From the NCBI RefSeq assembly GCF_035594765.1, contig NC_085845.1:174794897-174858896 (forward strand): DNA of 64,000 nt. Direction: 5' to 3'. Position numbers and translations under genes: made by a program. The notes under the pieces are model-generated. The model saw only the letters and a list, made by a program, of their open reading frames with translations, was not told the origin of the DNA and did no database searches. Positions 1 through 64,000 of this stretch are shown one piece after another (the stretch's first letter is position 1; each line of letters starts with the position of its first letter). Source of the stretch: Anolis carolinensis (taxonomy: Eukaryota).

Positions 1-840
1 ATGCACTGGTAGTCTACAGAGCTATGTAATATTTAGCCCAAAACTAGTCTGAATAAGAGACAGCTGGAAAATATGTAATCCATCAAAATCAAGAGAGCCA
101 CAGTTCCCATCAGCTAACTAGAGTTAATAGGACTTGGAATCCAATATCCTCTGGATGGAAACAAGTTGCTCAGCTCATCCTAGAAAAGAAGTGGGGAAAC
201 TCTGATTCTCCTTGTTTGGCATGTCAGCAAACAGAATTCCCAACTGCAAGGCATTCTTGGACTTGGACTTCAATGTATAAGGAGAACCAAAATCCCCACT
301 GCCTTGTCCTGGACCTAATTCTCAAATCATTTTCTGCAGAAACCAACACAGTGATTTAAACACAGCCTCAACAGTGTCTCAAAAATGTCATAACAGAAAA
401 CAAAGCCCTTTTATTTCCTGAGTTCTAGCTCTAGAGGCCAATCTGCTTCTAAGGATGAGAAACTCTTGGAAAAGCTACTTTATGGACCACCACTCCCAGA
501 ATCCCCACATTGCACAGCCCATCGTTTCTGGGAGCCACAGATTAAAAAAGTAATATTTCCAAAGTCTGATGTAGAATGACAGTGTCTGTTCCCATGAAAT
601 AATGTTGTTATACATAGAAATCAAGGCAGATATTGGCATTTTCTTAAAAGATACAGGAACTGTGCCTCATTTTCCCCAGTCCCTTCCAGGGAGAGATTTC
701 ATTAGGAGAAACTGACAGCAACCGCTACACTTTCTGTTTTGATCAATGGTTTTAAGAACACCTAACTCTAGATTGGATTTCAGCCAAGCACTGGACTCTG
801 GCACAAAAACAGGCATTTTGAATACTCCAGCTTTAAGTTT

Positions 841-893
841 CTAATCCTCAAGGCAGGGGAGGGAGAAGGATTGATGGTGATAAGCAATGCCTG
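841..893 (-). CDS. KCTD17: Candidate KCTD17 exon 7 (possible alternative terminal exon)
   Basis: Pyrimidine tract plus tandem acceptor (ttcatcttCAGCAG). Phase-1 join from exon 6 gives (A)GIAYHHQSFSLPCLED*, sharing FSLPxL with the recalled mammalian exon. Minus-strand AATAAA at 410-415. Confidence 0.4.
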
Positions 894-2484
894 CTGAAGA
901 TGAAAAACCAAAGTAACGTGGGAGGAGGGACTCGGTTCAGATATTTTGGGGTTTGTCCCAGGATCCTTGTGGATACCAAATACATGGATGCTCAAATCCC
1001 ATGCAATACAAGGGTGTAGTAAAATGGTGCCCCTTACATCAAATGACAAAATCAGATTTTGCTTTTTGGATTTTTAAAAAAATATTTTCAAGTTGTGAAT
1101 AGGTTCATCCATGGATGCAGAATCCGTGGATATAGCGGGTTCACTGTACTATGCTCTGTTCCATCTCTTATCTCCGGATATCCATCCTCTTACTGTGCCA
1201 TTTCCCCAGACCACCTTGTGTACCTTGAGCAACCATTCTAAACGGCAGACTTGTTAAGCTAAATGCAAACTTGTATACCTCATTGCAAGCTGAGATCTAC
1301 AGAAGTTTACATTACAGAACATTCATTTTTTAGATCATATCAGAAACTATCTGCTGGGTTTAAGGCAGGGCTATAACAGCTGAACCAGAGAGCACATGCT
1401 TTGCATGCAGAACATGCCAGGCTCAATTGCCAACTTCTCCCAATAGTTAAGAACAAGAAACAGAAATGGGGAGAAACATGAATTTTTAGATCCCAGAGAG
1501 CTGCTGCTGCCTATCAAGCTGGTGCAAAGCCAAGGAGGTCAATGACCCGACTCACAAGAAAAGGGATAGAAACTGTGCATCTCTTCAACTGAAACTCCCA
1601 TCAGCCCTTGCCAGCTTAGTCAATGAAGACAAATGCTGGGGAATTGTAGTCCAGTGTCAACTGAAGGGATGCAGAATCCCTACCATATGGTAGGAAAAGG
1701 CAGGTATATATCTTCTCTCTATGTACTTTTACTGACCTCTATACACCTACTTTCAAAATGCACTGCTCTAGAGTTTTCTATCTCAGAAATATAGGAACCA
1801 CTATGGAAGAAAAATTCAGAACATGCATTGAGCTCAAACAGATTCTATAATCCAGGGCTTGGGATAAGGACCTTTTGGCTATATCTCCCAAACTTCCCCA
1901 GCAATAATGGCCAGGGGCTGTGCTGGTTGAAGAGCTCTGAGAGCTGTAGTCTAAAAAATGTACCCCCTTCAAATTCTGCTAGGATCCACCAAAAGAGCCC
2001 CAGAAGAACCAGGTGTTGAGAGTCACTTAAACAGGTCAGGGACAGGGATAGAAGACAAGCTGTAGGAGGTCAAGAGAAGATGAAAGTCACAGAAAAGTGA
2101 CATGCAAGGAAATAAATATCACCAAGATAGGGAAATATGCAGAACGGAAATAACAGAAGTGATGTGAATGGATCGAAAGGGAAGGAGGGGATAGGGAGGC
2201 AATGGCTAAACCCTGGGTAGATGAACTTGTTGTAATATTCAACATTTTAAAAACTGATTTACATCTACATTCTGCAATTGTCCAAAAAAAAAGCCACCCT
2301 CCCTCTTCCTTCCCCAGCTTCCTATCATCCTTTAGCCACCAAGTGTTGCTTTCCTCTTCCACTGGTGTTCTATCTGCCATCCGTTCTCCATCACTAGCAG
2401 CTTTCCTCCAGAAGGGAGATGCCCTAGATGGCTTTAGACGTGGGTGTATTTTTGTCAAGTGTTCCCCTTAGAGGTTTGCTGCAC

Positions 2485-2593
2485 CTTTTCCCTCCTCTGC
2501 TTCAGCTGACTCCTCTGCCTCCTCCTGCTCTGCTCCCTGCAGCTGCTGCTCCTGGTCGTTCTGCTCTTCTTGCTCCAGATCATCCTCTGTGCT
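2485..2593 (-). CDS. KCTD17: KCTD17 exon 6, acidic/Gln-rich segment
   Basis: cag|AGCACAGAG...AAAG|gtgcag, 109 nt. STEDDLEQEEQ...EAEEGK resembles mammalian STEEQLEEQQQQ...AQEK. Confidence 0.8.
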
Positions 2594-2792
2594 CTGCATC
2601 CCAGTGCCATGCAAAAGGAAGGAAAAGGAGGTATAACTTATGAGATCCACTTTGACTGTTTTGTCTCATCCATAAAAGCATATCAAAGGAATATATATAG
2701 ATAGTATTTCACCCTATCTATCTGAAGGTTTCAATTTGGGCTTTGCAATCTTCCTAATTCTGTTTCGGGAGTGCATGTGGCTTGATGGCTAA

Positions 2793-2945
2793 GGCCCCTT
2801 CCACACAGCTGAATAAAATCCCACATATATTCCAGTGCTTTTAACTGGAATATATGGTAGTGTGGACTCAGATAATCCAGTTCAAAGGAGATATTATGGG
2901 ATTTTCTGCCTTAATATGCTGTTATATGACTGTGTGGAAGGACCC
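2793..2945. mobile_element. PIF/Harbinger-type MITE
   Basis: Imperfect TIRs ggccccttccacacag...ctgtgtggaaggaccc, TAA on both sides. Related copies near 29835-29909, 37618-37692 and 38081-38103. Confidence 0.7.
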
Positions 2946-3810
2946 TAAAAGGCTGAAATAAATACGTTCAGCGCTCCACACTTATAATTTCAACTTTTGC
3001 AGATTTGATTGTTCATGGATTTGATTAATACATTATTTCTAGAAATTTATAGGTCCATCAGTACAACTCCTTAGTCAACTTCTGCAGGAAATTGATCAGA
3101 GAGTTATACAAGCCATATAACCCATAATATCAAGGCAGAAAATCCCACAATATCTGCTTTGAATTGGGTTATCTTTGTCCACACTGCCATATATTCCAGT
3201 TCAAAACAGAAAATGTGGGATTTTATTCAACTATGTGGTTATGTGCCTTAGAGATTCCTAGAAAGCTCACCTTAAGCACCACACCAATTCCATAGTTCAA
3301 ACACACATATGCATCCAGAGTAGTTCTAAACCAGGTTTTTAATCTGGGAAATATATGAGTTTATCTTATAGTAGTCAATAGCTTTTGAAGGACTGATCCT
3401 AGTCTGTTCATAAGCACAAGAAAAGTATAGGCATTTTTTCATGCTTTACAATTGAACCCTACATTTTGGCAACTAAGGGTTCTTAGATATTTTCACGATG
3501 GAATTCTGCCTACAACAACCAGTTAAACAGTCAGCATTAAGCCTTTTCAGTTCCTAGCACAGATTTTGAAGCTAAATGCTATGCCTCTCATTTCACATGG
3601 AAGGAAACCTGTAGATCTGGGTTACTGCATGATTGGAGGAAGGGGTGGGTATGGGAATTTTAGTCAGAACTATAACTTTGCTAAGATCTGTGGATCTCAG
3701 GTCTCCAAAGAAAAAAGTATTTCTTAACAAGTATGCCACTTGACATCTGTAAACAAGGCACCAGAGAAAATAGGTTGCTTAACATTTGAGAAGGTGATGA
3801 TTGCCCTTAC

Positions 3811-3936
3811 CTTGACTTTCCGGCTTGGTTCTGAGCACAGGCCACTGGGTGAACTACAGAGTTCCTTAGAGACTACACACAGAAACTCTGACTGATCCTC
3901 ATTCCCGTAATTATAGGATGATCCAATATTCACTAG
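3811..3936 (-). CDS. KCTD17: KCTD17 exon 5
   Basis: tag|CTAGTG...GTCAAG|gtaag, 126 nt; [26 protein letters not shown]...RKVK (KCTD2/5/17 C-terminal domain). Confidence 0.96.
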
Positions 3937-5671
3937 CTAGGAAGCGAAGAAGAAAAAATATCCATTACTATACATCTTATGTTAGTTTGTTGTTATTGTT
4001 GTTGTATGCCTTTAAGTCCTTTCTGAACTCTGGCAACCCTAAGGCAAACCCATCACAGGGGTTTCTTGGCAAGACTTGTTTAGAAGACATCTGCCCTTGT
4101 CTTTCTCTGAGCACATGCTCCTTCTAGATCTAATTCAGGATGGAGAAATATGTTATCTGCAGAAATTACGTAAACACAACTCCCATTAGGCTTACTTAGT
4201 ATAACCAATAAGGCAGGGGGTACGGGAGGTGAGGTGCAATAACATCCAGAGGAGCACATGTTTTCTGTCATTTAGATTCTTCAAAGTAACATCTGTAAGG
4301 CAGTTATTTCTGGCCTCATCAAGAATAGCTCTTCAATAGATAAACAATTAACCATAAAAAAGGAAGGCTATAATACACTGCAAAGGATCTTGTGCCTATT
4401 GATTTGATGAGGTGTGAACTATCATTAAAAACTGAGCATCAAAAACAGTTCTGCTGCATATTTAGTTGGTTACACATTGGGAATGATGCCAGCATAAGAT
4501 GCACACCTCCTTCAAATACAGAGAATGCTTCATTAACTTTTAATGGCTACAATCCTATCTGCACCTATTAGAGAGGAAGTCCTGCTGAAAGCAGCAGGAT
4601 TTATATTTCAGTAAACATGCACAAGATTTCATTTTAAATATTTTACAATGCAATCCCATACACATCTACTCAGAAGTAATCCCAACTAAGATTGATGGGA
4701 TTTACCCCAAACAAAGGATGGATAGTCTTAGCCATAAATTACCAGGAATTTCTAAGTTAGTTCTGTTAGATATGTGTAGAAAGGGGTTTCATAATGTTTG
4801 ATCCTCCATGTGTTTTGGATTTTAATTCCCATCAGCCAGGCCAAGTGATCTTGGAAACTAAAATCCAAACATTTGGAGAGCCAAGGCTCATCACTCCAAT
4901 CTGGAAATGATGGTGATTTATATTGTTTTCCCCCTATGCATGTGGCTCACTGCATATTTCAGAAAGACATATGTGTGTGCCTGAAAATATATTTTTATAT
5001 GTGTCTTTGGACTGGCTATAGATCCTGGATCTATAGCTAGTCCAGTGGATTTACAATCCACTGGCTACTGGATGTAGTTGGCTCACATATCTGTTATTAG
5101 ATTACTCTTGTGGCCTAAAAATAACGGTTACAGTTCTGTCAATTCACTTGAGTCCCTTTCTCAACTTTTCTCAACTTAGCATCCAAATATGAAACATCCA
5201 TCATTCAAAGCCAGTGTTCTTTTGGGCTTTGAATGAAGAGAATTGCAGGCCACAACATACCAAACAATTTTTTAGCTAAATCATGCTCCACCTTCCTTTC
5301 CCCACCAACTTTCTGAAGACAGTCACCAAGATTATAGCCTCTGACAGCTACCTTGTAATCAGAATTTAGAAAGATAATTTGTAGATTACAAGTCACAGAA
5401 TTCACAAGCCAGCATGGCCATTGGAAATTGTTACTCCCCACACTTTTCCAAGTTTTGCTTTTAACTGAAACCTTTGTCTTCTAGTCCAGTTCTATAATTC
5501 TGTTAGTACGGTTACATCCAAATGCAGTTCTTAAAAGTGTTTTAAGTTGGTCACTTCCACAGTGAGACATGGTGGGTAATCTGCTCTGGATATTTTTCTG
5601 AACACTGAAGGATATATTAAGAGATTACAGTATGTGTCATGTCATGGAAGCCACTGAAAAAATTGTATTCA

Positions 5672-6001
<330 letters not shown>

Positions 6002-6344
6002 TCAAATGTGTTTTAATATAGATTTTTAACTGCAAAAGTTTCTCTGAAGAAGGTTGGAGAGTTGGTGAATGATGACTATTACCGCTACCCAATTTCAATT
6101 CTAAACAGTAAGGATTTCGTGCTCTTCTGCTTCACTGTTAAAATATTGCAATAACAAGCACTCAGGATTTAAACACTTCACTCTCTATGGATGAAAACCT
6201 GCCCTATTTCCTTAAGGTTTTCCAGAATTACTGTTTAAATACCATATACATTATTCTTGCAAATTTAGGGGAGTGGAATGGATCTGGATTTCAATCTCAC
6301 GCACAAAGTTCGTTCACATTTCTGCAACCATATTGCCACGATAC

Positions 6345-6436
6345 CTGTGTTATTGTATAGTCCTTCTCCTCTAGTCTATCCTTTATCAGCCTGATTAGCG
6401 ATCCAATGTTGTAGAATTCAGCTTCCTCCAGAACCC
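6345..6436 (-). CDS. KCTD17: KCTD17 exon 3
   Basis: tag|GGGTT...ACACAG|gtatc, 92 nt; (G)[30 protein letters not shown], end of the BTB domain. Confidence 0.97.
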
Positions 6437-6581
6437 CTATGGGAAAAAGTAAAGAATATAAGAGATTTAAAAAATGAGTCCTGGGCTGCCACATGGTTAA
6501 CTGGTCATTTTAAAAAAATCACATACTTGCACTTTTTTTTACTCTAGTCATTCTACAACTCATGGGATTATAAATTCTGGA

Positions 6582-6878
6582 ACACTAAGTCTAGTCATGT
6601 CCAACTCTGAGGGTTTGTGCTCATCTCCATTTCTAAGCCGAAGAGCCAGCATTGTCCGTAGACACCCCCAAAATCATGTGGCCAGTATGTCTGCATGGAG
6701 TGCCTTTACCTTCCTGCCAGTATCTATTGATCTACTCACATTTGCATGTTTTTGAACTGCTAGGTTGGCAGACGCTGGGGCTAACAGTGGGAACTCACTC
6801 CGCTCCCTGGATTTGAACTGCCAACCTTTCAGTCAGCAAGTTCAGCAGCTCAGTGGTTTAACCCACTGTGCCAGGGGA
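6582..6878 (-). mobile_element. Sauria SINE
   Basis: Reverse complement aligns with the + copy at 31391-31723 (tRNA-like head, catgcaaatgtgagtagatcaatag core). Confidence 0.85.
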
Positions 6879-7397
6879 GGAACTTTAAGAAATTTATATC
6901 AGAAATACATGCTGTAAAAGTTCTGAAGATTACCTTGATCAAATGGCACAAGACTTCATTAGGAAAAGAGTATAGTGCAAGCTAAGCCTACATATTGAGA
7001 AGGATTCCAACTAAACTCATAGGATTTATTCAGTGCTGGGGCCATGCCACAATGCCATGGAAGAATTTGAAAACACACATATAGAATGTGATCCAGACTC
7101 AAAATTCATCTTCTTGAGAATCATAGCTTTTATTTATTTGTATCAGGTATTTTTTAATCCTTCCACTCCAGTTTATAAATATTTTTAATGACATAGAACT
7201 TCACCTACACAACGAAGCCGCTTGCAATAGCTACTAAAATCTCAAATGCTAAAAAGTGGCTAAAAAGATTTCTAGGAAGAAAGGTAGAACTCCCGGATTT
7301 TCCATAGAACTCACAGGGGCAACAGAGTCGCATTATGCAAAACAGTAAACTTTGAAATATAAATAAAGCACCAACTCTCTTTCATTTTTTCCCTGTA

Positions 7398-7821
7398 CAG
7401 GCTGTCCCCAAGTTACGAACAAGATAAGTTCTGTAAGTTTGTTCTTAAGTTGAAATCATATGTAAGTCAGAATAGGTAATTTTTTAAGCGTAACTCCAGG
7501 CATATATATAAATCATAGCTTTGGATAGCATAGGGAAGGATTAAGACCCCTGTGGTGTTTGTTTTGCAGTCTGTGCCCCTGTTCAGAAGATTTCACTTCA
7601 CTTTCTGTCCCTGTGATCATTAGATTTTGGAAAATTTGTCTTACTCTGGAAACAATGATTGGTGCTACAGCTTCAGTGGAAACCCCTTTTCCCCATAATA
7701 ACTCTTTCAGGGGTGAATTTCCCTCCCAGAGGGTAGATTTCTCTCACTTCCTGTTGTCTCACCCCCTTTCTTAACTATGGGTCATTTGTAAATCAGATGT
7801 TTATAACTTAGGCACTGCCTT
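7398..7821. mobile_element. Tc1/mariner (Tigger/pogo-like) non-autonomous element
   Basis: TA|caggctgtccccaagttacgaac...actgcct.TA. Sister copies at 27008-27085 (partial), 28739-29488 and 60560-60963. Confidence 0.75.
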
Positions 7822-9769
7822 TATTCCTGAAATTCTGGGGCACGCTGTCTTGTGTAAAATAAGAGTTAGCAACCAAGCATTCCTTACGAATGAAAAATAG
7901 CTCAGCTGGATCACATCAGTGGTTAACCTAGCCTAGCACTGGATGCATTTGGGAGGCACGAGGTATAAAACAAGAATGAAAAACTTTGTTCTGCCTGAGG
8001 GCATGATTCAATTTTGGATAAATTCTCATAGACTACATTCCTAGTGGTCCCAAAGTGTACCATGTAAAGCTGTTTTTGCCACCAACTAAATTTTAGGAAA
8101 CACTGCAAACTTTTAGAAATGGGGTGGGGAGAGAGTGCAGAGAAACCAAGAAAAATTCCAATGATGGTATAACAGTGGACATCTGGGATACCCTTGTGAA
8201 CCAGACTGAGACCCCGAGAGAGCTATTTTCTGACCTAGAGCCATAGGTTTCCCATTCCTGGCATAAAAGCACAACCTTCTCTCCATTATCAGCCTGCAGA
8301 ATCTAATGTGCAGGGGCATAGCATCCCAGAAGCATCTGAAAAGCTCTGAGCTTTCAAGAGCCCTGCCTTACTGGCAGTTCCAGTTGAAGAGTTTTCCACA
8401 GACATATGCTTTGCAGCTCTTTGCACAAAATACTCAAGGACCACTAAAAGCCAGGCATGAAATAAGTATCGTGCATACACATGTCTCCTCCCCATTTGCA
8501 GGCAAATGTCTGTATGGGGCTTAAATTAGAAAACTATGGAGGAGTCATTTGGGTTTAAAAATAATCATCTTTTCTATATAGCAGGCGACTCATCTTCTAG
8601 AAAAGAAAGGAGTTCTGTTCAAGCAGCATTGTACAATTATGAGCAAATTATGACTCTGTTCTATTAGAACAGAATGATGTGATATCAGCAAAGGAGAAGG
8701 TAAATACAATTTTAGGATATTATCCTAATTTGAAAGGAGAAATGCACAGATGGGGAAATAATAACAGGATTGCACAAGGCAGTCTTGGAACATGTATCCA
8801 CTCTATGCTCTTGCGTGCAGAAAACAACTCCATGAATAAATAACTGGACATGGAGAATTCTTTTTAGATGAATATGAGAAGTGCCACACACCAAAAACAG
8901 CGCAAAGGCTGAAGATTATGCAATCTGAATAAATTGGGGTTGGAGGGGGGAGAATAAGGGACCCATAACAAAAAATCCATTTACATTCAAAATAGGAAAA
9001 TTGAATGTATGCATCTTCTTATTAAATCTCTGGATTATTTAGTGGAAACCTGTTTCTTTTCAAAAATAATTATTGCAAAATTAATATCATAAGAACTTAC
9101 TATTAAGTAATAAGCATGACAATATCAAAACCAATCAATGAATGTTTTTAAACCTACTACATGAATAACAAATTTCTCCAATGTTAGTAATGTATTATCA
9201 TATGGGCTTTTTCTGAGGAATTCTATGGGGGATTAGAAGCTTCTGCACAAGCAGATGAATTGAGATGACCTTCAGATAAGCTTGGAACTCCAGATATTGT
9301 CAGAAGTCTGGTTCACAGAAAGCTTCCAAGGGGAAAGTAAGAGTTGCAGTCAAGGGGCAGAAATATAAAAAAAACATGCTCGCCACCCATATCAAATACC
9401 TTAAGAAGCATTGGCTTGGGGCACTCTTTCGTAACCATAGTGGCTAATAAAAATATAGTTCTCACTCCCGCTCCAAAGGAGCTTCACCCACTTTGGCATT
9501 TCCTCCCCCCCCCCCCCAAAAAAATGACTATAATGGAAAGACTGACATGGTTTCTTCTTTGATTACAGTTCTGTAGAATGCTCATAGGGGAAGCTACTGG
9601 TTTGCAGCCTAGGCAAATAAAATATTTGCCTTTGGGGTTTTTTTGTCAGTACTTATTTGCATCTCTGTCTCATCTACCCTCACATATGAACTTCTCCACT
9701 AGCATGAAATGAGTCTAGTAATCTCTTAATGAACCTATGGAGAAATCAGAACTACATCTAAGAAAAGAA

Positions 9770-9990
9770 AAGTGTGTGCTTTCAAATTGTTTGTTAACTT
9801 ATGGCAACTTCATGAATTTCAAAGGGTTTTCCTTGTCAACAAATATTCAAGAGAACTTGACATTGCCTCTTTCTTTCCAAACAGAGTCTCAAGGCACCTG
9901 ATATTTTCAGGTGGTCTCCCTTCCAAGTACTAAACAGGTCCTGCCCTGCTTAGTTTCCAAGATCAAACAGGATCTAGCAACTTCAGGCAG
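9770..9990 (-). mobile_element. 5S rRNA-headed SINE (5S-Sauria/SINE3-type), degenerate
   Basis: 9885-9990 is a diverged reverse complement of 5S rRNA (ggtctcccttccaagtactaaacagg...ccctgcttagtttccaagatca), joined to a SINE-type tail. Confidence 0.7.
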
Positions 9991-10289
9991 CAGTGCTTAC
10001 TGCCCGGAATCAATTTGGACAAGCTGTCTGTATTTGGAACAGTGCCCTTGCAGCCTCTCCCTTTCCTTCCTCTCTAAAAGTAGAGGAAAAAGCAGATCTG
10101 ACCATTAAGAGCTTGAAGCTCACAGAGAAGAAAACAAGAAAGCCAGCCTTCTATTCCTTCATTAAGATGATAATGTCCTTGTTGTTATAATGGCCTTGCT
10201 TCCTCTCACATGCACAATATTCCAGGTTCCATGTATGGAATAGGAATAGCAAGAGATACTGTGATATGAAGTCACTCAATCTTAGTAAG

Positions 10290-11740
10290 CCATTAAACAA
10301 ATTATTAATGCATCTCTCAGAGAGGGGACTTTTCCATCCTGTTTAAAAGAAGAGGTAGTTAGTAATCAACAGTTACAGACCAGTCTCTAGCCTTTCTTTT
10401 TTAGGCAAGGTGATTGAGAAGGCAGTTACCCTCCAACTTCAAGTAGTCTTGGATGACACACACTTCCTTGACTGATCTTAAACTTGTTTCAGACCAGGAC
10501 ACGGAGTTGAGACTGCTATGGTCACCTTAGAGGATGTTTTCTGTCTTAACACTGACAAGAGATATGTGTCCCTGTTGGTGCTTCTAGACTTCTCAGCAGC
10601 TTCCGATACCATCTACCATGGAACACCTGGAGAGGCTGAGAATCAGAGGAACTGTGTTGCAGTGGTTCCGGTCATACCTTTCAGGCAGATTCCAGATGGT
10701 GGTGCTTGGGGATAGCTGCCTTTCAAAAAAGGAGCTGTTATATGGCATCCTTCAAAGTGTCATTCTGTCCCCAATGCTTTTTAAATTTTACATGAAACCA
10801 CTGGGAGAGATCATCTGGAGGCATGTGGTGGGGTGGGGTGACACCCAAACATATTTCTCTATGCCTTCCTAAACAGTTCTAGCTAAGAATAGTGTGCCTC
10901 CTCTGAATGAATACCTGAAGGAGGTAATGGGCTGGATGAAGAAAAACGAATTGATACTGAATCCAGACAAAACAGAGGTGCTTGCCATGAAAGGTCCTAA
11001 CCTAGGGGTGGAAGTGTGTCAACCAGTTCTAGAAGGGGTTACACTCCCCTTGAAAGACTGTGTCCACAGCTTGGGAGTGCTACTGGATCCATATCTCCTA
11101 ATGTCAACCCAAGTTGACGGTCAGGAGTGCTTACTATCGGATTCAGCTGATATGCCAGCTGCACCCCACTGGTAACCTCAAGACTGGACTTCTGCAAGGT
11201 GCTTTACATTGGGCTACCTCTGTACCAAGTTCAGGAACTCCAATTAGTTCAAAACACAGCAACCAGATTGGTCACAGGGACATCCAGGAGTGAGCATATT
11301 ACTCCTATACTAAAGTCACTCAACTGGCTGCCAGTTAGTTTCCAGATAAAGTACAAAGTGTTGGTTTTGACCTTTAAACCCTACTTGGTCTGGATCCAGG
11401 TTACCTACAGGATTGCCTCCTCCAGTACAATCCACCCTGAACTCTTAGGTTCTCTGTGGGACACCTACTCCAGCATGCCAGAAGCAGACTGGCGACCATC
11501 ACCAGAGGACCATTTCATTGGCCACCCCAAGACTGTAGAACAACAGCTAAATAAACTGTTGAAATTTAAAACCCTTCTTAAGACCTATCTCTTCCGGCAG
11601 GCCTACCCAGTCAATTTTAAATTGTAGATTTTAAATCAGTAGATTTTAACTTGTATATTATCTGTGTATCTTATTGTATGGCTTTTAATGGTGTTTTATC
11701 TCGTTTTAATGATTTTGTATCCCACTTCAAGAGAGGTAAG
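10290..11740 (+). mobile_element. L2-clade LINE, 5'-truncated, frameshifted reverse transcriptase remnant
   Basis: Broken ORFs with RT motifs (LVLLDFSAASDTI, GILQSVILSPMLF, LNPDKTEV) and the L2-type C-terminus LQLVQNTATRLV...HITPILKSLNWLPV. AT-rich tail. Confidence 0.88.
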
Positions 11741-12367
11741 TAATAAATTATGTATATATTTATTTATTTATTTATTTATTGTACACTGGGATGCAGCCTA
11801 CTGGATATCACTAAACTGCAACTGCAACTCCCATCTTCAATAGCGAAGAACCCTAGAACTGCAGCTCCATCCCGCCCCCATAAGACAGAGAAATTTCTGG
11901 GACAGAAAACAACTGTGGACACTGAATTGCCAGAATAAAATCTGGTTCAGCATTAAAAACAAGGCGTGCCACAAAGATCTAACAAATGTGCAGTGTAGAT
12001 TCCACTGAACCATTAGTGCTTTGGAATCCCTGTGGGAGCTTTTTGACTCCTTGGGGTTTAGCAGCTCAGAAGGAACGGCATAGCTCTTAAATTCTTACTT
12101 CTTAACGAATGGGACACATATTTATAAACATTTAAGTTATCCAAGAATAAGTGCTTACACTTATTCAAAACATACAGTCCCAAGATGATATATTTGGTCC
12201 ATTCCTATGTACTGCATAAAAAATTACCATAAATGTTGACTTTTTCTTCACAAATACACAACATAGGTGAAGGATTCCTCTTTTTTTTGTAAACGGACCC
12301 ATCACAATAAAGTAAGGATTACTATTTGCACTGTATAAACAGTGAATGCTAGCAACATTGTAAGTAA

Positions 12368-12444
12368 TGCTTCTGGAACATGGCCACACAGCCCGAAAGA
12401 CATACAACAACCCTGTGATTCTGGCCATGAAAGCCTTCGACAAC
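12368..12444 (+). mobile_element. Penelope-like element terminal fragment
   Basis: cttctggaacatggccac...ggccatgaaagccttcgacaac motif, flanked by direct repeat acattgtaagtaa at 12355-12367 and 12445-12457. Confidence 0.65.
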
Positions 12445-13194
12445 ACATTGTAAGTAAATCTTTCTGAGTTTACAGAAAGGATAAGGAATGTTAGGCTCCA
12501 GGGCTGAATCTGGCCTTTATAGAGCTGAATATAGCCTTCTACCGTTCCCTAAATGGCTACACCATCTTCCCCATGATACCATTATTGGGTCTCTGCCCAG
12601 CTTTTGCATGTGAGTTTTGGAAAGACTGAAATGTGTTGTTTTGTGCTAAGGTTTAGTTGAGAGTCAGTGTAATGGTCTGAATGTTGGACTAAGACTGTGG
12701 GGGAACAGAGTTCAAAATCTCCACCCAGTCATGGAAACCCACTGGTGACATCAGGCAAGTCATAGAAGGTAGCAATGGCATTCCTTCTCTGAATAATTCT
12801 TGTCAGGAAAGCCCCATGACCTGGTTATTGTAAATTAGAGTCAACCTGGAGGCAAATAACAACAACAAAGGCTTGGTTATTGTTAGTAAGAGTAACTATT
12901 TGCTGGCATTTTAAGTGCTAATCTTTTCATTCCTTGGGGTCCAAATGCCCTTAAGGCACCAGATTCCCTCTGATTGTGGAAGCTAAGCAGCCTTGTTTAC
13001 TACTTGGATGGGAAACTACAAAGCATGGTGCTTGACTTCAACTTCCAGTATCTCCTGCTGCCACAGCCAAGACACCTGGAGAGCACTGAGTTCAGTGTAT
13101 CTTATTCTTCTAGTTATTCCATCCCCACACCCAGCCACTCAATTTATGCCACTACCCACCTCAAGCAACATCAGACCTGAATTTCAGAATTTTA

Positions 13195-13320
<126 letters not shown>

Positions 13321-26419: not shown

Positions 26420-28738
26420 TGCGCCTGAGTCCTGTTTGACTTCAGATGAAAGCTGGGACTTCACTGGACTTTCCACACTGTGATTTAAAAAAATGTATAT
26501 AGGATATAACTCACAAAATCAATTAAAATAAACACCTGGGATATAAATATAATGCATTACAGATAACAAACATTAAAAGATACCATTTATGCAATGAAAA
26601 ATAGTTTAAAACTTAAAAAAATACCAGCCCAATCTTACAAATTGCAATACAGGTGAAGGTCCACAAGGCATAAATCAATATTTAAGGGAAAGTAGATGGC
26701 CAAAGTCCCAAGTTCTCATTTAGATAGAGGCCAGATGCATTGTGACCTGAGGCCTTCTGTGGGGGCCAAATTGGGTTTTAATATTTTCCAGTTCTTCTCC
26801 CTGCTTCCCCCGCCCATCCAAAAAAAATCATCCAAATCTTTCCCAAGCTTTGGTTCTTGGCCCAAGTAACTAGGATATGCTAAAAAAACTAGGATAAACT
26901 AACAAGGAGCTCAAGCATTTCCTTCTCTTATTTATTTACTGAGTCATTTTAGTACTGTTTTCCATAGTAAGCCTCTTAAAGCATTTTACAGTATGTATTT
27001 CCTTGTACAGCCAGTCCTCAAGTTATGAACAAGACAGGTTCTGTATGTAAGTCAGAACAGACACATTTTAAGCGTAACTCCAGTCAAAAATATAAGGCAG
27101 CTTCTTGCTGTTTTTGTTGTTGTAATTATTATTATAATATATGTATCCCACCTTGAGAGCTAGTATGATATAGTGGTTTGAGTCCTGGACTAGGATACAT
27201 TCTTGCTTATCCAAGAAAACCTACTGGGCTCCACAATGGCGAATCCTCTCTGGACTTGAAGACAGACAACAATAAAAGACGGTGTTCACAGCCACACTGC
27301 CACTGTCTTGTGATAGCTTACCACCAGCAGAAAGGGTAGAAAAGGGCAGATCTTTCTCAAGCTTCTTTCAAGTCCTGAAACTGCAGAATAATGTGAAGGG
27401 AAAGAATTGCCCAACCCCAACCACAGCAAAACTGGCAGCTCTGCCATGAAATCCTAACTTTCTCGGCCAGAGTTGCTTTGCTTTGTGATCAACCTTTTAT
27501 AAAGGCTGCTGGACAAAAGGCAAGAGGAACACAGGAAGCTACTGAATGCTGAATTAGGCCACTGGTGTATACTGTTAACTATGCCTGAAAATGGTTCTCT
27601 CCAGGATTTCAGATAGCATTCTGGCTTTAGAATTGCTAAGGGAAAAACCAACCACTTTCCTGATTATAAAACAGCATGTGGCTCAAGAAAAGCATGGAGG
27701 CCTCTTCCTTTCACTTTTGTTATCAGACTTCAGCATGACATCTCATCATGAAGAATGCACGAGTATTCACTCTTCTGCTATCTCCAGACACAATTCATGG
27801 TGGTTCTACAAAGCACTCTCTTGCTGTGGCGCTCTCACTAACCTGCTTTTGTTTCTTTCAATTTAATATACTTTTTGGAAAAGCAATGCATGATCTCACA
27901 CTCATGTCTCCATCGAAACAGCTAATGCAAAGCTATGGCTATTCACAAATCTGCAGGCTGTTCGGCTTTCAACAGATGCTTAAGTGGGAACATAGCTCTG
28001 TATAAATACATTTTTTTGCCTTCAGTCTGGAAACATGGTCAGCTGAGCCTGACTTAATGGAGGGTGTACTTCATCCCTCCATTCTCCTCCACTAAAAGCT
28101 AATGTTGTCACTTGGCAGATTTCTGTGGCACATTTTGCCGACAACTGGACTGCTGTCTGAATTGAAAACTATGTGGTGGGGTTTATCGGGGGAACCGATT
28201 TCCCATGGCAAGACTTTTCAAAAGCAAACTGTACATTCACACACAAAAACCTCTCCTGTATCACCAACCACATTTGGTCCCATATCATTGTTATTTTCTA
28301 AAAAGAGAAGCAGTAGGGTTCACACTGAAAGCCAGCATGATATAGTTATTTGAGCACTGGACTGCAACTCTGGAGACCAAAGTTCAAATCCCTGCTTGGC
28401 CATGGAAATCAACCGGGTGACCTTGAGCAAGTCACACTCTCTCAGCCTCAGAAAAAGGCAAAGACAAACTCCCTCTGAATGAATCTTGCCAAGAAAACCC
28501 TATAAAGTCACATTAGGTCAGGTCACAACAAGTCAAAAACAACAAAGTTCACATAGGGATTGTTACCAATCCGGAGTCCTAAAATGTTACTGGATCTCAA
28601 CTCCTAGAATCCCCAGCTTGCATAAACCGTGACTAGAGGATCCTGGAAGTTGTAATCCAATGACATCTAGATATCTAAGGTTAGAAACCATTGATGTAGA
28701 GCTGTCTATGATTAAAGATACCAGATTACAACTCTATA

Positions 28739-29488
28739 CAGGCGATCCCCATGTTACGAACAAGATAGGTTCTGTAGGTTTGTTCTTAGGTTGAATTTGT
28801 ATATAAGTCAGAACAGGTACATTTCGAAAGTGTAACTCCAGTCAAAAAATTATATATAATGGGGCTGTGGTGGCACAGGAGGTTAAGCCGCTAAGCTGCA
28901 GAACTTGCTGAATGAAAGGTTGGCGGTTCAAATCCACGGGACGGTTGAGCTCCCGTTGCTAGCCCCAACTTTTGCCAACCTAGCAATTCAAGCATATGTA
29001 GACCAATAGATACTGTTTCGGCAGGAAGGTTATGGCGCTCCATGCAGTTACGCAGGCCACATGACCTAGGAGGCGTCTATGGACAAGGGCTCTTCAGCTA
29101 AGAAATTGAGATGAGGACTACCTCCTAGAGCCGGACTCAGCTAGATTTAATGTCAATAATATATATATACACACACACATATATAATATATAAGTTTTGG
29201 AGAACACAGGGAACGGTTAACAACCCTGATGGCATTCCTCTGTACAGAAGATTTCACCTCACTCTCTGTCCCTGTGAGAATTGGATTTTGAAAAATGTGG
29301 CTTGTTGTGGAAACAAGGATTGGCAATAAAGCTTCAGTGGAGACACCTTTTCCCTACAAGAACTCTTCCTGGAGTGAATTTCCCTTCTGAGGGGTAAATT
29401 AGATTTCTCTCACTTTCTGTTATCTCACCTCCCTTCTTAACTGTGAGTCATTTTGTAAATCTGATGTTTGCAACTTGGGGACTGCCTG
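28739..29488. mobile_element. Tigger-like element with nested Sauria SINE (about 28861-29155, +)
   Basis: TA|caggcgatcccc...ggggactgcctg|TA. The SINE interrupts the AT-rich middle compared with the copies at 7398 and 60560. Confidence 0.8.
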
Positions 29489-30023
29489 TACTTCAGGGCT
29501 AAGCAAGTATCAGCCTCCAATGGTTGATAGACTGTAATCCTCATCAGCTCGTCCAATATATCCAGTGATAAGGATTGCTATGAGTTGCAATCCAACAGCA
29601 AAGAGAGGGCAACACTGCATCCACTCTTGCTATATAAATTTTCCTTATTGAATTCGATGGAGTTTCCTGGACTCTTACATTGCAGGTCATTCGATAATTA
29701 TACCAAGTTTTATAACTGATCGATTGGTGGAATTTACTACCACAAGATGTTGTAACGGGAACTTGCTTCAACAGACCAGCAGTCAGATGCAGCTACGGAA
29801 GGTGTTACTTATAATAGCTAAATGGAGAGAGTCTGGCACCTTCTACACTGCCATATAAAATCTAGATTATCTGCTTTGAACTGGATTATATGGCAGTGTA
29901 GAAGGGGCCACAATGTGTATAGTGATCAGAGCACCAGGCAGGGATATGGGAAAAGTGTGCCTCCCTCAATTTAAAGGCCAGAATATTATGTTGCCTCTGT
30001 CTCTTATATTTCATGCCTTAAAT

Positions 30024-30225
30024 CAGGCATGGTCAAATTTGGGCCCTCCCTCCAGGTGTTTTGGACTTCAACTCCCACCATTCCTAACAGCCTCAGGCCC
30101 TTTCCTTTTCCCCCTCAGCCGCTTAAGCGGCTGAGGGGGGAAAGGAAGGGGCCTGAGGCTGTTAGGAATGGTGGGAGTTGAAGTCCAAAACACCTGGAGA
30201 GAGGGCCCAAGTTTGACCATGCTTG
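30024..30225. mobile_element. hAT-type fold-back MITE (202-bp near-perfect palindrome)
   Basis: caggcatggtcaaa...tttgaccatgcttg, centred on gcttaagc (30121-30128); 8-bp TSD ccttaaat/ccctaaat. Confidence 0.88.
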
Positions 30226-30739
30226 CCCTAAATGCTCAGAAGCACTCCCATTTACAGCTAATATGACCTCTATAGCAAGTGCCAGAAGAAAATACTCCCT
30301 TGCCCAGTCTCCTGGGAGTTGTAGTTTTGCAAGGTCTTGCGCCTTCTCTGCCAAAGAGTACTGCTGCCCCACAAAGTACAAATCCCAGGATCCCATAGCA
30401 TGGAGCCATGGCAGTTCAAGTGGGGTCAAACTGCATTAATTCTATGTGTAGATGCTGCCTTGGACAACACAGGAACTTGGTCAAAGCAAGGTGTGAAACG
30501 TACTGGAGCCTGTAGGAGGCCAGGTTTTGTTTGTAGCAGGCCAAATTCCTACTAAACCAGTATGTATTCCTTAAAGTGTTTTTTAAAAATGTTCCTCCAT
30601 TGTGCATGGCGGTGTTGATGTGGGTCACAGCCCCCAAATAGCTGACCTAATGCCCAGTTTTCATACATCCCCAGCTTCTGTACACCCATCGGATCCAACT
30701 GCATCAATTCTGCAGTGCAGATGCACCCTTAAGGGATCC

Positions 30740-31060
30740 AGTTTTGGCGCGGAAATCCTCCCCCAGCTGCAGTCCCGACAGACCTCTGCGCCACTTTGCA
30801 CGGGATGATGGTCAAGGAGGAAAACTGCGGCCGGCTTCCTGCAAGGGCTTCACACGTCTCCTTCCTCGTCCATTAATCGGCGCCTCCCCTGCTTTGGGCG
30901 GAGCCAAAAGACCACGGCCCATTTTCCCATCCAGTGGAAGGAGAGGAAGAATGGGACAAACCAACTCGCGGCAGAGAACGGGGGGAGCCGATACACAAAG
31001 AGTTGATCCGAACGGGGTGGGAAAATCGCGCCTTCCTCCTCTTTCGAAGCTGCATCTACA
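30740..31060. promoter_or_regulatory. Small CpG-rich patch; probable MPST (possibly shared MPST/TST) promoter and first exon
   Basis: Only non-repeat CpG-rich patch between the divergent genes. GC box GGGCGG near 30896; minus-strand donor candidate GAG|gtctgt near 30784. Confidence 0.55.
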
Positions 31061-31390
31061 CCGTAGAATTAATGTACTTTGACACCACTATAACTACCAT
31101 GGCTCGATGCTATAGCTCTCTCCACTAAAGTGTACTCATGCCTCGCTAAACTACAACTTCCATGATTCCATAGCATTGAGCCGTGGCTGTTAAAATAGTG
31201 TCAAACTGCAATAAGGCTTCAGAATGTAGATGCATCCTAGGACTGGACCTGGAACAAATAGTGCATCTGCACTGTAGAATTATTGCAATTTGATACCACT
31301 TCAACTGCGATGGTTCAATCTTGGGATTTGTAGTCTTGTGAGGCACCAGCATTTTTGGCAGCAAAGGATATAGACCTTGTAGAACTACTA

Positions 31391-31723
31391 CAAGGTGGTG
31401 AAGTGTGTTAAAGCACTGAGCTGCTGAACTTGCAGACCAAAAAGTCGCAGGTTCAAATCCCGGGAGCAGAGTGAATGCCCGCTGTTAGCTCCAGCTTCTG
31501 CCAACCTAGCAGTTTGAAAACATGCAAATGTGAGTAGATCAATAGGTACCGCTCCGGCAGGAAGGTAACGGCACTCCATGCAGTCATGCCGGTCACATGA
31601 CCTTGGAGGTGTCTACGGACAACGCCGGCTATTCGGCTTAGAAATGGAGATGAGCACCAACCCCCAGAGTCAGACATGACTGGACTTAATGTCAGGGGAA
31701 AACCTTTACCTTTATCTTTACCT
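31391..31723 (+). mobile_element. Sauria SINE, near full length, young
   Basis: tRNA-like head, (acctt)n-like tail, 11-bp TSD tagaactacta at 31380-31390 and 31724-31734. Confidence 0.92.
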
Positions 31724-32707
31724 TAGAACTACTAATCCCTGAATTCCATGGCATTGAGCCAGGACAGTTCAAGTGGTGCCAATCTGCATTAATTCTACAG
31801 TGTACTTGCATCACTGGAACAAATGAGCAGAGTTTTACAGGCCCTGGCAGGCATCTTCCATGATGGGAGGTCTTACACCAGATGTATCTTCCTTATCAGA
31901 AACGCTTGAGACCAAAAGTATTCAGTGTGTCAGGTTCCCCCCCCCCCCCCATTTTTGAATACTTGCATATACATAATAAGATTACTTGGAGACAGGACCC
32001 AGTTTTAAACACAGAATTCATTTAGGTTTTGTATACTTTACACACATAGCCAAAGGTATTTTTATATCGAAGGTTTTCAATAATTTTGTGCAAGAAACAA
32101 GGTTTTGTACCTTGAGCCACCAGAAAGCAAAGGTGTCCCCTATCTCAGCCACCCATATGGACAATTTTGGATTTTAGTAGATTTTGGAATTCCAGATGAG
32201 GAATGCTCAGCCTGTCCAAGGAAATTACACATCAAAGATGTGAAATGGGCAAGCAATAAAACCATTTAAATCAACAAATGATAGTCTGTTGATTTAGGGT
32301 TACATCAGAGCCAAGCTCTATAGCAACAGGGCATGATCTGGAGCTAGCTCAGCTGTAGTGTGTGTTTGCCTATATGGATGCACATATACATAGATACACA
32401 GACACGCACACACACACACACATAAATACACACATATATACATGAATGCTTACATACATACACTCCTCATACACAGATTTGTTACATCATTACGGTTCCA
32501 TCTTTCACATCTTGACAAATACTGCATTTGCTGCAGTTTGGTTCCAGGATCTCCAAAATCCTTGGATGCTCAAGTCCTATAATATATAATGTCATAGTAA
32601 AATGGCAACTCTTATATAAAATAGCGAACAGCTGAAATGAGTACTAGTGAGACCTTGAGGCTCTGCCAAATGGGAGACTTTGGGTATGATGATGCATCAG
32701 TCTAGTG

Positions 32708-32842
32708 CATTGGTTCTCAACCTGGCATCCCCAGATGTTTTTGGCCTTCAACTCCCAGAAATCCTAACAGTTAGTAAACTGGCTGGGATTTCTGGAAGTT
32801 GTAGGCCAAAAATATCTGGGGACCCCAGGTTGAGAACCACTG
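32708..32842. mobile_element. 135-bp hAT MITE with SPIN/Charlie-like TIRs
   Basis: cattggttctcaacc...ggttgagaaccactg; perfect 8-bp TSD gtctagtg. Confidence 0.9.
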
Positions 32843-34788
32843 GTCTAGTGCGAAGTTTACATTTTGGATTTTTTTGTATATTATTGAGCTATGTTTGGTT
32901 GAATCTGTGGTCACAAAACCCATGGATACAAAGGGCCAACAGTATGAGGATTAATCTTGACAGGCTGATTCTTTCCTGCCTTATGTCTTTTCTGTCTCTT
33001 CCACTCTCCCCTATGACTTTTGTCAGGACTGGCAAAATATACTTTTCCTTCAGTGCAAGACTTATGGAGCTTCAAATGGGACAGCAACTTTATCAATTAC
33101 TATTGCATTCCATAGAGCTGATGGAAAGTTTGGTAGAGTCTTCCCAGGCCTCTTAGTGCAGCACAAAGGCTACAATGCCTTGAACTCACAGCTCAATTTT
33201 CAAAACGAAACAAGATCAATCTTGAGTTTTGTGCAAATTGTATTGCAGTCAGTTCACCAGCTGACTAAAAAAAAAAAGCAACAACTTATCTGGTTTTTCC
33301 CCCTCTCCTTCCTAGTCACAGGGCTAAGAATGAGACAAAGAAGAAACATAGAGAAGAAGGGGAGAATGGGGTGAATGACAGGTGTTTATCCATTGCTTTT
33401 CCTTATTCCTTAGAGCTCTTTGGCTTCTCATGGATTCGGTTCTTTATTTTACCACAGGCTTCTTTGGTGAGCTTAGATGAGTCTTTTAAGCTGTGTGCGT
33501 GTGTAATAAAATGCATGAAGATAGAGCCAACTTTATAGTTGCTTCAGAGACTACACAGATAAATGAATGCAAACTATAGGAAAAGCCATTTATCCTAAAC
33601 ATTAGGAGAAACATCCTGATGATAAGAGCTGTTTAATAGTGGAATACACCACCTCAGAGTGTGGCAGAGGCTCCTTTTCTGGGGGGGGGGGGGGGTTAAC
33701 AGGGTAGATAGCCATCTGCTGGGAGTGCTTTGAATGTGTATTCTTCTTGGCAGTGGGTTGAGTAAGATGGTTCTTGTGGCCTCTTCCAACTGATTTTAAG
33801 ACATTCAAAAGGAAGCCTGCATTCCCACAACCTCACTGGAAATAGGGGGTTGTGATGCAATGTTTACTTAGCAATACTGTGTTCAGTAAAGTTTATTAGT
33901 AAGTATGTTATCGCCTGATGTTAATCTGATTTCAGTGCTTTGAAAAGTTCCCTAGAACACAATTTATGGCTGAACAGCCCATGCCACTGTCATGATTTGG
34001 AGATAGATAGATAAATAGGTAGGTAGATATGCATACATAATTCATATGCACACACACATACACCACAAATGACTATGTGTGAGCAATGATAATTCCCAGT
34101 GGGGCTCTTTGCTTCAAATCAGTGTGAACCTTTGGAAAAAATACTTTTGAACTAGAACTCCCAGAAACTGGCTGTTGTCTCATGACTATTTGAAACTGAA
34201 CTTGAAAAGATTACTTTTAGAGCCCAATTCTCCCACCAATTTCTGAAGTTGTAGTTTGAAGAAGCGACGTTTCCCAAACTTTATCACAGGGAAAGCTCTA
34301 TCAGAATTCTTAGATAGTTGCCAGTGTTTTAGAATCAATATGCTGGCTACCCTTGCAGCTTTCAATTTGTAAGGGAACTCTTTACCCTTTGTGACTCCAT
34401 AGCCTTGGCACTTTTATGTGCCGGTTCCTCTTTCAGAGTTGCACTTTGTCCCACAGCAGTTTTAGTCAATCACCTCACCGTTGCACTGTCACTTACTTTG
34501 GCACTCGAGACATTTCGCCGTTCTCAGCACGTCCTCAAACAGCTGACTTTGAGATGTTGTCACATCACAGTGGGGGAGATAAAGTAACAAAGCACCTAGA
34601 AGGGACTGGGAGAGTGGGGAAGATGATTTGTTTTTGTTTCCTCCTAATGCTTCTTTTAAGTTCTCAAAACTTGACTGTTTTCAAGGGGGGGAAGGGTATT
34701 GCTGGGATTGTCAGCTGATTGTGGGAGGGTTTGAGCCAGTCCAAAGTGCAGGACGGAATAGGAATGAAGGTGGTTCAGGGCTTGTTCT

Positions 34789-34860
34789 CCGCCCCTTGTC
34801 CTCTGATTGGCCCACAGGCCACAACCAGACACCAGAGTTTGGGAATCTCTGCTCCACCCC
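34789..34860 (+). promoter_or_regulatory. Candidate TST proximal promoter elements
   Basis: GC box CCGCCC at 34789-34794, inverted CCAAT (ATTGG) at 34806-34810, CACCC box near 34855, all within about 120 nt of the ATG. Confidence 0.5.
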
Positions 34861-34908
34861 CTTTTCCACACTGCCTTCTGCTAGCTGTTCAGAAGAGACT
34901 TGGCTAAC

Positions 34909-35503
34909 ATGGTGCAGCAAGCATTATATAGAGCCCTGGTCTCCACCAAATGGCTAGCCGAAGCTGTGCGGGCCAATAAGATTGGGCCTGAACTACGGGT
35001 CCTGGATGCCTCCTGGTATGAACCGGGTGGAAGAAATGCCCAAAAAGAATTCCAAGAACGGCACATCCCAGGTGCCTCCTTTTTCGATATCGAGGAGTGC
35101 AAAGACAAATCGTCACCCTATGAGCTGATGCTGCCCAGCGAGAAACACTTTGCAGAATATGTGGGCCACCTAGGTATCAGCAACCAAACGCACATTGTGG
35201 TATATGACGGGGACCACTTGGGCAGCTTCTATGCTCCACGGGCTTGGTGGATGTTCCGAGTGTTCGGGCACCGAACCGTCTCTGTATTGAACGGAGGGTT
35301 CAAGAACTGGGTGAAAGAGGGCCACCCAGTGACATCTGAGTTCACCAGACCAGAGCCAGCTGTTTTCAAAGCCTCCCTGAACAGGTCTCTCTTGAAGACC
35401 TATGAGGAGATCTTGGAGAACACTGAATCCAAACGCTTCCAGATGGTAGACTCCAGAGCTGAAGGGAGATTCAAAGGAACAGAACCTGAGCCAGGGAAGG
35501 AAG
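34909..35503 (+). CDS. TST: Thiosulfate sulfurtransferase (rhodanese), coding exon 1
   Basis: aacATGG; [18 protein letters not shown], rhodanese-type N-terminus; donor GAAG|gtagg; 595 nt. Confidence 0.97.
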
Positions 35504-36925
35504 GTAGGAGAGACGGCTGGAATTACCTTCAGCTACCAAGAAATGTTTAACACATCAATTCTGAAGTGTGCCTTGGACCATACTCATTTGCTAATATTGA
35601 TTCACTCCATCAGACCAGGAGAACATAACTTGTGGCCTCCCAGATGTTGTTGGACTGTAACTCCCAGCAGCTATAGGCAGTATTTAGTCATTGGTTAGAA
35701 GTCATGACAGTTGTAGTCCAACACCCTCTGGAAAAGCACAGGTTGGCCGCTTCTGTTTCAATGCTTTAGGCTGCAATCCTCTGCATTCTTACCTGGGAGT
35801 AAACACCAACTGAATAAAGTAGGAAGCTTTTCAAATAAACATGCATACGATTTAGTGATTGTGATGTCTAATGGGGGGCATCTGCACTATAGACTTAATG
35901 CAGTTTGACACCATTTTGACTGCCATGGATCAATACTACAGGATACTGTAGTATTGATTGGTGAGCACTCCTGGCCAGAGAAAGCTAAAAGGTTTGTAAA
36001 ACTACACTCCCAGGATTCCATAGCATTGCTCCATGGCAGTTAAAATGGTGTCTAACTGCATTAATTCTACAGTATAGATTCCTACAAGATGTGCCAGTTC
36101 CCTTTGGAAAAATGGTCACATTTGAAGACAAGATGTCTGCCACCTCAGAAGAATGTTATTTTTACCAGTGAAGCAAAATATACAATTATATTCTTCCCTT
36201 AAGACTCTGTATCTGCTAGATCACTTGTTGGCATTCATGTTTGCTAGTAACATTTCAGCATACTGTTACAGTACGTTCACCAGTAACTTGATAATTGGGC
36301 TGCTGTTTCAAACTCTCTTTTCTTGTCTCTCATGTCCCTCTTTTTCCTTCCCATGGCTTAAAGAGCTGTTTAACTGGTTTTTCCCTTTTTATTATTGAAT
36401 AACCAACTCTCCAAGAGTTACACAAGAAGTCCAAAGCACACTATCTCATCTCTTTCTCCTCTGCAATATTATCTGGGAGATTGTTGAGTTGTTTTTTGTT
36501 TTGTTTTCCTGGACAAAGGGCAGAGTAGAAAGGGGGAAAAGAGTGCATACCTATTGAACTTCTCCACTAACAATGAAAGATTGCTGCGTGCTTTTAAAAA
36601 AGTCAAGTTAACTATTTCTTAATGTCACCACACCCAGCCTTTCCAATATTCTGTTCAGTGCAAGAATCAAGATTCCTCTGTTATGCCTTATTCCAGCCAT
36701 GAAATCACTTTCCTGGATAAGAATGCAAAGAACAGCCAGCCCTAGCTCTATGTTTGCTGGAATTAAGGACGCAGTACCCCTGTGAAAATGAAAAATCATC
36801 CATAAAGAAATACCTATTTTTTACCTCTCTCTAGGAATTTCTAGACCATCCAGGAAGATTCTATGTTTGATATCCTCTGGAAGCTGTCCATAGAATCATA
36901 CTAGATGACCTAGAAGTTCCTAGAC

Positions 36926-37060
36926 CAGTGGTTCTCAATTTGTGGGTCCCCAGGTGTTTTGGTCTACAACTCTCAGAAATCCCAGCCACTTTACCAGCTG
37001 TTAGGATTTCTGGGAGTTGAAGGCCAAAACATCTGGGGACCCACAGACTGAGAACCACTG
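36926..37060. mobile_element. 135-bp hAT MITE with SPIN-like TIRs
   Basis: cagtggttctcaa...tgagaaccactg; TSD tcctagac/acctagac. Confidence 0.9.
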
Positions 37061-37699
37061 ACCTAGACAGTTCTCTCTACAAATCTCCAGGTCCTCCAGC
37101 ATGACTGCAAGAAATTGACCATAAAGTCACGTACTTTACCTAAAGAGAACATTTTAATCAATTCCATGAATAATCAAATCAGCAAGTATGACAAAATGTA
37201 AATATAGTTATTGAATATACTGAAAAACAGGAGCCAGAATGGTGTAGAGGTTTGAGCATTTGGCTATGACTCTGGAATGAAGGTTCAAATCCTCATTCAA
37301 CCATGGAAACCCATGGGTGGTCTTGCGTATATCACACTTTCTCAGTCTCAGAGGAAGGCAAGGGGAAAACCTCTCTAAACAACGCTGATGGAATTACCTT
37401 AGGGTTCCCATAAGTCAGAAATGATTTGAAGGCAACCAAACACAATAACAACAACTTCAAGGTTCTGAAATATGTCTTGTAAATATTAGTGTACTGGCAT
37501 ATATACCTGACATTGTCTGGGTGTTGGAGAGGCTGCTGTCCCTTCTGCTTTCTCACTTCTCCAGCTCTGAGAAGGCCTGCTTCTCAGTGTCTCCATGGCA
37601 ATGAACAGACTCTCTTTGGGCCCTTCTACACTGCCATATAAATCAGTTCAAAGCAGGTAATCTGGATTTTATATGGCTGTGTTGAAGGGGCCTTTATGA

Positions 37700-37910
37700 A
37701 TTTCTTCTTCCTTTCTCCATTTCCCTCATACACCTTCTCCTGCTCTCTCTCTCTTTCCTTTCTTTCCTTCTTCTCTTGCTTTTCTTTATACACCTTTCCC
37801 CCTTTCCTTTCTCATTCTTCCTTCCTTCCCTTTTTCTTTTCTCCCACTTCCCTTCTCCTGTCCTTTCTTTCTACGTTTTCTCATTATTTCTTTCCTTTCT
37901 CCCTTCCCCT
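37700..37910. repeat. Polypyrimidine low-complexity tract
   Basis: About 210 nt, mostly C/T. Confidence 0.85.
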
Positions 37911-38104
37911 CATACATATGTCACCTTGCTACAGACAATCTGCTTTATTTCCCAGTAACATGACAGAGAAGCTTAGACTTTTATATAGAGAGATCAATGC
38001 ATTATTTCAGATGTTACATTATCCGGAGGGCTCCAGTGGATAGAAAACTGATTTCTAAAAAATCAATGCAAGTACAATAATGGCCCCTTCTACACTGCCA
38101 TAGT

Positions 38105-38345
38105 GGGCCACCGTGGCAGAGCAGGTTAAACTGCTAAGCTACAGAATTTGCTGAGCAAAAGGTCAGCAGTTCGAATCCGCAAGACGGGGAGGGCTCCTGT
38201 TGTTAGTCCCATCTTCTGCCAACTTAGCAATTCAAATACATGCAAAAGTGAGTAGATCAATAGGTACTGCTTAGGCGGGAAGTTAACAGCACTCCATGCA
38301 ATCCTGCTGGCCACATGACCAAGGAGGTTTCTACAAATAATGCTC
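38105..38345 (+). mobile_element. Sauria SINE, 3'-truncated
   Basis: Head and core align with the 31391 copy. Confidence 0.8.
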
Positions 38346-38358
38346 CCTTGCTCTAACC

Positions 38359-38493
38359 CAGTGGTGCTCAACCTGGGGTCCCCAGATGTTTTTGGCCTAC
38401 AACTCCCAGAAATCCCAGCCAGTTTACCAGATGTTACGATTTCTGGGAGTTGAAGGCCAAAAATATCTAGGACCCCCAGCTTGAGAACCCTTG
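38359..38493. mobile_element. 135-bp hAT MITE with SPIN-like TIRs
   Basis: cagtggtgctcaacc...ttgagaacccttg; perfect TSD ctctaacc. Confidence 0.88.
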
Positions 38494-38699
38494 CTCTAAC
38501 CCTTTTCAGAGCTCTTTCTTGTGTCCGTCTTATTGCTCCTCCCACTGGGGTATAAAAGGAAGGCATGAAAGCAGCTGTGGGTCATTCCAAACACAGCTGT
38601 CTTACTGTGCAATTGTTTGCTACCTTAAGTTGCTGTTCTGAGACTTAAAACTCTGTTAATTGCTGTTAGTGTTTTCTTTCATCCACCTGACTCCAGAAG

Positions 38700-40730
38700 A
38701 TGCTTAAACATCTATCAAAGCAACTGAATGTTTTTGAGTTAATGGCAAAAAAGCCAAATATTGATAACCAAGAAGGCAGCAGGTTGAGAACCACTGCAGC
38801 AGCTGGTACTGATGAAGACCCCAGAACATGCACATCTGGATTGCAGGTTTAAACTGAGGAAACTGGAAATTGAGTCTCATCTAATCCAAACTCTGCCAAA
38901 CAAGAGCAAAGTCAAGAAGCTGGTTCATTGTGAAACCTTGGACTTTATATGAACAAGACTATTTTTGATGACCAAGTGAAAGCTCAATTAGTGCAAAATT
39001 CATGAAATCTATTGCCAGAATAAGTGTTTCCTGTGCCTACTCATTTCATGTACAAGGTGCACTCTGTAAGTACTGTGTAGTGTTTGGAGAAGTTGGGGAG
39101 TTAAGGTGATCATCAGAAGCTTGGTTCATTGGTTGCTAAACCATTTTTGTGTAGGAAAGATGCAATAAAAGTCTTCAATGGATACCAAAAAACAGAGTAC
39201 TATCAGAACAACTTGTGCCTGGCTGAAAACGTCTTGCTAATTCCCAGTGGAAAATGCCTTGATGTAACCCATCATCATGATAAAGGAAAGCAGAAGAAAA
39301 CAGGAAAACAGAAAGAAACTTCTGCCAATTCTGGAAACTATTGTCTTTTGTGGCAACAAGCACTGGCTTTGAGAGGGAGAAATGATTCAGGACCTATTAC
39401 CTGTGAAGAACCTTTGCACAATGATGGTAATTTTAGGGTCGAGTTGAGATCTCATGCTGGATCAGGAGACACTGACCTAAAAAGTCATCTCAAAACTGCA
39501 GCTATAAATGTCCAATATACTAGTCTTCAAATACAAAATGAACTAATAAACATTTGTGGTGACAAGACAGTCAAAAATTGTTGAAGGATGCAATGCATCA
39601 CAATGTTTCTCTGTTTTGGCAGATTAAACTCTGGATGTGAATACTGAAATACTTCAGACCAGTTATCTTTCTTGGTAAGGTACAGTGATGTTGAAGGAAT
39701 AAGAGAAGACTTTATAGGCTTTGTGAAGACAGGTGATAGGTGAAGAACTTGCAAGCATTATTTTGAAAACACTAGAAATATTGGGCAGAACTTGCTATAC
39801 TTGTATGGATAGGGTTATGATGAAGCAGCTAATATGAGTGGTCATATTAGTGGAGCACAGGCAACTATATCACAAACATATGCAATGGCTGTCTACATCC
39901 ATTGCAGTGCTCACTCACTAAAGCTAACTTTAGTAAAAACTTGCAGCATTCCACCTGTCTGAAACTGCCAAGGAACAATATCATCTCTGTGCAATTTCTT
40001 CAGAGTATCATCCATCAGACTGGAAGTGTTGCAGAAAAATATACAGCCTCTTGCCACTTTGTGAAACCTATAGGGTTGAGCAACATGATGCAGTTTTACA
40101 TTGTCAAACTACAGCGTGGTGGTGAGAACCCTTGAAGAACTAAAAGGGAGTCCTCTGTAAAATAGTGAGACTTCTTCCCAAGCTGGATACCTTCTTTTTG
40201 TTGTTCTGAATATAGTAACCATATACATCCTAAGAAAGCTTCTGTAATCCTCACATCTGTTCAAGGCGGACTTGTAAAAGCAACATGCAGGCAACTTCAC
40301 CAACACCAATGGAATATTATAGGATAAATGTGTACATCCCATTTCTGGACTTTTTCTGCAGTCAGTTTCAAGAAAGGTTTACAAGACATAGGGAAGTAGT
40401 TTAGGAATTGCAAGTGCTCCTCCCTATTAATAATGGTCATTTAAAATCCAACTTGAATAAGTGCACAGAACTTTACAATGAATGCCTTCAAGATAGAAGA
40501 GTTTGACCTGTAATGTAGAAAATGGAAGAAGATTAAACCTGCAGAAAACCATCAAATCTACTGGAAACATATTTTGTCTGTGATGGATAGTTTTTTCCTA
40601 ATGTGAAGAAACTTCAGATTTCTGCAACATTGCCAATGTCAACAGCTAAAATTAAAGGTCGTTTTCAACTATTAAATGTTTGAAAACATACATAAGAAGC
40701 ATAATGGGGCAAGAAAGACTGACTGGACTT
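38700..40730 (+). mobile_element. Decayed hAT transposase (Tip100/Zaphod, DUF4371-type) in the TST intron
   Basis: Fragments LALRG...NDGNF...YTSLQIQNELINICG, DQLSFLVRY...REDFIGFV, GYDEAANMSG...YIHCSAHSL (CxxH) and a C-terminal dimerisation motif ATLPMSTA...LKTYIRSIMGQERLTGL. Many stops and frameshifts. Confidence 0.88.
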
Positions 40731-40787
40731 TTATCTTGTAAATCGCCTAGAGCATCGTGGATGGAGGGCGATTAATAAGTAATTAAA

Positions 40788-40815
40788 TGATGATGATGAT
40801 GATGATGATGATGAT
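40788..40815. repeat. (GAT)n microsatellite
   Basis: About 9 units. Confidence 0.95.
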
Positions 40816-43800
40816 TCGCTAAAAAAATAAAAAATTGTTTCAACCCCCTCATTTTTTTCTGCCTATAGATATTGAATCTCTGCATTTATGAGAATAGTTT
40901 TCACATAAATTGCATAGTGAAACTACAATAGTTTATGCCTTATGGCATGGACTTTGAAAAATGGGAAGCAAAAATAATAAGTAGTTGTTTGTGTCCTGTT
41001 CTTGCTCTCTGTAGGTAGACAAGCATTGCTTCATTCAAGTAAAAGAGGGTTTTTCTCATTCTTTTTGGTGGAGGTGAAAATGTTATGTGGGTTAAGAAAT
41101 CTTTGATATGTTGTCTTTATAGTTCAGGAAAGAATCTTATTAAGGAAGAGACTTCATAATGATCACACACTAGCCGTGTAACTATACCCAAATTACAACT
41201 GTTCAGACTGGCTACAACTCTATAGAAGGCCTAGTGGACATCATAGTTCTTCAAGAACTGGGGTGCCAAAGATTTATCATCTTTGTTGTAAGAGCTCAGT
41301 TCTAGGCACACCTATTACAAGTTCCTATATGTTTGCTTAGGTCAATCATTTCTAAATAAACATATTTTGGAATTGGTGTCTTGGTTCCAACACAAAATTA
41401 ACTGGTATTAAAAAAGATTCCCCCCTGCCTAGAAAAAGAACCCCAGTCGTTCATAGCTCTTTACAAAGCCTCTACTGGATCCCACGGTATTAAGGTTGTA
41501 AAGAGTATTCAAAAATAGTTTCAAAATAGTTGAAAAGTACATTTTTAGGGAAGGAGGGCACTAAGAAACCATCACAAGAAGAATCAGGGACAGACAGAAT
41601 CTTTGCAGTTTGGGATCTATTATGTGCAATATTCACGCAAGGTTGTTTTACATTGGAAACATTTTCTGCCCAGGAATAACAAATGTATAATAATACAGTA
41701 TGACCCCCATATCTACGGGACCAGGACCTGCAGTTTCATTTATGCACTCTAGGTATTATCTATGTCCTCCAGCATGACTTGAGGGTATTCTTGGACTGGA
41801 GGCCCTTCATTTCAATGCTGTTCACTATTATGTCTTGGTTTGTGTTTTCACATGTAGTCCAAAAACATATCCCCTTCGGATATAAGGGCAGTACTGCATA
41901 CATACACATATATATTTATCACATGCAACATACAGATGTATAATTCTCCTGTAATTTTGGTCATATATGGGGCAACTGCATACACACCTTTACAAAATAT
42001 CAAAATACTCATATTTGCACAGATGTTATATTCCCTGGAACTAGTCATTGTCCAGTTTACATGTTTTACTCATGCAGTGTGCTGTCCCTTCACCAAAGCT
42101 GTTGAAACAATCAATGTATCTGCAAAAACTAGAAAAACAGCTTTGACAAATGCTTAGATAAGTACTTTTCTGAGAAATAGTGTGTAATAGTTGGTTTATG
42201 GCTGTAGTTCTGAGTAAGTAGAGTGAGTTCTTCTAACCTTCCATGCAGTCATACTCCACACCCTGAAATACCTGGAAAAAGAACAAAACTGAACAAACAC
42301 AATATACACTTGATCTACAGAACTAGATTAGCTGATTACCATCAGCTTCTTTGGGTGACTTTATATATTACGTTTATCTATAGGACTTCATTTTAGTTAA
42401 TCTCTTTATAGCCTGGACTTTTAAGGTAGGTGGAATATGGTCATATTAACCTTCAGTGCACACATATAAAATTAAAATACCTGTTACAGACGTTTAGACC
42501 TTTCACACTATTGATTTGTTAGCCTTTGATCTTGACTACAATGTATAAAGTTGCTGACTTTTCCTATAACATTATTTTCCACACTTTGTGGGTGTAAATG
42601 TACTCTTGGGAATTTTTTACTTGATGAGGATAGTTGATCCCAGATGTATTTTGCCCTCAAGCCAGCTCCAGAAATAGGAATTGTATGTCTATTACTGCCA
42701 ATATACGTTTAATAAATAAGCCTAATGCAGCCTTGGACTCACACAGACCAAGGGCAAGATGACTTCATTTTATCAGATATTGATAAACTAGTACTCTTAT
42801 TAAAACTCACAATTGGATCCAAAGTCACATAGTAAATTACATAAGAAAGCAGAGATATGAACTTGGCTCTCCTGGTCCCAAGCCCAGCACCATGAACACA
42901 GCTCTAGAGTCTATATTGATCCTCTTAAATCAGTTGTAATGATGAAAAAAGGTATGGAAAGTGGAATATAGTGGAAGAAAAATGCAATAAATAGCATGAA
43001 TAATTTGCATACATGGAATGCAAGTACTGTAATTGCAATTTGCATAATTAGAATAATTCTGCAAAATGTACAAATAAGGTAACTGGATTTTGAGAAGTGG
43101 AAAATGGCAATATTACCTGTAACCAGCCCCAGGCAACATTCTGGCTGTAGCTCTGTCCCAGATGAAATTTTGAACAGTCTACAAAGGAAGTCCCATCTAA
43201 GGTGCCATACAAGAATTAAAACTCTTTTGAAACTACTTCTAGTTCTAAATTCTCCTGTATTGTATCATTTATGTAGGCCCTGATCAAAATCTCTTTTTTT
43301 TGTTTCAGTTGAACCACTAAAAGAGTGTGGAATAAATGCTGTTATAAATCAAGTCAATAATGTCTGATTCTCTCCTTTTGCTCAACCTTCCAGATGCCGC
43401 GCCTCCTTTTATAATCTTACTGAGCGCATCCATTGCCCAGGAGAATTGATGGCCACCAGTCTTGCTCAGTCTGGGTGCTTTCTGATCAGTCAGGCATTGG
43501 ATATTGGCCCCCAAATCTTGCCCTCACAATGTCACTGGCAACCACTTTATTAAAATATTATCCCTATGACAGATTCATCTCCTCATATGAATCATTTCTT
43601 CTTTTGTTCAAAATAAATCCTTTAAAACTTGCTAGTTAGTGCTCCACATTGTGATTCAGAGATGCATTATGGCATGGCATTGTGGCATGCCTTCACAAAA
43701 ATAGCATCACTATGTGAGGCTGAAAACAACAGTGGCATAGTTGGCTCCCCCTCCAGTACCCATGTATGAGTAAGAAAAGCAGCAATCTCTTTGGAAAATT

Positions 43801-45349
43801 GTTTGGGAAATGTGCCACAGTTGTCTCCCACTATTCCAGATGGACATTTTTCGACTCATTTGTTTCTTGATTAGCTTCCTCTGTGCTCCTCAGGAATTGG
43901 CTGAAGAGCTCTTGACTTCCCCTGGATAACATTACAGGTCTAAAAATACTGAACTGAAAATAATTGTTTACTTTGTTCTGCCCATCTGACTGAAACATTT
44001 TACGTTGACTAGTAAACAAATCCTCAGGGGTTGACTTGCCTCAATCATATTTCCCAACTCTTGAGACCTAAATCTAGTCAATTGTGACAAGAACAATAAA
44101 CCCACTGAATCAATGGAATTGGCAAAAAAAAAACAAAAAACCTTGACATCATTTAGTCATGAGTCTATCCTACAAATCTGAGAGTGACAATTAGATTTCG
44201 GCCTAAGACTGAAAAGGGCATTGTTGCGACTCCCTCTGAAGCAACGGCCAATAGATATGTTGGCTGCCATCTAATGTGTGGGAGTTCCCATTTACCTATC
44301 TTTTTATGTAAATATTTTATAGTGTCTACATAAAACAGAGATGATAATCATATAGCCTTCCAGATATTGTGGAATGCAACTCCTAGCAAATGTGCTATGC
44401 TATCTAGAATAGCTAGTATTCGCAGTCCAATATTTGGAGGCCATCATGATTGCTGTCCCTAATGTTAACTATCCCACTTTGCAGGGGAAAGCAAGATATA
44501 AATTGAATGATTGATTGATTAATACGTTTGATCTGTGACCCTTAATATGTACTTGGACTTCAACTCTCATCACTCTAACCACTAGCAGAAGCTGATAGGA
44601 TTTGAGTCCAACAGGTACACCTTATGTATAGATATGTTAGAAAAAGATACATTTCACTAACACGTATTAGGAAACATAGTAAGAAGAACATTGTTGCCAT
44701 CTATTCCAGATTGTGGGATTTTCATAATAATTTTACATCGATTTTTGGAATAGGATGTTGGATTAGATAGGCCAGGGTGAGGAAGGTGTGAGCTATCGGG
44801 CATATGTCACCTGACCCCATATTTACAGGGGTCCGGAAATACCCTAAACTCCCTGAAAGTGTTTAAAAATATTTTTATCCTTCAAACCACCCCAGATTTT
44901 TCAAAACTATTCTAAAATGAAGCAATTAAGTTTCCCCTATCTTACTACCACCCCCAATCCCTCAAAAATAGGCAAAGGCTGAACCAGAAGAAATGTCACA
45001 TTACTTTTAGTCACACAAAAACATGCTGATCCAGCCCACCAGAATGGTGGGATGAAAAAGGGCTCCTTGCTCAACAGATTTGCTCACTCCAAAATAGGAT
45101 TGTAATATTAGCTAACACAGCCTTAAGAAATCTTACTGAGATGATCTACTCTTTCCTGGTGATGTTACTGCTGATCTAGGCTACCAGAAGAGAATAACTG
45201 AAAAACTAAGCAAAATTCTTCACATCTTTCTTTTTTTTCAAATAGAAAAATCCATTTCTGATCAAGGACATGCTGACTGATTTGTATAACTGCTATAGCA
45301 ACATGGAATATCACTGAAAAAATTCCTCTGTGTATTTTCCTTCTTCTAG

Positions 45350-45648
45350 GACTTGAACCAGGCCATATCCCAGGCTGTCTGAATATGCCTTTTTTCAATT
45401 TCATGACTAAGGAAGGATTTGAGAAGAGCCCAGAAGAAATCCAAAGCATATTTGAGGAAAAGAAAGTGGATCTCTCAAAGCCATTGATCGCTACATGCCG
45501 TAAGGGGGTCACAGCATGCCATATTGCCCTTGCGGCGTACCTCTGTGGCAAACCAGATGTGGCTGTCTATGATGGATCGTGGTCAGAATGGTTCCGCCGG
45601 GCCCCACCGGAACTAAGAATTTCAGAATGGAATCGTAAGAAGGGTTAA
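45350..45648 (+). CDS. TST: Thiosulfate sulfurtransferase, coding exon 2
   Basis: ttctag|GACTTGAACCAGGCCATATC, 299 nt to TAA; rhodanese active-site loop CRKGVT; total 297 aa. Confidence 0.97.
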
Positions 45649-45822
45649 GCAAGGATTGTTCATCTACTATGTGGCCTTCCATCCTTCAAGCTGTGAAATT
45701 TCTTAATCATTTCTAATAAGATCTGACTAAAAGTGCAAGAATATGTGAAACTCTTAGTTGTTTATAATTTTCTATTTTCTAATCCATTATTGTTACTTTA
45801 AATTATCATAATGAGGTAAATG

Positions 45823-45828
45823 AATAAA
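45823..45828 (+). terminator. Candidate TST polyadenylation signal
   Basis: First AATAAA after the stop (175 nt downstream), followed by T-rich sequence. Confidence 0.6.
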
Positions 45829-47162
45829 CAGAATATCAAATCGAGAAGACTTTTCTTTCTCTATTTTTTATTATTGGATATTGGTGAAGTCCCCATTATT
45901 GTCTCTATTCTCATTGATGGCATGTATCTTGCCGTTCCATTGCTTAAATCAAGGATGGGGTACTTGTGGTTCTCCACCTGTTTTTGGACTACAGCTTCCA
46001 TTAGCCCTAGCCAGCATAGACAGATAAATTATAGCTGAAAGTTTTCTGGAATACCACAAGTAATTTACATCAGGCAGAGCATAACGTCCAATATGTTTTA
46101 TAATCCACATAATGAAAAGCAAATTTTTACAATGTGAATTTTCATATATACAGAGCAACAGAAGAAAATCAGTTAGGGAAATCACATCCCAAATAAGCCA
46201 GGCCTCTTGGAAAACAATTTCACATGATGTCAAAATATCATGAAGCAGAAGATCACAGGTGCAAACTGTAGAATAAATACAGTAGTTTGATACTGCCACA
46301 GCTCAATAATATGGATTTTTCCCCAGTGTGCCATTATCACATTTGTGCCCGCTTGCTACAATGGTTTCTCTTGTGGAAGATTAGTGAAGAGCAGCAGCCA
46401 ACAGCATGTGGACCAGCACTGATCCACACACCAGCAATTTGAGTAGCACTGACCTAGGAGACCCCTAAACTGATCCTCTACTTGTGCTTCTTTGTGTTTT
46501 TAATATAGTCCAGGGGAGAGCAAGGATGACTGAGTCCAGGCAGTAGTGCTGTGAGTAGATGTATTCCTTTTCTCTTCATGTTGGTTTCAGTTTCAAAAAT
46601 CATGATTTCTCTTAAAGCCACTTTATTAATGAGGAGAAAATGGAGAAGGGAGACTCCACCCACCCTGTAGGCTTAATGGTTGCTTTGCGGATCTTGACTG
46701 AAGAAATATATTGCAAATAAAAGAATCCCCCCCTTCCCCATCAGCATGGTAATAATCTGATCCAGTATGAGATTCAGTCACATAAACTGGATCAATCCTG
46801 CCATACAACGTAGTTTGAGAATGCAAATTAAATGCATTGAACTGGATTATATGAGTCTGCACTGCCATATAATCCAGTTTAATACAGTTAGCCTGCATTC
46901 TCAGACTACAATATATGGCAATGTAGATCCAGCCATAGATTATCTGTGTTGAGAAGTTAGTCAAAGTGTACAAGAAGGAGCCAAAATAGGTTTGAAGCTG
47001 TAGTGAATTTAGAAAGAATTTGGTTTAGTTGTAAGTTCTTTCCTTGGTAATATTTTAATTATGTTTGTGTAAAAATCCTTTAGGAAATCACAATGTTGCT
47101 ATAAGTTAACATGTGACTTTTAGGTACATATAGCTGGATCCTTGGTGTCTGGTTTCAAGGTA

Positions 47163-47485
47163 CAGTAGAGTCTCACTTATCCAACATAAACGGGCCGGAA
47201 GAATGTTGGATAAGCAAATATGTTGGATAATAAGGAGGCATTAAGGAAAAGCCTATTAAACATCAAATTAGGTTATGATTTTACAAATGAAGCACCAAAA
47301 CATCATGTTAGACAACAAATTTGGCAGAAAAAGTAGTTCAATACGCAGTAATGCTATGTAGTAATTATTGTATTTATGAATTTAGCACCAAAATATCACG
47401 ATATATTGAAAACATTGACTACAAAAATGCGTTGGATAATCCAGAACGTTGGATAAGCGAGTGTTGGATAAGTGAGACTCTACTG
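47163..47485. mobile_element. Tc1/mariner-type MITE, young
   Basis: TIRs cagtagagtctcacttatccaac...gttggataagtgagactctactg; TA on the left, AA on the right. Partial copy at 59702-59795. Confidence 0.88.
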
Positions 47486-48095
47486 AACCAAAATCTGCAG
47501 ATGCTTATGTCTCACTGTATACAATTGCATAGTAAAACAGAATCCCTTATATAAAATGACAAACAACTCAAATGGGTTCTGGAAAGATCTTGAGAAGCTG
47601 TGAAAGCAAAGGAGAGTACAACAAGGTTATCTTGAAATTATCAGTATAGTACTCTGTATGTGGCAGAATCATGGTTCACTTTTTGGAATTTTTTTTCTGA
47701 ATTTGAGCTAAAGATGGTCAAATATGCGGATTCAGAACCCATGAATATAGAGCACTGGATTTACAGCCGTACAACTATATTTCAGCATTTCTCACTGAAC
47801 TGTTTTATGGTACATTTGTGTGTGAAAGGTGGCATACAAAATATCATTGCATAATCAACCCATCTTTTATGAAAAGAGCATGGAGTAAGAACTTCTATTA
47901 AGCTAGAGAAAAAGGTTTTCAGTCTATGTTTACTTGGGGTCCCATGACAACAACAGCTCACAAATGGGAATGGACATTCCTTAGCAACAGTCCTTGGTAA
48001 CTGTCCAATGATAGTTCCACCTCATTGTCCATATTTCCAGGCTTGGCAAGGACCTGCTTGATTCACAAGAAGGGTTTGGCACCTCAGTTGAGACC

Positions 48096-48104
48096 ATGGA
48101 AGAG
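48096..48104 (+). CDS. TEX33: Candidate TEX33 start (MEE) within exon 48041-48104
   Basis: Acceptor tttccag| at 48040, Kozak accATGG, donor GAG|gtgaga. Phase 0 matches the exon at 50195. Confidence 0.45.
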
Positions 48105-48208
48105 GTGAGACATATTTTTGGGAGGAAAACATAATTTCTGATCACCTCAGAGATAAATCTATATATATACCCCCACCCTGGACAGGCAGTCATACACAGA
48201 CAAAGGCC

Positions 48209-48838
48209 TTGAGGCCCTCCCTATGTGACCTAAACAATGGGTCTTGGTTTTCAGCCACAAGTCAATGCAGTGAGCCTTGCTGCTCCCTTGCTGCCAGTCC
48301 AGGCCACATGTGGCAGGCATGTGAGGTCCTCCTTGGCCACCTCTGGCAACTAATTTGGAGTCACACCTTATTGGCACCCTTGGGAAATGTCTGGCATGTC
48401 TATAGCTCATTTCTGGTCATACTGGTGCTCATCCCAGCCAAGGGTTTTTTGAAACTGGCCAGCCAATATCTATACCAGCCTAAAGGGACTAGTGACTTCG
48501 TACAAGACCCAAAAGAACTTGAGGGGTTTGATCTCCCATATCAGTGCCTACAGGGGTCAAAAATGAATACTCCCTTATACCAACGCAGAGACCAACCTGA
48601 GGAGATTAGCCCTGTGCTACGATTCTTACAGCACCCAGAAGAGTTTACTGACTTTTACCAAGAACTACCACAGTTTGAGGCAACAACTGATACCTTAAAG
48701 TACCCATCAAAGAAACTTAGTCCTGTGCTCCAGTACCTACAAGAGCTTGAGGAAATTGGTAGTAACCTACTCCAATGGGAGAGCTGTCTCAAGTCTTCCT
48801 GCCCAAGAAGTTCCAGCCAAATGAAGAATGTGACTCAG
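48209..48838 (+). CDS. Candidate large alternative 5' coding exon of TEX33, no recognised homology
   Basis: Frame is stop-free over 48092-48904; donor CAG|gtgaaa after 48838 is phase 0 and compatible with the exon at 50195. Confidence 0.4.
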
Positions 48839-50194
48839 GTGAAAATACATGAGATCGTGGTAGCAATTATCAAAGCTCATGTGTGCAGCTTTACACGATT
48901 CTTATAGGAAAGAATGATACTATTCTTCTTTTAGGTAACGATTTGGAGAGGGGGAAGCATCAACACAAAAACCTCTCAGTGTTTCAATTTCATTGCATGC
49001 CTCTGAATTGTATTGGGTTGTGAGACTTTTCCTTCTCCCAGGGAAATCTGTCTACAATTTGGTAGACACTGTTTGGGAAGTCATGTTTTTTGTGCACACT
49101 TTTCCTCTTGCATAGAAACATGCTCATGCCTTTTTTCCCAAACATATCCAACTTGAGTTGTGCTCATTTATTGGCATATAACCCAGATTTGAGTGGGTAA
49201 AATATCTGTACTCAGTGGTTACTTCCCAACACTAGGACCCTGAAAGAAGTGGGTCAAGCTTTCATCAATGGTCTTAAAAACCATGTACTGGATAATTGTT
49301 TCATAAAATAGTAAAATAAAAGTTATCTTTTCCATTTATAAATGCAAATACCTGTGTTTATACCAAAGACAATTAATCTGAACCTATTGTATATATTCAA
49401 ATATAAGTCACCTCATGTATAAGCCAAAGGAGAGTTTGAGGACCAAGATTAAGGGTTTTGATCTGACCCATAGATAAGCCGAGGACTGTACCATGGAGAA
49501 GGGGAAAGGCCAGAATTGCCTTGTTGAACAACTTCCCCTGGCCACTGCCATCATCCTTTTACAATCTGGGCATTCAAAAATCCCTTTTGCCCCTTTATTT
49601 AAAAAACGGGATAGTTACTTTTTTTTTTATAAAATTCAAGCTACAGTATTAACTCTTATTTTAAAAGGGTCCCAAATGTTGTTTTTAAATAGAGCGACCA
49701 AAGGAATGAGCTTGGTTCATCCTGAGATAATTTAAAAGAAGTATCAATCCACTCTTTCATAGTTCCATTTAAAATCTGCTGCTAGTGGCATTTTCTTGCC
49801 CAGACATTCAAAAAGGCCAGAAGAGGTGCTGCAGCAGAGAGAATAGTCTCTCTCAGGACTGATTAAACTCTTGCCTTTTGCCATTCTGTTCAGAGAAGGT
49901 AGTGGTTCCTTTTTGATAAGAGTCAAGATAGAGTAGATTACATTGATCTGTGGATGAATCAAATCAGGTATATAAAATTACCTTCAGACTGTGTGTAAGG
50001 TGTATATAAAAAATAAATGAATTTAATGTTTATTACCCTGCTTCATATTTCCCAGTTCAAGACCTTCTGATATGTAATTAGGTTGATGATATACTATAGT
50101 AAGGAAGAGAACGGCCTGTGAGCTGCATGTTCTGTTTCTTATTACAGACCATTATAAATCGAAATAGCCCATACTTTCTTTTTCTTTACAATAG

Positions 50195-50267
50195 GTGCCC
50201 ATGGACACGGCCTTCCCAACTCCTGCCGCCACATATCATGAAATCACAATGGCCGATGGTCCAGCAG
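50195..50267 (+). CDS. TEX33: TEX33/CIMIP4 small 5' coding exon
   Basis: Pyrimidine tract, tag|GTGCCCATGGAC...CCAGCAG|gtagg, 73 nt. Phase 1 out matches the next exon. Confidence 0.7.
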
Positions 50268-50688
50268 GTAGGTGATGTGACAAGAGAAAATCTGTGACAG
50301 TCTTCATTGTGAGGGATCACACATCCTCATATTCAGTAAATTTACCCTGTACATGCTGACCACCACCCCCAACATCCAGAATTCCAAATTCAAAAATACT
50401 CCAAAATCAAAAATTGCCCATATGGTGGTTGAAATACTGATCTCTTTGCTTTCCAGTGGTTCAATGTACATAAACTTTGTCTCATGCACAAACTTATTAA
50501 AATATTGTGCATGAAATTGCCTTCAATTATATATATAAAGAGTATGTGAAATATAAATGAATGTCCTACTTACCTTGCCTCATATTTCCCAGTTCAAGGC
50601 CCCATGATATGTGTGTGACTGGTTGCAGGTTTGTATGAAAAGAAATAAATATTCTTGTCATGAAAACAAATAAATATCCAGACAAAAT

Positions 50689-50692
<4 letters not shown>

Positions 50693-50763
<71 letters not shown>
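50693..50763. repeat. Compound (CT)n(AT)n microsatellite
   Basis: Seen directly. Confidence 0.97.
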
Positions 50764-50766
<3 letters not shown>

Positions 50767-51313
50767 AATTAATAGATGGACTGATACTTTGTGGCTGAGA
50801 TCCTGCACTGGAAGATAGTTAAAAAGATATATTTATTTGTTTATAGATCCAAGAGTACAGTCTCGAAGAGACAGCTAAAATGCCCACTGTAAATTAACAG
50901 CTGCTTTAATATTAGTTAATATTTGATCATCAAATACACTGCTGGTTAATATGCTGGAAGTGGCTCAACAACTTGGTGGTTCAGTGTTTTGCCAGTTTTT
51001 CCCAGATCTTCCTTAGGAAAGACGACACCCCAAACTTGCCAAACACCCCAAATCCATGGCCCTGTAGGAGGGGAAAGGGAAGATGTTCTGCTCAGGAATA
51101 ACTTTATGATGTATCTTCAAATGCAGGATCTCAGCCACCAAGTATTAGTTGGAAAAGAAAGCAGAAAGCTGAGATGAGGGAAACAGAATGGAACAGCAGT
51201 TGAGAGGAAACCTATCTGGGACTCTGGGCAGAAGTATTCCTCTTAAGATATAAGAACACTTCAGTAATTATGTTGTCAGCCCCAATTTCCATACATTACT
51301 TTCTGTTTTCCAG

Positions 51314-51927
51314 AAATGCCTGGATATGGAAACGAGCAGGTCACATCCAACAACAAAAGACCCCTTACCAGGAGCTCCAGTAGGACCTCCCAGAAGATCT
51401 CCAGCAACCTAGCAGAAGACATAACTGTTATGGGTAGACCCCCAGCAATGCCACAGGCATCCCCTTCTGCACAGAATTTCCAGACAGGAAACCTCAAACA
51501 GAATCTGAGGCCCAGATCCCCTTCCTCCTTATGCATTCACAGTGGATCCCCTGGGATGAAGGATAGCCCAGACAGCACAACTCCCAGGGGAGGAGGAAAT
51601 CATCATAGTGGGAGACTCACAAATGCCAGACAGGCTGCCAATTGTACCCAAGAGGACATGGAAGAGTCCTTTTGTGAAACTGGCAGGCAGCATCGATCTC
51701 TTGGGACCCCATTACTTGGATCCTCCCGAAAAGTCCTAAAAGGCAGCTGTGAAGAAATGAAAGAATCTGGAAACATGTTGAGTGCCAAAGAATCCCTGAC
51801 CTCAAGTAGACAAGATGTGAAAGCAGAAGGAAAGCCCCTTTTGGAGCAGAAGAACAATCTAATACCTGCCAATATCAAAGCCAAGTATGGCACAACTGGT
51901 GTGGAGAAACTGGTTTCTGAGGAGCAG
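51314..51927 (+). CDS. TEX33: TEX33/CIMIP4 large exon
   Basis: ttccag|AAATGCC...GAGCAG|gtaag, 614 nt. Ends NLIPANIKAKYG...LVSEEQ, like mammalian IIPNNIRHKFG...LVSEEQ. Confidence 0.88.
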
Positions 51928-52267
51928 GTAAGAAAAAAAAATATCCTACATTTGTTAGAATGCTTTGGTCACCGCAAATGCAGCTCTTTTTCATTTGGAA
52001 ATATCAAATGCCAAATTGAGAACCACATTTTTGATGCCACACTTTGCATTGACATTATCAGGTGGTCCTTAGTTGTGGACATTTCAGCTTCAAATGAGTT
52101 ACAAGAGATATTGGGTCTGTTTTGTAGAAAAGAAACACCTGGGACATCTCAAAGGTCTGGCAAAAGCCCAGAACAGAATAAATGTTCCTTTGATACTGAA
52201 ACCACGGTCTGATTGTCCCAAGCTCACCAAATATTCAGTTTGACTCCTCCATGCTTATGTCTTCCAG

Positions 52268-52418
52268 GCACGCCGTGCTCTCTGTGAGGCTGGACTGATT
52301 CAAGGGCAAAAACGACTCAGCGACTGGGCATTCAAGCCACTAGAGAATCCCATGGCATCTTCACCTTATGCTGATTATTATGAACTAGGTTACAACCTGA
52401 GGTCCAACATTTTCCAAG
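52268..52418 (+). CDS. TEX33: TEX33/CIMIP4 exon
   Basis: cag|GCACGC...CAAG|gtaat, 151 nt; ...GQKR...ADYYELGYNLRSNIFQ. Confidence 0.93.
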
Positions 52419-52939
52419 GTAATAATAATCTGTTATGGTTTGGCCCCTAATACCATTTGAATTGGCCTTGCAGTTTTGACATTACAACAATCAACTACCA
52501 ACTTTTCCTATTCTAGAGTCTGTGAATGGTCAGAAATACTACCTTAAAAAAATAAAAAACCAGGATCAGTTTACGCCAGACAAGAGAGAACTGAAATTGT
52601 ATGCCTTTGGAACAGGGTATTGGAAAGATGTAGAGCAAGAAACATTAATATTTGTGAAATGGGCAAATGGCTAGAGTGGGGCAGCCTTTAACACAGCTTT
52701 CATGTGTGGAAACAGCTGGCAATATTTTTCATGACACTTAGATAAATGATTTCCTACTAACTGCTGCAAATCCAGTGCTTGGAAATGTTACTTTTTTGGA
52801 TTTCTGTTCCCAGAATACTTCAGGCAGCATGTTTTTTCTGACTATGATGGCTGGAAAATTCTGGGAAATGTAGTTCAAATAAAAGAGCCCTATTCTTAGC
52901 TTTATCCAGTCAAACAGCTCTTAAAGACAAATAGCATAG

Positions 52940-53490
52940 GCTCCGCTGTCAATTTTTTTCAGCCGCAACATAACAGCAGCTGTCGAAACCCAAAACCCGG
53001 CTGCTTTTGGTTTCATTGGAGTGCAGGGAGGAGGCAGCTGCTAGAAAGGAAAGGATCCCAAAAGGGATCACAGGAAAGAGGGTTTCTTAAGCCTGTGCCT
53101 TAAACTTGGTCTCCTCTAAAGGGAGAAGGGAAAGGATAGCAGAAAGGGCAGAATCTTAAGGCCTTGCCTTAAACCTGGGAAGCCCCCCATTGCCACCAAT
53201 GGGCTGGACTAAAAATGAATCTTTTAGCTTCCCGGATCAAAAACGGACTTCAGTCCTCTCGAATTCAGGAGGCTCCTGAAAAACGGATCAGGTCCTCCCA
53301 CCGAAATCCGGGGCAGCGAAACAGATAAAAGTTTACTCAAGCCTACTGTTTAGAACTTGCCAATGAACATTCTTTTCATAAAAACAGTAGTTTTGTTCCT
53401 CCTGAACCAGCAAACCTTTAGCTTAGAAAACTCCAAACTGTTACTCACATTCTTTTAGCAAACCCAAGCAGTCACTTCCACCATCTTGAG
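52940..53490 (-). mobile_element. Possible L1-type LINE 5' UTR fragment
   Basis: CpG-retaining segment starting on the minus strand with a YY1-like caagatggtgg. Resembles recalled squamate L1 5' UTRs; no ORF support. Confidence 0.4.
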
Positions 53491-53600
53491 GCTTTCTTGT
53501 AGGCTATTATTTCTTGCAGATGGCAGTACTAGTACTAGTAGTAGTACTAGTAGTAACAGCAGCAGCAATAGTTTCTTCGGCCTACTTCAAGGTAGAAATC

Positions 53601-53738
53601 TTTTTGTATCAAGAGTGACTTTGAGAAACTGCAAGTTGCTTCTGGTGAGAGAGAATTGGCCGTCTGAAAGGACGTTGCCCAGGGGACACCCAGATGTTTG
53701 ATGTTTTCCCATCCTTATGGGAGGCTTCTCTCATGTCG
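53601..53738 (-). mobile_element. Anolis SINE2-type (Vingi-tailed) SINE, 5'-truncated
   Basis: A-tail at the left edge; 13-bp TSD caaggtagaaatc at 53588-53600 and 53739-53751. Confidence 0.8.
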
Positions 53739-55003
53739 CAAGGTAGAAATCAGATGCCATTAAACTGGAGATCCTAGCAATCTTAGTCAAAATAACTGGT
53801 GGTGTAGGAAGGTGTAGTCCAAATTGTGGGTAGCTACATGATCTCCATTCTTTGCCTACTAGCAGAATTGGCAGATTTGAACTGGATATTTCAGTGGAGT
53901 TTTTAGCTGCCATGTGATACTCAGTAATTCATATGTGATAGTGTACACAGAAAGCAATTACCATACTTACATAGTTACGCAGGGCTCAGTAGCAAAGAGT
54001 TCACAGAAGAACAAGCTAGGTTGTTCTACTCCATCCTCCAGTTCAACCTAAACCTTCCCATATGGACAAGGGTATATTAGTAATAAAACAAAACAAAACA
54101 AAACAAAAATCCCTTGAGATATTCTTCTTATTGGAAAACACTGAATGTTCAACTGCCTATTTATTTAAATTATTTTTACCCAACTAACCCCTAATCCTAA
54201 CTCTACACCACCTGCCAACAGGTTGCACAAGAAGAATAAGAAAGAAGACAGCTTCTTGCCTACAGGATTTAAAATCTGAAAGAAAACACAAAAAGATAAA
54301 GGACTGGGGTGGAAAGGTGATCATTATAAGCAGGCACCAGTTCTTATGCTCGATAGCATTTCTTTGAGCTTAACCTGAAAGCATTTCAGAGAGGAGAGGA
54401 ACCAAATGAGAGCTGGTCTTTCAGCATACGCTATAAAGTAGTCATGCTTTCATCTCTTCTGCAGCTTGATGGGATAGCTATTGCCAGGTGACAATTGACA
54501 TGGCTAGTTTTTCAATGGAAATTTTCTCCCAGTGTCCTCACTTTCATCCCTCTAAAGACAGCTAAAAAAATCAGTTGATTTACTTGCAAAATCACTTCTA
54601 CAAGTCCAAGGATGGGAACTTCTAGCCTGTGTGAATTCCCAACTTTCAGCCAGCTTCTCCTTGCTGTTATCTCCTATCAGTGATGGAAGATAAAATAGCA
54701 TTCACAGTAATAAAATGGGTTGTTTAAAAGTTAATGTTTTAAAAGCCTTTCAATGAGCACTGCAAGGTGAGAAACTGGGCAAGCCTTGGAAGAACTAGTC
54801 AATCTCTGTTCATAGCATGGTGTGAAGAGGGCCCTACGGAGGAAGGTCTATTAAAGAGGCAGATAGGAGCAGAATGAAATGGAGTTAGGCCAGTCAGAGG
54901 CAGGGTGAAGATGGGCATCTGAATAGAGCTTTGGGAGCTGGAGTCATAGAAAGGTTCCAGGGGTTACTTTTTTGTCTAATTGTTATACAATACATCTTTG
55001 CAT

Positions 55004-55242
55004 ATCGCTTCTGGTGTGAGAGAATTGGCCGTCTGCAAGGACGTTGCCCAGAGGATGACAGGATGTTTGATGTTTTACCACCTTTGTGGGAGGCTTCTCT
55101 CACGTCCCCACATGGGGAGCTGGAGCTGACAGAGGGAGCTCACCCGCTCTCCCTGGATTCAAACCGCCAACCTGTTGGTCAGCAGTCCTGCCAGCACAAG
55201 GGTTTAACCCATGGTGCCAAGTCACTCGTGACACGAAAAAAA
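55004..55242 (+). mobile_element. Anolis SINE2-type SINE with inverted 5' part
   Basis: Body antisense (about 55005-55218), tail plus A-run sense (55218-55242), TSD atctttgcat on both sides. Confidence 0.8.
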
Positions 55243-55654
55243 ATCTTTGCATGTTTTATTTCCTACACTTGTTTGAATGTTTTACTCTAATAACTGATAA
55301 GGAAAACTAGTCACACTTTATCAGACTGAACCTTAGTAATCAATACACTACTGTGATCACCTTGAGGCAGAAGCATTAGATCTAAAGTGGATCCTGATAG
55401 TTAGCAGGGCAAAGTGGTTCCTCCTCCCATAGTCAAATAAGTTGTAGTGAGCTACCACTTCAAAACATCAGAAATGATCACTTTCTGTAAAAAAAAAAAT
55501 CCCCTGATATAAACACGGCCACAAGAAAAAAAAATAGTGAGTTCAGACCATTCCTAAGATATATCACTATGCATGACACTTCTTTCATATTTTGAAGGAC
55601 CAGTTCTTTTTTCTCTCTCCTCCAGCCATGCCCTGGGATGCAGTTCAGAGATGA

Positions 55655-55828
<174 letters not shown>

Positions 55829-56374
55829 TAGATTTTGAGGAGATCAAAGAAAAGGAGGTCAAAAGCAAATGCTGTATCAGTCAGGTACCTTCCCTCAAAT
55901 CTGTAATATGGGGATAATAATAATACCCCAATGATTTACAGGGTTATTATAAGGATTACAAAGATAATGCTATGGATCACTCAGAAAAGAGAGCTATATA
56001 TAAATACTTAGTATTATTATAATCTAAACATTTGGATTTAACCCAGTTCAGTGCTTACAAAGCTCACATCACACGCTTGTACACATATTTAAAGAATCTT
56101 GTGCATTCTTGTTCCCATTATCGATGGGAATAATAATCCTACCACATGTGTTAATTCTCCATGACTGGTTAGAATTGCAGCATTGTTTTTATCCAAATGA
56201 TTACATGTGTAGTTGGTTTTCCTCTACCTTCAAACCACTAAACACAAATCTCTGCCTCTTGATGCCTTGACCCTTTGTCTTTATTGGCCAGGACCCAAAC
56301 TTTTCTAAAAGCAACCTTTCAATTCTAGATCTTGCAAATAGATCCATAATTTAAAAAATCCAAACTGTTTTTAA

Positions 56375-56479
<105 letters not shown>

Positions 56480-56816
56480 GAGGGCATAAAAGAGGTCTGC
56501 AAGTCCTCTGTGAAAGATATGTGTTCTCCCTACCAGTGGAATAAACGTCTTGCAGACTCTGGTTATGTGTGTTCGCTATGCATGTTGATAAAGCAGCAAG
56601 TGAAGTTGGTTCTCCAGGACAGGGAAGAAAATTTTCAGTCTAGAAGTACTTAAGGAATTCAGCTTTATTGAGGACAACATGCTCATCAACTACTCTGCAT
56701 AGGCCTAAGAGAGCTGCCATAGTTTCAGAGAAACCCAAGACAATTGTCCTGGTTTCAGTTTTTTCCCCTCCCTTTTCCCAGAGTTTTGTTCAAGTTTTCT
56801 AAAAGGGGCCATGACA

Positions 56817-58089
56817 CAGGGCCGGCCGGAGATAAATTTATATGTAAAGCGAGGGGGGAAATTGCGCCCCCCCCCCCACCGGCGCCGCGGGAGGCGTGGC
56901 CATGTGCCGCGGGAGGCACATGGCCACGCCTACCGCGGCGCCGGCGGGCCCCGCCTCCTGCTCCCTGGCCCCGCCTCTCACGTAGCGTGGGAGGCGGGGT
57001 CACGGCGAGCAGCGCGGGAGGCGGGGCCAGGGCTGGCCCCGCCTCCCGCGCAGCTCACCCCGACCCTGCCTCTCACCCAGCGTGAGAGGCGGGGCCGGGG
57101 CGCACAGGCCGGGAGGCAGGGCTCCGCCCAGACGGGGCCTTGCCTCCCGCCCCGCGCGGCCTGGGCTTTTCCAGGCAGGCCGACTGCACTGGAGGTCCCT
57201 GCAGGCCGCGATCGCGGCCTGCAGGGACCTTCGGTGCAGTCGGCCCGCCTGGTAAAGGCCAGACGGGCGAGGCTGAGCTGCGTGGGAGGCAGGGCCAACC
57301 CTGGCCCCGCCTCCCACGCAGCTCACCCCGACCCCGCCTCTCACGCAACGTGAGAGGCGGGGCCGGGGCGCACAGGCCGGGAGGCAGGGCTCCGCCCAGA
57401 CGGGGCCTTGCCTCCCGCCCTGCGCGGCCTGGGCTTTTCCAGGCAGGCCGACTGCACCGGAGGTCCCTGCAGGCCGCGATCGCGGCCTGCAGGGACCTTC
57501 GGTGCAGTCGGCCCGCCTGGTAAAGGCCAGACGGGCGAGGCTGAGCTGCGTGGGAGGCAGGGCCAACCCTGGCCCCGCCTCCCACGCAGCTCACCCCGAC
57601 CCCGCCTCTCACGCAACGTGAGAGGCGGGGCCGGGGCGCACAGGCCGGGAGGCAGGGCTCCGCCCAGACGGGGCCTTGCCTCCCGCCCCGCGCGGCCTGG
57701 GCTTTTCCAGGCAGGCCGACTGCACTGGAGGTCCCTGCAGGCCGCGATCGCGGCCTGCAGGGACCTTCGGTGCAGTCTGCCCGCCTGGAAAAGGCCAGAC
57801 GGGCAAGGCTGAGCTGCGCGGGAGGCGGGGCCAACCCTGGCCCCGCCTCCCACGCAGCTCACCCCGACCCCGCCTCTCACACAACGTGAGAGGCGGGGCC
57901 AGGGCGCACAGGCCGGCCATCCAGGGCCATCCCAGCCGGCCATGAGCTCGCTCGTCACCGAACAGGCCTTCCTGTTCGCCGGCGAGTGAGCTCATGGTCC
58001 CCGCTGGGAGGGGGGAAGCCTGACGGCGCCCCCCGGGCCCTGCGCCCGAGGCGGCCGCTGACGCGGCCGCCTAGTAACAACCGGCCCTG
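56817..58089. mobile_element. Non-autonomous hAT (Tip100-like) DNA transposon, 1273 bp, GC-rich, hairpin-packed
   Basis: TIR CAGGGCCGG...CCGGCCCTG; perfect 8-bp TSD CCATGACA at 56809-56816 and 58090-58097. Confidence 0.92.
57033..57917. repeat. 268-bp tandem array (about 3.3 copies) inside the hAT element
   Basis: Equivalent motifs recur at 57033, 57301, 57569 and 57837 with few differences. Confidence 0.95.
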
Positions 58090-59461
58090 CCATGACATAA
58101 TGAACAAAAGCACATTTCTAAATGAATAAAAAGGTAAGGCAAATTCAAATGCTTTTCACACTTGCTTTTGAGCAATGAACAGAACATTTGTCAGCTCCAC
58201 TTGCTCACGTTTCACTTTTTTCAGCTTCTTTGTGTGCCAGATATGAAGATGTTTTAAAGTCCTGGTCAATTTTTCAAAAATGCACTTTCAAAAAGTGATT
58301 TTAAAACAAAATGCTCACCCATTTGCACCAGTTAAATTCAATGGGTACAGTGGTTCCTAGTATGGAGATGGCAATGTGTTTGCCTACTCTACAGATCCTT
58401 AAGATCTCAGAAAAAAGGAAATGGCAGCCCTAATTCAGCCCTCAGGTGGTTGAATAAAGATGCCTGTTAAAGATAAAGAGGAAAACAGTAGCAGCCCTGA
58501 TTCAGAAGTCACATAGCTAAACATAGATTAAAACCCAGATTTAAAAAATTAAGCTCTAGTATTGCTGGTTTTAGATGAATGAATCTAACAGTTATTAGCT
58601 TCTCCCACATTCAGTTAAACCTTCATGTTCTTTCCATCATAAATATGAAGAGATGTGTGCATTTGGATAAATTCTTATCAACACCACAGTAACACGAAAC
58701 TTTCATTCATCTCTGATCTTCAGCATTCACACCATTTGATCTTTAGAAATCAGCAAATTTAGTTTTTTCAAGGCAGAAGGTTGATTCTTATCACCTGTTC
58801 ATATCAATAGTTGGTAGGAATTCAAAAGGTAGCAACTGGAAAACTAAATTGAACTATACAAAATTGCTAGTTTATGTGGTGGGGAAAGAATACCAAAAAA
58901 GCCAAGGTTAAAGGAAACAGAATAAGAAGAGGAAATTGCTTCCTTTTTTCAGAGAAAATATCCTCGGCAAGTAGCATTCCTAAACTCATTATAATCATCC
59001 CGTATCCATTGAACCGTTTCTCTATCTTATCTGCTGTCAAACATCTGTGTATCTCCCATACAATCTCTTACTTATTGCAAATAATTTGTGTGTATGTTCC
59101 TTGGTGGCAGCAGCTGGTAGCTTCCATGTCATCAGGGCAGTCTCTGTGTTTTAGGTTTTAAGAGACAAGTGCTTTCCAAGGTGCTGAGTGCCATTCAGGG
59201 CCTTGGATAAATGCTTTGGAATCAAACCTAGAGTGGAATCCATCAGCCAACATGTTTTTCAATAGATTATCAGTGCAGGGTGTTACTGAGGTCTTTGGAG
59301 CACTGCTATATATCATCTTGAATGTATCAGGAATGCAAGCTAGGGTATTCCTACCATGATGGCTTGGAAAGGTTTAAAAAAAACCCACAATGCCTGGGAT
59401 CCCCTGGATTCTGGGACTTGTAATCCAAAAATCACATTCTAAGCACTGCCTACCAGGTTTA

Positions 59462-59494
<33 letters not shown>
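59462..59494. repeat. (TTGA)n microsatellite
   Basis: About 8 units. Confidence 0.95.
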
Positions 59495-59495
<1 letters not shown>

Positions 59496-61903
59496 GTGCC
59501 CTCAGAATGAAGAGAATCTTATGAACAGCTAGGATCACAACTAAGAAATTGTGTCAGCACTTTTAAGTTCAGATGCACTTGGATTGTACAGCATACAGTA
59601 TAAAAACATTTCATTAAGCCACTGACAATATTGGTTTTCCAGGTCAAGCCAAAATGTTTAGATTACAGTTTCTATAACTCCTGTGCTGGAGGATCCTTAT
59701 ACAGTAGAATCTCACTTATCCAACATAAGCGGGCCAGCAGAAGGTTGGATAAGTGAATATGTTGGATAATAAGGAGGCATTAAGGAAAAGCCTACCATAG
59801 CTAATGAAGCAGGTGTGTTCTTGGATATTACTTCTTTAATATAGAAACATCCCTCCAGAATGTTAAAAAGAAGAAGAGCACAGATCTATAAGGTTCCTAC
59901 ATCACAAAACATGGAATTCAACATATTTCTGCAAACTTTTTATTCATAGCAAACAACACATGAAAAGGAGGAGACCAGGTAAGTCAAATAAGCAAAAACA
60001 TTTTGAATCTTTTAGAGACCACTTCAGATCATCTTTCAAAATGCAAGTCTTCTTTCACCAATCACCACTTTTGTTATGATTCCCATTTCAGTGGTCAAAT
60101 GTATACATCTGTCCTTGTTTATTATTCTGAGGGCAGATGCTAAGATATATCTGTTCCCTGTTTCTCTCTGTTTTGTTCTTCATGCCTCCTTATTTAGGGA
60201 TTTTGAAGGCCATTACCGCTTGCCTTTTGTAGGCAAATAATGCAAATCTACAGTGAGATTAGCTAAAATAAAAATCCATTCTTTCCCAGAGTAAACATTA
60301 TTCTATTGTTTGCTGCAAACATGCTACTACTACCTGACCAGTACACCTACACCATTCTCTGAATACCGATGCTGCTTTAAAAATGTCCAGCTACAAAGAA
60401 GACAAAGAGGGCCAGACAAGCATTTAAAAAACTTTATTAAAAGGAGATTCATGTCAGAGAGTCTTTTTTAAACTGACACGTGGCTGTATTTTGTATTGTA
60501 GGACAGTGAAGTATCTTTAAAAAAAAAACAGACATGCAACTGTGCTGCATTTTACACTACAGGCAATCCCCAAGTTATGAACAAGATAGGTTCTGTAGGC
60601 TTGTCCTTAAGTTGAATTTATTTGTAAGTCAGAATAGGTACATTTTTAAGTGTAACTCCAGCCAGAAATATATATCTTTTAGCATTGGATAGCATAGGGA
60701 AGGGTGAACACCCCTGTTGTGTTTGTTCTGTTGTTTGTGCCCTTGTTCAGAAGATTTCACTTCACTTTCTGTCTCTATGATAATAGGGTTTTGAAAAATT
60801 TGCCTTGTTGTGGAAATAAGGATTGGTGAGAAAGCTTCAGTGGAGACACCTTTTCTCCATGATAACTCTTTCAGGAGTGAATTTCCCTTCCAAGGGGTAG
60901 ATTTGTCTCGTCCCCATTCTTAACTATTTGTAAGTCAGATGTTTGTAACCCGGAGGCTTCCTTTATACAATTATACTAGCATGATTCCACTTTGAATGCT
61001 ATGGCTGTACCCTGTGGAATCCTGCAGTCTGTAGTTTGTTGAAAAAATAGACTTTTCTCATGGAGATTTCTCTCTAAATTGCAAATCCAAGGATTCCAGA
61101 GTATTGTTATGGTATTTAAACCAAATGATAGTGCTATAATTCTCTATTCTGAAAACTTGCTAAGAAAGAAGTGAGTTAGAAAAGGAAATGCCGAGAGTTA
61201 GTTTTTCAAAAAAATACAATAAATGGTATCCAACCACTTTGGGGGGATTTTGGAATTACAGCAAAGAGGGTCATAGCTGCTTGATCATCTTACGTATAAC
61301 TCATGCATCTATACCATTCACAATCTCTTTCTCCCACCCCTCTCTTGTCTCTTTCCATAACATACAAACACACAGTATCCCAAATCTGCTGATACATGTT
61401 GATAAGCCAAAAGAAGGGATTCCTTGGCTCCTCCCCACTAGAATAAGGGTAATTTTGAAGCACAAGCCCTCTTCAAGGCAATCTCTACAGAAACACTCCA
61501 TATAAGCAGCCAGCTCTGTTGAGTTAAAGTTATTTCTAGCAATTATCTTCAGCAGAAGCTGGACTTTTGTAAAGCTAACAGCTCTTGCCTAACCAAGACA
61601 CCCACCCATACCTGTACCAAATACTTTTGATTGCAATAGAGAGAGCCTATAATGATATCTTGGTCCTAGGAAAATCAGTTTCCCATTGTACTAATGTGGG
61701 AATTCCAACAAATCTTAGAACAATCCAATCCAAGTGGAGCGTCAGATGATATCAGAGTCCTTGTTCATCAAAAAGACTTAAGGCTTTAGCCCTGTGACAT
61801 CAGTTCTACTACCCTGCTATCCATCTTCTTAATGGATTGATCCAGATCAGCTGAGGAAGAGATAACATTTTTATTCTCTTCATAGTACACAAGATGGGAA
61901 AGT

Positions 61904-62981
61904 TTAAAACTCAAGTCTTGGCAGAGGTGAAATAGTTGTCTGCAGCTTGCTTCCAACAGAGTTGGCATCATCAAGAGGGTTTGTGACTTTGGAGCCTGTT
62001 TCTGAAAAGCCATGTCCCAGAGTTCCCTTGGGATTCTTGAGGGGTTCGTTGTTTAACTTGAAGCTAGGAAAGAAGCAGTAATCTCCCACTTGGCTTAAGA
62101 AAATGGGGCTCTTGTTGTCAGGGTTGAATATAAAAAATCCCTTGTTGTGCTTGGGTTCCTCGGTGGAGAGACCAAGTCCTTCCTTCAGTGTAGATCCTGG
62201 GGTTGCAGGAAGGCTCATCACATAGTCGTCAAATGCTTTGGGGGGTGTTACTGAAGGAATAGCTAGCATTTGTCCCTTTGTTGGTAGCACAGTGTCTGGT
62301 TTCTTCTGATCCATCATTGAGCTTGAGAGATCTGCACTTGTTTCTGGCACATCTGTGGCCATCCTACTGCAGGCAGGCATCTCTTTCTCTGAGGCCACTA
62401 CAGGTATCAAATGTAAAGAGCCCTCTACTTGGCTCACTGGTAAATTTTCAGTCGCAATGTAATCCAATGGTCCATTTTGACCAGAGTTGTTTGTACCAGG
62501 AAGATGTTGTGTTCCCCTTGTTTTGTTGTCTTCTTTCACATATGTATCCCTTTGAGATCCTTCTTGTCTTTTCAGAAGTTGCTGCTTCTTTTCCCCCTGC
62601 CCATCACTTATTGTAAGAAAAGATGGAACTGCCTCTTTCTCTTTCTCTACTGGTAGCTGCTGGGGGTACAAGCAATGGGGCAATTTCATATGCTTCAAAG
62701 ACATATATATTTCTGTTTTTTTTGATGGTACAATTTGCACATCCTGTGAAACATCACGTACAGAAGATTCTGGTGGAAGGTGTAAGTATGGGCCATCATA
62801 ATCAAAGATCTGAACCTGGTGACTACTGTGTATTGCCTTTTCAACACTTTGAGTCAAAAATTGGCCAGCTTTGCTTACATTTGGAAGTTTGATTTCTTCC
62901 ATATCCTGAGAGACAAGTGAATGCTGTTCTGTTTTCCTTGACTCAGCTGGAAGAGACTCTGGATGGGTCACTGGCATTTCC
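61904..62981 (-). CDS. CSF2RB: Cytokine receptor common beta chain (CSF2RB or a tandem paralog), last exon, cytoplasmic tail
   Basis: ctgccgcag|GGAAATG, phase 2. FDYDGPYL, FDDYVMSLP and LSQVGDYCFFP match recalled human FDFNGPYL, FEGYVELP and QQVGDYCFLP. Convergent with TEX33 as in mammals. Confidence 0.85.
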
Positions 62982-63607
62982 CTGCGGCAGAGAAATAAAT
63001 GACACAATGTCAGTCAATACATAGAGATTGTCGAACAGAACACTCGAAGACTGAGGTGAAAGATGAAACCAAAAAGGACAATTTCTGGAAGAGTGGGTGT
63101 GGTTTCCTTGAGAGAATGCCAAGATAAAAGAGTTTTTCAAGAGACCCATGTGGGCAAAGAATGGATTTTTAAAATAGTTTTAGTGATGTCACTGCAAATT
63201 TTGAACACCTGAAATGTTGATTTATTGATAGTTTCTTGTTTTGCACTTCTGCAATTGTGCAATTTTCAAAAAAAAATATAAGAGGAATTGAATGGGAGGA
63301 GACAACAGCCACTCATGTAATGAGGAAAGAATCACAATTTAGCTAGAAAAGGGTGGACGGGATCTTGTATGATGGAGGTGAATAAATTCGCCATCTTCTT
63401 AAAAAACGAAACACCACATAATGCCATGCAAAGAATATGATTCCATACACTCCCCTCGCCCTTTGTGGGAAGAAATCTTAAGGAGCATTACAGTGATGTT
63501 TTTGGAACCCCAACTTTGAGCTAAAGGGGCCACCTTTGGGGTTGAGACTCACAGTTTAAGAAGTAATGCTTTAAACAAGAGTAGATATCTCAGCTTTGTA
63601 TGCTCAC

Positions 63608-63696
63608 CTTTCCAATATCTTGGTATAGTCAAACCCTTGCAACTTTGAAGAGCTCTGTCTACTACTGTCTTCCAAGCCATCTGATAATTCTACTTT
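63608..63696 (-). CDS. CSF2RB: CSF2RB penultimate exon
   Basis: ttttcag|AAAGTA...GAAAG|gtgag, 89 nt, phase 0 in and phase 2 out, joins the last exon in frame. Confidence 0.75.
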
Positions 63697-64000
63697 CTGA
63701 AAAGAGATAAGGTGAGATGTCAAAGGGAGGTGGAGTAAAGAGCCAGAACAGAAGAGTCAATTCATTGAATACAAATTAAATTCTCCTACATATATGCTCA
63801 TCTATCAATGTGTCCATCCAGCCATCAAAAAGCAATGTTCATATATAGCTACAGTAATTCAGGATGGTTCTTGAGTACCCATGTGCTAGCTTGACACCTA
63901 CATGCAACTGACCTCACAAATATTCAGATCCTCTCTTTTGCATCAACATTAACTTGTCTGGGACTCATGCATAAACACGTCTATTTAGAGTTTGCTGCAT

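What the first reader, a model, noticed from the sequence alone, without database searches (positions are those of the whole stretch)
56809..58097. Very young non-coding hAT transposon built largely from GC-rich hairpins
Seen: 9-bp TIRs and a perfect 8-bp TSD bound 1273 bp of CpG-dense sequence in an AT-rich, CpG-poor context. Most of the interior is inverted repeats: a left hairpin (56879-56944), four hairpins per 268-bp unit, and a right hairpin (57940-57997). No transposase is encoded. Known: 8-bp TSDs and CAGGG ends indicate hAT, Tip100-like elements. Inference: the lack of CpG decay implies recent activity or protection from methylation. The serial-hairpin cargo may be a product of template switching, or a structured RNA/ssDNA module carried by a possibly undescribed family. 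This is the best candidate for a new system in the window.
Basis: partly seen in the sequence, partly recalled or inferred. Interest (0 to 1): 0.8.

Follow-up and report, generated by a model that had tools for sequence, protein, structure and literature searches.

The report
Young hairpin-packed non-coding hAT transposon
A 1,273-bp non-coding cut-and-paste (hAT-type) jumping gene made almost wholly of GC-rich DNA hairpins sits just behind the TEX33/CIMIP4 gene of the green anole; the insertion is real and very recent, but it is one copy of an abundant repeat family, so it is ordinary in kind.

Summary
A perfect 8-bp target duplication (CCATGACA) and perfect 9-bp terminal inverted repeats (CAGGGCCGG) bound 1,273 bp at 56817-58089. 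The element has 75% G+C and CpG o/e 0.75, against 0.20 in the rest of the window. It holds 3.4 copies of a 268-bp unit with four hairpins each, plus flanking hairpins. It encodes nothing recognisable.

The insertion is young. A contig of another public run joins 56807 to 58089 and skips exactly the element plus one target copy. The orthologous Anolis sagrei site is also empty.

It is not a new system. Hundreds of contigs at 95-100% identity pile onto the element in four runs, and some carry other flanks or other module junctions. So it is one copy of a high-copy, structurally plastic family.

Its ends match, at 10 of 12 positions, the TIR published for the young orphan anole families hAT-N6/N7/N8_AC. 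This scan has already noted and followed up similar hairpin-array hAT elements on other DNA of this genome.

I found no support for a structured RNA: both strands fold alike, no Rfam family reaches threshold, and covariation is at chance level. Differences between units and between hairpin arms are mostly CpG transitions. Youth, not protection from methylation, explains the CpG richness.

The parts
56809..56816 (.). Left copy of the 8-bp target site duplication CCATGACA
   Evidence: A single copy stands at the empty site in run X1. A. sagrei has a single related octamer, CAGTGACA.
56817..56825 (+). Left terminal inverted repeat CAGGGCCGG. Extended to 12 nt it reads CAGGGCCGGCCG.
   Evidence: 9/9 against the reverse complement of 58081-58089. 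Unique in the window. 10/12 to the published TIR CAGAGSCGGYCC.
56826..56874 (.). Left subterminal spacer: an AT-rich stretch, then a G6 ... C11 run
   Evidence: Other family copies diverge from this copy before about 56864-56870 (loose ends).
56875..56948 (.). Left hairpin: 34-nt arms, 94% complementary, 6-nt loop
   Evidence: (I25) and the fold.
56963..57005 (.). Extra B-type hairpin ahead of the array. With A1 and B1 it forms a 164-nt higher-order palindrome, 56950-57113.
   Evidence: (I7, D3).
57007..57916 (.). Tandem array, 3.4 x 268 bp. The units start at 57007, 57275, 57543 and 57811 (the last is partial). Each holds hairpins A, B, C and D.
   Evidence: TRF, 96%; D1, D2; pairwise identity 95.1-98.1%; fold, z = -18.
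57161..57262 (.). Hairpin D of unit 1, a 102-nt palindrome with a perfect 38-bp core at 57193-57230. The same hairpin recurs at 57429-57530 and 57697-57798.
   Evidence: (I20-I22).
57938..58000 (.). Right hairpin.
   Evidence: Fold.
58049..58074 (.). Small perfect 10-bp-stem hairpin holding two NotI-type octamers
   Evidence: Other family copies diverge after about 58055-58058 but end in the same terminal GGCCGGCCCT (loose ends).
58081..58089 (-). Right terminal inverted repeat, CAGGGCCGG on the minus strand
58090..58097 (.). Right copy of the target site duplication CCATGACA
56387..56479 (+). Context: last coding exon and TAA stop of TEX33/CIMIP4. The element starts 338 bp behind the stop.
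   Evidence: tblastn of the A. carolinensis protein P0001, sequence, Pfam TEX33 on the large exon.

Best explanation
This is a recent, still polymorphic insertion of a non-autonomous hAT-superfamily DNA transposon in Anolis carolinensis. It lies 338 bp downstream of the TEX33/CIMIP4 stop codon and is one copy of a high-copy, young family.

**Shown**
- The element has canonical ends: a 9-bp TIR starting CAGGG and an 8-bp TSD.
- It encodes no protein.
- An allele exists that lacks exactly the element plus one target copy.
- The interior is a chain of DNA palindromes built from one roughly 16-nt GC-rich motif (CGYGRGAGGCRGGGCC) that alternates in orientation. These are grouped into a 268-bp unit that was tandemly amplified 3.4 times.

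**Inferred from established hAT biology**
- A transposase encoded elsewhere binds the ends and excises the element.
- It re-inserts the element with an 8-bp staggered cut.

**Inferred for the interior**
- The hairpin array is a by-product of DNA-level rearrangement. The likely steps are repeated fold-back or template-switch inverted duplication during gap repair or replication, then unequal exchange or slippage of the 268-bp unit.
- It is not a selected RNA or protein-coding cargo.
- CpG richness reflects youth. The CpGs are already decaying.
For: - **Ends:** TSD and TIR are both perfect.
- **Empty allele within the species:** in run X1 a 2,440-nt contig at flank depth joins 56807 to 58089. 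It skips 1,281 bp, which is 1,273 + 8, and 9 letters are shared at the joint.
- **Empty site in a sister species:** in A. sagrei the flanks align at 93% and 82% and are 7 nt apart, with a single target octamer.
- **Family copy number:** 809 contigs of X1 and 753 of X17 lie on the 2.5-kb stretch. Summed depth in the element is 175-3,479 (X1), against 8.16 in the flanks, all at 95% identity or more.
- **Other copies:** some contigs carry other flanks (X20 record 24). Others carry other module junctions or unit numbers, such as 57277 to 57884 skipping 606, and 57852 to 56882.
- **No coding capacity:**
- **Motif:** the 16-mer occurs 17 times in both orientations, and only inside the element.
- **Nested palindromes:**
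- **Strand symmetry:** RNA minimum free energy is -1171 kcal/mol on one strand and -1210 on the other.
- **Covariation:** one covarying pair, matched by 165 of 500 shuffles.
- **CpG decay:** 9-10 of 16 inter-unit differences are CpG transitions.
- **Literature:** anole hAT families are young and mostly non-autonomous. Orphan families have the TIR CAGAGSCGGYCC, 0.6-2.4% divergence and about 1,000 copies each (PMC3014272). 25,165 polymorphic hAT insertions are reported in green anole populations (PMC7561263).
Against: - No transposase partner with this TIR was identified, so the superfamily rests on TSD length and terminal bases only.
- This single TSD does not fit the hAT target consensus nTnnnnAn, nor the NNTNNANN given for hAT-N7/N8.
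- No contig of the four runs bridges a flank into the element at this locus. The filled allele is therefore seen only in the window itself.
- The origin by template switching is inferred from the architecture and was not observed.
- I could not compare the element with Repbase or Dfam consensus sequences.
Confidence: 0.85

Rival explanations
1. The serial hairpins are a selected structured-RNA module carried by the transposon, for example a source of pre-miRNA-like, hairpin-RNA or piRNA species.
For: - The hairpins are of pre-miRNA size and have very low folding energies.
- There are many sub-threshold Rfam miRNA-model hits.
- Runs guessed to be RNA hold family sequence at high depth.
- One C-G to T-A double change occurs in hairpin A.
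Against: - Every Rfam hit is far below its gathering score, and hits fall on both strands alike.
- Both strands fold equally well.
- Covariation is no better than shuffles, at 165/500. This rests on only 3 units.
- Stem mismatches are uncompensated CpG transitions.
- The kind of the 'RNA?' runs is a guess, and multi-copy DNA gives the same picture.
Confidence: 0.06
2. The element acts, here or family-wide, as a mobile CpG-island-like regulatory or protein-binding array. One version is near-consensus GC-box or transposase-binding motifs repeated 17 times. Another is that this copy alters 3'-end formation of TEX33/CIMIP4.
For: - The element has 134 CpGs in 1.27 kb and o/e 0.75.
- The repeated motif contains GAGGCGGGGCC.
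- The insertion lies 338 bp after the stop codon, between AATAAA signals at 56540 and 58125.
- Contigs of X17 lie on both sides of the site.
Against: - There are no functional data.
- The insertion is polymorphic and absent from A. sagrei, so it is not a conserved gene part.
- The CpGs are decaying as in methylated DNA.
- The two ends share no subterminal motif beyond the 9-bp TIR.
Confidence: 0.05
3. It is a cut-and-paste element of another superfamily with 8-bp TSDs, such as P, a MULE or Merlin-like, or it is moved by an unrecognised transposase. On this reading it is not hAT.
For: - No autonomous partner is known even for the published look-alike families hAT-N6/N7/N8_AC.
- This TSD does not fit the hAT target consensus.
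Against: - An 8-bp TSD with a short TIR starting CAG(G/A)G is the hAT signature, and it is the basis on which the anole families were classified.
- By general knowledge, MULEs usually make 9-10-bp TSDs and P elements have other termini.
- hAT is by far the most active superfamily in this genome.
Confidence: 0.04

Closest known systems
Orphan non-autonomous families hAT-N6_AC, hAT-N7_AC and hAT-N8_AC of Anolis carolinensis (Novick et al. 2010, PMC3014272)
   Same: - Same host, 8-bp TSD and no coding capacity.
- Very young: 0.6-2.4% divergence.
- About 1,000 copies or more each.
- The TIR CAGAGSCGGYCC matches this element's ends at 10 of 12 positions on each side.
- No autonomous partner is known.
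   Different: - TIR position 4 is G here, not A, and the 11th or 12th base differs.
- Published lengths are 288-810 bp, against 1,273 bp here.
- The paper does not mention palindromes or tandem units.
Hairpin-array / palindrome-packed hAT elements already noted by this scan in the same genome (s1-528333, s1-517351; first-stage notes s1-528414, s1-555040, s1-528499)
   Same: They are described as young, non-coding, CpG-rich hAT elements of 0.5-1.7 kb, built from stacked or tandem palindromes. They are abundant as a family, and at least one is absent from other individuals.
   Different: This copy has a 268-bp, four-hairpin unit and lies at the 3' end of TEX33.
Classical internally rearranged non-autonomous hAT elements (Ds-type derivatives, hAT MITEs such as Mar) and fold-back-rich transposons such as Galileo (P superfamily, PMC4168063)
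   Same: They are mobilised in trans through short ends. Their interiors are unrelated to the transposase gene. They carry internal tandem repeats and inverted duplications, attributed to repair or recombination.
   Different: - Those are other hosts and other sequences.
- Galileo has long TIRs and belongs to the P superfamily.
- MITEs are usually shorter than 600 bp and AT-rich. This element is 75% G+C and almost entirely palindromic.

Membership tests
hAT superfamily, non-autonomous element | 8-bp target site duplication | tested here: met
   CCATGACA on both sides, 8/8. The empty allele skips 1,273 + 8 bp.
hAT superfamily, non-autonomous element | Short terminal inverted repeats beginning YARNG (CAG/TAG type) | tested here: met
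   CAGGGCCGG, 9/9. This fits the TIRs tabulated for anole hAT families.
hAT superfamily, non-autonomous element | Presence/absence with an intact single target at the empty site (cut-and-paste insertion) | tested here: met
   The X1 contig and the A. sagrei orthologous site.
hAT superfamily, non-autonomous element | Target consensus nTnnnnAn (Ac group) or nnnTAnnn (Buster group) | tested here: inconclusive
   This single TSD fits neither consensus well. A consensus needs many copies.
hAT superfamily, non-autonomous element | Mobilised by a hAT transposase (BED finger, RNase-H-like core, hAT dimerisation domain) with matching ends | not testable with these tools
   No transposase is encoded in the element or found in the window. 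The anole genome could not be searched.
hAT-N6/N7/N8_AC (Novick et al. 2010) | 12-bp TIR CAGAGSCGGYCC | tested here: inconclusive
   10/12 on each end: related, not identical.
hAT-N6/N7/N8_AC (Novick et al. 2010) | Similarity to the family consensus over the interior | not testable with these tools
   No Repbase or Dfam consensus was available, and the paper has no held supplements.
hAT-N6/N7/N8_AC (Novick et al. 2010) | High copy number and very low divergence | tested here: met
   Hundreds of contigs at 95-100% identity lie on the element in X1 and X17, with depth 20-400 times the flank. This is a crude measure, not a copy count.
Rfam miRNA / structured RNA families | Score at or above the family's gathering threshold, on one strand | tested here: not met
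   The best hit scores 58.3 bits against a threshold of 90. Hits fall on both strands.

The most novel reading that the evidence does not exclude
The hairpin array may not be debris. It could be the working part of an orphan transposon family. One version is that cruciform or ssDNA hairpins built from the repeated 16-nt motif recruit a still unidentified transposase, or raise transposition efficiency. Another is that they yield hairpin-derived small RNAs that regulate the family. Either would explain why palindrome-built variants of many lengths are the ones that multiply in the green anole without a known autonomous partner.
Probability: 0.07. Interest if true: 0.6.

Novelty: new member of a known kind. 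Interest (0 to 1): 0.25.

Why it matters
- **Ongoing activity:** this is a clean, fully documented example of recent or ongoing hAT activity in a vertebrate. It has perfect ends, and the empty allele is seen both within the species and in a sister species.
- **Marker and possible gene effect:** it adds a polymorphic 1.3-kb CpG-rich block 338 bp behind the stop codon of a testis gene. That is usable as a marker. It can also be tested for an effect on 3'-end formation.
- **DNA fragility:** the near-total palindromic build, including three perfect 38-bp palindromes, is a potential source of replication trouble and rearrangement.
- **Restriction-site clustering:** the element concentrates rare-cutter sites. 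It holds 13 of the window's 14 FseI, NotI, AsiSI and SbfI sites. If the family is abundant, that could bias SbfI- or PstI-based RAD data in anoles.
- **Limit:** none of this makes it a new kind of system.

Tried and rejected
- **Rfam at permissive E-values:** only generic sub-threshold miRNA-hairpin hits on both strands. Rejected as evidence for an RNA gene.
- **Element ORFs:** Pfam found nothing. Two searches of the 5.8-billion-protein collection with element ORFs also found nothing. I had hoped these would lead to other copies, so I could not fetch other genomic copies.
- **Exact-pattern scans:** two 30-32-mers against JGI metagenome contigs and IMG/VR found no hits. This gives no cross-taxon or vector lead. 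A blank there says little.
- **blastn against PLSDB plasmids:** no match. A cloning-vector or bacterial origin for the many rare-cutter sites is rejected. The TSD and the multi-copy state in anole runs argue the same way.
- **Canonical G-quadruplex motifs:** none in the element.
- **Shared subterminal motifs between the two ends:** none beyond the TIR.
- **Other copies or CAGRGSCGGYC ends:** none in the window or the A. sagrei locus.
- **Exact look-up of the A. carolinensis TEX33 protein,** to fetch a second assembly of the locus: not on record.
- **Literature:** searches for the TIR string and for GC-rich palindromic hAT elements in Anolis found only Novick et al. 2010.
- **Spliced gene model:** I did not build one. 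The exons were located one by one with tblastn.
Full report
**What is there.** The window switches from about 36-41% G+C to about 72-80% G+C between 56.8 and 58.1 kb.
- The block is bounded by a perfect 8-bp direct repeat, CCATGACA, at 56809-56816 and 58090-58097.
- Just inside lies a perfect 9-bp inverted repeat, CAGGGCCGG, at 56817-56825 and 58081-58089.
- Similarity between the two ends stops after these 9 bases.
- The 1,273-bp element has 134 CpGs and CpG o/e 0.75. The rest of the window has o/e 0.20.

**Interior.**
- Tandem Repeats Finder gives one array at 57007-57916: period 268, 3.4 copies, 96% matches, no indels.
- Each unit folds into four hairpins. For unit 2 (57275-57542) these are A at 57275-57324, B at 57326-57368, C at 57369-57425 and D at 57426-57536.
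- As ssDNA the unit folds at -145.4 kcal/mol. Shuffles give -73 ± 4, so z = -18.
- The left 190 nt hold a 34-nt-arm hairpin and a B-type hairpin, z = -9.3.
- The right 190 nt hold a hairpin of about 60 nt and a perfect 10-bp-stem hairpin, z = -8.9.
- Hairpin D has a perfect 38-bp palindromic core in all three full units.
- The 16-mer CGTGAGAGGCGGGGCC occurs 17 times within 2 mismatches, in both orientations. All occurrences lie inside the element.
- Hairpins A, B and C are this motif and its complement in the order + - / - + / + -. Hairpins therefore nest into larger palindromes, for example 56950-57113 and the 42-nt arms around each B loop.

**It is an insertion, and a young one.**
- In public run X1, a 2,440-nt contig at the depth of the flanks (8.16) lies on 56200-56807 and continues at 58089-58700. 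It skips 1,281 bp, which is the element plus one target copy, with 9 letters common to both sides. A hAT excision normally leaves a footprint (general knowledge), so this is most simply the allele that never received the insertion.
- I do not know whether X1 is an individual other than the one assembled. Either way, the empty allele exists in the species.
- The gene just upstream let me fetch the orthologous A. sagrei locus. The window's flanks align to it at 93% (55603-56816) and 82% (58099-58632). The two blocks are 7 nt apart, and the site carries one octamer, CAGTGACA. The insertion therefore postdates the split of the two anoles and has not reached fixation.
- One caveat: no contig of the four runs crosses from a flank into the element at this locus. 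The filled allele is documented only by the window itself.

**It is one copy of an abundant, plastic family.**
- On the 2.5-kb stretch, 809 contigs of X1 and 753 of X17 were laid at 95% identity or better, nearly all inside the element.
- Summed depth in X1 is 175-3,479 there, against 8.16 in the flanks. The tool warns that this is no copy number. I read it only as 'tens to hundreds of copies'.
- Some contigs run from the element's left end into other flanking DNA (X20 record 24).
- Others end in a different right subterminal sequence that still finishes GGCCGGCCCT (loose ends at 58055/58058).
- Others join modules differently, such as 57277 to 57884 and 57852 to 56882. Family members therefore differ in unit number and module order.

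**No cargo gene, and no sign of an RNA gene.**
- All ORFs of 60 codons or more are Pro/Arg/Gly/Ala-rich readings of GC-rich DNA. They have no Pfam domain and no relatives.
- Rfam at E ≤ 1 returns 181 hits. They are almost all miRNA-precursor models, all far below gathering scores, and they fall on both strands alike. Any long GC-rich hairpin would give this.
- As RNA, the + and - strands of the whole element fold to -1171 and -1210 kcal/mol.
- On the three full units with the predicted structure, 98.5% of cells pair. Only one pair shows a change on both sides: columns 9/42 of hairpin A, which are C-G in unit 1, T-A in units 2 and 3, and C·A in unit 4. 165 of 500 shuffles do as well. Both of those sites are CpGs.
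- Three sequences give little power, so this is absence of support, not disproof.

**CpG.**
- Of the 16 columns that differ among the units, 9-10 are CpG to TpG or CpA.
- Mismatches inside the hairpins are mostly G·T or A·C.
- At several places other family copies carry C where this copy has T, for example at 57067.
- The sequence behaves like methylated DNA that has only just begun to decay. Youth is a sufficient explanation for its CpG density.

**Identity and context.**
- The organism is Anolis carolinensis. Exons of its annotated CIMIP4/TEX33 protein (P0001) lie on the + strand at 50195-50266, 51313 to about 51936, 52265-52420, 55697-55822 and 56387-56476. Identity is 100% wherever the alignment does not overrun an exon edge.
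- Pfam TEX33 matches the large exon.
- The stop codon TAA is at 56477-56479. AATAAA signals stand at 56540 and 58125.
- The element starts 338 bp after the stop. It lies between TEX33 and a convergent gene that in A. sagrei carries IL3Rb_N.
- I could not decide whether the site lies within a long 3' UTR. Contigs of X17 lie at 56385-56678 and 58100-58630, but the kind of that run is a guess.

**Comparison with what is known.**
- Novick et al. 2010 (PMC3014272) catalogued 37 hAT families in this genome, nearly all non-autonomous and young.
- Three 'orphan' families, hAT-N6/N7/N8_AC, share the TIR CAGAGSCGGYCC. They have 8-bp TSDs, 0.6-2.4% divergence, about 1,000 copies or more each, and no known autonomous partner.
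- This element's ends, CAGGGCCGGCCG and CAGGGCCGGTTG, match that TIR at 10 of 12 positions.
- Bourgeois et al. 2020 (PMC7561263) count 25,165 polymorphic hAT insertions in green anole populations. A polymorphic copy is therefore expected.
- I found no paper that describes the palindrome-array architecture.
- This scan has already recorded it several times on other DNA of the same genome. Two follow-ups reached the same verdict as mine: the structure is real and striking, the family is abundant and young, and the kind is known.

**Mechanism.**
- Shown: the ends, the TSD, the empty site, the multi-copy state, the lack of coding capacity and the nested-palindrome build.
- Inferred from hAT biology: mobilisation in trans by a transposase that recognises the ends, and integration at an 8-bp staggered cut.
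- Inferred from the architecture and from the variable module junctions in other copies: the interior arose by repeated inverted duplication (fold-back or template switching during repair or replication) of a short GC-rich motif, followed by tandem amplification of a 268-bp block.
- The loop of hairpin A is inverted in unit 1 relative to units 2-4 (columns 24-26). That fits flip-flop at a palindrome.

**Verdict.** This is a good specimen of a known kind, not a new system. Interest is low to moderate.

Noticed in passing
window 50195-56479 (+): TEX33/CIMIP4 gene. Coding exons lie at 50195-50266, 51313 to about 51936, 52265-52420, 55697-55822 and 56387-56476, with stop TAA at 56477. The large exon sits in a 298-codon open frame (51316-52212) that runs on into the intron.
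   Followed up: partly
window 61904-63007 (-): A 367-codon open frame without a Pfam hit, on the strand convergent with TEX33. In A. sagrei the gene at this position carries IL3Rb_N / fn3 domains (CSF2RB-like). This is probably the long cytoplasmic-tail exon of that receptor.
   Followed up: partly
window 18400-18850: The only other CpG-rich island of the window (G+C 0.64-0.72, CpG o/e 0.64-0.78). It looks like a promoter and first coding exon on the minus strand, flanked by CCTT and CTC microsatellites. It is unrelated to the element.
   Followed up: no
window 56817-58089: The element holds 13 of the window's 14 rare-cutter octamers: FseI 2/2, one of them inside the left TIR; NotI 2/2; AsiSI 3/3; SbfI 6/7. 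It also holds 6 PstI sites. A high-copy polymorphic family like this could distort SbfI/PstI RAD-seq data in anoles.
   Followed up: partly
window 56385-56678 and 58100-58630: Run X17 (kind guessed as RNA) has low-depth contigs that begin 2 bases before the start of the last TEX33 exon. It has further contigs beyond the insertion site. This hints at a long 3' UTR or read-through across the site.
   Followed up: no
window 57029-57033 versus 57297-57301: The loop of hairpin A is inverted in unit 1 relative to units 2-4 (GGG versus ACC at columns 24-26). This fits flip-flop inversion at a palindrome.
   Followed up: partly
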